64,000 bases of DNA from Giardia intestinalis. Lineage: Eukaryota. The notes under the pieces are model-generated. The model was not told the origin of the DNA, made no database searches, and was given only the letters and a program-made list of their open reading frames with translations. The DNA lies in NCBI GenBank assembly GCA_000002435.2, contig CM018793.1. One strand, 5' to 3'. Within the stretch, counting starts at the first letter, position 1, and every line of letters begins with the position of its first letter. Positions 1-64,000 of the stretch are shown here, one piece after another. A program made the translations under genes and the position numbers.

Positions 1-254
1 CAATTCTTGCAGAGTTGATTTTCACTGAGAAGCTGTCTCCAGTATCTCTCTCACATGCCAGTGCACGGATTTTCCTTGGAATAGGGCTAATGAACATGCG
101 GCAAATTGATGTGGCGCAGCAATTGGGCCTTGTTTCAGATGTGGCATTCAGTCAAGTGGAGTCTATCTTTACTAAAACAGTAGAGGTCCTTCTTCGCATT
201 CTGGAGCCGCTCGTTGGCCTGGGAACAGAGCTGGGAGCTGGAGCTAGTAAATAA
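1..254 (+). CDS. 3' end of an unidentified protein-coding gene that runs in from upstream of the window (open frame from base 3, stop TAA at 252-254)
   Basis: The frame of the 15..254 ORF stays open back to the window edge (…ILAELIFTEKLS…). I do not recognise a domain. Confidence 0.3.
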   Translation, partial: ILAELIFTEKLSPVSLSHASARIFLGIGLMNMRQIDVAQQLGLVSDVAFSQVESIFTKTVEVLLRILEPLVGLGTELGAGASK

Positions 255-281
255 GAGTAATAAGAAAACTATTAAGAGCAC

Positions 282-2282
282 ATGGTAACGGCAGAACTTC
301 TCTTTGATGCTAACTTTGAGTCCGGGAACCTCTCTACAACTGAACGCATAGACGATACAGAGTACAACGTTTTTATCAAGCCGGACTTCAACCTGAAGGT
401 GCGCTTTTGGTTTTACTTTAGAGTGGCTAACATAACACCGAAATTGCCGTACATCTTTCACGTCCTTAGCTTTTCCAAAGGAAAGACCACCTTCTTGTCG
501 GAGCAAACACCCCTAGTTCGGTCAACATCCCGCAACAAATGGGAGCGGATCCCCCGGAACCAGTGTTTTTACTATGCATCATCCAAGCATAAGTGCTACA
601 CTAACAACCCTGTGCTCAGTTTTGTTTTCCAGTTTGACAAGATAGAGGACTACTTCTTTGCGTTTTCTTATCCCTTTACCTATTCTATGTTAACTAAGTT
701 TAATAGCAGATTGATCAACCATAAGCTTCCGTTTATCCGGCTCTTCAACATTGGCAAAACGTATAATGGAAATGACTTCCCCATTCTAGTGATCAATCAA
801 GACATTGAACGAATTCTCAATTGTTCTCCAGTATCTACCGCCGCTGCCAACGCATCCCTCCCCTCTGAGGTTCGAGATAAGCGGATCGTTTGGGTCTCTG
901 CTCGAGTGCACCCTGGAGAGGTCCCTTCCTCGTATATTCTCCACGGCCTGCTAGAGTTTCTGATCTCTAATAGTCCAGTTGCGAAGTTTCTGCGCAGCAA
1001 AATCGTCTTTGTTCTTATACCAATGGTCAACATCGATGGCGTGATGGCTGGGTTCTATCGCGGCAGTGCAGCAGGCGTGGACTTAAACCGGACATACTAC
1101 AACCCGGACTCAAAACAGCATCCGGAAACATACATGATGAGATGTCTCTACTATGAGCTTATCGTACGTGGAAATATGCGGCCGTACAAAGCTCTTACAG
1201 GGGATGCACGTGGCGGCTCAGCCTCTCCCATGTTAGCTAACTCTCAAGAGCCCTCAGAAGAACTGGATTTATCGTTTGTTAGTCCACAGAAACTTGAGTC
1301 TGTTTTTGAAACCAATCCTCTTAATAGAATACTTTTAAAGAAGTCTATTGTACTAGATTTATACAACAATCAAACCGAGAAGCTTTTTAATACAGGTGCC
1401 AGTCCTACCGGGTTTGCAGCTAGTGTGAGCAATACTGATTTTGCTGGCAATCCTGTTAATTCTACCAGTAATAGCACCCCAACAGACAGATCACTGGAGC
1501 CGGTGCCTGAGACTTCAGAGACATCCTACGATACCGACATAGCCTCAATTTCTAGGACCAGTTCTCGATCTAATTACGGCACGGGGTATCCTGAGCAGCT
1601 ACTCTATAAGGTTTCCGAGATTTCTAATCAAGAGGCAGGAGACCTTCCTCCATCTGGCAAACAGCGAAGCACGAAAAATCTGGCGCCCATAATTAGTAAG
1701 CCTTCAGTCCCCTACCAGTTTCCTGCGCAACTTACCAACTTCTTATCGCAGGGATACAACCTTGATTTTGTTATCGATCTTCATTCCCATAGCAACATAT
1801 CTGGGGGCTTTCTGTTCGTAAACCCAGACTGTTATGCATTCAACAAGGTGAAGCGCACATCCTGCGAACTTGTCTTTCCGCTGATGCTTGCACAGAACTG
1901 TGCCACCTTCGGCGCGCTAAATAAATCCTTTAAAAGCTCCAAGGATAGGAGAGAGGGTAGCCTTCGGCGAGCGTTCATGAATCTTGGCAAGGCCTACGCC
2001 TTTGACAATTCTCCCTACGTATACTGCTTAGAGGTATCCAACAGTCATGGACCAGATCCAGCCAAAGCAGGAAAGCTCCAACAAGTTCAGTTAATTGGCA
2101 ACGAACCGAACAATGATAATGTTGAAAGCGATGACCTTTCTGCTTCTATTGACACAGATGAGACAGATAGGATCCTCTATACTCCAAGCTCATGGATGAA
2201 CATAGGTGAGAAGTTATGCCAGACGTTGTATGAGTTGTATTCGGCAAATGACCGAGAGCATGCCGGTATTGGCGTTGCCTAG
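282..2282 (+). CDS. Cytosolic carboxypeptidase (M14, Nna1/CCP-like; putative tubulin deglutamylase)
   Basis: ATG at 282. N-domain motif FDANFESGNL and WFYF. Zinc ligands HPGE (ARVHPGEVPSSY) and DLHSHS. Catalytic YCLEVS near the C-terminus. A low-complexity S/T/N-rich insertion in the middle is typical of Giardia. Stop TAG at 2280-2282. Confidence 0.75.
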   Translation: MVTAELLFDANFESGNLSTTERIDDTEYNVFIKPDFNLKVRFWFYFRVANITPKLPYIFHVLSFSKGKTTFLSEQTPLVRSTSRNKWERIPRNQCFYYASSKHKCYTNNPVLSFVFQFDKIEDYFFAFSYPFTYSMLTKFNSRLINHKLPFIRLFNIGKTYNGNDFPILVINQDIERILNCSPVSTAAANASLPSEVRDKRIVWVSARVHPGEVPSSYILHGLLEFLISNSPVAKFLRSKIVFVLIPMVNIDGVMAGFYRGSAAGVDLNRTYYNPDSKQHPETYMMRCLYYELIVRGNMRPYKALTGDARGGSASPMLANSQEPSEELDLSFVSPQKLESVFETNPLNRILLKKSIVLDLYNNQTEKLFNTGASPTGFAASVSNTDFAGNPVNSTSNSTPTDRSLEPVPETSETSYDTDIASISRTSSRSNYGTGYPEQLLYKVSEISNQEAGDLPPSGKQRSTKNLAPIISKPSVPYQFPAQLTNFLSQGYNLDFVIDLHSHSNISGGFLFVNPDCYAFNKVKRTSCELVFPLMLAQNCATFGALNKSFKSSKDRREGSLRRAFMNLGKAYAFDNSPYVYCLEVSNSHGPDPAKAGKLQQVQLIGNEPNNDNVESDDLSASIDTDETDRILYTPSSWMNIGEKLCQTLYELYSANDREHAGIGVA

Positions 2283-2361
2283 AACACGCTAGCAAGGTCG
2301 ATGAACAGTAAACTATCTGCAACACGGGAGCAAGCGGCATCTCCCATGCTAACAAAAAAAC

Positions 2362-4680
2362 ATGACAGATAACTTCGAGGATTATGGGGAGTTCTCGACC
2401 ACCTCAACCGATGAACAGGTTGAGCAGACATCCCCAGAAAGAGAAACAGTGGAGCGAGCTGCCAAGCCTACTAAGAAGCGTCGGATAAGGGTATGCTTAG
2501 ACTATTGCAAGTATAGTGTGATACATGAAATATGCGAACGGCGAGGCTGGCGACAGGTAGGGGAGTCTGATGACTGGAATTTGCTGTGGAGCGACAGATC
2601 AGTCACTGCGGAAAGAGTGATGAGGATGAAAGTCTACCAACGGATTAACCACTTTCCAAGTATGTATGAAATAACGCGGAAAGATACACTTGCTAAGAAC
2701 CTTAACAAGATACGGAAGCTCATGCCAGACGAATACGACTTTTATCCTATGTCCTTCTACCTACCAGCAGACTCAGCGGAAATGCGGCAGTATATAAGTA
2801 AGGCACCCAAAAAGTCAGTATATATAACGAAGCCAGTTGCATCTTGCCAGGGGCGGGGTATACGCCTCTTCAAAAACATTGACTCTATCGACACCACTGA
2901 GCCACAGGTGGTTCAAGAGTATGTTTCAAAGCCATACTTAATAGGCGGACTAAAGTTTGATCTACGGATGTACGTATTGGTTGTCTCTGTAGCTCCTATT
3001 CTCCGCCTTCTAGTGTATGAAGATGGAATGGCTCGCTTTGCCACCGAGCCATATGCCGAGCCAACAGTCAAGAATATGAAGAAGACTTATATGCACCTGA
3101 CCAACTATGCAATTAACAAGCGCAACGAGAACTTTATCTTTAACGCAGAAGAGGACGAGGACAATGTCGGATCCAAGTGGGGCCTCCAGGCCGTCTGGGA
3201 CAAGATTGTTGAAGATGGTGGAGATCTGCAGAAGATAAGGGAGGATATAAATGACATATTTGTTAAAACAATCCTTGCTGTGCTTCCAACTCTCCAGCAC
3301 ACCTATATGTCGTGTAGGCCTGCTGAAGTGAAAGCAGAGCCAGACGCCGGCAGCATGAATCAGCAATACTTTGGTTCTAACTGCTATGAAGTCTTAGGGT
3401 TTGATATAATGATCGATAGCCTTTTCAAGCCGTGGCTTATTGAAGTTAACCACAGCCCGTCCTTTACGTGCGACACGCCTTTAGACATGCGCATAAAAGA
3501 AACACTAATTGATGCCGTTCTTGACGTAATCAACGTTACTAATGGTGATAGAAAGCAGTTCGTGCGCTTAGAGCGACAGAAGCACATGAAGCGACTTTAC
3601 GGGAAAACAATGGCACGTCCACCACAAATACAGAGTAAGGTGCCAAGGCCACCACAGAAGAAGGGAGCAGAGGAGGCACAGAAAAAGGTATCTACCTTCA
3701 AAACGTATGAAGAGCACATCCAAAAGTGTCTCAAAAGGCTTCCATTTGTGCAAATATATCCCTTGCCAAAAGGGTGTCCAGACCCATATTATTCTATTCT
3801 GCAACGAATACGGAACAAAGGGTCTGTGGATCTTCCCGATCGGCTGCAAAATGTTCTTGCTAAAGGCGCGCCGTCTCAAACTAGCCTATTACAGGCTACG
3901 GGAAAGCGAACAGCATCTGCAACCCCAGCAGCACCGGCGAAGGTACAACCAAGACAGATATCTAATAATATTGTTCCTGTCGCTGACATGCACTCATCTT
4001 CCAGTGTTCCTGTCCTAGAGCGGCAGATTCGTCCGGAATCACCACTGCGAAGGTCTCCGGAACCAGGCCTACATGCTCCCCCTTATTCTACTGCGAGCGC
4101 CACTACGGGTACGGGTGTCAACGCGAATACAGGCTCCATTGGGGCACCAACTGGGCTGCCAAACGACGCCCCCGAATCAGAACCATTTGACAGTTTACTA
4201 AAGCGTGCGCTCTTGGAATTTGAGTACGGCATAGCAAGTCGATCCATCATATTTAAAGGCATCCAAGCCCCTGTGCTATTGCCTCAGGGCCCACCCAGAA
4301 ATGATAAAATTGAGAAAACTAGAGATGCTGAGCTACTGTCTAAACTGCGCGCTATGCTCAAGTTCGGCGTTCGAGAATATGCCGAAAGCATCATCCAGGC
4401 TGGGCAAAAATCAACACAGGTCACGTTATCAAAACAACAACAGCCGCCACCGCAGCCAGTAAAACAAGATATAAATCCTATGCTAATGGCAAACAGGTCC
4501 AAATCGTCAGGCCAGTTTCATAGTGCAGGAATCAGGTCGGTGCCAGGGCACCCGGATATCCATACTGCTTCTGTTTCTCGCGGAAATTACTATGGTGTGG
4601 GTACAGGGCGCATTATTAGGGCATATGATGAAGCACCACTGCCTTCTGTCATGTATAAAGGCCTCTTTGCCAAGAAATAA
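2362..4680 (+). CDS. Tubulin tyrosine ligase-like (TTLL) family protein, probably a tubulin polyglutamylase
   Basis: A-rich initiator aacaaaaaaacATG. TTL-domain hallmarks QRINHFP, YITKP…QGRGIRLF, EYVSKPYLIGGLKFDLRMYVLV and WLIEVNHSPSF. Long low-complexity C-terminus. Confidence 0.8.
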   Translation: MTDNFEDYGEFSTTSTDEQVEQTSPERETVERAAKPTKKRRIRVCLDYCKYSVIHEICERRGWRQVGESDDWNLLWSDRSVTAERVMRMKVYQRINHFPSMYEITRKDTLAKNLNKIRKLMPDEYDFYPMSFYLPADSAEMRQYISKAPKKSVYITKPVASCQGRGIRLFKNIDSIDTTEPQVVQEYVSKPYLIGGLKFDLRMYVLVVSVAPILRLLVYEDGMARFATEPYAEPTVKNMKKTYMHLTNYAINKRNENFIFNAEEDEDNVGSKWGLQAVWDKIVEDGGDLQKIREDINDIFVKTILAVLPTLQHTYMSCRPAEVKAEPDAGSMNQQYFGSNCYEVLGFDIMIDSLFKPWLIEVNHSPSFTCDTPLDMRIKETLIDAVLDVINVTNGDRKQFVRLERQKHMKRLYGKTMARPPQIQSKVPRPPQKKGAEEAQKKVSTFKTYEEHIQKCLKRLPFVQIYPLPKGCPDPYYSILQRIRNKGSVDLPDRLQNVLAKGAPSQTSLLQATGKRTASATPAAPAKVQPRQISNNIVPVADMHSSSSVPVLERQIRPESPLRRSPEPGLHAPPYSTASATTGTGVNANTGSIGAPTGLPNDAPESEPFDSLLKRALLEFEYGIASRSIIFKGIQAPVLLPQGPPRNDKIEKTRDAELLSKLRAMLKFGVREYAESIIQAGQKSTQVTLSKQQQPPPQPVKQDINPMLMANRSKSSGQFHSAGIRSVPGHPDIHTASVSRGNYYGVGTGRIIRAYDEAPLPSVMYKGLFAKK

Positions 4681-4691
4681 CCCTGTAGTCC

Positions 4692-7631
4692 CTACTCATT
4701 ACTTTCTTCGTCAAAGAGAATGGGTTGCGTGGGTCCTTCAGTATTGAGAAGACGCTTTAGGACCTCATGGCCATATACTTCACATATGAGGAGTCTTAAC
4801 TCCTCGAGAAGGTTCTGACAGATCACTCTAAGTCTAGGGATGTTGATATTTGCTCCATAAGCTCTCCATCTAGTTCTATCTGTCCTGATCAAAGAAGTCA
4901 TGAGCCACGCACGCATCATTCTGTATGTGATTATCACGTTTGGGCAAGGGTTATTGTATAGAATATTGTCAAGTGTTTGGGACTCCAGTAGAGCGTGGCC
5001 ATAAAGATTCCATTCTGCTCCATTTAAACTTGCGACGCAAAAGTGGCTCCGCAAAGATAGTTCTGCAAGATAGTTCATTATATTTTCCCAAGGAAAACGC
5101 ATTTCGAACGTTCCGCATTTGCTCATTGATGCAGGAGTAGAAAATGGAGGGGAGCGCTTACTATACTTCTGATACATTGCTTTCAGTTCCTCCTCAGTGC
5201 AGTTTTTGAAGGCAGTGTCTATATGCTCTTTGCAATATTGTTGGAAATAATATGTGATCTTTTGACGAGAAAATCTAATTCCTCTATCGGCAAAGATGTT
5301 TCTGATTTCTTCAGATACAGTAAATTCCCTCTCAATTTCATGCTTATGGATCTTCAGATAAAGAAGAGGGCCAAGAAGGGCAGAACGCAGGATGTCTCCT
5401 GCAGAGTCTTCGCTATGAAACTGTGCGGTATCGAGCATGGTAAGAGCGGTTGTTATTATAGAAATTGTGGGAGGTTGTAGGGCTTCTATTCGCATAGTGA
5501 ATAGGAAAGAGATAATATTAACCCAATTGGTAGCCACTGTGTGCAGCAGTCGAGACTCGGTATTGCTTTGGATCCCAGTCATAAACGTGGAGGATGAAGA
5601 AGTGGACAGGTCCAGTCCAATCCAGTTTGTTCTGCTACACTTGAATACTTGCCGATATTCTTCTACCACTTCAGCAACAGTCTGGACGCAGCTTCTAAGG
5701 CAGGAAGAAGAAAGATTGACACTGTGGGTCAAACATTCAAGAAGCAACTGTGCATTGGAAGGATTAGAATCAAATTTCTTCTGGATAAATTTCGTGTTAC
5801 GATAGATAAGAGCGCCTAGAATATCCAATGCGCTAATTGTTTCCTTCTCAAAGTCTGGAATGGAAAGATCGAGCCAAGAGCGATGAAATTTAAGCACATT
5901 TATAACATAGTCAAAGATCTTATACTTAGAAAAATAGCTCTTTTCAAATGAGAGCGCACCCTTTATGAGGCATGCAATTATAATGTATATCCACTGCCGC
6001 CTTGTGTCACTTAGTGGCATGTATATAAAAAGATCGATTAACGTGGATATGAATCCCTTAGAAGTGAGTGGGTGCGATCCGCAACCAAAGGTGTCATAGC
6101 ATGGTGGCATGGAAAAACGCATTATGCTAAGTTCTGTCGGAGAAAGAAGATATGATACCGGAAATTGCTGTGTGGAGTCAGAAGGTGATTGCACAAGGAA
6201 AAACCGAAATACAAGCTTCAAGAAAATACTATGTGTAGCCACAATATGAGTATTAGTAGACATTTCTTGGTATTCATACATAGCAGTCGAAATCGCGTCT
6301 GGAGGGACACTAATGCCAGTATTCCTTTTTGCCACCCACGGTCGTGCTCTAATATACTCGCGTACCAATGGAAAGATGTTGTATTCCTGGATTCCGTTGA
6401 TAGCCTTGCATGCTATTGTGGCCAGCTGTGAAGAGAAATACTCTGAAAGAGCATAAAAGAAGTACCTTATTATGCCTGCTGTTAACAGATGCTGTTTGTG
6501 CATGGACCCATACTCGCCCGAAAGAAGCATTTTGAGGAATGTGTTGAAAAAGACAGATGTGTATTGATTTTTACGCAGCTCAAGGCAACACTTGATCATG
6601 CTGGCGCCTGCAAACGGAGATTCTTCCTTCTGTGATTCTGTACTTCTGTCCTCCACGTTCTTAAATCCTCTAACAAGGAGAATGTCACGGAGAAGAAGAA
6701 CTCCTGGTGGGGATGATTTGAACCATGCAATACTGCTTTTCTTTGTTAGATAGGTCTGGACAATGGGGGCATTGAACAAGTCACTATTCGTTTCGCAAAA
6801 GATTGAGGCAGCTGCGACGCCAAGATATCGAATATGGAAGCTTGCATATTGGAGTCCAAGAAAAATAGCAAGATAGGAGTCTGTGAGTATTCTATTTTCC
6901 GTGTTTAGGTCTGGCATGGGAGTCTGCTTACCTGTCAAGCAGTATCCCAAGGCTGCGTTGGTTAAATCGTAAGACATAGAGTCCGTTGACAAGTGCCCAA
7001 TAATTCCGCATGCATTGATCATGCGCATAATGGGATATCTCTGTGCCCGGCCCAGGATCATGTCTCTAAGAAGCAAAGGATTAATGATATCCTTTATTCG
7101 AAGCGGGGCAGAAAGCTGAGTAATGATGATATGAATCAAGTAAATGATTTTCCCAAGCATCTCCACGTGCAGTGCATCAAATGTAAAGTAAAACCATGTA
7201 ATAGCATGCATAAATTCCCTATTCAGCGAATATCGCTGAAATCTATTCCGATGCCCTGCCTGAGAAAGACGCGTGATCATAATGTAGAGCATATCTGTTT
7301 GCTGTAGCATCTGCTCATAGCACTCCTTGAGAGGCAAGTCCTTATTAGAATAAGTGCTGGCGATATGTCGACACATGTGCTGATCTAAATCATAATACAC
7401 AATCGTGTCAGCTGAAAGATCATGGACATCTCTGCGGAGCGTTTTAAGTTGCGTATCTGGAATGTTAGGGGATAATATGGCATTAATAGCATCAAAGTTA
7501 TGCTCCCCATAAGTCTTCATCATAGCGACATTGAGCAGCTGCAGTGTGTCTAGAGGCGTAGTTATCGATCCACGCTCCCACTCCAGCTGTTGCGCCAACA
7601 GAAGCTGCGAGGCTGTTTCGCCATTCGACAT
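4692..7631 (-). CDS. Large conserved hypothetical protein (979 aa); function not recognised
   Basis: Uninterrupted 2.9-kb ORF with ATG at 7631. It is convergent with the TTLL gene (stops 11 nt apart) and divergent from the 7643 gene. No diagnostic motif is identifiable by eye. Confidence 0.6.
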   Translation of the reverse strand: MSNGETASQLLLAQQLEWERGSITTPLDTLQLLNVAMMKTYGEHNFDAINAILSPNIPDTQLKTLRRDVHDLSADTIVYYDLDQHMCRHIASTYSNKDLPLKECYEQMLQQTDMLYIMITRLSQAGHRNRFQRYSLNREFMHAITWFYFTFDALHVEMLGKIIYLIHIIITQLSAPLRIKDIINPLLLRDMILGRAQRYPIMRMINACGIIGHLSTDSMSYDLTNAALGYCLTGKQTPMPDLNTENRILTDSYLAIFLGLQYASFHIRYLGVAAASIFCETNSDLFNAPIVQTYLTKKSSIAWFKSSPPGVLLLRDILLVRGFKNVEDRSTESQKEESPFAGASMIKCCLELRKNQYTSVFFNTFLKMLLSGEYGSMHKQHLLTAGIIRYFFYALSEYFSSQLATIACKAINGIQEYNIFPLVREYIRARPWVAKRNTGISVPPDAISTAMYEYQEMSTNTHIVATHSIFLKLVFRFFLVQSPSDSTQQFPVSYLLSPTELSIMRFSMPPCYDTFGCGSHPLTSKGFISTLIDLFIYMPLSDTRRQWIYIIIACLIKGALSFEKSYFSKYKIFDYVINVLKFHRSWLDLSIPDFEKETISALDILGALIYRNTKFIQKKFDSNPSNAQLLLECLTHSVNLSSSCLRSCVQTVAEVVEEYRQVFKCSRTNWIGLDLSTSSSSTFMTGIQSNTESRLLHTVATNWVNIISFLFTMRIEALQPPTISIITTALTMLDTAQFHSEDSAGDILRSALLGPLLYLKIHKHEIEREFTVSEEIRNIFADRGIRFSRQKITYYFQQYCKEHIDTAFKNCTEEELKAMYQKYSKRSPPFSTPASMSKCGTFEMRFPWENIMNYLAELSLRSHFCVASLNGAEWNLYGHALLESQTLDNILYNNPCPNVIITYRMMRAWLMTSLIRTDRTRWRAYGANINIPRLRVICQNLLEELRLLICEVYGHEVLKRLLNTEGPTQPILFDEESNE

Positions 7632-7642
7632 TATTTAAAAGC
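7632..7642. promoter_or_regulatory. 11-bp AT-rich spacer (ttatttaaaag) between the ATGs of two divergent genes; shared bidirectional initiator region
   Basis: ATG of the minus-strand gene ends at 7631 and ATG of the plus-strand gene starts at 7643. Giardia initiators are short AT-rich elements abutting the start codon. Confidence 0.5.
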
Positions 7643-8758
7643 ATGCCGGACACTGAGCGAACTTCTGAATGCTCCAGACACTGGTTTGCCGCTGCTGCCT
7701 CAGGCGATTGTGACTATATTCAGCAGAACATAGAGAAGTTTAGTGGTGTGCGCAATGAATCTGGAGCCACGGCTTTAATGAAGGCTGCTAGCAACAACGA
7801 TGCACGGATTGTTGAGCTTCTATTGTCATCAGAAGCTGCGCTTCAGGATCAGCAAGGGATGAGTGCTCTAATGTTTGCAGCGCGCAACGGGGCCTTGGAA
7901 GCTCTTACACTACTAATTGAAAAGGAAGGTAGAATAACAGATGCACCCGGATACACGGCCCTTATGCATGCGGTTTCACGAGGCTGTGTGTCATCTGTGA
8001 AAGCCCTGATTCCTTACGAAGCAGGATTGACGCGGCCCCACGGCTGGACCGCACTGATGGACGCAGCCAGTCGCAATCTCAGTGATATCGTATTCCTGCT
8101 ACTAGACCACGAAGCTAAGCGTTCAAACGAATTTGGGGTCACCGCCCTTATGCTTGCTGCTATGTCTGGGGCCACTCACTGCATTGAGCTCTTACTCCCC
8201 CAGGAGGTCCGGATGAAGGACAGCCTGGGCTGCTCTGCCCTAGTCTATGCCATAAAGGCAGAGCACATTCCGTCTATCCTCCTGCTTCTCCCAGAAGAGC
8301 ACGCTGTGCGTGATAGCGAAGGAAAGTTCCCCACCGATTACGCCAATTGTGACAGCAACATTGTTTTCTTTATCAGAGAGTATGATTGGCGTCGCACAAA
8401 GCCCTCTCGCGCCGTATTTCTGCGGTTTGTCTCCGCGTCACATGCACTTCTTTCACGCCAGGGCGCAATTCCAGCTGAGGCGGAGGTTATGGACGCTCTT
8501 CTGGGCTTCCTGGCCGGCGACGCCTCGCTGGGAGGGACTACGTCCGATATTGTGAGTGGGATGAGCGAGATCGCGACGCACCTCTACCTCCCTGCAGGGG
8601 TGCTGTGCGGCGTGTGCGGACGCGAACGCTTTGAGTACGTTGCACTCCCGTGCAGGCACGTGACGGTCTGCGGGTCGTGCCGGGCTCTAGGGCCTTCGTG
8701 TCCCGTGTGCTCCGAGCAGCCCATTTCGTACCTGGGGCTCATGTGGCCGGATGAGTGA
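7643..8758 (+). CDS. Ankyrin-repeat protein with C-terminal C3HC4 RING finger (Protein 21.1-like, putative E3 ligase)
   Basis: Repeated G.TALM.AA ankyrin units. C-terminal CGVCGRERFEYVALPCRHVTVCGSCRALGPSCPVC. ATG at 7643, only 11 bp from the ATG of the divergent neighbour. Confidence 0.75.
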   Translation: MPDTERTSECSRHWFAAAASGDCDYIQQNIEKFSGVRNESGATALMKAASNNDARIVELLLSSEAALQDQQGMSALMFAARNGALEALTLLIEKEGRITDAPGYTALMHAVSRGCVSSVKALIPYEAGLTRPHGWTALMDAASRNLSDIVFLLLDHEAKRSNEFGVTALMLAAMSGATHCIELLLPQEVRMKDSLGCSALVYAIKAEHIPSILLLLPEEHAVRDSEGKFPTDYANCDSNIVFFIREYDWRRTKPSRAVFLRFVSASHALLSRQGAIPAEAEVMDALLGFLAGDASLGGTTSDIVSGMSEIATHLYLPAGVLCGVCGRERFEYVALPCRHVTVCGSCRALGPSCPVCSEQPISYLGLMWPDE

Positions 8759-8819
8759 ACACAGAGCTCCAAACAGCTACAGACATATACACGCGTGCTC
8801 TGTGCTCCGGCCGCGCGGC

Positions 8820-8891
8820 GGGGGCTTAGCTCAGTGGTAGAGCACTCGACTCCAGATCGAGCGGTCATCGGTTCAATCCCGGTAGCCCTCA
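8820..8891 (+). tRNA. tRNA-Trp (anticodon CCA)
   Basis: 72-nt cloverleaf folded by hand. Acceptor GGGGGCT/AGCCCTC. D arm GCTC-AGTGGTA-GAGC. Anticodon stem CTCGA/TCGAG with loop CTCCAGA (anticodon CCA). T arm ATCGG-TTCAATC-CCGGT. Discriminator A. No encoded CCA and no intron. Confidence 0.8.
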
Positions 8892-8894
8892 TTT

Positions 8895-11258
8895 ATGCCT
8901 CGGCGCCCGCCTGCCCTCTTCGTCGCCGCGGCGGCCCCGTGCTCTTCGCTGTGTCTGGCGCGGACGGGTGCCTGCGTCGTGGAGGGGTCCTGGGCACCGC
9001 TGTGGACCTCGGACACTGCCGCAGCCAAGCGTCTCCTTTGCTCGCTACAAAAACAAACAAGCCCCGACCAGCCCTCCGTGCCGTCAGTCTTTGCTAAGGT
9101 ACTCCGGCAGGAAGTGGACCCTACGACAGGAGTGTTCTCACTATGGACTCAACGATCAACCACCTGCACGTACAACCAAGATCCCACTGGTGCGCTGCTC
9201 ACCTCGCTATGGGCCGCCTACACTCTTAGTAAAGCTATTGCGCCCTTAGCGACCAACAGAGCCTCGCACATAATGAGCTTTTTAGATGTTGTTCTAGGAT
9301 GTATGCAGCAGTCTTCGACCGGAAGTTTCAAGCTAGTATTGTCGGCCACTATGCTTGGTAAAGTACTGTCTGCATCAGATGTTCAGGGCTCTGGTTCAGT
9401 AACTTGCTGGGTAGCCTGTGCGGAAAAGGCTATAGCACAAATTGCCGAAGCCCTTCAGGTATTCATGTGTCGATGTTACTCTCTTGACAACTGGATAGTT
9501 ACGTGCGCTCTTTTCTTGAAGCCTTGTGAGCAGCCAATGCCCAGCCATAGCTCTAAGATAACAACCGTCTCCAGCATAAACTTCTTCCTTTCATCGTTGC
9601 TCACTGTCGTCCAAGAGCTGATAGCGATTCGGCTTGTACCCGCTAAGCTACAGACTCTTGTGGCTGCGGTTTGCAATAGTATAACAGTTCCTGTCAATGA
9701 CTTATTCGAGATGCTTCACAAAGAATACCAACAAGTAGTGTATGGCATTGGTGTTCCAATCGTTAAAGTGTCTTTCTTGGAGCAACAAAGGCGCTTATTC
9801 AACTCTTCGCCAGGTCTCCTTACGATAGAGCCGCTGAATTTATGGAACCTAGTGTACTATGACAACGGCGATACCATACTTATTCATGGACTTAGATATA
9901 GATCGATTGGAGTAGAGACGCTAGACAGCTATTTACATCTGGCAGGAGCTCAGAATAATAGTGGTGAGACGGCTCTTATGGTTGCTATTAAAACAAGGCA
10001 ATATGACCTTCTATCAACTCTCATTCCACTTGAGGGAGGCCTCACAGACTGCTATGGAAATACAGCTATCACTTTGATTTTATCCTCTGGAGATGACAAT
10101 CTACTTCCATATGTAGCAGCGATACTACGTTATGAAAGCGAAGCTCTAAGAAGACTCAACTTTACAGACCTAATGCTTGAGGTCTTCTCTGAGCCTTGTA
10201 CGAAGCTAACAAGACTTGATCAGACTCGCCAACAAACGGTCCATGGAGACACCGCATTGATGCTCGCTGTCCTCGTGGACCACCTATCCGCAGTACAAGC
10301 ACTAGCTCCACTCGAAGCCGGAATGCGGAACAAAAAGCTCAAACAAGCAGGTACAATTGCTCTCGAACTGGACAGGAGAGAGTGTATTGAATTGCTTATT
10401 CCATACGAGGATATTAGGGACGCTCAATCAAATACTGCTCTACATAGGGCTGTGATGGAAGCGCAAGGCGATGATATTGCTTCTGAGCTAAGCAAGTACC
10501 ACCAGATGGCAGGGAAATATAATGCTTCCGGATATACAGCATTAATGGAAGCTGCTCGACGCGGAAATACTAAGGCGGTCGTGGCCTTAGTGAAGATTGA
10601 GGGTGGAATGACAACCCCTAAAACAATTCCCATTACTCTTCTATCTCCTGGGATCAGTACTAAGACCTATCAAACCATCACTAGGGTTACGGCTTTTATG
10701 ATCTGTCTTATACAGTTATCGTCTTGCAATCCAGAATATGAAACAATTTTATATATTTTATCCAAAAGAGAGGGAGATATTGCGTGCTCTGATGGGATCA
10801 CACCTCTCATGCTACTGGGGATCCTGAACAAACCTATCTTTTACCCATTTTGTCAAGCAACTTTAGGAAGGGTCGATAACAAAGGAAAAACTTCTCTCAT
10901 ATATGCAGTGGAGCATGCCGCCTGGGATCTTGTTCTGCTTTTGCTTGAACACGAGGGAGGTCTTCAGGACTCCAGTGGCTGGACTGCTTTGCTTTATGCT
11001 GTTCGGGACAATACCATAATAGATAGTAGAGCGATAGCAGAGCTTGCTCGGCGGGAGGGGAATCTAATCAACCGGTGGGGTTGGTCTGCACTAACGTATG
11101 CTGTCCATAACAACAATGTTGATCTCATTCGCTTACTGCTTCCATTTAGTACGCAAGAGCAGATCGTCCAAGCACAGAGACACATCCACAGTATAAAAAG
11201 ATCCGATTCATCGAAAGAACATCTATCAAGTTTATTCGCCGTACTCGACGTCATGTAG
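8895..11258 (+). CDS. Ankyrin-repeat protein (Protein 21.1 family). The 5' 380 nt of the ORF is probably not translated; a more plausible start is ATG 9273.
   Basis: The ORF opens 3 nt after the tRNA and runs through a GC-rich, Ala/Pro-rich stretch. Ankyrin units (GETALMVAIK, GNTAITL, GDTALMLAV, GYTALMEAARRG, GWTALLYAV, GWSALTYAV) fill the C-terminal two-thirds. The 3' end overlaps the convergent gene by 27 nt. Confidence 0.6.
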   Translation: MPRRPPALFVAAAAPCSSLCLARTGACVVEGSWAPLWTSDTAAAKRLLCSLQKQTSPDQPSVPSVFAKVLRQEVDPTTGVFSLWTQRSTTCTYNQDPTGALLTSLWAAYTLSKAIAPLATNRASHIMSFLDVVLGCMQQSSTGSFKLVLSATMLGKVLSASDVQGSGSVTCWVACAEKAIAQIAEALQVFMCRCYSLDNWIVTCALFLKPCEQPMPSHSSKITTVSSINFFLSSLLTVVQELIAIRLVPAKLQTLVAAVCNSITVPVNDLFEMLHKEYQQVVYGIGVPIVKVSFLEQQRRLFNSSPGLLTIEPLNLWNLVYYDNGDTILIHGLRYRSIGVETLDSYLHLAGAQNNSGETALMVAIKTRQYDLLSTLIPLEGGLTDCYGNTAITLILSSGDDNLLPYVAAILRYESEALRRLNFTDLMLEVFSEPCTKLTRLDQTRQQTVHGDTALMLAVLVDHLSAVQALAPLEAGMRNKKLKQAGTIALELDRRECIELLIPYEDIRDAQSNTALHRAVMEAQGDDIASELSKYHQMAGKYNASGYTALMEAARRGNTKAVVALVKIEGGMTTPKTIPITLLSPGISTKTYQTITRVTAFMICLIQLSSCNPEYETILYILSKREGDIACSDGITPLMLLGILNKPIFYPFCQATLGRVDNKGKTSLIYAVEHAAWDLVLLLLEHEGGLQDSSGWTALLYAVRDNTIIDSRAIAELARREGNLINRWGWSALTYAVHNNNVDLIRLLLPFSTQEQIVQAQRHIHSIKRSDSSKEHLSSLFAVLDVM

Positions 11259-13634
11259 TGTTACTGCCAACTCATCTACTTGTGCCTGAAGCTCTTCGTT
11301 CCTTCTAGTTAGGTTGGATATTTCATTCACGATCTTTCTGATGTTAGTGTTAAGGTAGGCTATTTCGCTGTTTGTCTGTTCTATCTCACTTTCTACTTGC
11401 TTCTTCTCCTCCGTCAAAGCGCTACCTGGCGTGGCTGGTCGCACACTTTTGCGAATTTGTGCATTGCTTGCCCGTAAAAGTTCCAACGCTTGCTGTAGCC
11501 CAGCAACTTCCACCTCTGCCTGCTTAAGTTTAGCTGAATATTCCTCGTAGCGCGCTTGTAGGTCTGCATTCTTTTTGCCAAAGTTTATGATTGCATCCGA
11601 TTGTGCCGTGCGAGGGTCGGCCTCATCCATGGGTTTACCAGAAGCCGCACAGGTGAGAGAGCCGACGCGATCGGTCAAAATATCACATCGTATTTTCAGT
11701 TTCTCGATGTATATTCTCCTCTTCTTGAGCTCCAGACGAACTGCCGACAGATCCTGTGTCAATAGACGAATCTCTTGTGCCAGCAAACTTTTCACTGTTT
11801 CTAGCTCCTTGGAACGTTTCACGTTTCCGATTCTTATTTGTTCTTTTCGATTTGTAAGACCGAAAAGGATAGTAGTCCTACTCTTGTACTTTTCCAACAG
11901 TTCATCTCGCTTGATCTTCATGCTATCTAATTGTAAGAGCATGTCGGCTTTTCTATTGTTAAGCTTTTTCAGAGCATCTGCCGCAGTATTTGATGATAGC
12001 AAGTTTTCATGCAAATCAGAGTCCAATTTGTCCCGCTTCTGCTTCAGATCTGCTAGAGTGCGATTTAATCGCTCAACTTCACTCCTGACAGATCCTGTTT
12101 GTTGTTTTACTAATTTTGCGGTCCTTAGTTCTGTCTCCAATTGCTGCGTCAGACTTGCAATATTTCTCTTTAAGACTATGAGCTCCTCTAATGAATGATC
12201 GCCTCGGACAATGCTAAGCTTACGAGTCAACGCCTGAATCTCGTAATCTGCATTGTATATATGCTTGCGTTGTTGTTGTATCTGCTTCTCAAATTCTTGA
12301 ATTCTTGACTCTAATCCCTTGATGCTGCTTTGAAGCCCAGAAATGTCATTCTTTTCATTTGCTTCTTGTCGCTTGAACTCTGCTAGCTTCTGACCGATTT
12401 CCTGGAGCTTCTTTGTGGTGTCTTGGCTCTCCTTCCTCTTAAACTCGTACTCCTTTTCCACCGCATCTACCATTTTTGTCATGTACGCTGTGGTCTCTTC
12501 GAGCGTCAATGCTTTTGCTTTCATCTCCTCCTTAACAGCAGCGAGGAGCTCCAACCGAGCGTCTAAACGCTGACTATCTTTAACTCGGTTTTCGTAGCTC
12601 TGCTGCATACTCTCTAGGGTAGCCTGCTTAGCAGATATATCCCTTTGTGCAGAAGAAAGCGCCGACCGCTGAATTAGAATTTCACCGTTCATTGCATCAA
12701 GCTCCTTTTCAGCAACAACAAGGGCTGCAGATGCGGTATTTGTTTCTCGCTCCATAGATTCCAGCTCACTGTTGGCGGCGTTCCTGGCTCGGATAACCTC
12801 TTCGAGCTCTTGCTGAGCTCGTCTATCAGTAGCCCGCAGGTTTTCGAGGTCTAGCCGAGAGCTTTCATATCGCTCGTTGAGCATTGCTTCTTGTGTATCT
12901 TTGCTTTCTAATAAAACAACAGCCTGCTGAAATTGACCCATGGCAACTCGCCGAGATTCTTGAAGACGGCTGAATGTAATTGCCGCCTTGTCCAATGAGA
13001 CCTGAGCAGTCATAGTCTCGTTGACCTCTGTCTTAAGAAGATCAGTGAGAGATGTGATGACCTCGTGTTGGCGTCGCAAGGCTTGCTCTAAGTCTCCCCG
13101 GCGCTTTTCGTCTATAGCTGTATATTTCTGAAGTGTAAACGCGTCGTCGCTCTTTTGCTCCGACGCAAGGTGCCATTCAGCACGCTCGTCCTCAAGCCAT
13201 TGGGCGTCCTTTTGGAGCTCTGCGAGTCGTGTGTGTTGTTTGAGAAGATTTGTCTGGCCAACCTGCCTGCGCTCCTCCACAGTATTCTTCATGCCTTCGC
13301 ACTGTCTTATCTTGGCATTCATGCGTCCGAGGTCTCTTTCGACCAGAGTTGTCAGGTGCTTCTCGGCCTTCACTTCCTGGTCTCTAGCATTCGCTAGCGA
13401 TTGCGCATGGTTCAGTTCCTGGACGACAGCCTCTGAGTGCTTCTTCATCGCCAACGTGCGAGACTCTAGCTGAGAGAGCTCGTCTATCAGGGCCGTGATT
13501 TCGGTTGAAACCTCCTTCAGATCCTCATGTCTTTGCATGTTCTCCTCGTTAGCAAACGCTGGCATTGCAAGCTCGATCGGCCTCCATATGGTCGTTAAGA
13601 CCTCCCGAAGATTAACATCTTTCACAACAGACAT
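11232..13634 (-). CDS. Coiled-coil protein (800 aa; E/K/L/Q-rich heptad repeats)
   Basis: ATG at 13634. Long continuous ORF with composition typical of Giardia cytoskeletal coiled-coil proteins. No enzymatic motif. Confidence 0.7.
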   Translation of the reverse strand: MSVVKDVNLREVLTTIWRPIELAMPAFANEENMQRHEDLKEVSTEITALIDELSQLESRTLAMKKHSEAVVQELNHAQSLANARDQEVKAEKHLTTLVERDLGRMNAKIRQCEGMKNTVEERRQVGQTNLLKQHTRLAELQKDAQWLEDERAEWHLASEQKSDDAFTLQKYTAIDEKRRGDLEQALRRQHEVITSLTDLLKTEVNETMTAQVSLDKAAITFSRLQESRRVAMGQFQQAVVLLESKDTQEAMLNERYESSRLDLENLRATDRRAQQELEEVIRARNAANSELESMERETNTASAALVVAEKELDAMNGEILIQRSALSSAQRDISAKQATLESMQQSYENRVKDSQRLDARLELLAAVKEEMKAKALTLEETTAYMTKMVDAVEKEYEFKRKESQDTTKKLQEIGQKLAEFKRQEANEKNDISGLQSSIKGLESRIQEFEKQIQQQRKHIYNADYEIQALTRKLSIVRGDHSLEELIVLKRNIASLTQQLETELRTAKLVKQQTGSVRSEVERLNRTLADLKQKRDKLDSDLHENLLSSNTAADALKKLNNRKADMLLQLDSMKIKRDELLEKYKSRTTILFGLTNRKEQIRIGNVKRSKELETVKSLLAQEIRLLTQDLSAVRLELKKRRIYIEKLKIRCDILTDRVGSLTCAASGKPMDEADPRTAQSDAIINFGKKNADLQARYEEYSAKLKQAEVEVAGLQQALELLRASNAQIRKSVRPATPGSALTEEKKQVESEIEQTNSEIAYLNTNIRKIVNEISNLTRRNEELQAQVDELAVTLHDVEYGE

Positions 13635-13676
13635 ACAACAGGAATTCTGACAAAATTTACTTTCTCAAGTTGAAAT

Positions 13677-15677
13677 TTATTCGATGACTAGGGGCTCCTC
13701 CTCGGGATCTGCCTTAGGGTTCTGAACTGCACCAGGACCAGCTGGAGAACCGGTGGCGCGATCTACTTCTGCCGAGGCGCTCATTTCTGCCTCTATCTTA
13801 AGCCTCAACTTTTTTGGATAGCCGAACTTGTCCGCCTCAAATATACTCGTGCCAGAAAGAAGCGCAAAGCACATGGCAAGGATGCTTACAAGGGACATGA
13901 CGATATCCGTAACAGCAAAGGCGTTGTAGTAAACGTTTGTGTACTTCACCCATAGAGGGTTAGAGTTGATCTGTGGGTAAGGAACTTCTGCGCTCCCCCA
14001 GTTGAGATTCATGTACAGATCGTGAATGACATTGACTAGAGCAATACCAATGGCATACCCAGCTTCGCGGAAGGTCTGGATACAGCCACCCATCATACCT
14101 CTAATATCGGGCGTTGCTATAGCCATCATGAACTGATTATTAGTGGTAAAGAAGACACCCAGGCCGAACGAGAACATCATGTTGCAGATAACAATCCAAC
14201 CAATATCATAAGGGATGATGAACCCTAGAATAATGATGAGAACAGCAACATAGATGGATACGACCAGCTTAATGATGTAACTTGTCATCTTCTTTGCAAG
14301 GAAGTTGCAGACAATGGAGGATGCCGTCTGGGCTATAGGAGACACGAGGGAAAGGAGACCGACCACATAAGGCTCCAGCTGATGGATGTTCTGCAGGGCA
14401 AACGGCATCTGGAACGAAACCGTGACGATGAGCGCAAAGTTCCAAAGACCGGCCAGAAGAGAGTAGATGATCTTTTTATTAGTGAGAATTGCTCGGGGAA
14501 GAATTGCAAACGGATGCTTAAGCTCCCAGAAAACAAACCCAACGATCCCGCCAATGCCTAGGAGGAAGAGGACAATCCCCATAGCGACGGCGTTCTTTTC
14601 CGGAGGGATAAAGGTAAGCCCCATGATCATCACGATAAGAGATACCAGGATAAGGATGGTGCCCACGTAGTCAAACTTGCTCTCCTTGAAGCGAGGAACC
14701 TTAGGGAGATAGAGCCAACAGAAAAGAATAGAAAAGAACCCGATGAAAATGTTAATGAAGAAGCAGAAGTCCCAGCCTACAAACTGTCCCAGCATGCCAC
14801 CAAGCGGGGGTCCAAGAGCTGTCGCCGCAGCGAACGCCATCGAATTCATAGCCATTGCGGTTGGAATGTCTTTTTGTTCCACTAGAATCCCGCAGAGTGA
14901 CATGGTGTTCGCCATAAGGAATGCAGCGGTGATCCCTTGAAAGAGTCGTGACCCTATGAGAACATAAAAACCTCCATATGGCCAAGGTGTCATGTCGGTA
15001 CTAATGTATCTGGAGAGGCCACAGAGGGTAGAAAAAAGCACAAACCCAGAGACACCCCATCTATGCACCACCGTAACGCCATACCTGTCACCAATCTTTG
15101 AGGCGGGGATGGCGAACGACGCGAACGCGACAGAGTATATGTCATTGATCCACTGAATGGTGGACATTGGTATCTCGCCTCCTTGTGGCCCGACAAAGTT
15201 CTTCTCATGCATGATAAGGGGGTTGCAAATGTTGACAATTGTCATGTCCAAAGAAGACATTGCAAGCGACCAGCCAACAAGCAAAATAAGCTTTGTGGGC
15301 TTGAGCTTGGGGATTTTCTGGAGATCCTTAAAGAACTCTAGCCTAGAGATATTGGCCTTCTTTCTCAGGATGGTGTCTCCAGCTTCCTTCCTCTCTCGCT
15401 TGGTCATATCGGCTACTTTAGACTCATATTCGTCCTCCATCCTCTCTAGATCCTTCTTGGCGACGGTGATAAAGAACTGCATGGTCTCCTCCTTCAGCTT
15501 GCCAGAAGACATAAGTGCGCCAATCTGCATGGGTTGCAAACGCCCTGCAACAAGCATTTCGCGTGCCCTATCAGGGGTCAGCGTCTCTGCAAGCTTATGC
15601 ATCTCGGCCATCTGGGCCATAATCTTGGCGTCCTTCGGCGGTGCGTCCACGCCCATGGAGGTTTTTTTTGAGGGCAT
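13677..15677 (-). CDS. Major facilitator superfamily transporter with a ~130-aa cytoplasmic N-terminal extension
   Basis: About 12-14 hydrophobic helices. MFS signature-like SKIGDRYG between TM2 and TM3. A-rich initiator aaaaaATG. AGTAAAT polyA signal 15 nt after the stop, inside the 42-bp spacer before the next gene. Confidence 0.7.
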   Translation of the reverse strand: MPSKKTSMGVDAPPKDAKIMAQMAEMHKLAETLTPDRAREMLVAGRLQPMQIGALMSSGKLKEETMQFFITVAKKDLERMEDEYESKVADMTKRERKEAGDTILRKKANISRLEFFKDLQKIPKLKPTKLILLVGWSLAMSSLDMTIVNICNPLIMHEKNFVGPQGGEIPMSTIQWINDIYSVAFASFAIPASKIGDRYGVTVVHRWGVSGFVLFSTLCGLSRYISTDMTPWPYGGFYVLIGSRLFQGITAAFLMANTMSLCGILVEQKDIPTAMAMNSMAFAAATALGPPLGGMLGQFVGWDFCFFINIFIGFFSILFCWLYLPKVPRFKESKFDYVGTILILVSLIVMIMGLTFIPPEKNAVAMGIVLFLLGIGGIVGFVFWELKHPFAILPRAILTNKKIIYSLLAGLWNFALIVTVSFQMPFALQNIHQLEPYVVGLLSLVSPIAQTASSIVCNFLAKKMTSYIIKLVVSIYVAVLIIILGFIIPYDIGWIVICNMMFSFGLGVFFTTNNQFMMAIATPDIRGMMGGCIQTFREAGYAIGIALVNVIHDLYMNLNWGSAEVPYPQINSNPLWVKYTNVYYNAFAVTDIVMSLVSILAMCFALLSGTSIFEADKFGYPKKLRLKIEAEMSASAEVDRATGSPAGPGAVQNPKADPEEEPLVIE

Positions 15678-15729
15678 TTTTTAATGATTCCTTTGGATTA
15701 AAATTTAGGATCTAGACTGCATCAAATCC

Positions 15730-17523
15730 ATGGGTATTGCGGAGAAGCTGGCAGAATATCGAGAGCTTATGGCCATCAAGCGGGGCCATTATGGGATAGT
15801 GCACAAGGTGGAGCATATCAGCACGAAAAAAATATATGCTAGAAAAACCGTCAAATACGGGAAACTGGACCAGCGAGGGGTTGAGCTCATAATGCGTGAA
15901 GCTAACCTTCTTAGCCGCATGAAGCATATAAATGTACTAGGATATCACGACGTGGTGATAGATGAAGTAGAGAAAGTCATCTACATCTTTACCGAGTTCT
16001 GTAATAAGGGTGATCTTTTCCAATTAATCGACAAGCACCGATATCCTCGGACAAATATCCCCGAAGAGCGCATATGGAAGCTCTTCGGACAACTTCTACT
16101 GGCACTGGAATACTGTCATTGCCCCACTAAAGAGAACTTTGAGCTTGGCGAGATCGTTATTCATAGGGACATCAAGCCGGCCAATATTTTGATAACGAAT
16201 GATGATGTGGTAAAGCTTGCCGACTTTGGATTCTCTCGGTCGTTTAATTCCTCAGACATGCTCAAAACCCAATTGGGTACGCCGAGCTACACTGCACCAG
16301 AGGTCCTCAACAAAACGCCCTACAATGAGAAGGCAGATATCTGGTCTCTAGGGTGCGTTATATTCCACTTATGCAGCCTGGAGTTTCCATTCCAGGCCAT
16401 GACCCACGCAGACCTGGCACGCAATGTCCGCGATGGAAAGCGACGCCCATTTCCACAAGGCATATACAGCAAGGAGCTCGAGGAACTGGTGGATTCGATG
16501 ATGATTGTTGATTATACCCAGAGGCCTAGTGCTGCCCAGTTAATTCGTCACCGGAAATTCATCGAGCACGGGGTCATCACGGCCGACTATCTCAATACAA
16601 ACCCCACCGAGGAGATTGACGACAAGGCTAAGATGATTGCCGAGCTGAAGATGTGTCTAAAGATGAAGCAGCAAGAGGTCGACAACCTGGAAGACGATTT
16701 ATCAAACAATAAGGAGATAATGGAAGCAATGACGATTACGAAGACTGCAAGTGCGCCCTCTGGGACTGCCACGTCAAGCGCAGAGAGCAATAACGATGCA
16801 GTAGAAAAGCTTCGTGCAGAACTTAGTTTACAATCAATGCGGGTAAAGCAATTAGAAGCAGAGAATAGCGAACTTCGTTCGCAAAACACCATTTTGACAA
16901 ATAAAATTCTCAAATTAGAAGAGGCTGCAAGGCGGGTCGCTCAGGCCCAATCTGCAATCGCGTCAGATGGTATGACAGCTCTGATGCGTGCAGTTCAAAT
17001 GAATGACATTGCTGGAATCAAGGCTCATATAGCAACAGATGCAGGGAAAAAGAACCGCAAAGGGAAAACTGCCTTAATGATGTGTAGCGATACCGGAAAA
17101 ACTGAAGCTGCGGCACTTCTTATTCCGTATGAGGCCGGGACTAAGATGTCCGACGGCACTACAGCTTTGATTCTCGCAGCAATAGCGGGTCACGTTGACA
17201 TTGTTAATATTCTCAAAAAGAAGGAAGGAAAGATGCAGGCTAGACAGGGGGACACTGCCCTGATCAACGCTGCTGTTACTGGGCATGCAGAGGTTGTGCG
17301 CGCCCTTGTAGAAATCGAAGCCGGTCTCCGCATGGACGATGGGCGTGCAGCCATCCACAATGCCGCTTATAAGGGCCATCTCGAATGTGTCAAGATCCTG
17401 CTGCCATACGAGTACCACATGCGCGATAAATCTGGCCTGAGTCCCCTCAAGTACGCTAGCAAAGGAAAGCAGGAGGCTGTTGTTGATTATATAAGAACAT
17501 GGCTACAGACTAACAACAAGTAG
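15730..17523 (+). CDS. NEK-family Ser/Thr protein kinase with central coiled coil and C-terminal ankyrin repeats
   Basis: Catalytic motifs intact: GHYGIV/YARK, HRDIKPANILI, DFGFSR, GTPSYTAPEV. These are followed by coiled coil and GMTALMRAV / GKTALMMCS / GTTALILAA / GDTALINAA ankyrin units. Confidence 0.85.
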   Translation: MGIAEKLAEYRELMAIKRGHYGIVHKVEHISTKKIYARKTVKYGKLDQRGVELIMREANLLSRMKHINVLGYHDVVIDEVEKVIYIFTEFCNKGDLFQLIDKHRYPRTNIPEERIWKLFGQLLLALEYCHCPTKENFELGEIVIHRDIKPANILITNDDVVKLADFGFSRSFNSSDMLKTQLGTPSYTAPEVLNKTPYNEKADIWSLGCVIFHLCSLEFPFQAMTHADLARNVRDGKRRPFPQGIYSKELEELVDSMMIVDYTQRPSAAQLIRHRKFIEHGVITADYLNTNPTEEIDDKAKMIAELKMCLKMKQQEVDNLEDDLSNNKEIMEAMTITKTASAPSGTATSSAESNNDAVEKLRAELSLQSMRVKQLEAENSELRSQNTILTNKILKLEEAARRVAQAQSAIASDGMTALMRAVQMNDIAGIKAHIATDAGKKNRKGKTALMMCSDTGKTEAAALLIPYEAGTKMSDGTTALILAAIAGHVDIVNILKKKEGKMQARQGDTALINAAVTGHAEVVRALVEIEAGLRMDDGRAAIHNAAYKGHLECVKILLPYEYHMRDKSGLSPLKYASKGKQEAVVDYIRTWLQTNNK

Positions 17524-17553
17524 TGGCGGTGAAACTTTCTACAGGAATATGTG

Positions 17554-19062
17554 TTACGAATGTGTAAACGTGTCGTAAGTAAGCTGGAGTATGGCGGACA
17601 AGACCTGCCTGCTGCTTGCGCTCCAGTCGATAAGAAGGTCCTCTATTTGTGTTGCAAGCTCCACTAGCTTGTGATGAAGGGAAGGGAGATCACAACAGTG
17701 TTGGGCCTCCCGGATGGATCGATCAAGTAGACTTCGGACTCGCTTGACAAGAATTTCAAACTCGTGTGTCATAGTACGCGCAACTTCTACGGGGGTGATA
17801 GCGAGGTGAGGCTGTTCTACGCGAACAACCTTTACAGACCGGTGAGGAGAGTTCGTATTGTGTGCTGAAGCTCTATTCTTTTCCTCAGGTGTCGTGCTAC
17901 TAAGTACAGCGCCTGTTGTGCCACGCAGGCTATTTGAAATAGTAGACGATAACTGCTGCAGTTCGCTGTTCATGGCATGAAGTAGCGACTCGTCAGTGCT
18001 AGTACGGAAGTGAATATTGACTTTTCGAGCCTTACGATCGACTTCTCGCATGTAAAGCATCCGAAAGCGATTAAGATCCTGCTTAAGCCGGTAAATCTGG
18101 TTATCCGATAAGACCTTTTCATATGGAATTCCCATGGAAAGACGCCGGCGCAGAGCTATAATTTCTGCACGTAGACGCGATGTTGCTAGTGCACACGCTT
18201 CGTCGTCTACACGTTTCATCAGTGCACACAGTGCAATCAAAAGCTCCTTGGCTTCCTCCTTGGGAATAAGGTATCTCGCCATAAACTGTGCCATGAGGCA
18301 ATACGCTTGTTCTGGAATGAAGGTCCCTTCGACAAAGCGAGGGGCAATATGCACAGGGCTCATTCCCTGGCATTCTAGATTCAGTGAGAAGCTTGTTTTA
18401 GAACTATCAAGGAAAATCGGCATGATTCCTCGCCGCATAAACGCCCCAGTGATGCGCTCGATTTGCTGTGCAGTTGGCTGTAGTGCATGAATAGTGTTCA
18501 GCAGAACCGCAATGGTATCGTACGCGACGTCTAGTTGATCATCACGGAGGTTTGGCGGTGCTCTAAGGCCAAGCACCGTTTCTCTGCTTTGGAAAAGCCC
18601 TATTCCTGAGTGCTCCGGTTGCGGAAGCGGACGTGTAGACTTGTCTTTTGAATTAGAAGATGCGTTGGGAGAAGTGTTAAGATCTGCTGTGCCAACTTCA
18701 CTATTAGACGAGTCGTAGCTTGAGTATAAATAGGAATCATCGTCTACATGGAGGTTTTCCTGGGATTGTTTGCGCTTATTCGATAAAACAGACTCAATGA
18801 ACGCCTTTGTCTGTCGGAGAGAACTATCATCGGCGAGACTTGCCCGTTCTCCAGATAAGTGGAAGGGCCTGCTCTGACAGTGAAGTTTTTCTTGCAGCTT
18901 GTAGAATTGGTCCTTATAATATCGCAGCTCCTTCTTTGTCCTTTGTAGCTCATCTGCCAGGAAATCGCGCTCTTTTAGTAACGCATCAACATAGTCGGCA
19001 CATTCGTGGGTGTCATATTCAGATGATGTCGACTTGAGGCTGTTGTCAGCGCTTGGTTCCAT
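17554..19062 (-). CDS. Hypothetical protein (502 aa)
   Basis: Clean ORF with A-rich initiator (ctaaaaaaccATG on the coding strand). Convergent with the NEK gene (stops 30 bp apart). No recognisable domain. Confidence 0.6.
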   Translation of the reverse strand: MEPSADNSLKSTSSEYDTHECADYVDALLKERDFLADELQRTKKELRYYKDQFYKLQEKLHCQSRPFHLSGERASLADDSSLRQTKAFIESVLSNKRKQSQENLHVDDDSYLYSSYDSSNSEVGTADLNTSPNASSNSKDKSTRPLPQPEHSGIGLFQSRETVLGLRAPPNLRDDQLDVAYDTIAVLLNTIHALQPTAQQIERITGAFMRRGIMPIFLDSSKTSFSLNLECQGMSPVHIAPRFVEGTFIPEQAYCLMAQFMARYLIPKEEAKELLIALCALMKRVDDEACALATSRLRAEIIALRRRLSMGIPYEKVLSDNQIYRLKQDLNRFRMLYMREVDRKARKVNIHFRTSTDESLLHAMNSELQQLSSTISNSLRGTTGAVLSSTTPEEKNRASAHNTNSPHRSVKVVRVEQPHLAITPVEVARTMTHEFEILVKRVRSLLDRSIREAQHCCDLPSLHHKLVELATQIEDLLIDWSASSRQVLSAILQLTYDTFTHS

Positions 19063-19765
19063 GGTTTTTTAGAAGGGTAAGTCTTTTCGCTCTGATTGAT
19101 GATTCACTCCATCCACTGGTTACTTCTAGTATTGTGTCACCAACTGTCCATAGGCGTCTGCTGGTGCCATGCGCTCACGTCTGTCGTCTACCTGTACCAA
19201 GCAGCGTCTCTGTGTCCATAGAACCGTGCCACTCATCGAGATGAGCTACTGAATGACAAGACCTGCTCCATCGCTCTGTGCTACAGACCCCGAGTCTAGT
19301 AGTGCTATGAGCCTCAGTAGTGGCTCTGCCCTCTCCACTGGGACCATCGCGGGCACCGCCGCGGCTGCCGTCGGGCTCCTCTGCAGAGGCGAGACGCAGA
19401 CCTGGGCGGCAGACACGCGGCCGGACTGGCCCGGGTCTGGCGGACACCGCGCCTCCGGGGGGCTTTTTGAAAAGGCTGGCGATCCGACCGGCGCCCTGCC
19501 GCCCGAGGGTCTGCGCTCCACCCCGGGCCCCGCCCCACGGCGCCCTCTCCCGCGCGGACTGGCGCAGCGCGTCCCCGGAGGAGGGCATCTCGGCGTGTGC
19601 AGGCAGACTCGGCCTTGTGGCGGATCGATTTGATCCCGCTATACGCGGCGTCTGAGGACGGCTCAGCGGCGGTCCGCTCTTGTGCGCAAGCGACTGCCCC
19701 ATGGATTGCCCTTCTTATGTTTGCAACATACTGGCACATGACTGGCCCGGCCTTAAAATCACCGC

Positions 19766-22700
19766 ATGCTGATTCTCCTGTGTGCCGCTGCATGTCTCGC
19801 CGAGGCGTGCGGGACAGGACCTGCATGTGTTAACGGAGACTGCGCCTACGGGGACGGAGCACACTTCTGCCAGTGCAGGCGGGGCTGGGTGGGGGCTGCG
19901 TGTGACGCCCCCCGCGCGGGGTTCCGCAAGATAACTACCAGTGGGCAGACACCCGCGGACAGGGCCGTCAACTACGCCTGCCTCGTGAACGGGACGGAGT
20001 GCACAGGGTCGAGCAAGTGCACCTACTACGCAGGGGCGTACTCGTGCGACCCCTGTCCTGCTGGCTTCGTGTCCTACGAGGGCGAGTGCCTGCCGAGGGG
20101 CTGCTTCAACACCGGCGATTACTCAGACCAGGAGGCAACGAAGGCCCCTTGCAACGGCCGCGGCCGCTGCCTCCTGAAGGACCCCGGGCTAGCAGGGATG
20201 GATGCTGACGACTACGCGTGCGACTGCTACCCGATCTACCGCGGGGGCCTCTGCCAGTCGTGCGACGACGCCAACGCGATCGCTGCGGGAAGCTCTTCGT
20301 CTGATGCCCTCCCTACGTGCAATGCGCGGGCCTGCCAGGACTCGGATGGCGTCGTGTGCTCAGGCCAGGGAACGTGCACCCTCGACGTGGGCCTCGATCG
20401 CGAATCATATCACTATCGCTGCAAGTGCAATGATGGCTACACACGCGTTGGGCACAAGTGCGTCAGGACGGAGTGCGTGGCCACGATCGACGGGTCCCCG
20501 GTCGTCTGCGGGGGCTTTGGAGAGTGCACGGATAAAGATAGCCCCGGTACCTTCAAGTGCGTTTGCGATTCTAATGCAGTCCCGGTCGGTCAGTTTTGCA
20601 CATATCCCGCGTGCACAGACAGCGCTGCTACTGAGATCTGTGGCGGAGTGGGCGCCTGTGTGCGCAACGGCGCTGGCTATAGGTGCGATTGCCGAGGGCT
20701 TGCCACGGGCGACCTCTGTGATACTTGCACTCCTGGGAAATCCGCTCAGGTAGGCGACAAGTGCGTTCCAGTGGGGTGCCTCACCTCAAACAACCAGGAA
20801 TCATGCAAGAACGGAGGAACATGCGTCAAGTCCGATGGCGAGTACCACTGCCGCTGCCCGGACATGCTCATTGCCGTCAGCGGAGAGTGCACGTCCCCCG
20901 CATGCATGGACGAGGAGCTGGGGAAAGTCTGCTCGGGACACGGCACGTGCAAAACGGACGACCCACAAGACATAAAGTGCACCTGTAGTTCTGAATACAC
21001 GTACGTCGCCCCGGGGCGCTGCATCCTAACAGCCTTGATGGACGGCGACCGAATCTGCAGCGGCCACGGCCACGTTAGCATCGACACCTCGGATCCTCCC
21101 ACGATGACCTGCAGGTGCTCGTCGATCTACGAGGGGTCCAAGTGCGAGACCTGCAAGGCCTCTGTCGCCCAGGAGATCGAGGGCGAGTGCGTCCCAACCA
21201 AGTGCATTGTGGCACCCCAGCCCGGATCGCGAGCCACCACTCCCAGGGTCTGCGACGACCACGGCCAATACACGAAGTTCGGCGACCCGAGCGACCCGTT
21301 TGCCACGTGCACCCCCAAGGACCCCGACTCCGGGACCGTCTCCGCCTACAATGGCACCTTCCTTGCGAGGCCCGGGTGCGTGCATGTCAGCAAGGTAGAC
21401 AGGACCAGGAGGTTTTACTGCGGATTCCTGCAGGGACTGACAGACAACTTGCAGGAAGGCGTGGTAACGTGCAATACACAGAACGAGGGATCTGTGTCTG
21501 TTGAGACGTGCAATGGTTGCCCAGAGGGCTTTAAGCTTGTCCACTTCGGGGCAGAAGAGGGCTATAGAAAGACATGTATGCACGACAACTGCTACCACGG
21601 AACTGGCGCCAGCAGGATGTGGTACGACTACTGCGGCGGGACCGGCGACTGCATCAAAGAGGGTGACACGTACAGGTGCGACTGCGGCCCCAGTGCCACT
21701 TGGAACGAGGGCCTGAAGGCGTGCGTCACCGAGGCGTGCAAGCTCAACAAAACGCTGGCCGGCCCAGAGGCGCCCGAGTACTGCGCAGCGCCATCTAGCC
21801 TTGCGCTCCACTGCACCGTCGGCCGGGACGCGGCCTGGCAGTGCGATTGCCCCCAGGGCGACTACCTCACGTACAACAGGACGTGCATCCTGAGGAGCAA
21901 GAGCGCCAGCCCCACGACCCACCGAGCAAGGGGGCTTTGCGGCGGCCCCGGGGCGGGCTTCCTGAGCGGCAGCGGGTCCTGCGTCTGCAACCCGGGCTTC
22001 CTCAAGATCGACGACATGTGCTACAGCTATGACTGCCTGCCCGTGGGTGTGACGGCCGACACAAAGAGGTTGGACCTCAGCCCCCACGTCTGCTCCGGGA
22101 AGGGGGTCTGCGCGTACAACCAGCTGACCGGCCGATATGGCTGCGAGTGCGAAGCTGGTCTGGAGGCCTTCGGGGGCTACTGCACTCATCCCGGGTGCGC
22201 CGGGAAGGTGATCCACAACGGAGAGCTTAAATACGTTGAGTGCAAGGTCTACGACGGGTCCGTGGGCAGCTGCGTTCAGAGCGCAGACGGGGCCGCGTAC
22301 TTCTGCGCCTGCAGCTTCCCGTACACATCTGTCGGCGGGCTCTGCGTCCATCAGCGCTGCGTGGTGAATGGCGAGTACTGCGGCGGCGACGCCCTGGCCT
22401 CGTGCGTGAGGGGCAGCGATAGCCTGTACGGCTGCGTCTGCTCCGAGGGCTACGAGCTGAGCGAGGAGCGGAGCGAGCACGGGAACAAGGCCAAGTGCGT
22501 CCCGAGCAGGTGCATGTACAGGCCGTCGGCAGGCGACCCCGCCATCGAGTGCAACGGGCTGGGCACGTGCGGCAATGGTGGCGGTGGGTCTCTGCTGAAG
22601 GACAAGAGGTGCGAGTGCAGCGGTGGAGCTCAGCTGCACACTCTTAGAGACGCAAGCGGGGAGCTGAGGGAGACGTGCATTCTGGACGCGTGCATCTCTA

Positions 22701-24841
22701 GCAAGGACCAGGAGGTACCGGTGATCTGCGGGGGCTCCGGCAGGTGCGGGCCGAGCGGCTGCATCTGCAACCTGGGAACGAAGCTGTTTGGCAACGCCTG
22801 CGTCGGGATCAACTGCTTCATCAACGCCACGAATGACAGTGGAGGGGTTGCCGAGTCGGTGTGCGGGAGCGAGGCCGTCGGGGTGTGCACGAAGATAGCG
22901 TCCCACGGCGACCGTCGAGATTACGCCTGCAAATGCGTGACGTCTCCCCCCGAGGGATACGAGGAGGTCGACGGGTTCTGCCTGCCAAAGTCCTGCGTAT
23001 TCGCGGTTGGGACCCTCGACGGTCAGGACGCGAAGACGATGTGCGGCGGAAGCCACTTCGGGACCTGCGTGATCAGCACCAACCAGCAGACGAGCTCCTA
23101 CTGCAGCTGCAAGAGCAGGCCCGACGTCGTTCAGCTCACGTCGGGGCAGTGCATGAAGCGGGACTGCGTCAGCGACGCCCTGCCCGGGAGCGCGTACCAG
23201 AGCATCGAGTGCTACGGCCACGGAAAGTGCAGGACGGGCGACGGCGTCACCTACGCGTGCAAGTGCGAGGAGGGATACAAGACGGTCAGGGGCGTGATCG
23301 GGACCTACCTCTGCATCCCGCAGGCATGCGTCGTCTCGGAGACAGACACGGCCGCGGTCTGCAGCGGGCGGGGGACCTGCTCGGTGGACGAGAAGACATG
23401 CAAGTGCGGCACGGAGTATGCTGGCGAGAGGTGCGAGACCTGCGCGGCCGGCTACAAGGAGCACACGAACAGGCGGTGCTACCGCAGCAGCTGCCCGGAG
23501 GACGGGAATTGCGGCGTAGAGGACGGCGCCAGCCTGGGCAGCTGCCAGTTCGGCGGCAGTAGCTTCAGCTGCATCTGCGTCAACTCGAGCTTCGTCACCG
23601 ACAGCGCCACCGGGACGTGCAGAAGGTCCAGGTGCGTCTGGGTGGACCCGTACGACCACGCGGAGAAGACGTGCTACGGCATGGGCTGGTGCAGCTACAG
23701 CGGGGCCACCGAGCAGTGCAGCTGCAACCCCAACACGGTCCCCGTCGGAGCGAGCGTATGTGTCTACGCGGCGTGCATGCCGAGTGGTAGCACCGATGAC
23801 CCCAGTATGATATGCAGGGGGCGCGGGACATGCGTAGAGGGCCCTGTCGCCGGCACGGGACTGTGCAGGTGCGACAGCAGCAGATACCGCACAGACAAGA
23901 AGACCGGCCAGTGCTTTGTCAAAGAATGCTTCGGGGCGCACGAGAGCATCCTGGCCGAGGTCTGCGATGGCGGTGGAACATGCAGTGAAGACACTAAAAA
24001 GTGCAACTGCAACTCCTCCGGCTTCCAGAGCCTCGACGGCCAGAACGGCTGCGTGCACAGCAGCTGCGTCTCGTCGGACAACAAGCTCTGCAGCGGCTTC
24101 GGCGCCTGCGAGAAGACCGGCGACACCTACGGCTGCCTGTGTGCAAGTTACTATACTCTGGTCGACAAAGACTGCATCCCCACAAGGTGTCTCAAGGACG
24201 GGAAGGTCTGCAACGGCGGTGGCACATGCTCCGGCGAGGGATCCTCTGCTACCTGCAGCTGCAGCCAGGGCTGGACCCCCCACGGGACCCTCTGCTACCC
24301 ATCGGCCTGCGTCTCCGGTGGGGCGCTCTGCGGGGGGAATGGCGACTGCCAGCTCTCCGACGGAGGCTCGTGCAGCTGCAGAAGCGGCTACGAGACCGTC
24401 TCCGGGGGGCTCTGCGTCAGCAGCCAGTGCGTCCAGCGCGGCACCGACGGCACCGTGACGATCTGCGGGGGCAACGGCAGGTGCGTGTCTGAGAACGGCG
24501 TGACTCCCAGCTGCGTGTGCAACGAGGGCTTCTCTCTCACAAGCGACTTCGTCTGCGGAGTCCCTGCTCCATCTAAAAAATCGTCTGCCGGCACGACGGC
24601 TGCGATCGTGGTCGTCGTCCTCCTCGTCCTCGTTGCGGTGGCCGGCTTCCTTGTCTGGTGGTTCGTGATACGGCCCAGGAGAGGCGGCCCACTGAGGGAG
24701 CGCGTCCCGCAGAAAGGCTCCAAGTCTTCCAGCTCTTCTAGGTCCAAGCTCAGGCGGCAGGCGGACTCCAGCGTCTCGCTCCACGCCGACGTGCCCCTGC
24801 TGAGCCAGGCGTCCAACGTCAACTCCAGCATCCAGCTCTAG
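19766..24841 (+). CDS. High-cysteine membrane protein (HCMP, EGF-like type; 1691 aa) with signal peptide and a single C-terminal TM anchor
   Basis: N-terminal MLILLCAAACLAEACG. Dozens of C-x-C / GxC EGF-like units with Gly/Cys-rich, GC3-biased codons. C-terminal AAIVVVVLLVLVAVAGFLVWWFVI followed by a basic tail. Stop TAG at 24839-24841. Confidence 0.85.
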   Translation: MLILLCAAACLAEACGTGPACVNGDCAYGDGAHFCQCRRGWVGAACDAPRAGFRKITTSGQTPADRAVNYACLVNGTECTGSSKCTYYAGAYSCDPCPAGFVSYEGECLPRGCFNTGDYSDQEATKAPCNGRGRCLLKDPGLAGMDADDYACDCYPIYRGGLCQSCDDANAIAAGSSSSDALPTCNARACQDSDGVVCSGQGTCTLDVGLDRESYHYRCKCNDGYTRVGHKCVRTECVATIDGSPVVCGGFGECTDKDSPGTFKCVCDSNAVPVGQFCTYPACTDSAATEICGGVGACVRNGAGYRCDCRGLATGDLCDTCTPGKSAQVGDKCVPVGCLTSNNQESCKNGGTCVKSDGEYHCRCPDMLIAVSGECTSPACMDEELGKVCSGHGTCKTDDPQDIKCTCSSEYTYVAPGRCILTALMDGDRICSGHGHVSIDTSDPPTMTCRCSSIYEGSKCETCKASVAQEIEGECVPTKCIVAPQPGSRATTPRVCDDHGQYTKFGDPSDPFATCTPKDPDSGTVSAYNGTFLARPGCVHVSKVDRTRRFYCGFLQGLTDNLQEGVVTCNTQNEGSVSVETCNGCPEGFKLVHFGAEEGYRKTCMHDNCYHGTGASRMWYDYCGGTGDCIKEGDTYRCDCGPSATWNEGLKACVTEACKLNKTLAGPEAPEYCAAPSSLALHCTVGRDAAWQCDCPQGDYLTYNRTCILRSKSASPTTHRARGLCGGPGAGFLSGSGSCVCNPGFLKIDDMCYSYDCLPVGVTADTKRLDLSPHVCSGKGVCAYNQLTGRYGCECEAGLEAFGGYCTHPGCAGKVIHNGELKYVECKVYDGSVGSCVQSADGAAYFCACSFPYTSVGGLCVHQRCVVNGEYCGGDALASCVRGSDSLYGCVCSEGYELSEERSEHGNKAKCVPSRCMYRPSAGDPAIECNGLGTCGNGGGGSLLKDKRCECSGGAQLHTLRDASGELRETCILDACISSKDQEVPVICGGSGRCGPSGCICNLGTKLFGNACVGINCFINATNDSGGVAESVCGSEAVGVCTKIASHGDRRDYACKCVTSPPEGYEEVDGFCLPKSCVFAVGTLDGQDAKTMCGGSHFGTCVISTNQQTSSYCSCKSRPDVVQLTSGQCMKRDCVSDALPGSAYQSIECYGHGKCRTGDGVTYACKCEEGYKTVRGVIGTYLCIPQACVVSETDTAAVCSGRGTCSVDEKTCKCGTEYAGERCETCAAGYKEHTNRRCYRSSCPEDGNCGVEDGASLGSCQFGGSSFSCICVNSSFVTDSATGTCRRSRCVWVDPYDHAEKTCYGMGWCSYSGATEQCSCNPNTVPVGASVCVYAACMPSGSTDDPSMICRGRGTCVEGPVAGTGLCRCDSSRYRTDKKTGQCFVKECFGAHESILAEVCDGGGTCSEDTKKCNCNSSGFQSLDGQNGCVHSSCVSSDNKLCSGFGACEKTGDTYGCLCASYYTLVDKDCIPTRCLKDGKVCNGGGTCSGEGSSATCSCSQGWTPHGTLCYPSACVSGGALCGGNGDCQLSDGGSCSCRSGYETVSGGLCVSSQCVQRGTDGTVTICGGNGRCVSENGVTPSCVCNEGFSLTSDFVCGVPAPSKKSSAGTTAAIVVVVLLVLVAVAGFLVWWFVIRPRRGGPLRERVPQKGSKSSSSSRSKLRRQADSSVSLHADVPLLSQASNVNSSIQL

Positions 24842-25017
24842 CCCGCTGCCCGCAAGGTGTCGGTATTGGTAAGTCGACGGCGCGGATCTGCATACGAATG
24901 TAAATTGAAACGTAAGAGACGGGCCGGTATGACAAGCTCAGGCTTCCTTACAACTCCTGCATATGCTACGGATATGCTACCGTCTCTAATCGAGACCCTT
25001 CCTATATCGAAGGCGCA

Positions 25018-25479
25018 ATGGGGAGCATCTATCAGGCGCTCACCACTATGCACAGAACCCCGGTGCACCTGAGGCTTTCTCCAGCCAGCTCTGCAGATCC
25101 TCGGACAAGCATTCTGATCGACATCAGCTCGAGTGACCTAGAGGTTGAGCCTTGCCGGGTGACGCTCACAGAGCCAGCTTTGGAGGTGGGCACGCAGCTT
25201 GTTCCCCGCAAGCAGCTCCTCACAGAAAAGACGCTGAGGCCGTCGCAGTTCAAGGCCCTCGTTTATGCCGTCCTTTCTCCCCTCCTACTGATTCTTGGAT
25301 GTCCGGGAAGCGGGAAGTCGACCTCACTTTCTCTCATTTCAAGGGTCCTGCTGCTTACGAAAGGCGCGTATTCCAAGTGGATAGGGACAAGCCTCGATAT
25401 TACAACAGGGGACGCCGAGTGGAGAGCTTTCAATTTAGCCGGGAGACTAAATTTTGATGCTCATGGATATGGTCGATGA
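25018..25479 (+). CDS. Short ORF containing a Walker-A P-loop (ILGCPGSGKSTSLSLI). It looks like a truncated NTPase/kinase gene fragment.
   Basis: ATG at 25018. The GxxGSGKST motif lies about 95 aa in. The ORF stops about 50 aa later, and none of the three forward frames downstream (25480-25906) carries Walker B or any other NTPase motif. Confidence 0.35.
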   Translation: MGSIYQALTTMHRTPVHLRLSPASSADPRTSILIDISSSDLEVEPCRVTLTEPALEVGTQLVPRKQLLTEKTLRPSQFKALVYAVLSPLLLILGCPGSGKSTSLSLISRVLLLTKGAYSKWIGTSLDITTGDAEWRAFNLAGRLNFDAHGYGR

Positions 25480-25906
25480 CGTGACCTTTCTTTATAGCAC
25501 TAGCAATAGCCGCAGAGAAAACTGCTGGGAAAAGCAGATATACAGACCACATGTAAATGGGGTTGAGTCCACTCTGGTAATAGACCTTTTGACATTGCCA
25601 AAGAGCTATAAGGGGATAGAGCCATTCTCTCATAGTGACCAGTAAGAGTCTCTATGAACATGTTCTTATACCACAGGATAGGTCACATCAGTAGGAACCT
25701 ATAGCGGTATATGACACAGCGTCATGTTGATGAATGACGGTGTATCCTTGATCAGTAAGGACGAGTAATGAACAGGCCACGTATGATATAGCTATTTCAG
25801 CAGAATGGAGTCTCGATCATGAAGTATTGTTGAGGATTTCCGACTATGTAAACGGTCACGAGCCATTAGCCGTCCTGTTCGTCTCGCCTACCAGCCCAGC
25901 ACGTGC

Positions 25907-27391
25907 ATGCGTGGATATGCGCCACTTGCAGAGCCCCTGCTGGTTGAACTAGACCCTGCACGCCAAAAACTTATGAAATCAATAAGCACTCTCTGTCTCA
26001 GCGACCAGGCGGCGCTCTTCGACTTGCTTTACTCCGACGATGTCAGGAAGCAGGAAGAAGGACTGGCAATGGTGAACGTCATTCGTCTGAGGGGCGCTGT
26101 GGAGGTGGGATTGGACGGAACGGCAGCCCTGGTTGCGGCCCGGCTTTCCGACAACGAGGCCGCCGACGAGCACGCCCTGCAGTCTAGCTATTCTGTGGCG
26201 CTAATCCGGACCGTCAACGGGCTAACAGACCGCCAGCAGGTCGGCAACTATATGACCTCCATGAAGACCCTCGCGGGGCGCATCAGCCTTCCATACGCAC
26301 TCATCGATGTCCGCCACGAGGCGACGCACCAACAGCTCCCGCCTCTTCCGGCGCTGCGGCAGAGCGCGGCGCTCCTGCTTCACTGGCTGCGCCACAACTA
26401 CTGGGAGCCGCTTCTGAACGAAACGCACGAGAACACCGTGAGCAGGTGCGTCCAAGAGCTGCAAGGGTTTTTCGTGTCTCCGAACCAGCTCCATCCTTCT
26501 GAGTTTGTGGACAGGCTCATCGCTGCAAATTGCCTGACGGGCCTTCCTGGTGCCGTGGTCCGCGTCATATACAGGAACAGGCTCAGCCCGGCCGACGTTT
26601 TTGGGGAGTCAGGGAATCGCACGGAGTTCAGACGGTTTCTGGTCGGGGCCATAGAAGGAGGCCTTGCCGAGAGCTTTCGGAGCAGCATCGTCTCCCCGCT
26701 CTTTGCACGACTGTTTTCTGATGCGGTGCTATCACACTACTGCATCGTCAACATGGTGATGCACCAGTCGGGCAAGCTCACAAATCCGCAGCAGTTCGAC
26801 CTTTGCATCAGGTGGCTGTACGCCATTCTGGATCACATCAGGGCGGAGCCAGACAAGAGCGTGGAGCAGCTGCATCTGAAAGCAATCCAGAAGGCCCTGC
26901 TGGCTGTCCTGGCAAACGCAGCCCCTCCGTTCCTTCTTTCCTTGGAGCAGGCATACAAAAAGGAGGGCACGCAGTTTACTCGACTGGACACTAGCGCAGA
27001 GTTCACCCTGGATGACGTGATTTCGCTAACGGAGCCCGTGGCCTCTACGTCGACCGTCCCGGGCACAGCGCAGGTGTCCATCAGCGACACGCCGTCCGGC
27101 TGCTTAGTGCAGTTTCTGGTGGACGTTCTGCACAAGTATCATCTGAAGCTGACGGGGCTGCAGATACTGCTGGGGGTCCAATCCAGCGACGCAAGCGTCA
27201 TCATCCACCGCTCCCCAGCAAACGAGCTCATTCCCATAGGCGTCACAAGTCTGCTGGGCTCGATGTGGACAGACGACTCCCGCCTCCGTCGCTACTACTA
27301 TGGGGGTCTGGATGCAGATGCCCCCGTCCTCCACAGGGATGGAGACGCGCCGTTGGAGGCGAAGCTCACCGAGCCTCCCCTTAAGAAATAG
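25907..27391 (+). CDS. LAS1: Las1-like pre-rRNA (ITS2) processing endonuclease, HEPN nuclease domain
   Basis: Colinear match to the Las1 family core. LQSSYSVALIRTVNGLTDRQQ aligns with yeast LRLSYVMALIRFVNGLLDPTQQ. SLPYALIDVRHEATHQQLP aligns with GLPSWFVDLRHWGTHERDLP and includes the RHExxH HEPN motif. LLHWLRHNYW aligns with ALSWLYDHYW. Confidence 0.8.
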   Translation: MRGYAPLAEPLLVELDPARQKLMKSISTLCLSDQAALFDLLYSDDVRKQEEGLAMVNVIRLRGAVEVGLDGTAALVAARLSDNEAADEHALQSSYSVALIRTVNGLTDRQQVGNYMTSMKTLAGRISLPYALIDVRHEATHQQLPPLPALRQSAALLLHWLRHNYWEPLLNETHENTVSRCVQELQGFFVSPNQLHPSEFVDRLIAANCLTGLPGAVVRVIYRNRLSPADVFGESGNRTEFRRFLVGAIEGGLAESFRSSIVSPLFARLFSDAVLSHYCIVNMVMHQSGKLTNPQQFDLCIRWLYAILDHIRAEPDKSVEQLHLKAIQKALLAVLANAAPPFLLSLEQAYKKEGTQFTRLDTSAEFTLDDVISLTEPVASTSTVPGTAQVSISDTPSGCLVQFLVDVLHKYHLKLTGLQILLGVQSSDASVIIHRSPANELIPIGVTSLLGSMWTDDSRLRRYYYGGLDADAPVLHRDGDAPLEAKLTEPPLKK

Positions 27392-27409
27392 GACTGCATT
27401 TACTGCTCC

Positions 27410-28465
27410 CTAATCCTTCTGCTGGAACAGCGCCACACCAAGGCGTATCCACTTGTTCACATGCTCGTTGCTTGGCAGAAGAACGTCCAATATGTAGTTG
27501 CTACTGTGCCCGGTGGTCGTCAGAACTCCCCGGCGGAGGCTTGTACGGTAGACTGGGCATGGGTAACGATTGCTGACTTCAAGGTCTGTATTTCTGGTTG
27601 GGATTAGCACGATGTTCGGCATCTCCTCGAAGAGGACATTTGGACGAGCATCGGCGAGACCCGCTTCGGACCAGGAGGCGCACTGGAGAAAGAGCCCGGA
27701 TATTGTCATGGCATGCTCCAGTTCCACGGGCTCGCTGGTTACCTGGAAGTCGAAGACCAGCTCGTCGATTGCTATCTTAGCACGCCTGGCGTAGTTTTGT
27801 AGAATGCCCGTCAGAAATGCCTGCGGATAGCTGAAGCCGGAGAACCAGACAACCTTGGGAACCCCTTCTATGGTCCAGCTTCTGATAAAGCTCACGCGCT
27901 CCTGCAGATCCACAATCTACCGCGACAAGGGTATGACCGATGGCCACGCGGTCGCCTCCCAGACGCTCGGCACCTGGTTCAGCTGCATCGCGTCCAGGAC
28001 TCCCTCTGTCTCCTTCGTCATGATAATGAGCCCCTTGATCACCCGCTCTGCGTTGACCAGGGTGCTCCTCATTATCCGCAGCAGCTTGTTATAGCGAGCG
28101 CACTCCTGCACAAGGACTGTGTTCATGGACTGGTAGTAGTTGGTGGGGTACTTCTCGTTCACCGCCTCCTCGTCAAACAGGGCCGGCAGACCGTTAAGGA
28201 TGGCGTTGATCTGTGCCAGCTCGCCTCCAGTGGAGCAGCTGGGCGAACGCGTGGCAGATCCGCCTTCTGAGTGGCTGTGCATCTTCAGCATAATGTCAGA
28301 AAGCTCCTTTCCGGAGTTTTGCGCCAGAAAGATGGTAGCGTTGCTGTCTAGCCCGTATATTTCGGGCAGGTCGTTATCTGGCCACTTTTCTGTGACGTGC
28401 TCGATAATGTTCTCGCGGGTGATCGACAGATGGGAGGGGAATCCGTATGTGTTGTTGACATATGA
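27410..28465 (-). CDS. Orphan C-terminal fragment of a dynein heavy chain (~350 codons) interrupted by an in-frame TAG at 27917-27919. It is either a separately encoded or trans-spliced terminal piece, or a pseudogene.
   Basis: The frame is open from 28465 (TAA at 28466-28468 just upstream) to the stop at 27410-27412. It contains dynein C-terminal blocks: PEIYGLDSNATI, SEGGS…LPALFDEEAVNEKYP, YYQSMNTVLVQE…IKGLIIM, WPSVIPL, WFSGFSYPQAFLTG, GLFLQCASW, YPCPVYRTSLRRGVLTTTGHSSNYIL, EHVNKWIRLGVALF. The TAG falls where homologues have Tyr or Trp. The first ATG in the frame is at 28291. Confidence 0.6.
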
Positions 28466-28623
28466 TTAAAGCACGCCCTAAGTATCAATATAACTGTAAC
28501 GCATCTACCACTTCCTTATAAGTGAGCAAATGCAGCAACCTGTCTACTCACCAAGATCAGTTGATTCTCCTATAAACACGCCCTTGGTTTAAAATAAATT
28601 TACTGTGTGCATCGAAGATTGGG

Positions 28624-29550
28624 ATGGAGCAGTTCTTGGAGCCACCTAAGGAGTTCAAGAAGCCCGAAAAATGCATACTTAACCAGCGCTACAACATGGA
28701 TCATTTCAGACACAGCGCCGTCTACGTTCTGATCACACGGTTTATTGCGCTGGTTAGCGATAGTATTCAAGGCCTTCCATTCGGCAACGCTCCCGACCCC
28801 AGTGAGAACTGCAAAAAGCTGCTAGCCATCCTTGAGAAGGCACACCAGATGTTTAAGGACACTCCCCCTGTTTCTCGTGATGTCCGTTATGGTAACCCGT
28901 CGTTTAGAACTTTTGTTCAGAAGCTTCGTGAGAGCTGTACTGCGTGGCACCAGGAGATCCTGCCAGCGCAATACCAAGAAGCAACCATAGAACTAGATGC
29001 CTACTTCTTGGACATGTTTGGTAGTGAGAAGCGTCTCGACTATGGAACAGGCCACGAGCTGAACTTTGTCTGCTGGGCCTTCTCGTTTATTCGCCTCTCC
29101 ATTTTGTCTGAGCGCGACGATTTCATCAACATTGGCCTGCGTCTATTTCCTGCATATCTACAGCTAGCCCAAGACATCCAGAACATCTACACACTTGAGC
29201 CGGCAGGCTCTCATGGAGCATGGTCAATGGATGACTACAACATGCTCCCCTTTGTCTGGGGAAGCTCGCAACTTATCAACAGGAGATTAAAGCCAACAGA
29301 TATATTCTTCCCAGAAAAGCTCACCGAGCATAAGGACAATCTGTACATTATGATGATACAAAATATAACGACCGTGAAAACGGGAGACCTGCGAATAACG
29401 TCTCCTTTTCTCTCTGAAATCCACCTGCAGCAAGATACCACCTGGAGCCGAATACACACAGGCATGATGAAGCATTACCAGAACGAGGTTCTTTGCAAAT
29501 GGCCCATAATGCAGCACTTTTGGTTCGGAAACATTATACCATTCAAGTGA
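28624..29550 (+). CDS. PTPA: Phosphotyrosyl phosphatase activator (PTPA; PP2A activator, peptidyl-prolyl isomerase)
   Basis: Conserved PTPA blocks: DYGTGHELNFVCWAFS, FDMFGS, LPFVWGSSQL. Confidence 0.85.
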   Translation: MEQFLEPPKEFKKPEKCILNQRYNMDHFRHSAVYVLITRFIALVSDSIQGLPFGNAPDPSENCKKLLAILEKAHQMFKDTPPVSRDVRYGNPSFRTFVQKLRESCTAWHQEILPAQYQEATIELDAYFLDMFGSEKRLDYGTGHELNFVCWAFSFIRLSILSERDDFINIGLRLFPAYLQLAQDIQNIYTLEPAGSHGAWSMDDYNMLPFVWGSSQLINRRLKPTDIFFPEKLTEHKDNLYIMMIQNITTVKTGDLRITSPFLSEIHLQQDTTWSRIHTGMMKHYQNEVLCKWPIMQHFWFGNIIPFK

Positions 29551-29629
29551 ACCCCAAACCTTAGTAAACCTGGCAAGGCTCGTAGGGACCCCAAACGCAA
29601 CAGTCAGTCGACACATGCTTGTCCTGGGT

Positions 29630-32780
<3,151 letters not shown>

Positions 32781-32919
32781 TTTATCCTTGGAACGATGAC
32801 CTGACCGAGCTATTCAACATTGAATGGCCCCATGGTAGCATACAGTTGAAATAGTGAGAGCTACTACCGTCCAGCTATTTACTCACGATAGCCGTACTCT
32901 AAATAAGTATCAAGTATCA

Positions 32920-34191
32920 TCAATTATTGCCCTCAGACTCCCTCTTCTGGTCGCTGAACATCCTTATTCGTCGTATGAGCTTTTCGTTTGTCTCTTTGAG
33001 CTTAGCGTTCTCTGCCTGAAGAGTACGATAGCCCTTAATGAGCTCTGTGAGAGCAGTCATGGCCACAGTCCCCACATCGGAGACATCCCCCTCCACGTCT
33101 ATTGCAGTTGCTGTCTTGGATATCGGCGCCTTCTGGTCGGAAGGAACACTAGCCAGTGCCTTTGCTTCATTGATCTGTGCCTCTGTCTTCGTGTCGTTAA
33201 AGTCCCACGACTCCAGGTTAGAGTTAGCTGGTATCGTCGCTGATATAACTACTGGCATGCGCAAGATCTGATTCCCTATGCTGACACGCTCATCATTGTT
33301 ACCGTTAACTGGTGCACCCATTAGCTTCTTGTATTCTATAAGCATATTGTCTATTGTGGTCTTTTTGCCATGCTTTGAGAAGAATTTCGTCTCTAGCAGC
33401 TTTGTCGCCGACGCCCTCTCCCTCGGGTTCTTGACCATACACATATCCACTACCTCCCTAAATTGCTTTGTAAATGTCTTATTCGCAGGAAGCTTAGGCG
33501 GATCTTTCTGATAAATGTTCACGATGACCTCCATGGGAGGCAGATTGCTGTTGGGAGGAACCCCCTGTGCCAGTTCTATGAGGCATACCCCGAACGACCA
33601 TATGTCTGCCTTGCAATCATGGCCCTGCATGGAGATGACCTCGGGGGCCATGTAGAGGGGAGACCCTACCAGTGTGTTCCGCATTTTTCGCTCCACAGAG
33701 TCGTCGCACAAAAACGCAGAAACGCCAAAGTCAGCAAGCTTGGCTGTTCCAGACGAGTTCAGTAGTATGTTAGCGGTCTTAATATCGCGATGGACCTGTC
33801 TATTCTGTTCCATGTAGCTAAGTGCTTGAAGGATATCGTACATGATGCATGAAATTACCCCCTCGTCGAAGCCGTTTGGAGCCAACTTAAGAAGCAAGTC
33901 TTGGATGTTGACCTCGAGGATTGGAGTTACCAACCAAAGGTACTGTTGGTGGACAAAGCTGCAGTAATATCCGACAATGTTCTCGTGGTTTGACTGGGCC
34001 AGCAGCTTGCACTCGGTCTGAAGGGTTTCGAGCCGAACGGTCGTCCGGTCCAGATTGATTGCTTTAAGGGCGCAGAGAGACGTCTGTTTGGTTACTGGGT
34101 CGGTGTATTGGCCTTTGAACACGGTCCCGGCCGCTCCTACGCCTATCACAGAGAGCAGCTGGTAGCAGCTTGCGACACCCTGAAATCTCAT
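32920..34191 (-). CDS. STE20-group Ser/Thr kinase, OSR1/SPAK-like
   Basis: VIGVGAAGTVFKG…ALKAINL, HRDIKTANILL, ADFGVSAFL, VGSPLYMAPEV, ADIWSFGVCLIELA, PPMEVIV and KFFSK track the OSR1/STK39 catalytic domain. No obvious CCT domain at the C-terminus. Confidence 0.8.
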   Translation of the reverse strand: MRFQGVASCYQLLSVIGVGAAGTVFKGQYTDPVTKQTSLCALKAINLDRTTVRLETLQTECKLLAQSNHENIVGYYCSFVHQQYLWLVTPILEVNIQDLLLKLAPNGFDEGVISCIMYDILQALSYMEQNRQVHRDIKTANILLNSSGTAKLADFGVSAFLCDDSVERKMRNTLVGSPLYMAPEVISMQGHDCKADIWSFGVCLIELAQGVPPNSNLPPMEVIVNIYQKDPPKLPANKTFTKQFREVVDMCMVKNPRERASATKLLETKFFSKHGKKTTIDNMLIEYKKLMGAPVNGNNDERVSIGNQILRMPVVISATIPANSNLESWDFNDTKTEAQINEAKALASVPSDQKAPISKTATAIDVEGDVSDVGTVAMTALTELIKGYRTLQAENAKLKETNEKLIRRIRMFSDQKRESEGNN

Positions 34192-34382
34192 AGGCAGAAA
34201 ATTTAAACGATTAGGTTTTCAGGCGTTTTAAGGTTTGTGATACGTCACAGTAAATAGAATACGGAAGAGCGCCGAAAACTGAAACGTGGACAACAGAATA
34301 TGGAACTGATGACTTTAGTCTAATTTGCGCACTAAAGTGAAGTTTTAATTATAACTGGCTTACAGTAAACACATAAAATTGC

Positions 34383-37172
34383 ATGTGTCTGGAGCTAGTG
34401 TCTGAGGAGGAGCTGGTACACGCGCTTGAATTCTGCGGGATCACGCCGGCGAAGAATCCCACGGACCTATCACGTGACAGCGTCGCGCGGCTAGTTAGCA
34501 TTATGAAGACTCCTATTCTTCGCGACACACCAGAGCTGGTGTTTTCCTCGGTTCAGGACCTGCTTGGGATTGCTGGGCTTAGTCATAAGGAGCGCGTACT
34601 GGACACTGCATGTAGCGATCAGGACTCAATCCGCTTTGTTCTCGCTGCCAACTTCTCCGCGGTTGCGCTTTACGCATTTGCGCAGGATACCAAGAAGCAC
34701 GCACACTTTAAGTCTGAAAACGTGATTAACGCACTGGTCTATCTGATAACTAACGGGCAACCATTCGGACAGTTTTATGCTATTCAGACCCTGGTGACTC
34801 TTCTGCGGTCCCCCAGCGCAAGCGACAGAACATACTTCACGCAGATGTGTATGGATTCAGCTCTGCTATCAGCATTAGTAGACTGTACACACAGCCTTGA
34901 CTATGACTGGCAGCTGGATGCCTCTGCAGTTCTCATTGAAGTTCTCTTCAACAATGTAAGTGGCGGCGTCTGTCTCTTTGAAACAACAGATCCCACTGGA
35001 CGAGTCCTCCCTGTGCGCCCACACCCAACGGTGCAGCTGGTCAACGAAGCCCACCAGCGCAAACAGAAGCCTCAGGTGGAGCTCGATCAAGAGGACTCTC
35101 CAGTGCTGCACTTCAACCACAAGACTGCACTCGCCATCCTCATCTACCTTGTGAGAAAACTTCACAACAGTCTCTGGTGCAGCCAGCCCTTTGTTCCAGA
35201 CAATCTGAGCGGTGTCTCTGGCGCCCATGAAGAAAGCTTTGTGCAAGTTACGCGGGCGATCATTGCTGTCCTCCGCTTCCCAAGTATCAGAGAGTGTATG
35301 GACGAGGCTCGCGTGTTGTGCACAATAGCTTCAATCTTTGCAGCGCAAGACAGTGCAACCATCGCGCCTTCGCACGAGTGTTTGTATCTACTGCTGGAGG
35401 TAGTTATTCTGTGCATGACCCCGTTGTCTTCAGACATTATGTCTGTGCGCAACCAAGTGTTTTTAGAAAACGCGGACCTCGGCGCGCTCTTGAGGTTGGA
35501 CTTCTTTTGCATTTTGGCTCGCCTGCTGCTTAACACTGAGCTGCTGTCTCCTGAGATGACGAAGCGCCTATTAATTTGCTTTGCACTAATATCCCGTAAC
35601 TCGACATATAGGATGAATTGTTTAAACTCCCTCACCTCTACTTCGGATGCGGAAGGAGTATCTATCTTTGCGATCCTTTCCCGCCTCTTGGATGACCCTG
35701 TCTATGGCGCTGACGTCACCATAGTCCATCTTCTTCTAACCATACTCTCAGGGTTTTGTACTAATAGGCAGTTTAGGCAAGCGTTCTATTCTAACACAGC
35801 GCTGATAGGACAGGTCGTTAAAGCACTTCGGCAGACCTTGTCTTCAGCAATCGATCTCCTCCCTGTTATCACAGAACCGTCAGCCGCTGAGAAAGAGCGT
35901 GTTCTTTCTTCGCAGTACGTTATGTCCGTGCTAACTGCAGCTATGAACGAAAGCTCGGCAGATGATGATGCCAAGGACGAGAGTAGCAGCCTGATGACGA
36001 GCCTGCGGGCGAGCAGCATGACCGGAAGTCTTGGTGAGAGTCTTCGAGAGAGCTTACTCGGAGCCAGCGAGCTTAAAAGTACCGATGTGCATTTCACAAA
36101 CAATGTCCACATGAAACACTCTCATATCTTCGACACCAAGAGTTCTCGTCGAGCAGCAATTGACTTGGGAAAGAGCATCCACTTTCATGCAGACGGAGAC
36201 TTCAGGGCAAACACTGCTGTGACGCTCAACCTTGCCCCTGTGTCTTCTCACATGAAGGTCTTTTTCGCCGCCTCCGAGCTTATCTCAACTATCTGCGTAG
36301 ATTACGGGATCTTAATAGACTTCACTCAGGTTAACTTCTACAATCCACGGTCGTCCTCAAACAGTGCTCTTGGAGAGTATGCGAAGGTGCTTCTCAATTC
36401 ATTCTTCCCGTACTTCATTGAGCTCTCTGAGTTTCTGCGCAGCCTCGTCACGTTTAGCCCAGCCTTTATATTAGAGCCTATTATGGAGGTTGTACTGGGC
36501 GCGCTCTACGAGATTAGCCAGCTGGATCTTGCCCTCGTTCCCTTTCTTTCTGGTCAGACGGACATTGTGCTTCTGAGAAATAAGTTCCGTCTTTGCACAC
36601 GTAGAAGGATGCCTGTGCTGACACCACTGGAGGTGCGTGCCCTCCGGTGCCTTATTCTTTTTGTAAGGAACTCCCGCATAGTCTCACTTTCTTTGTTTAC
36701 ATGTGCGCTTCTTCGCAAGGCAGATTGTTGCAGCGACACCCTAAGCACTGAAGAAACTACCTTTAATGTATTCTTCGCTGTAAAGCATGCACAGGCATAC
36801 ATGGATCGTCTAAAGTATATTCACTTTGGAGATTCAGCTCACAGTCAAGTGGGGCCTGGACAGGACTGGACGGTTCTCAGAAAGGCCGCAACAGGCCCTA
36901 TCTGCGACATTGCTACAGAGGCAAGTACACTTCTCGCCCTGATGACTGCTGAAACGCCTGATGCTGTCTCTGCTGAAGCGGCAGCTGCTACCCTCAACCT
37001 ATGGAACTGCCTGTTTGTAACTAATCCCAATGAGATGGAGTTTGTCTTCAATAGCATCGCGTACATGTTGAAGGAGTGGCCAAAAGACAGGCGAGGCAGT
37101 CTGCGCAGACAGCTAGGGTGTCACAGTCTGGAGAAGCTTGTAGACGATATTTGGGGAAGGCGTACATCATAG
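34383..37172 (+). CDS. Hypothetical protein (929 aa), Leu-rich helical (possibly ARM/HEAT-like)
   Basis: Clean ORF with AT-rich initiator (ataaaattgcATG). Divergent from the kinase gene across a 191-bp spacer. Confidence 0.6.
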   Translation: MCLELVSEEELVHALEFCGITPAKNPTDLSRDSVARLVSIMKTPILRDTPELVFSSVQDLLGIAGLSHKERVLDTACSDQDSIRFVLAANFSAVALYAFAQDTKKHAHFKSENVINALVYLITNGQPFGQFYAIQTLVTLLRSPSASDRTYFTQMCMDSALLSALVDCTHSLDYDWQLDASAVLIEVLFNNVSGGVCLFETTDPTGRVLPVRPHPTVQLVNEAHQRKQKPQVELDQEDSPVLHFNHKTALAILIYLVRKLHNSLWCSQPFVPDNLSGVSGAHEESFVQVTRAIIAVLRFPSIRECMDEARVLCTIASIFAAQDSATIAPSHECLYLLLEVVILCMTPLSSDIMSVRNQVFLENADLGALLRLDFFCILARLLLNTELLSPEMTKRLLICFALISRNSTYRMNCLNSLTSTSDAEGVSIFAILSRLLDDPVYGADVTIVHLLLTILSGFCTNRQFRQAFYSNTALIGQVVKALRQTLSSAIDLLPVITEPSAAEKERVLSSQYVMSVLTAAMNESSADDDAKDESSSLMTSLRASSMTGSLGESLRESLLGASELKSTDVHFTNNVHMKHSHIFDTKSSRRAAIDLGKSIHFHADGDFRANTAVTLNLAPVSSHMKVFFAASELISTICVDYGILIDFTQVNFYNPRSSSNSALGEYAKVLLNSFFPYFIELSEFLRSLVTFSPAFILEPIMEVVLGALYEISQLDLALVPFLSGQTDIVLLRNKFRLCTRRRMPVLTPLEVRALRCLILFVRNSRIVSLSLFTCALLRKADCCSDTLSTEETTFNVFFAVKHAQAYMDRLKYIHFGDSAHSQVGPGQDWTVLRKAATGPICDIATEASTLLALMTAETPDAVSAEAAAATLNLWNCLFVTNPNEMEFVFNSIAYMLKEWPKDRRGSLRRQLGCHSLEKLVDDIWGRRTS

Positions 37173-37325
37173 AACACGCAACCGCAAGGGTGAGATTGTA
37201 AGAATGTAAATAATTGTTTACTATACACACCTCTCGAGCACGGGTAATCCCGTACACCAGCGCTTGGCGTCACCAAGTTTGAGTTGAGCAAACTGTCGGC
37301 AGGTCGATTGATATATCAGCCTGAG

Positions 37326-38108
37326 TTAGTGAAACCCATATATCACATGATCGTTTGCCGGGGTTAGAAAGTCTACATTATCCTTCAGTAAGTGGAAGGT
37401 CCTCAGAGTTACTAGCGCATCGCTACCAGCCTGGTGTTGAAACCCCTGCCATCGAACCCCATAGGACCCAGCCAGACTCTCCAATGATCCTGACCATGAG
37501 CCACAGTGCTTAAGATCGTATAGCTTGCCCGGGAAAAGTATGCGCAACAACTCATCAAAGTCCTTCTTGGAGTAGGGAAGATCGTTGCATGTGACGGCTT
37601 TGGTCAAATACCCAAAGTCAGAAGAGCCGTGGAAGCACACATATGTTAGGCTACGATTATAAATCAGACCGCTTATCTGAATTTCATACGAAAAAGCAAC
37701 GGGGTGGATCCCGTCTCTACTAAGGCGGGGAAAGTCTATGCCATGCTCACGAAGGAGATTCATGGAGTTGGAGGTTGAAAGCGGTGTTGTTTCGTCAAAT
37801 AACATATTGAACTGCCACGTTGAGTGGGGCTTTGGGGTTTCGCCAGCACTGTTGGAGAGGGAAATGCCCAACTGTATAAGCTGGAGAGAGTCTACGTTTA
37901 TCTTATATGCAGCATACGCAGAGGCATGCTTTGAAAGAATCTGACGCTGAGTAAGAAGGGAGAGCTGCACAGTGTTCTCAAAGTACCCGGGAAACTCCGT
38001 GTCAATGGCTACTATGGGGTAGTCTGCAAGCAAAGAAGATATCTCCTGCATTGCCTGAGTGAGATCACTGGCGTAGACATCAAATATCTCACTAGTGTCT
38101 CCGCTCAT
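37326..38108 (-). CDS. CAF1: CCR4-NOT complex CAF1/POP2 deadenylase (DEDDh 3'-5' exoribonuclease)
   Basis: YPIVAIDTEFPG, FHGSSDFGYL and HQAGSDALVT motifs of the CAF1 family. A-rich initiator (tttgtaaaaaATG on the coding strand). Confidence 0.85.
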   Translation of the reverse strand: MSGDTSEIFDVYASDLTQAMQEISSLLADYPIVAIDTEFPGYFENTVQLSLLTQRQILSKHASAYAAYKINVDSLQLIQLGISLSNSAGETPKPHSTWQFNMLFDETTPLSTSNSMNLLREHGIDFPRLSRDGIHPVAFSYEIQISGLIYNRSLTYVCFHGSSDFGYLTKAVTCNDLPYSKKDFDELLRILFPGKLYDLKHCGSWSGSLESLAGSYGVRWQGFQHQAGSDALVTLRTFHLLKDNVDFLTPANDHVIYGFH

Positions 38109-38147
38109 TTTTTACAAAGAGTACACCACACCCCTGTTGGCAGCAAT

Positions 38148-39524
38148 CTACTCCCCCTCTAATTGCAGTCTGTCAGCGTGATAAGTGGTCTTGAAGCAGA
38201 GAGGGCAGGAATCCTCAATGGTGGAAAAGCAGACGGAACATGCACACACATGTCTGCATGGATAGAACACATACGACGATAAGCGCACGTTACAGATGCA
38301 GCATAAGACAGAGGGGTCCATAGGTACACGATCAAAGATAGACTCGAGATTCCGCACAGTACACCTTCCTGTCTTTTGGATCGAGGTCTCGCGCTTAGCT
38401 CGAAATTTGTGGCTAGTGCGCTCTTTTTCTTCATGTTCTCCGAAAAGTTCGTCGTCTCCCATCAACGCAGCAAACAAAATGTCTACAAGTGTGTACAATA
38501 TTCTCTGGAACTCACGGGACTTGTGTAATAGGTGCTCTCGCACTTCGCGTATCACATCCTCTACAGAGACAATGGAGGCTATGTGCACATCATCGCACTT
38601 TTTTGAAACCATCATCAATCTGAGATATATCTGTAAAATGGAATTTCTAAATAAATAGAGGCCCCCAGAGTATCCATAGACGTCCACAATGCCGCGTTCA
38701 TGGATGAGAAGGCGTATGCACGGAGAGGAGGCCGCAAAGATGGCATAATGGAGGGCCGTCCTGCCTGTGTTGTCCTGCATGCCTAGAAATAAGTTGACAT
38801 TAGTATTATGCCCTTCTATGCAAGTCTCACCTATATCCAGCGTAGATGCGTAGCCGGTTAGCAATGCCTCCACACAGTCTGCGTTGCCTCGCTGCGCAGC
38901 GTGCATCAGAGCGTTCATGCCATCACAGTCACGGGCAAGCGGACAGAAAAACCGAAGCCCTCTCACGCAGTCTTTGTGACCTGCTCGGGCAGCATACATG
39001 AGCGCTGTTCTCCCGTGTAGGTCACAGTATGTGGCATAGAGCACCCCGTCCGCTTTAAGGTACTCTCGGAGTAGAGTTGGCATACCGTATTCCGCTAGCC
39101 ACATGCAAAGCGTTTTGGCATCGTCAGTAACAATGTCATATGGATGTGTACCACTGGACACGAGCGCATGCCAGAGCTTTACAGCTAGTTTTTCACAGCC
39201 ATGCCTGATGGCGTAGATAATCGAAGGATAGCCATGCGAATCAGCGAGTAGCCCTTCCGTGGGTACGAGTGCTTCTGCTATACCGAAGTGCCGCTTCTCC
39301 AATGCGTAGAGGAGCGCAAACTTTCCCTCACCAGATCTAATACCAGCCTCGTTGAGCAGTATGGGGTCAAGTATTTCTTCATACAGTAGTGCATTATACA
39401 TCAGCGCAGTAAAGCCGTACTCATCCCTCTGGCCCACTTCGTCCTCAGTCAAATCCTGTAACAGTCCTAGACATCCGCCTCGCACAGCCTGTACCAAAAA
39501 AGTGGATCCTTTGGCTGGTGGCAT
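38148..39524 (-). CDS. Ankyrin-repeat protein with C-terminal C3HC4 RING finger (paralogue-type of the 7643..8758 gene)
   Basis: Ankyrin units (GFTALMYNA, GRTALMYAARAG, GMNALMHAAQRG, GRTALHYAI) followed by CCICNVRLSSYVFYPCRHVCACSVCFSTIEDSCPLC. Confidence 0.75.
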   Translation of the reverse strand: MPPAKGSTFLVQAVRGGCLGLLQDLTEDEVGQRDEYGFTALMYNALLYEEILDPILLNEAGIRSGEGKFALLYALEKRHFGIAEALVPTEGLLADSHGYPSIIYAIRHGCEKLAVKLWHALVSSGTHPYDIVTDDAKTLCMWLAEYGMPTLLREYLKADGVLYATYCDLHGRTALMYAARAGHKDCVRGLRFFCPLARDCDGMNALMHAAQRGNADCVEALLTGYASTLDIGETCIEGHNTNVNLFLGMQDNTGRTALHYAIFAASSPCIRLLIHERGIVDVYGYSGGLYLFRNSILQIYLRLMMVSKKCDDVHIASIVSVEDVIREVREHLLHKSREFQRILYTLVDILFAALMGDDELFGEHEEKERTSHKFRAKRETSIQKTGRCTVRNLESIFDRVPMDPSVLCCICNVRLSSYVFYPCRHVCACSVCFSTIEDSCPLCFKTTYHADRLQLEGE

Positions 39525-40207
39525 AAAGGTGTCGAAAGCTGTGGGTGGTCACGTCTACTCTGAGTAAGAGGGCGTATGCCTTACAAAAGTAAAAAAAGAA
39601 AAGCCTCTGGACCTTAAGATCTGACCTAGGAGTAGACAATGCTGAATTGTAACAGAGTGCTCGGGACTTCTGTTGCATAGCACAGTGACGTGGGCAAGGA
39701 TAAAGATGACCGAGGAACCCGTATAGGCTTATAAAATATCACCTCTACTTCAAAAAGATATACAGGCAATAATCGCAAAAACGGCCACACTACGACCGAT
39801 TGATAAACTATTAATTAAAAAGCAATCGAGCTTACAGGAACTGTAAGCCTTGTATATTGTGCCTTTTGGGCCAGAGAGCACGCTCATGGGAGATGAACTG
39901 TCGGGACCAGCATCTCACTGTCTATATAGCCCTACTTTGGCTACCTTGCTCCTTAACTCCTCTATGCGTGTATGCAGCACTAGTCTTTCTTTGAAGTAGA
40001 TAGAGTTGCCAAAATATAACTCCAATCACGTATGCTTCAGGACGCCATTATAAGCCTTAATGTATTTTCTGGAAAATAATTGATCAGTTGGTTCATGATT
40101 ACGTAGATCTTGGGGGCAACTAGAATGTCCAGATCACATGCTTCAATTAGTGGAGAGAACAGGGCATCGCTTGGTCATTGAAATGGAAATTTATACTGAC
40201 TAAAACT

Positions 40208-40825
40208 ATGTGTTACATCAGATGGGGCTCATTCAGCTGCTGGTACAATGGTCAGGAGTGGCTCATCCACTACCACATTAAGTTCCCAAAATTAAAATCA
40301 ATGACACTTAGAGATAAGCTGAGGAGGGGAACTAGATGGCTTACCAGAAGGATGCGTCTTGTACGCTGCATAGTGCTGCTCTTACTACTTATTGCTGCGG
40401 TTGACAAAAGCCTGGCACTCAAGAACGCCAGCCAGGAGGCCTATAGAATCACCTCTCTTCCAACTCACGAAAGCAGCTTTGTCGTCTTTAAGCCCAGTCT
40501 TACTCGTCAATACAAGCAAAAGGGCCTACTGAAAGCGTGGAATTTTGGTGGGCGACAGGTAGAGGTCATGGCGTCGCGTTCTGAGCCCAGCGTTTACGCA
40601 AACTGGCCCACTGCAAGCTCCTTTGCAGACTGGGTTTCCAGTGCAGAGCACGAGAGCCTAAAGATAGTGTGTGACCCGTCCTGCGACGTTCCAAGCCAAT
40701 ATTATCTCCTTAGCCCGTATCAGAGTAATATTGGTAATTTAGCTATGAGCATTAGACGTGCTGATAGGATGTCCCAACTCCTTGCGATTTTCCTTGTGAT
40801 TGATATGCTGGGATGGCTTCTGTAG
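40208..40825 (+). CDS. Hypothetical small membrane/secreted protein. The track ORF from 40178 starts at TTG. In-frame ATGs are at 40208 and 40301 (the latter has the A-rich context aaaattaaaatcaATG).
   Basis: Hydrophobic segment CIVLLLLLIAAV after a basic stretch, suggesting a signal anchor. No homology recognised. Confidence 0.35.
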   Translation: MCYIRWGSFSCWYNGQEWLIHYHIKFPKLKSMTLRDKLRRGTRWLTRRMRLVRCIVLLLLLIAAVDKSLALKNASQEAYRITSLPTHESSFVVFKPSLTRQYKQKGLLKAWNFGGRQVEVMASRSEPSVYANWPTASSFADWVSSAEHESLKIVCDPSCDVPSQYYLLSPYQSNIGNLAMSIRRADRMSQLLAIFLVIDMLGWLL

Positions 40826-40934
40826 TTTGGTTTGCGGCCACCCACCCAGCACATGAAAAGACTAAGCGACGGATCAAAAGTAAAGGAGCTTGTGTGCAAA
40901 TTCACAGTTACGCATTTGTCAGTTGGGCACCATA

Positions 40935-41819
40935 CTAGTCGAGGTTGTCGGGGTCGTCATCGTCGCCTTCGGCCTCCTGGTTAACCTCCTGGCTTAGCGC
41001 GGCACTGTCTCCTCTCTGAGCATTTAGGGCATCGAGTTCCTCCTTTGGAAGAACAGACGATGCGAAGCCAGTGATGAGGTGCTGCATGGCAACCACAATG
41101 GCCATGGGGTCTCCAGGGTTGAAACTGTGCTCGGGTATTCCCGGTAGGGTCATTGCGCAGATGTTGTAGAACTTAAAGAACACATCATTAATCACACCCC
41201 AAATCGTCTGCCACTCTTTGATAACGCCCTCCTGCGATTTGATGATTTTCTCCATCTCTGCCTTGAGTGCAGGGTCATTGTCAGACCCGCTGGAAGAAGC
41301 AGCTCCAGTCTTGGTAAGAGTGTCGATCATGCTTGCTTGTTTTGCAAGTTCGTGGCTAAGCTTTTGAAGCGCAGAGGCCTTTTCATCCAGTTGAACTGAT
41401 CGCTTTGCCAACTCTGCCTCAGCCTCTTTTAAGCGATCTTCACGAAGCTTAAGTTGCGCCAGTGCATGTTCTGAAGAAGGATCCGCAGTGTCCTTGTGCG
41501 CTGGTAACTTAGATTCAATGCTTTCCAGACGGTCGAGGATATTGGAGACTATTGTTTGATCTAAAGTTTGCGACTGCATCGTGCGGGGACCAAAGTGTCT
41601 GGCTTGGTGGCTGCGCTGGCCACGTGCAGACCCAACCCTTATGATAGCATTTGATGGCGGCACTTGGTTTCCTGCGATATAATGGCCAACAGAAGGCGCT
41701 GAATATCCGACCATTTGCTCATCATATTCTCCATCGTCCTCCACGTATGGCGGAGGATACATAGAGCGCAGATGATGCGGGCTATAGTACGGATAAGGGG
41801 GAGGATAGTATGGGTACAT
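40935..41819 (-). CDS. Hypothetical protein with Pro/Tyr-rich N-terminus (several PPxY-like motifs), central coiled coil and acidic C-terminus
   Basis: First ATG at 41819 (MYPYYPPPYPYYSP…). The track start at 41831 is TTG. A-rich initiator. Confidence 0.55.
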   Translation of the reverse strand: MYPYYPPPYPYYSPHHLRSMYPPPYVEDDGEYDEQMVGYSAPSVGHYIAGNQVPPSNAIIRVGSARGQRSHQARHFGPRTMQSQTLDQTIVSNILDRLESIESKLPAHKDTADPSSEHALAQLKLREDRLKEAEAELAKRSVQLDEKASALQKLSHELAKQASMIDTLTKTGAASSSGSDNDPALKAEMEKIIKSQEGVIKEWQTIWGVINDVFFKFYNICAMTLPGIPEHSFNPGDPMAIVVAMQHLITGFASSVLPKEELDALNAQRGDSAALSQEVNQEAEGDDDDPDNLD

Positions 41820-42558
41820 TTTTAAAAGCAAATGATTTTTCTCACCTTACCGACAAACAAGATTTACACCTGAGCTGTACAAAAAGATGCATCGTCGTCA
41901 GAGATCATTAGACATAACTAAACAAATTATAGCGGCGTAAATGAATCCACGTACGATTTACTGAACGCGATTGAGAAGCCATCGCAATTGAACAACGCTA
42001 GGCAGCGTTTTCGATCTGCAAACATACATACCCTCCCTTAGCGGTGCGCAAACAGGGGCGCCCGCGCATGCCCTGGACCGGGGCGGGGCGCAAAGGCAGG
42101 CCGCGCGAAGTCTGGCCCTGGCCGACCCGGAGCCGACGTCGTGACCCGCGCATGACGGGGCTTCTTGTGCCCACACCGCTCCTCTGGTGCGAGCTTTGCC
42201 CTTCTGTGAATGGGGGCGGGCTGGCCCGTTGCAGGCTACTTCTCTCATCGACCCCCGTGAGCCCGCCCATCTCCAAATCTCGTGGGCGCGCGTCAGTATT
42301 GTGCGTCCATTGTCTTATCCTGGTAAGGATTCTCCCATCTGCAGGTCCTCGCAGTCACTAGTGGCACGCCATTTTCGCGGTCTAGACCAACCTGACCCTT
42401 CGGAGCCAAGTGCGCTCTTGATTCGGGGACTCTTTAGTTGCCTGGGTCGACGAACAAGGGCGACGTCAAGAGAGTCACAGCGCAGCATCTACTCAGCCCC
42501 AATAATGAAACTTTGGAACACGGCTATCTCTGCTCCTGGGCCGGATGCACTGTTCTAA

Positions 42559-43784
42559 GCAGTTGCTAATAATGATACTGATGCTGTTTTTTCGTTAAGG
42601 AAAGCACACGCTAAACGCCGTAATGATAAGGGGTACACAGCACTTATGCTTGCGCTCCGCAAAAGCTACTACGACATTGCAATGATCCTGGCACGGCATG
42701 AACACGGAGTCCAGGATTCTCTCCAGAAGACCGCTCTTATGTACTGCATTGACCGCCAGTCACTGCGTCTCATTGATGTCCTCGGACCTTATGAGAAGGG
42801 TCTTGCCGACTTCAAAGGAAAGACTGCCCTCTATCATGCATATGAGAACAAGAACCTAAATGTTATGGAAAGGCTCTGTAAGTACGAAGCTGACCTACCA
42901 ATACCTATTCTCGAGGGATCTGTAACAGGTAGAACTCTCTTGATGTTGGCTGCGCGGGAAGGAGACTGTGCGTGATTAAAGATTCTGATACCGTACCAGG
43001 CCGGAAGACGCGATAGTATGAGCTGGTGCGCTTCACGCTACGCCATAGAGATGGGTCGAGTTGCGTGCTTGAAGCTGCTTATCACACATGAAAAGTGCCT
43101 GCTGGGGGAAGATGGTTTTACGTAGCTGATGATAGCCGTAGCAATGCGCTCTGCAGAGCCACTGGTGCAATACAAGGATAGCATCCGCCGGCGTACAAAC
43201 GATGGACGCACAGCCCTGATGATCGCTGTGTATAGCAATAACATCCCAGCAATCAAGCACTTGATCGCCAGTGAGAAGGGGATGCGGAGACCGGACGATC
43301 GAACTGCGCTCATGATTGCTGCGGAGAAGGATAGTGCAGAGGCATGCCGGCTCCTGGCGCCTCATGAGTCGGGGATACGCATATCCAGCAATATACACCT
43401 GAGCAACAAGCAAGAGATCGGAAAGCCAGTAGCACTGATGCTGGCAATCGTCGCGAAAAGCGTACGATGCCTGAAGTGGCTGGGCGAGTATGAAAAAAAG
43501 ATGACAGAGATCAAGCAGCAGATGACGTCTCTCATGATTGCAGCGCAGGTGGGGCACGTCGAGGCAGTTCAAGTTTTACGAAGTGCCGAGGCGGGCGAGC
43601 AGGACTCTTAGGCTGGACAGCGCTAATGCACGCTGCGGCGTGGGATCATCCAAACATAGTCAAGTATCTCGTCCCCTACGAGCTGGGCTTGGTTGATGAG
43701 AATGACCAATCGGCTCTCGATCTTGCGGTGAAGTACGGACAACTGTCGTGCATAAGGATCCTAGCTCCAGCTTGTGCCCCATAG
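42559..43784 (+). pseudogene. Ankyrin-repeat (Protein 21.1-like) pseudogene: no start codon, in-frame TGA (42973-42975) and TAG (43123-43125), and a -1 frameshift near 43609-43612
   Basis: One frame encodes contiguous ankyrin units: DKGYTALMLA, KTALMYCI, GKTALYHA, GRTLLMLAAREG, stop, LIPYQAG…, stop, LMIAVAMR…GRTALMIAV…DRTALMIAA…MTSLMIAAQVGH. After a 1-nt slip it continues GWTALMHAAAWDH…LVPYELG…SALDLAVKYG. The frame opens directly after a TAA at 42556-42558 with no ATG. Confidence 0.6.
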
Positions 43785-44212
43785 TTCGGAGAGGCAGCAC
43801 TACAGAAGCTAGCCGCAGGCTCTACGGCGCCGGCGGCTCTCCGACCTGAAATCCAATCTGAGATATGTCGCTATCTTGGCCTTGGTAGAGTTAAGTAGGC
43901 CACCCTTCATTTAGTACGGGGCTGTTATTAGTTAACGCCGAAGCAGAGATCCGCGCATGGAGACATCAGCTATGCTTCATATGCTCTCCGTCGACCACAT
44001 TATGCACGCGCTTGTAAGTAGGCCGGTACGTTTCAGGGTTGTGCTTTTATTTTGACAAACTTATTGACTGGAAGAATGTAAGACTCGGCTACGTTTTGGG
44101 TAAACAACAAGTACAACCACTTTAGTGGTGGCTCCCTGGAGACCACGCGTAGTAACCAACGATAGATTACAGGGAAATTATCACGTTGCTACTTGCTGAA
44201 AATTGCAATAAA

Positions 44213-46084
44213 ATGTTGATGTCTATGTCAGTCGTGCTTCTTCTGGTGCGGTCTTCTACATCTGCCAGTTGTGATGTTGACTACTGCACCGAGTGCGTCC
44301 CAGACTACCCCGATAACTGCATGATATGCCAGGATGACTATAAGCTAGACGTGGAAACGGGCAAGTGCGTTCCATGCCCAAAGGGTACATGGGGTCCCAG
44401 GTGTTCCACACGCAAGTGCTGGCTTACCACACGTGTCAATTGTCTAGAATGTAGTAGCACAGACCGGTGCTGGACTTGTGAAGACGGGTACTATGTGACG
44501 TGGTATGGGGGCTGTGGTGCGTGTGCAGAAGGCACCGGAGGCTATGAGTGTCAGGACCTCATCTGTAATGGGGTTGCACTAACGAATTGTAAGACTTGTG
44601 ATACTGCAACAGAGGGGACCTGTGCAGTTTGCAAGGATTCTTACAAGCTGATTCCAGAGACCAATAAGTGCGAAGCGTGCCCCGATGGCCGAATCGGACC
44701 AGAGTGCATTTCGATGAGGTGTCTGGCCACAACCAGAGACTATTGCCTCGAGTGTCTTTCTGGGACGAATCGTTGCAGCCGGTGTTACGACGACTTTCAT
44801 CCTAATGAGCTTGGAAAGTGTGTTCAATGTCAAGGGAATACCGGTGGCTACAATTGCGAGAAGACTAAATGCAATGGAAAGATATCCGAGAATTGTGCGA
44901 CTTGCTACTCAGCTGAAGATGCAATCTTGGAGCCAGGGGCATGCAAAGTTTGCAAAGATGGGTACTACAAGGAGTCTAGTAACTCCATTACTTGTACACC
45001 GTGTCCAGACAATAGATTGAGTGATGGGATTACATGCAATGCGGTGTTGTGTTCTGGGACCCGCTACGATAACTGCCATACGTGTACAGAAGGCGAACCA
45101 ACGTGCCAGCTCTGCATTGATGGTTATGGTCCCAATGAGACGGGCTCTTGCACGCCGTGCCCTGATGGCAAAGGCGGGCCAAACTGTGTGGGGACAAAGT
45201 GCACAGCTGATCAACTGGCCCTTGTTGACGACTGTAGATTCTGTGGAGATGATGGAGCGTGCGTTCAGTGTGCTGCAGGCTTTATGCTCGATAATAAGGA
45301 GTGCGTTCCTGTCAATGGATGCCAGAGCCCCAACTGCAGAAGCTGCACCGTCACAGAGAGAACAGAGACTTGCAAGCGTTGCCAAAAGGGATATTATGTT
45401 GTTGGGGGCAGGTGTGCACGTTGTGTCGGGAACTGCCTCGACTGTAAGAGCGCAAGCATCTGTGTTGCGTGCGAGGACGGTTATACGTTGACGGTCGACG
45501 TTTGCGTATTGAATTCCCCAGACGTAGACGTGGACTCCTGCAGCATCTCAAACTGCCTGGTGTGCCTGGCCAACAACCGAGACGTTTGTGCCACGTGTTC
45601 TAGCGGCTATCTATGGAATGCAAATGAAAAGGCCTGTGTTGTAGCTTGCCCAGATACTAACTGTATTGATTGCAATCAATCCACTGGTGAGTGCAGCGCC
45701 TGTGGCGTTGGATATGGAATGCAGGGGGCTCTCTGCTATCCTTGTACAATTAGTGATTGCTCTAGTTGCAGCTTTCGCACAGATTCTACATCAGGAGAGA
45801 GCACCGAAGTATGCGTACGGTGCTCTTCTGGAGAACTGACCACTGATGGGCAATGTAAGGAGATTGTGCGAATGAGTAAGAAGACGATTTTCGCTTCATC
45901 CGTTGGGATCGTTGTCCTAGTTCTCCTAGTGTGTATTGGTGTTGGACTCTTCTTCGTTTTTCGACGTAAGCCAGCTCAACAACTCGATGTTACTTCAGAA
46001 ACTCGTCTTATGAACTCTCAGAAAAATATGGAACCGACCTCTGTTGACACCAACCCCGAATGTGTGGAGTATGAAACTGACTAG
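44213..46084 (+). CDS. High-cysteine membrane protein, CXXC/VSP-like type (623 aa), with signal peptide and C-terminal TM anchor
   Basis: First ATG at 44213 (aaaattgcaataaaATG; track start 44186 is TTG). Signal peptide MLMSMSVVLLLV. More than 25 CxxC pairs. TM segment IFASSVGIVVLVLLVCIGVGLFFVF followed by a cytoplasmic tail that is not CRGKA. Confidence 0.8.
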   Translation: MLMSMSVVLLLVRSSTSASCDVDYCTECVPDYPDNCMICQDDYKLDVETGKCVPCPKGTWGPRCSTRKCWLTTRVNCLECSSTDRCWTCEDGYYVTWYGGCGACAEGTGGYECQDLICNGVALTNCKTCDTATEGTCAVCKDSYKLIPETNKCEACPDGRIGPECISMRCLATTRDYCLECLSGTNRCSRCYDDFHPNELGKCVQCQGNTGGYNCEKTKCNGKISENCATCYSAEDAILEPGACKVCKDGYYKESSNSITCTPCPDNRLSDGITCNAVLCSGTRYDNCHTCTEGEPTCQLCIDGYGPNETGSCTPCPDGKGGPNCVGTKCTADQLALVDDCRFCGDDGACVQCAAGFMLDNKECVPVNGCQSPNCRSCTVTERTETCKRCQKGYYVVGGRCARCVGNCLDCKSASICVACEDGYTLTVDVCVLNSPDVDVDSCSISNCLVCLANNRDVCATCSSGYLWNANEKACVVACPDTNCIDCNQSTGECSACGVGYGMQGALCYPCTISDCSSCSFRTDSTSGESTEVCVRCSSGELTTDGQCKEIVRMSKKTIFASSVGIVVLVLLVCIGVGLFFVFRRKPAQQLDVTSETRLMNSQKNMEPTSVDTNPECVEYETD

Positions 46085-47175
46085 TTATTTATCATAGCAT
46101 AATCTGCATTGATAATCTCGCAGTATGTGCTAGTAAATGTTTTCTTGAATCAAGAAGATGCAGCGCCATTCTAGGTAGGTGTGTCTCTTGCTCGTTCATC
46201 AACGGGGATCCAAATCTAGAGTCTGAAATTTGAAAATCAGATGTCGTCCACTCCTGGTAGAAGAGCCTTGTGCTTTCTCCAAGGCAATAGAGGGCCTGAA
46301 ACTGGTGATGGATGCGCCGATCACTCGCCGCACTAGGCCAACGCTGGCCAGGATCATCGCCCGCTAGTCGAGATGGACCCACACGTGACCTATGTGAATC
46401 CCTCGGCAAGAGATGGGAGCCCTGGAGTGCTTGGCTGACAGAGGCGGATTGATCCTGACCGTACCGAAGAGTGGTGGTCTGGGCCACCTGCCTGGGGTCT
46501 GCTGCAGCAGCTGGCAGTGCCTGACACCCTCGAGTAGACGGGCGCCGGTTGTAGAGAGAGACGACCTCGATGAACTGGTCCTGATCGCTTCTGATGCTTC
46601 GGATGACACCCTTCAGAGAGGTGGCCCTGGACCGACGCCTCGACAGACCGAATCATTCCCCCAGGTGTGCTGTGCAGTGCAGATGGACCAGCCCACACGT
46701 CACTGAGCCAAACACGCTGCACAAGGTGAGCGTCGACACGGTCTCGTGCTGGGTGACGGAGCACCTGCAAGAGCGCACCGCAATCCATGAATAGGAGGGC
46801 CATACTTCTCCCCCGACACAACGCATGGGAGCTGTCCACTGGCATCCACGAACGCGTACTATGACTCCAAGATAGAGGTGCATGGGGAGCGCACCCTTGA
46901 TAATGGAACAGATAGTGCCCTCCACGAGGAGACGAAGAGGCACCCCGAGGAACGGGGTGGACACCCGGGGTCGTGGGGCGCGATCTTCGTCACGGAAGAC
47001 CAGAGCCCTGGATTCTGTGGGGGCCAGATCGCAGTGACCGACGCAAGGCCCGAGACAGCAGGTGCCCACTCAAGCGTCAGACAGTAGTTGGCCAAGGGAA
47101 GGGAGGAATCCTCAAAAAGCACCGCGAAGAACAGTAGCAGCTCCCGGAGGGATGAACATAAAGTTCTTCTTTTCT

Positions 47176-49770
47176 TTAGGATTGGATGGCATCCGAATTT
47201 CGGATTTTGGACTTTGCCCAAGAGTAAGTGAGAAGCCCATCTGCCCAGAGCAATGGTGGTTTGCAGGGATATTTACTCAGACAACAACTAGCAAGTTGAC
47301 TTTGGTAAAAAAGAGTATGTCTTCTGTTATTTTCTGCTGCCAACATGAGAGCAGTCTCACCATCATCATTCTTCTTGTCTTTATCAGAAAGGTTCTTCTT
47401 AACTCTTTCAGTATCGCCGGCGAAGGAAGCGCACATGACTGGGGTCTAGGATGAGGCCCCGTGTTTGTGGAGAAGCAGAGCTATGCTTGTGTGCTTGTTC
47501 TTAAGATCATGCATGAACACCGTGTTTCCAGCCTTGTCCTTCATTCCATTATGAGCTGGTATAAGCAGCTCTACTAGCTTTGCGCCCCCCTAATAACAGC
47601 CCGCATAAGTGCTGTCATACCATCATCATCTGTTGGGTCCTCATAAGATATAAGCATCTCAGCAACTTCTAGATGTCCATTTTTAAGAGAATAGTACAGA
47701 GCATTGTGATTTTTCCTATCCTTCAGTTCCTTCTGGCTTGGTATCAGCAGTCTCACAGAGTTTATGTCACCTTTCATAGCCACTTTCATAAGTGAAGTAA
47801 CACCATTGTCATCTAGCATTTTTGTTAGAAAGACCATCTGTATGAAAGGAGCATCAAAATTCTCATTGTTGCAAACTGTGTCCCAAATTTTCCTATAGAA
47901 TTCAGCAGAATCAGCAAGGGTGAGGAACAAGCGTTCACTCGAAGCAAGTTGATTGATGACTTCGGCAACAAGTGTCTGTATGTCTCTGCGGATACCTTCT
48001 ATTTGTTGTTTGTAAAGGTCCGATTCATCCTGGTTACCATTCTTGTCCTCACAGGACGTGTCCCGAATGAACCAGAAGCTGAAGTCGATGTAACGACGGA
48101 AGCTATTACGCAATTTGGAAGGGACTGAGTTCTCATATATTCCTTTGATATCATTGTTAAGTGCTTCCTTCATGTGATCTTCTCCCTTTCCATTACACCG
48201 ATGGATATCGATGAACAGCCTAAGTTTGTGATATATATTTTGACGTCGTTGCGGGGCTGGAAGTAGACTGAGAAGATCGATTTGAGGAGATTGGCGCAGA
48301 ATCCTTCTACACGACTAACATCTGTCTGCAAAATATGAACAATAAGAATGTCGGCAATGGCAGATGCGAAAGCGCCTATACAGCGTTCAATATTCTGATC
48401 ATTTTCTGTGGCACGCTCTTTGCTCTCGGACCCCTTACAATAGAGTAGTAGTATGGTCGGATAGGATCCTGCACCTGGGATGAATCCCGCTGTAAGCCCC
48501 TTGGTCGTCTTTTGTCAGTCGTCATCTTCATCCAACGCCTTGAGGCATGTTCCAAAGAGGTCGTTGAAGAGGGTTGACCTGCTATATGACTGGTCAAGAA
48601 TAACGACACGCGCATAATGAAGGGAGTCAGAGCTGGGATGCTCCGCGCAAGAGCCATATACTTCTTGCTGTATGCGCCCCCGTCTGTAACAAAAGGAGCC
48701 TCTATTCTTCAATGAATAGGGTCGATACCACTGTCTTCCTCAGTAAGGTGTTCTTCAGCAGCTTCAACACTTGTACCACTGAAAGGATATACAAGCGGGG
48801 GCTTAGACATGTTCATGGACGTAGAAGAAGTTAAAGAAACCGTAACATTTGTCGGAGTGGAGCGTTCTGCAAGATGTTCGGATTCCTTATGTTGATCCTC
48901 CGCTTTAATTGCAGGGCTATTGAGTGTTTGGAAAAAGCCAATGATCTTTCTGGTCGTGGGCTGCTCTGCCGGGTCCAGGATAATATCTTCTCGATGACAG
49001 TTCTTACAAATTCATCTGTGATGGCGCCCAAATCAGGCCTCCACTCATTGTCAAAGACTGCTTTCGCATCCTCTGGCTCCCAAAGTGTGAGAAGCTCGGC
49101 AAGCTCATACATGACGACTCCGGAGGCTCAGATATCCGAAGCGGTGCTCGTCTCGTATGAAGGTCTCGGGGGCTATGTATGCCGACGTTCCTGCAAAGGT
49201 GCCTCCACTATGCAGAGAGTCCTTGCAGAGCCCAAAGTCTGCGAGCACGATGCGCTAGCCGTCCCTATTCATCAGAGTTGGCGGGCCCGAGGTCCCCGTA
49301 GACGAGGCTGTAAGATAAGCTCCCGTCTTCGGCCACCTTGCGAGGGTTGTGGAGGTAGGCGAGGGCGTCAGCCATCTGCTCTAGGAGAGGGAACATCAGC
49401 CCCTTGGGACTGGGTTTACGAGCTGCCCTGTAGGCAGTGATAAATTTCTGGAGATCCCCGTGGTGGCGGTCCATGATGACAAAGATGGGTCGTTGCTCCT
49501 GATCACCTGGTGATACTTGATGACGCCGGGCTGGGAGAGTCTCGTAACAGTTTTCAGTTCGCACTCTGTGAGCTTCTTCTCACTACGCTTGATCATCCTC
49601 TCCTTCACAGAAAGGCCTGGACACCCATCGATGGCGCGAACGGCACCGAAGCCCCCTTTACCTAGCAGCTCGCCTTCGCGCTGATACAGCCCTTCGGGAC
49701 TGAACATGGGGATGCTATCGAGGCCACTGCCAGCGCTCTCTGCAGCACGAGTGGGACTTTCACTGACCAT
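47176..49770 (-). pseudogene. Decayed NEK-type kinase with ankyrin-repeat tail: at least three frameshifts and an in-frame TAG; degenerate catalytic loop
   Basis: Colinear pieces in different frames. Glycine loop GELLGKGGFGAV…VKE (49396..49770). IFVIMDRHHGDLQKFI…LAYLH…VYGDLGPAN (49265..49564). A +1 slip gives LMNRDG-TAG-RIVLADFGLCK. Then APE-like C-lobe (48831..49112). Ankyrin units follow (47574..48173, NGVTSLMKVAMKGD…GMTALMRAV). Beyond that stop come more out-of-frame ankyrin relics down to 47176 (GNTVFMHDL, DDGETALMLAAENN). Confidence 0.6.
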
Positions 49771-50499
49771 GTCATGCGCAATTAGATTCACGCTTTCTAT
49801 TACGCCAAACTAACAATTACTGTACTGGGTCCAATTTTCGCAGAATCTGTGGGTAGATAACAATCATGGATTCGGTGAGCCTCAGCCTTGCTACCTCCTG
49901 GTCGAACGCTTTTCCTCGCGCATCATTACCCAATCCCAATCAGCACAGAAGCCTCTGAAGTCGTGGGATTGCAACCAAAGCGCCCTTAGTGAGACAGATC
50001 TTACGAATTGACCCCTTCTGTCCATCAATCTGAGTGCACGGAGCCATCTTGTGCCAGTGTGAGCTCCTGTGCAGCAAAATAGGTACTGTGCTGCTGGAGC
50101 CTCGCCTCACGCGGTCCAGAAGTCTCACGAGTAAATTCTCGCTCAATTCCTGGCCAATCCGGAGACGAGGGCTGGTTGTAGACAACATACTAGAGGGTCC
50201 CCTCTATTAGTGTATCTAAAACCTGGCACCTTCCCCGGTCGCTCTGTGGGTGTGTGCTCAGACTATGTGTGGGCGTCGCTCAGCCTTGGATTCAGCTTAC
50301 TCACCAGCACATGTAGTCTATGAGTAGTGCCTCGCTTCATGGTCTTTCTTCATGGTGGATGATAGATATGGGTTGCTACTATCTTTTTAACAATGCTTTC
50401 ACTTGTCTCGACGACAGCAGCTATTAGGTCTCTGGCTCGCTATAAGGGGCATCGTTATTTGTTCTCGGTCGCTGCTTCCCCTGTGAGTAAGCAGATCTT

Positions 50500-50700
50500 C
50501 TCTCGCCACCTCTCCAGCTCCACTGGCTGGGCCCCTCGATGTCCGTCTGGCTGTGGTTCTGGGTCAGCGCTCTACAGTCGCGGTCACCTGGATCTCATGG
50601 CGGGCCGGCTGGTGGGTGAGGCAGGGTTGGTGGGGCGGTGAGGCCGGAGGGGCTCCTGGTGGGGACCGGGTGGGGCGGTGTTCGTATGTGCCCTGGATCC
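50500..50700. repeat. Left arm of a diverged inverted repeat (partner at 52300..52470)
   Basis: About 160 bp at roughly 85% identity to the reverse complement of 52300..52465. Both arms give ORFs ending …TGWAPRCPSGC…GRLVGEAGLVGR on opposite strands. Similarity decays but persists some tens of bp into the interior. Confidence 0.6.
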
Positions 50701-52299
50701 GGTGGACTGGGGTGATCATAGCTGTGGTGACTGGGGGCTATCCATCTGTGACTCACCCCTCTGTGGGCTCGTGGTCTGTGAGTGCCTCCACCCAGACAAC
50801 GCCTCAGGAGCCGTGCACACCGGGACAGAGAGGATGACCAAGGGAGTCAGGCAGCCCTACCATGAGGGTGCACAGCAGCCAGCCTGAGCTGTAGGGTCTG
50901 CTCGAGCGATGTAGTGGCAGACGACTCCCTCTGACAGCAGCCCTGGTGACTGCACTGGTCTGCTCTCGAGACTGAGTGACAGTGCACACAGATGGACCTG
51001 AGTGCAGGAGGACCATCCACACACGGACAGACTGTGTGGACCCAGAGAGGACTGGAGTCTGCTCGGGACACGCTGACTGTGCCCCGTACGAGAGCCCCAG
51101 GCAACCACCCGAGCACCCGAGAGGCAGTGACAGACACGGGCACCAGAGATCCCCGGCCAGACACATTACTGTGCTCATCCACAGGGGCATCAGAGGGCCA
51201 GGTGAAGTCACCCTCACAACCAAGGGCCTGATAGGAAGCCAGAGGACTCAAACACTACAGCACAGCAGGCCCAAGGGAGGCACACTCCAGGCAGGTGAGC
51301 AGTGGCAGAGCCCTGACAGCTGCCAGCCCCCCATGACACCCAGGCAGGCACGACTCGCCGAAGACTCCGCTGGCCTCCATCGATGACCCAGGGGGCAGCA
51401 GCCAGAGGAGTGAGGAGGCCTTCGGATGACACAAGAGGCCCGGCTGTCCAGCAGGCGATGGAGCACAGGTGGTCTCTGAGTACCACCCAGGCACAGGACT
51501 GACCATCAGAGTGATGCCCGATCACAGAGACGACCACGAGCACCCTCCACTGCACTCTGAGGGGCTGTCAATCATCCCACTGCCTCTCATAGCAGACCTC
51601 CTTGGGGGCAGTGCAGTGGGTGACCCGGCTCGTGCAGGAGGGTGCACACCCCTCAGTATAGGGTGCCCCGGCTCTCCCCGAGGGGCCATCAGAGCCACGA
51701 GGATGGGTCAAGGTCCTGATAGATCACATCGGGAGCTCCCGAGGGCACAGCAGGTGATGTTGGGTGACCCTCAGCGTACTCCTCTCTGATGGTAGAGCAT
51801 CCTGAGACCAAGGAGGACTCACCCCTGCCTATGAACAACACACAGCGCTCCACAACAAGGATCTACCAGGAGCAGCACAGCTGGCCACGGGGACAGTGCA
51901 GCCACCAGTGCCCCACCGTGCCAGTCTTCTGGGCCATCACACTAGAGGCATGACAGAACCCCATCCCATCCACAGGGTTGTCCATACCCCTGCTGGCCCG
52001 AGGTGAACTACCGTCGAGGCACTGGACAGGGCATGCCAGGAGGCTCAGCAGACCCGCACAGAGCATCAAGATGGGCTGCGATGGTCTGCCTCACCCCTCA
52101 CGCACCAGCCAGACAGAGCAGCAGTACTACTTGAGACATGCAGGGGCCAAGGGAGGCACTCAGTCAAGGGACACGACACGATCGTCGGTGCCTCTGTCTC
52201 GGGAGTGCAACGAAGGCTGGAGATCAGACACAACCACCTTGGCAAACAGAGTGGGGATCACCCACCACCTCAATGGTCCACCGGACCCAGGGGCACATA

Positions 52300-52470
52300 G
52301 AGACACCGCCCCCGGTCCCCTCCGGCCTCACCGCCCCACCAACCCCGCCTCACCCACCAGCCGGCCCACTGTGAGACCTAGGTGACTGGACTGTGGGAGC
52401 GTTGCCCGGGACACAGCCGGACGGACACCGAGGGGCCCAGCCAGTGAGAGAGCCTGGTGGCAGCCCCCGA
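52300..52470. repeat. Right arm of the inverted repeat (partner at 50500..50700)
   Basis: See left arm. The arms face each other across about 1.6 kb of GC-rich sequence with no recognisable coding content. Confidence 0.6.
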
Positions 52471-52798
52471 CAGACGGGGCATCTAAAAAAGACAGCGACC
52501 CGAGCTTCACCCACCAGGACGGCAGACCAAGGAGAGGCGCCACGGGTAGAGCAGAGAGTCTGCGAAAAGGCCAGGGCCCTGGACGCGCACACTCAAATCG
52601 AGTACATGCCCGCGAAGTGGCAGAGGGGCGCACCAAGCTCTGGATGCGCTAATAGAGAGGAATCCCTAGCATGTTATCCACAACCAGCCCTCGTCTCCAG
52701 ACGGCCAGGACATGGGTGAGGCTTACCCGTGGGACGTCTGGACGCACCAGCAGCCGGGGCCTAGTAGCATAATCTACATAATCCATATACAGCAACGC

Positions 52799-52805
52799 GT
52801 TTACT
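52799..52805 (-). promoter_or_regulatory. AGTAAAC polyadenylation signal (Giardia AGTRAAY consensus) 13 nt downstream of the VSP stop codon
   Basis: The minus strand reads TAG-ATGTACTTAGGT-AGTAAAC. An equivalent AGTAAAT follows the MFS transporter stop at 13677. Confidence 0.6.
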
Positions 52806-52817
52806 ACCTAAGTACAT

Positions 52818-54728
52818 CTACGCCTTGCCCCTGCAGATGAACCACCAGCAGAGGAAGCCGACGAGGCCGCCGACAACAACGATGACAGCGACGGAGATCC
52901 CCGCTATGGCGCCTGTGCTAAGGCCGCTCTTGTTCGTGTTCCCGCCGTTGTTATCGTTACCACCATCGTTAGTGACATCTGTCTTGACGTAGCAGGTGAC
53001 AGGACCGCCATTGCCACCAGTTGGAGGGGCACAGCTTACGCAATTTGGGACACCAACAATATGGCTACCATCATTGGGATCATTGGTGTCGCACTTCACA
53101 CATTTTGCTCCGGCAAGATAGTATCCCGGAAGGCACGTTTTGCATGCCTCCTTGTTTGCTACCTCACATGTTTTACAACCAGATGCACATGCTGGACAAG
53201 ATCCAGTGCTAGCTTCTGGTTGTTGTCCATTAGCACAATTCGTACATTTTCCATTCTGAGCATTGCTACATAGGTTGCTGCCTGGGTATGCAGCCGACTG
53301 ATAGCATCCGCCAGATTGCAAGAAGTATGTGGTTGTACACGCTTTGCATGTTCCATCATTGTTATCATTTGGCATGCATCCAGTTACTGCCCTTGTCGTT
53401 GTCGACACACAGACGCCGTCCACCGGGGCGAACCCTGCCTTGCACCTGCTGCAGTACTTCGAGCCCCCAACGACGGCCGTGCACTGGCCAGCCTCGCAGT
53501 TCTCTGCGTACCTTCCCGTGCACTCTGGGATGCATGTGCCGGTGGCTCCAGTATTGCTTTTGCTCAATACAAGCCCAGGATAACAAGCTGTACAGGAGGC
53601 TTCACTATCACCATCACATTCTGCACAAGAATTATGGCAATTAGTACATATCCCGCTGACATCACGAGTTCCTGCAGGACAGCCCTCCATACACATGTTC
53701 TTTAAGGGGCTTAGGCTTTTACCTCCAGTACACTCTTCACACATATTCTCTTCATTACACTTTATACAATCCTGTATATCACATAGTACACACTTCGTTC
53801 CGTCGGCGTTGGGTTGATTAGTACCTGCTATACAAGCAGAGCACGTGATGAGAATTGTACCTTCAGGATTATCCTTCAAAGCACACGTTTTGCAGTCTGC
53901 TATCCCTTCTGAGCATTTCTTACACATTTTTCCATTAGTAGGATCGTCAGCATCATCAGTGAAGTGGGAGTTATCATTACATCCACTTTTATCAACACAT
54001 GTATTAGAGTCCTCGGTTTCGCCCTTTTTTAGATATGGCTTGTTAGCGGTTGCCTTGCACTTCGTGCATTTTCCTGCTCCTGCATCGCATTTAGCACAGT
54101 TATTGTCCTGGCATGCTGTGCATGCTGCCCCATTGCTGTCAACAAAGAACCCCTCAAGACATGACTCACATACGGCAACCTTGTCTTGGCGAGCAGCACC
54201 AGCACTGGCTGGCGGCTGACACGTAGCACAGTTCAGAATTCCTTTATACGTATTTCCACCATCCACAACTCCAGTTGCATCATTGCATGCAATACAAGAG
54301 TCCTTATTGTTAGCTGCACTTGGGTTTTTAAAATAGCCAACTACGCAACCCTCACAAACGCCAGGAGTTTTTGATGACACACGACCAGCAGCTGCGGCAT
54401 CGGCGCAAATAAGGCGTCCAACGTCCCCGCCAATTGCATAGCATCCGTTCTTATGGAGGAAGTAAGCCCCGTCGCATTGCCCACATGTCTTTTCTGTTGT
54501 TATTTCAGCTCCAGCATCAGTCTTACATCCAGCAGTTGTGACAGTAGCATCCCCCTTTGGTGTGCATACTCCGTTGATAGGAACGTCTCCTTCAGCTTTG
54601 CATTCTGTACAGATCTCAGTATCACTTGTACTTATTTTTACACACTGCGTACATTTAGCAATTTGGGCATCCGATTGACAAGCTGCCGTAAGAGCGCTCA
54701 GCACGAAGTAGAAAGCTACCAATAACAT
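52818..54728 (-). CDS. VSP: Variant-specific surface protein (VSP)
   Basis: Signal peptide MLLVAFYFVLSALTAAC. CxxC motifs throughout the 636-aa body. C-terminal TM segment and the invariant Giardia VSP tail …FICRGKA followed by stop. Confidence 0.9.
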   Translation of the reverse strand: MLLVAFYFVLSALTAACQSDAQIAKCTQCVKISTSDTEICTECKAEGDVPINGVCTPKGDATVTTAGCKTDAGAEITTEKTCGQCDGAYFLHKNGCYAIGGDVGRLICADAAAAGRVSSKTPGVCEGCVVGYFKNPSAANNKDSCIACNDATGVVDGGNTYKGILNCATCQPPASAGAARQDKVAVCESCLEGFFVDSNGAACTACQDNNCAKCDAGAGKCTKCKATANKPYLKKGETEDSNTCVDKSGCNDNSHFTDDADDPTNGKMCKKCSEGIADCKTCALKDNPEGTILITCSACIAGTNQPNADGTKCVLCDIQDCIKCNEENMCEECTGGKSLSPLKNMCMEGCPAGTRDVSGICTNCHNSCAECDGDSEASCTACYPGLVLSKSNTGATGTCIPECTGRYAENCEAGQCTAVVGGSKYCSRCKAGFAPVDGVCVSTTTRAVTGCMPNDNNDGTCKACTTTYFLQSGGCYQSAAYPGSNLCSNAQNGKCTNCANGQQPEASTGSCPACASGCKTCEVANKEACKTCLPGYYLAGAKCVKCDTNDPNDGSHIVGVPNCVSCAPPTGGNGGPVTCYVKTDVTNDGGNDNNGGNTNKSGLSTGAIAGISVAVIVVVGGLVGFLCWWFICRGKA

Positions 54729-57700
54729 TGAAGCCCTTCTTAGCTTATTATATGGACAAGAATAAGATATCCAAAGCTAAAGCACTCTACCTGATCATAC
54801 TATATCAGATAATCTCAAGAGTCCATCTCCTATGATACCTTTGTTTGAGAGATGCAAATTAGTGGGTAGTAAATGTGTCTATTGTATAAGCCATCCCTAG
54901 GGACCCTTTGGGCCTGGGCAAGCGGCCTCCAAGGAAATTCATCCTCGTGCAGCACGCAGGGAGGCAGAAACTCAAAAATAATCTGCTGGACCGCCTCACA
55001 CACCTGCTTCTCCCCTGCCCTTCAGACAATGAAAGGACGCCCTGAGTGTCCCCGCTGTGCCACAGATTTGCTGCTGGCTCCTCTCCTAACGCCCTTGTGT
55101 CCCCGAGGTGTTGGCCCCTGCGCCTTCCCTGCGCGGATCGGGTCCCTGCGAACCCCCATTCACCGGCACTCTCTTCTCAGTCCTTGCAGCATTCTCCTTC
55201 ATCAGATTATGTTTGCGGCTTCTGACTGTTGTAGGAGAGCTGGACTCAAAGACGAGCTCCCGTGAGATTCTAGCAGAAGGTTACGGTGGTCGCTAAGGTC
55301 CATGGAAGATGTGAATCGGTGTAGATTAGCCCGTGAGACGCTTTGGTTTGTTGAGCGTGGACGGCGCTATTCTTCGCTTTTTGTAATGGATATTTTAAGA
55401 TACCTCACCGCACGACAAAGACTCAATTGGAGCTCAGGAAACGCAGGCCAACACTTCTACATTTGGACAAGGAGGAAGCACTGCCCAAACCGCGTTGTCT
55501 CCTAAGCTAAGAAACCAGGACTCCCATTACCCCTTTTGGATCATCCTGGTGCTGTCCATTGTAGCAGTAGTAGAACCACGATTGCTTGCAGTGCCTGAAT
55601 CTGTTGGTATGAACGACAAAGAGTTTCTTGTGGTGGGCTACTTCGGCAGAAAAAACTTAGGCCTGTCGTGTCGCTCCGCCAGCTATTAATCAGACCCGTA
55701 ATCAGCGTCCCTGTGGTCTCAGGTAAGGTACTAGGGTAGTCGGATCTCTATCTGCTGTCAGGAAGTCGAGCAGCGTCTGATTGTCACCGTTAGTCCAACT
55801 TATGGTTGGCCCTAGGTAAACAGATCGATTGATACAAGCATCTTATCTCTGGACTCACGAACCATACCATACGAGGAATTGCACCACTACAGCCCAACAT
55901 ACTTCTCTGATGCGTAATGCGAAAAGCAGACCTCATTGCATAGCTGTAGGAGTCTGATAATACCCGACTGGGGCATTATATTTTATGTGGTCTCCAGGGT
56001 AGTTTCACTAAAGGCCGGAGCACCGCTATACATAGACTGGTATGAAAGGTGGGATCCAGCAGCATACACCTTGAGTTGGGAGTTCCATAAGCATGCGTCT
56101 CTGATACAACTCGCCAAGAATCTTGTAGGAAGCTGGCCTAGGTCAGTGACTGGAAGATCTTCAATGGGCAGACGACTATTTTGGTCTACCAGTCGCTTAT
56201 CCCCCTTGTCGTGAAGGATATCTGCTAATGTCTAGTGCTGCGGACTGGGTAGCCCTTGTTCATCTGTAAGACTCGACTGGTGTACGTTGTAGACGACTGA
56301 CGAGACTGATATCATCCTCCATCAGGTGGCTCTGGGTGAGTAGGCGAATTCTGTAGTTGATCAGTTATTTTAAGAAAGGCTGCACTTATGAAGCCATAAC
56401 TACAACTTGCATTCGACAGACAAAGGTGCCCTTGGGCTGTGGTACTCCATACAGGTTCCTCGGGATGTGTGGTACCTCAGCGTAGTCTCCAAGAGGGTAG
56501 CCCTGCCTAGTTGAGCCTCGCAGACCCAAGCACAGTACAGTACCTTTTCAAGTTTATAGAGTCAAGCGCATCTCAGACAACGAGGACAGAAGGAGACCCA
56601 GAGGCGCTAGCTGGGCTGCTCCGATCCCTGCTGTCCGGGGAATCAGCAGGGCCGCAGGATGACAGGGCCCCATTTCGTGCCCCAGGAGGCCGTGCCTTGG
56701 TGGAGGTACGCGCCACGGTCACTGTTAGCTACCCGCTAACGAGGTACTGCTGTGCTTGAAGACCTCCCGGAATGACCTTTCTCGGTTTGCTGGCCATGAG
56801 CTGGGTCATCGCGCCAGCTGATTGGATGAGAAACAATAATAGTATTATCCAGACAATGAGCCGAGAAGGCTGATGCTGACTACGTATCTCTCACACTGAG
56901 CATACCCATTATGCAGCGTAAGGGATTTGACGTCCTAGGTGACTAGGTGAATCTAAAGTGCTCGTCAGTAACGATATGCATGCAGGCTCCAGACAGGGCT
57001 CTGAGAAAATGTTAAAGAGCACAAGACCTGCTGGACTATATAGGGCACACAATGAATGCCTACGCGGTAAACAGATTGACCCTTTTCCTTGGTAGACAGA
57101 ACTCTGGTCTGCAGTAGTCACCTACATGATGCGTGCCTTTGCAGGACCGATGAAGGCACCCGCTGATCTGGAAAGGTCATCAGCAGTGGCCACACAAGAT
57201 AGACAAGCAGAGGACGGGAGCGGACTCATCCTCATGGGGATGAGCAATCTAAACTACACAACGCGTGCGCCAATCTTTGGCCGAAACAGAGATGCACTGT
57301 AGGACATCACGCAATCCAAGAGACACTTTGGCGATTCATCTGTTGTGGGAGGACGCAAGTGAGACATTTGTGGACAGCAACCACGCCGACTGGTACCGGC
57401 CTGTACAGTATGCCTCTACAATAGATCTTCGCCTGTATACGAAGGGAAGGTGAATACCCTCGGCTCCAAACGAAGCAACTCTTGATAGATATTACGCTGC
57501 CGTAAATGCATAAAATCAAAAACTAGCATCTAGTTCGTCTGCAGACCCTACGACTTCTCTAGGTTTAGAAGTCAGAGAGACACTATAGGTGTCCCTGCTG
57601 TAATCTGGACCGGTAGCTAGTCTCTCTAGCACCGGTCTTACCCCACTGATCTGTTGATTACCCTTACATTCTCCATGCGAACCGGCTCTCCAGGAGCCGC

Positions 57701-60700
57701 CATGCACGGATAGTCTTCCAAGCACCTAGCAGACATTCTTCCTCCTTGAAGCGTGTCACCGAGGACTAGGCATCATGAGGTGAGCGCAGCCAGAGGCAAA
57801 TCTCCTTGTATTCTTGCTTACTACTAATAGCAAGTATGCAAGCGAGTACACAGGCTCTTGACGAGTGCATTGTGATTTAGGCCAGTCATCACACTAGGGT
57901 TATGACACTTGATGCACAGATTTCTATTTTTAGCTTTGTATGCATATCTATGTTTCACCTTGAAAGACGGTGAAGTGCTCTGCGGGGCCTTTTTGGATAT
58001 ACAGCTGTCACTATAGCTGATGGGGGAGTAGGTGCGAAGACCTTATTCTTAAACAAAAGCATCTCTAGTATAACCGAGCGCTGTCTTCCATCAAAGTAGA
58101 CACCTTAGATGGAATGACATCTACTCTATTTACCATGGCATTGTGCGGGCCTGTATACGCTACTAGAGAAGGATCCTGCAATATCTGCTTAATTTGTCAG
58201 GCGTATACGTCTCTTGTTGTAGCGAACGCAGTGGTAGAGACAATCATCGCCGGAAGGTAATAGGACGTGCTAGCTCAGTGTAACTTTGTACAGGTAGAAG
58301 CTACAGTACGCAACCAAGAGCATAACGCGCCAGCTGTTCATGCTACTCTCCTCCCTTGTATTGCTGTGCTTACGAGTACCTGTACTGCACTGTGTGTCAG
58401 ACTGTGGCACAGAGTATCCCCAGGCTACTCATTCAGTGGATTAAAGCTAGAACGACTGATCCTATGGACAGATGGGCATCCCAAGAAGACGGCAGCCGTT
58501 ATTGTTGTTCCGGATTTTTTAGTACTCAAGCACCAACCCTATGGGGGCACCCTACTTTCCAAGTCTCTGCGCCCATATCGAGGCGTGTTGTCTGGATGGC
58601 CTAGTCATGGCCACAAGGATGATGCAAAATGGTGGTCGTTCGCAGGCCCGGCCCCAATTCGCCCCTAGCCCTAAGTCACACTCAACTGGTGCAAGATGCT
58701 CTTCTTCACCGTAGGTATGCCTTTCGCTAGATCGACAAGCTGCTTGTAACAGGCCTGCCTTGCTGACCAGCTCTGCTGGCACTTGGTTCCCCTCTGATCA
58801 CTTAAGGGCGTAGCCCCAGGCTGGGTCCACGAGACAGCGCATGCTGATGGCAGAAGACAACACAGCTCTTCTCAAATATCTCGACCTGTCAACTAGTGCG
58901 GTCCCAAAGCGCACTGTGGGTCTTGGTAGACACGCAAGTACGAATCCGGACACTTTGAGATGCTAAGATTACTCAGCAAGGACAACACAATTCACCCTGC
59001 TTCATCTGAGAGGTCAAAGCCCCAGCTATTCGGAAGCCCAGCATCAATATTCATCTGGCTTATATACTCGGGTGCGCCTTGTTGGAAACCACATTGAAGA
59101 CTCCAATTCAGCGGTTACCTGGACTCACCATCCATTACAGTCGTGCCACCATCAGGGTTAAGTTTCCTACCTCACCTGTGGTCTGTTACAAAGGCATAAT
59201 TCGCGACCGGATGCAAAGGGCTTGATCTTTTCGGTACACTATGGCTACCGGTGTACTTTACTGGCTCACTGACTCTGCCAGCATCTTCAGAGACAGAGAC
59301 GCGCCACCATCACAGATCACACAGCCCTCTGCACATCCTGGAAGGGCTCTTGTGTTGTGCAACGTCAGATCCTGCCTGTCTGATACAGAACACATGGTAC
59401 TGGACGGCTAGAGAGGGAACGATGGGCGCTTGCATCCCACACCGAACCAGTCTGACTGCACTTGGACCGTAGCTCTTTGATCTCGCTGCCATAGACAGCG
59501 AAGGACACATCCTTCTGGAGATGGGATCTCTCGAGGGTTGGCTCATGGTTCAGTCTGAGCCCAGAACTCTAGGTATGGAGTGCACCACGCAATGATGAGG
59601 ACAGTAGTAGCAGGGACACTGTTTGGACCAGGTGGCCTTCTCACATTCCTCATTGCACGTGCCTGCATCCGATGCGGTCCACTCCTTCGATATGTAACAG
59701 TTGTGGCCCGGATGGCTAGAGTCTGGACCCACAAGCTATTGCGCCTGTTGTAGCGGCAAAGAAGACGAGTCACTTGCTTGTAGGCTTTGTCTACCTTCAG
59801 CCCTATCCAGATCTGCCGTTGTGCTAACACTACTGGTACCACGCGGCCTGTGTGATGGTCATGTCCCCTTCCTGCCATTCCTGATACCAAGTCCGATAGG
59901 AGCATCCAACAGAATATCCCTGGCGTTGTGCAGTCTTCATATGATGATCGCGTTAGACTCACTGCGCACCCACCGTTGCAGTGGTTGAACTGCTGGGCTC
60001 GGGAACTGCTGGATACTTTAATACTGATAGACGATGCCAGAACAAGCAAAGATAAAAGGCCTCAAAACCCCCTGCCCGTGAATGGACTCGTTATGTGCAA
60101 CGTGCCTACCCCTATCGTGTCATGTAAGACAGTAGGATTTTGCTGGTACAGTGCATTGATACAGTGATGATGCAGAGAAGGCAGCTCTGACTTACATAGC
60201 GATAGAAAGCCTGGTGATATAGATAGCGACATTATGTGATGGCGGACCCTAGCCGATAGGCCATGGGGATACAGAGCCCTTGCAACAAAGCTGTTCTTCA
60301 CATGAAATAGTAGAGTAGCATGATGCACCACAGGAGAGAGTCCCGCTTCCTCGTTCTGTCTGTTACATTATGGCCCAAGCATCGAACTTGCTGATAGCTC
60401 CTTATTCATTCCCCTATGAAGCCCTGGACACCCATTTAATCATACTACCTAGCCCTGCATAAAGATAAAACCCCACACTTAGCACTAATGATTGAATACC
60501 TCATTCTGCCATAACGTTTCCGGTGCACTGATTCCAATCTCGAGTAGCTAAGTGGATGGATGCATCCTTGTCAGGGGTAGTGTAGGCATGAAAGACTAGA
60601 CCCCAACGACAGGTTTGCACTTTAGCTTCTCTTGTTTACTCCTTGGTGGCGTCTTATATCTCCACTCAGGCGTGTGTTCTGAGATCGCTATAAGGCATAC

Positions 60701-61760
60701 AATGGGATCTTGCAGGACTAAAAGCACCGATGCCATCTACCTCCAGAATCTGGTAATATGGGTGTCCATGTCGCAGTTCTGGCAAACAACACTTTGTTCC
60801 TATACCATCCGCTCTGACCATGTGCTTCCCTTCTCCGAGCCATTCTCGACGACAATATTCATATTGACACGGAGAGCTGTTCTGTCATGCAAAGTGACTT
60901 GCTTCGAGCCGGTTGTATGGCAGTCCAGTTGTTCCTCATCCCCTCACAGTTTTCTCTGCAGCGGTCCCCTAATGATAGCGCTGTACGGCTCGAATCTCTG
61001 ACAAGATGCCTTACTAATACGCCGCTCTTCTGTATGCGTTCGGCGCCCAGCTGGCCCACGCTGTCTCCGTGGCTTAGTTGGATGCCTCCATGCACAGGGA
61101 TTCGTCAGGCAGAAGTGGATGCGCCGTATAATGGATCGTGTTGGTGCATATAATCGGAAGTGCACGCCTCTTGTTCGTATGCTGCTGAGGGCGCTGGCTG
61201 CAATGCGTGTCGAGAACAGAGTGCTTTGGATCGGATTACCCTGTGCCTTTTGTGCTCTAGGGGCTAGGATCTTATTCCCCCAATACTAGTGCCGGACTCC
61301 AGTTGGATTATAGGAAAGGGGCTCTGTCCAGCTCTGGCCCTCTTAGTACGGAGGTGCTAAGGATGCCTCTAGGATCCTCTCTGCTGCGGTTCTGTGTGCG
61401 CATACACCGGTCTGCAGTGGTAAAACGGCCTCTATCCTAGTTTTGGCCTCTCGCTATGTCGAGTACAGAGAACTTGGGACGCCCCTGAGTTTCGCTCCTG
61501 CAACAGAATGAGACAAGGGCACGGGGCTCTAGGCTTTGCCAGATACTTGTCTGGATGAAGAAGCGAGCGCTGATGTCAGAGGCTTTTGGTTGGCTGGTGT
61601 GTTTGTGGCATGCTCGGCGTAAACTGGTGTCGGCCTGTTCTTCTCGGAGCCTCGGTAAAGTCGGTCGGCTATGAAGGGAAGGAGCTTATGACAGTCTGTC
61701 CAGTGTAACCGACAACATCTTTGCTTAGGATAGATTTACCATCTAGTTCATCAGAGTGTG

Positions 61761-64000
61761 TCAATGAGTGTCATCCAATACCGTGAAAGTCGGCGTTACC
61801 GTGCACTCCATTTTCTGAGAGCATAGTTTTAGGTAGTATTGTTTGTCTCGGAGCTCCTGCATCCTCTCAGCACAGCTATCTAGATAGATCGTGTTGAGTC
61901 CTGCCACTCCCTCGACTCCGTCAAGTGCACAAACCTCCTTTCCCGCCTGCATTAGCGTGACCGAGAACCTTCTGCGAGGCAAGGGAAACACAAACCCGTG
62001 TCTATGGATAGTGAAGCTCAGAGGATCCCGCATAGTAATGGCGTCTGGAACGTCTCTGACCAGGTATCTGCTCGCCTTGACTTCAAAGTCATCCGAAGTG
62101 TTCGTGAACATGGGACTGTTGGAGCGCATGCGGACGAAGTAGTTAGGGCCAGAGGGGACAGAGGCCGGAAGAGTGTCGGCATAGAGCCCCGTGTTAGGGG
62201 CAGAGCGGGTGAACGTGTGGCGCAGGTAGCTTTTCGATCCGACCTTTTCGTACAAAAGGATCGTCATCTCAGTACCGGCTGTTAGGTTACTGGTCCATCG
62301 GATTGTAACTGCACCGCCGGGGACCCAGACACTCTGCGTAGACGGCTCCGTAATAAGCAGGGGCACGTCGCCAATAGGCTCAGGTTCGGGCTCAGGTTCG
62401 GGATCTGGGTTGGGCTGTGGTTCCGGGTCGGGCACGGGATCCTTCTTATCAGACGGGGCCGGGAGATTATCTGCAGGGTAGCTGTACGACGTGACATGCA
62501 GCGGTCCCACATCGGCGTACGCGAAGGGGGACGTCTCTGAGCGCAATCGGAGGTACGCAGCTGAGCAGTTGCCATAGGAAGACGGCAGGCGGACCTCGAT
62601 GCTTCCCGAGGGAGGCAGGCCAGCAGCGATGACATCCAGCAGTCGCTCTCCGCAATACGCCTGGAGAAGCAGCTTTGCGCCCGTCCCCGTTGAGGTATAC
62701 GAAATCTGCAGGCCCTCGGCCAACGCAGTCACCTGTGCGCCGGCGACCGGCTTAGATATCGTGATGACTGCTTCATCATTGTGCTTCTTCTCTATTGTGA
62801 GCACTGTGCTTGCGGATAGGACGGGAACGGTGTCGGACGTGGTTAGGGTCAGCGCATGCTTGCCAGCGCTCATGCTCGACGGGGCCATGCAGGATTGCGC
62901 CCCCTTACTGAGCTCCACCAGCACAGACGCGCCGTCCATCAACTTGCAGGGCACCTGGAGCGGTGCAGCGAACCGGAGTGCGACGCTCTCTCCCTCTTGT
63001 CCCTGATAGCTAGCCTTGTCGAATGCCAGCGTGAAGTAGGACGCCAACGAGAAGCGCGCAGACGTTGCGTCTCCAGTGCTGGTTGTCAGGTAGTATTGCC
63101 CTGCAGACGTGTCTCGAGGTATGGTGACGCGGGCGGTGCCACTAGAGGTCGTCAGCTTAACGAGCGACGTCACCGCTCCTGCTCCTGACTTCAGCTGGAG
63201 CTCTGCAGGGGTCGCTACCTTCTCGTACGGTATTGCAACCTCGTATCCGGCAATGTACGTTTTGGCCGTCTCTACAGTGATTGTGCCGTTTCGGGGCTCT
63301 GGCTTAGGAGTCGTGTCTATAGGCAGCGCTGAACCGGGCCACGTCTCGATCTTGAGCTCGTTGGACCCGCGCTTGATCTTGAAGTAGCCTTGGTCGCCCC
63401 AATTGGTGCCGTACGTGTTCGCACAGTCCCAGTAGGGCACGCCGTTCTCCTCGCCCCACCCGACTATCATCACGGCGTGGCCTCCCCCCAGCTTCGTATT
63501 GGGGCCGGAGCTGTAGATGCCCTTCTTGTCCTTGGAGGGGAAGTCGTTGGCCAGGTACATGGAGACCGCAATGGGCCCGTTCTGGTATATGTCGCGCATC
63601 ATCGCGTCCACGCCGCTGAGCCTGTAGGGCGCCTTGTTCTTAATGGTGCGGTCCTTGGGGCGCTTATCCTTGCAGACGGTCTTGCACGTCTCCGTGGGGT
63701 AGGGATACGTCCGGTTCCAGTAGTCCTCGCAGGTGTCGTACACCATGCCCGTCGTCTCTCCGAACTTCAGCGACGCAAGGGGATTGCCGCCGCGGCACCC
63801 GTTGTTCTGGATGTTCAGATACTTGGTGTGGTCGCACGTGACGAGGTCCTCGAGGCTCACAAGCCTGCTGTCGTTGAGCTGGAGGCACCGCCGGGCAGTG
63901 ACCATCTCCACCGCCGCCGCCGCGTAGCAGCAGCCGCACGAGCCCTGGTCTATGATCTGGATGCACCGGTGGCCCCGGTAGGTGAAGTTGGTAGGGAGCG
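61761..64000 (-). CDS. Cathepsin B-like papain-family cysteine protease with a ~450-aa C-terminal extension; partial (N-terminus lies beyond the window end)
   Basis: The frame is open to the window edge: …DQGSCGCCYAAAAVEMV (catalytic Cys motif), SLEDLVTC, GCRGGNP, GGGHAVMIVGWG (His), CANTYGTNWGDQGYFKIKRG (Asn). A PDPEPQPNPDPEPEPEPEP linker then leads into a Thr/Ser-rich, beta-rich C-terminal region. The track start at 63911 is GTG and is internal. Confidence 0.8.
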   Translation of the reverse strand, partial: LPTNFTYRGHRCIQIIDQGSCGCCYAAAAVEMVTARRCLQLNDSRLVSLEDLVTCDHTKYLNIQNNGCRGGNPLASLKFGETTGMVYDTCEDYWNRTYPYPTETCKTVCKDKRPKDRTIKNKAPYRLSGVDAMMRDIYQNGPIAVSMYLANDFPSKDKKGIYSSGPNTKLGGGHAVMIVGWGEENGVPYWDCANTYGTNWGDQGYFKIKRGSNELKIETWPGSALPIDTTPKPEPRNGTITVETAKTYIAGYEVAIPYEKVATPAELQLKSGAGAVTSLVKLTTSSGTARVTIPRDTSAGQYYLTTSTGDATSARFSLASYFTLAFDKASYQGQEGESVALRFAAPLQVPCKLMDGASVLVELSKGAQSCMAPSSMSAGKHALTLTTSDTVPVLSASTVLTIEKKHNDEAVITISKPVAGAQVTALAEGLQISYTSTGTGAKLLLQAYCGERLLDVIAAGLPPSGSIEVRLPSSYGNCSAAYLRLRSETSPFAYADVGPLHVTSYSYPADNLPAPSDKKDPVPDPEPQPNPDPEPEPEPEPIGDVPLLITEPSTQSVWVPGGAVTIRWTSNLTAGTEMTILLYEKVGSKSYLRHTFTRSAPNTGLYADTLPASVPSGPNYFVRMRSNSPMFTNTSDDFEVKASRYLVRDVPDAITMRDPLSFTIHRHGFVFPLPRRRFSVTLMQAGKEVCALDGVEGVAGLNTIYLDSCAERMQELRDKQYYLKLCSQKMECTVTPTFTVLDDTH

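Follow-up and report, generated by a model that had tools for sequence, protein, structure and literature searches.

A piece of dynein heavy chain with no dynein gene around it could be a working part of a split gene or the remnant of a gene that lies elsewhere. For Giardia intestinalis the first reading has good precedent. Fragmented (‘split’) introns in Giardia dyneins were described by Kamikawa (2011) and Roy (2012), as summarised in PMC5100056 and PMC5224939. These two papers and PMC10711314 report an OAD gamma gene in two pieces and an OAD beta gene, named OADalpha/GilDHC4 by Kollmar, in four. We examined such a piece in a stretch of 64,000 nucleotides from contig CM018793.1 of assembly GCA_000002435.2, isolate WB (hereafter, the window), where the end of a dynein frame is found between genes for Las1 and PTPA. 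The locus calls for caution, as an isolated dynein fragment in an organism with real trans-spliced dyneins invites the same interpretation.

The dynein frame and its internal TAG

The dynein sequence is on the minus strand. Directly after a TAA at 28468-28466, one frame extends from 28465 to a TAG stop at 27412-27410. With W placed at an internal TAG, the resulting 351 amino acids match Pfam family PF18199 (Dynein_C) from end to end, covering model positions 2-308/309 with E=2.6e-91 and 306.5 bits (cutoff 25.7). When three full-length dyneins were compared with all 64 kb by tblastn, a single matching stretch was found, which begins at 28459, 28456 or 28417 and extends down to 27413-27431, so that the window holds only the last ~345-350 codons of a dynein. 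These results agree with a preliminary description of the locus, made from the sequence alone, which had reported one frame open from 28465 and only the last ~350 dynein codons between Las1 and PTPA; alignment to full-length dyneins now places the start of homology at 28459.

The frame has no in-frame ATG before codon 59 (28291). The sole ATG near the start of the fragment (28459-28461, minus strand) is out of frame and opens an ORF of ~36-38 codons that stops at a TAG inside the fragment in both WB and P15; this ORF is probably meaningless. The 2007 annotation of WB cut the dynein frame at the internal TAG into XP_001705868.1 (124 aa, ‘Dynein-like protein’) and XP_001705869.1 (99 aa, ‘Dynein heavy chain like’). 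In the 2020 annotation the accessions of Las1 and PTPA (KAE8304629.1 and KAE8304630.1) are consecutive, which leaves no annotated protein in between. The locus of the dynein fragment gave no match when the window was scanned against Rfam.

Table 1. Coordinates of the features discussed, given in window positions except where a contig is named.
Feature	Position	Strand	Basis or remark
Clipped 3′ part of a dynein heavy chain gene (unprocessed duplicated pseudogene)	27410-28465	-	Pfam Dynein_C and comparison with the parent gene
In-frame TAG, codon 183 of the fragment	27917-27919	-	One G-to-A change from TGG (Trp)
Copy of a ~2.57-kb segmental duplication: complete Las1 and last ~350 dynein codons	25887-28460		blastn against L018, L019 and L020
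Right boundary of the duplication, start of dynein frame and homology	28452-28460		blastn and tblastn
Left end of the duplicated block, 16-20 nt before the Las1 ATG	25887-25891		blastn; L012 ends exactly at 25891
Las1 gene copy in the duplicated block, 494 aa	25907-27391	+	Exact match to WB KAE8304629.1 / XP_001705870.1
PTPA	28624-29550	+	Exact match to WB KAE8304630.1 / XP_001705866.1
Locus-specific spacer from fragment to PTPA	28461-28623		Dynein frame interrupted by stops; Giardia intron 3′ motif absent
Parent dynein, regions of note	L021 7143-17124; L022 1663-11652; L023 11642-21623		

The internal TAG falls in a column where the remaining Giardia copies have W and other dyneins have either W or Y; the preliminary description had likewise noted Tyr or Trp in homologues. 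TGG is present in the pieces and the parent genes (see below) of both DH (A2) and P15, in an assemblage-B-like parent and in contigs L019 and L003, and TAG in the window, in L009-L018 and in L020. Because nine independent SRA assemblies (L009-L017) contain the TAG, it is real and not an assembly error; the eight of these that cross into the flank on the PTPA side (L010-L017) are 99.8-100% identical to the window. The earlier suggestion of a sequencing error fails for the same reason, and the codon was already visible in the 2007 annotation. It had also been proposed that a sense codon in other isolates would reveal a misassembly, yet DH and P15 read TGG and the TAG is nonetheless real in WB. 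A difference between strains, likewise suggested, is only apparent, given that the TGG contigs are best explained as mixtures of two paralogous copies.

A duplicated block and a full-length gene beside a second Las1

Three contigs that carry a 540-aa form of Las1 (L018, L019 and L020) match the window by blastn at 99.6-99.96% identity over a block of ~2.57 kb, and beyond both ends of the block they are unrelated to it. Identity to L018, a WB-like contig with the flanks of the parent locus, is exact over 25891-28452. Two loci likewise share the block in each of two other isolates, at 99.2% identity over 2613 bp in P15 and at 98.5% over 2574 bp in DH, with the same right boundary in both (28460/28461). 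The similarity to the parent loci thus reaches past the coding fragment to include Las1 and an 18-nt spacer, at 98.5-99.96% identity. A leftward extension of the duplication was sought at the protein level, and none was found.

The start of the dynein frame and of its homology (28459-28465) coincides with the boundary of the duplication (28452-28460). On the parent side of this junction the frame continues upstream as ...ADDLKSLGKTVNDTYGFPSHLS..., where the window reads a stop followed by SYVNNTYGFPSHLS; in the DH comparison the parent has ...SAFYADDLKSLGKTVNDTYGFPSHLSITREN... and the window a stop followed by SYVNNTYGFPSHLSITREN. Two other accounts of the sequence around this point were considered and set aside. 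Contig ends at 28452, 28442 and 28415 had been candidates for transcript starts or splice junctions, and are better explained as assembly breaks at the boundary of a repeat. A possible AT-AC-type acceptor at TCAACAACAC (~28450) was rejected, as the parent sequence simply runs on in frame there.

The parent gene is represented in contigs L021, L022, L023 and L018. In the WB-like contig the dynein frame continues for at least 2818 codons upstream past the boundary, and its sole interruption is the same TAG, present in L018. Intact dynein heavy chains lie beside the second Las1 in P15 (ACVC01000040.1, 5565 aa) and in DH (AHGT01000011.1, 5631 aa), and an assemblage-B-like contig holds a dynein gene of 5631 aa. 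The parent genes of P15, DH and the B-like contig encode the full set of dynein Pfam domains and have TGG at the position of the TAG. The fragment therefore corresponds to the last 351 codons of an inner-arm-type dynein gene of 5565-5631 codons located elsewhere. The preliminary description had named a second intact full C-terminus elsewhere as the mark of a plain pseudogene, and such C-termini are found in the full-length genes of P15, DH and the B-like contig. It had also proposed a search of the genome for separated 5′ pieces, in place of which the DH, P15, B-like and WB-like contigs reveal a contiguous gene with the same C-terminus. The ‘orphan’ piece is a clipped 3′ end, copied only because the gene lies tail-to-tail with Las1.

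Among solved structures, the fragment scores best against DNAH1 and Chlamydomonas DHC2 (253-254 bits), followed by DNAH7 at 240-242 bits and then by DNAH12 and DNAH3; I1 beta reaches 133 bits, and the OAD beta, gamma and alpha chains 72-117 bits. The upstream 2818 codons of the parent rank the same way, with inner-arm chains closest. As judged by this ranking of scores, the gene belongs to the single-headed inner-arm type (DNAH1/3/7/12; the Chlamydomonas IAD chains). Because DNAH1, DNAH7 and Chlamydomonas inner-arm chains are closest, the gene is not part of the published split OAD beta and gamma genes.

The parent dynein is long for an inner-arm chain, at 5565-5631 aa versus ~3960-4510 aa in the solved inner-arm chains, and within the 2818 codons visible in the WB-like contig the main match to solved chains starts no earlier than about residue 780. 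These features suggest that the parent carries large lineage-specific insertions or a long divergent tail.

Las1 exists in two forms in WB, DH and P15, and in assemblage A the forms of 494 and 540 aa are on different contigs. Between the window protein and the second WB copy (KAE8301731.1, annotated at 540 aa, with an N-terminus 46 codons longer) there are three residue differences, T177, N237 and T383 in the window and A, D and A in KAE8301731.1. At all three the window state is derived, as judged against both DH copies. The duplicated block carries Las1 in full, and this copy may still be in use. A separate peculiarity was seen in P15, where the two Las1 copies (476 and 472 aa) differ by a clustered indel and substitution patch at codons 398-403 in L021 (window-equivalent 27100-27115). 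The P15 genome was reportedly sequenced with 454, and the patch may be a sequencing artefact.

The order PTPA-fragment-Las1, the insertion site and the boundaries are common to WB and DH (assemblage A) and P15 (assemblage E). Since the arrangement and the right boundary are held in common by these three, the duplication predates the split of assemblages A and E. No dynein sequence is present beside PTPA in contigs of assemblage B, which reach ~470-510 nt upstream of PTPA at most, and assemblage B may be without the duplicate. There is a break in synteny between A and B just upstream of PTPA, and collinearity of assemblage B with the window begins only at 28588. In two assemblage-B assemblies (L006 and L007) the sequence breaks off ~470-510 nt before PTPA, within AT-rich non-coding DNA to which nothing in the window corresponds, and a third (L008) includes only ~160 nt of sequence upstream of PTPA.

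Probable homogenisation and decay of the truncated copy

Paralogous copies of the block differ within an isolate by 0-0.4% (WB-like), 0.5-0.8% (P15) or 1.5% (DH). The corresponding values for orthologues are 9-10% between assemblages A and E and 21-26% between A and B. The copies thus cluster by genome and not by locus, which we take as the signature of concerted evolution. From this pattern we infer that repeated interlocus gene conversion keeps the copies alike.

For the WB and P15 fragments, dN/dS is 0.06-0.07 on every segment, including the part upstream of a frameshift in P15. We attribute the low ratio to conversion, which would give the fragment the selected substitutions of its parent. 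The same ratio had been considered as a sign of a functional, translated piece, and this interpretation was dropped because parent copies were found and the copies cluster by isolate.

Disabling lesions of the truncated copy arose independently in two lineages, the TAG in WB and a deletion of 1 bp in P15. The parent genes of P15, DH and B are intact. The deletion (~28285) cuts off the first 60 codons of the P15 fragment from the rest. It is absent from the P15 parent, as are three nonsynonymous changes that the P15 fragment carries. A cis-intron spanning the P15 frameshift was also considered, and was rejected because there are no usable splice sites there. Compared with the haplotype typified by L019, the window copy has D5N, W183 to stop and V199I together with four synonymous changes, and the derived changes of the L019-type haplotype are two synonymous substitutions only. 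The DH fragment is uninterrupted and has six synonymous and three nonsynonymous changes of its own. Counted as nonsynonymous or frameshift versus synonymous, copy-specific changes number 4 versus 1 in the P15 piece, 3 versus 4 in the dynein part of the window (plus 3 Las1 amino acids) and 3 versus 6 in the DH piece, which are small numbers and are confounded by conversion.

Collectively, we consider it very probable that 25887-28460 is a partial segmental duplicate whose dynein end is truncated and non-functional, and which has been homogenised with its parent by conversion. On this model, a 2.57-kb block would have been copied next to PTPA in an ancestor of assemblages A and E, bringing with it Las1 and, convergent with Las1 on the other strand, the last ~350 codons of a very long single-headed inner-arm-type dynein gene. 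The copied dynein end would have come without a promoter, a start codon and the upstream ~5200 codons, and so would be a truncated, non-functional gene fragment. Interlocus conversion from the functional parent would repeatedly overwrite the fragment and make it look like well-kept coding sequence. Between conversions, disabling changes would gather, such as W183 to TAG in WB and the 1-bp deletion in P15. The cell would obtain its functional C-terminus from the intact parent gene, next to the second Las1. One of the possibilities raised in the preliminary description, that of a dead duplicate, is thus borne out by the intact parent.

Duplicated pseudogenes that reside in segmental duplications and are homogenised by gene conversion include CYP21A1P (with CYP21A2) and GBAP1 (with GBA). 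The Giardia fragment resembles them in that part of a parent gene was copied with a neighbouring gene and clipped at the boundary of the duplication, in its nonsense and frameshift lesions, and in that paralogues are closer within a genome than orthologues are between lineages. It differs in that the genome is that of a protist and very compact, the block is only 2.57 kb long and the co-duplicated Las1 is complete. Duplicated pseudogenes and interlocus conversion are analysed in general terms in PMC2978362 and PMC3790853. In the WB reference genome, 6.9% of the sequence is duplicated, mostly as short stretches of one gene, and 306 pseudogenes are annotated (PMC7000408). The present block belongs to the same genome and the same size class as those duplications, although that paper makes no mention of this block or of dynein. 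The duplicated Las1 appears in the 2020 annotation as two proteins, whereas the dynein fragment has no protein accession there. We conclude that the piece is an ordinary duplicated pseudogene fragment in a small segmental duplication.

The block offers a compact and clear-cut case of concerted evolution in Giardia, with a 2.6-kb duplicate that is older than the A/E split and yet remains within 0-1.5% of its parent. Under concerted evolution of this kind a pseudogene takes on the appearance of purifying selection (dN/dS 0.06), and short-read assemblies yield chimeric ‘alleles’. Variant calls, dN/dS scans and comparisons between isolates over 25887-28460 and its paralogue are unreliable unless the copies are phased.

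One further observation concerns the DH parent (L023 10119-12692, compared with L005 and L022), which has the assemblage B state at several sites (window-equivalent positions include 28307, 28076, 27956, 27484, 27076, 26209 and 26035). The remaining A and E copies, the DH fragment among them, share the alternative state at these sites. Ancestral polymorphism, conversion history and introgression are each possible explanations.

The WB parent codon and other readings of the fragment

The assignment of the TAG to one of the two WB copies depends on how the contigs were assembled. Logan contigs mix the copies, as is evident from the WB Las1 paralogues, which differ at three residues that occur in every combination among Logan proteins. 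In the dynein part, 13 A1-like contigs vary at only seven sites (28247, 28199, 27938, 27918, 27871, 27668 and 27644), where the alternatives are always those of one pair of haplotypes and change in contiguous blocks. The second haplotype is present at three adjacent sites in L003, at two in L017, at one in L009 and at all seven in L019, which has TGG and the flanks of the parent. The simplest reading is that two co-resident haplotypes represent the two paralogues, with TAG in the window copy, which comes from the long-read reference, and TGG in the parent. We therefore favour an arrangement in which the WB TAG is confined to the truncated copy and the parent is TGG, which is probable on the basis of these haplotypes. 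A TAG in both WB copies, as L018, L020 and all WB-type contigs would suggest, was considered and rejected in view of the three-residue difference in Las1, the Logan mixtures and the block mosaics of two haplotypes.

The most durable alternative accepts the truncated duplicate and proposes that the full-length WB parent has the TAG as well, through conversion from the pseudogene or in the reverse direction. L018 and L020 carry the TAG and are anchored in parent-specific flanks, and TAG-type ORFs are far commoner in Logan contigs (55 for P0107 and 13 for P0108) than TGG-type ORFs (3 for P0110 and 1 for P0112). However, these contigs are mixtures of both copies by the Las1 residue combinations, the variation among the 13 A1-like contigs is limited to seven sites that fall into blocks of two haplotypes, and L019, the sole contig that is fully of the second haplotype, joins TGG to parent flanks. 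Moreover, at the three checkable Las1 sites the WB parent is ancestral and the window copy derived. We regard a TAG in the WB parent as unlikely, though deserving of serious consideration. If it were there, the reference strain would make an inner-arm dynein without its last 168 residues. A specific version of events, in which the nonsense codon arose in the dead duplicate and was copied by gene conversion into the full-length dynein of WB or of some sublines, is doubtful; if true, a flagellar motor of the standard laboratory Giardia would be truncated by a lesion that came from a pseudogene, and A1 lines would be polymorphic for this truncation.

The fragment could instead be kept for a function of its own, as a polypeptide that consists of Dynein_C only and begins at an ATG encoding MLKMH, or as 3′ antisense or terminator context for the convergent Las1. 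DH and some contigs indeed contain an uninterrupted ORF of 293 aa that is labelled as a dynein chain by NCBI submitters, and the deletion specific to the P15 piece is found in contigs from SRR445167/8, which are possibly RNA-seq data. However, the ORF is interrupted in both WB and P15, at a different position in each, and the MLKMH start is out of frame in P15. Nonsynonymous and disabling changes are also enriched among the P15 and WB copy-specific changes, which are few and confounded by conversion. A retained function is very improbable in our view.

Even less credible is the reading that the fragment is the terminal exon of a split dynein, either joined to its upstream exons by trans-splicing or made as a polypeptide of its own that would assemble with the remainder of the chain. 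The fragment shares with Giardia OAD beta and gamma both its host organism and the isolated position of a dynein heavy chain piece among unrelated genes, and Giardia does use such an arrangement for these two chains (PMC5100056, PMC5224939). The low dN/dS, and the conservation of the first 58 codons without a preceding in-frame ATG, would also fit a terminal exon. However, the OAD beta and gamma genes have no contiguous copy and their pieces are trans-spliced at canonical motifs, whereas the window piece is a redundant copy of a gene that exists in contiguous, full-length form in DH, P15, B and the WB-like contig, lacks the motif, and is of the inner-arm class, which is the wrong one for this reading. 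The start of the fragment is the boundary of a duplication, and the fragment has a frameshift in P15 and a nonsense codon in WB.

The sequence upstream of the fragment also argues against splicing. A scan of both strands of 28400-28650 revealed no CTRACACACAG-type 3′ intron motif with two or fewer mismatches, consistent with the preliminary description, which had found no Giardia-type 3′ intron half upstream of the frame. No AG dinucleotide occurs between the upstream stop and the start of homology. The spacer at 28461-28623 is poorly conserved and changes about as fast as silent sites. A protein search, in which the longest match was 602 aa, returned no protein that joins other sequence to the fragment, although this is weak negative evidence. 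The genuine terminal piece of a split dynein that the preliminary description had considered is therefore not what the contiguous gene elsewhere, the duplication boundary and the inner-arm class indicate.

That the locus or its TAG is an assembly artefact can be practically dismissed: repeats such as this block are easily misassembled, and the 2007 WB assembly is apparently without the 540-aa Las1 copy, but the order PTPA-fragment-Las1 recurs in the 2007 and 2020 WB annotations, in DH and in P15, and nine Logan contigs cross into the unique flank (L003 and L010-L017), eight of them with the TAG and 99.8-100% identical to the window.

Two features elsewhere in the window may be recorded. An exact Giardia intron branch and acceptor motif, CTGACACACAG, is present at 58390-58400 on the minus strand in an ORF-poor stretch, where by a rough estimate ~0.06 exact matches would be expected by chance in such a window; no obvious coding exon follows it and it has no Rfam match. 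The sole match in the window at the Rfam gathering threshold is a tRNA gene at 8820-8891 on the plus strand (RF00005, 66 bits).
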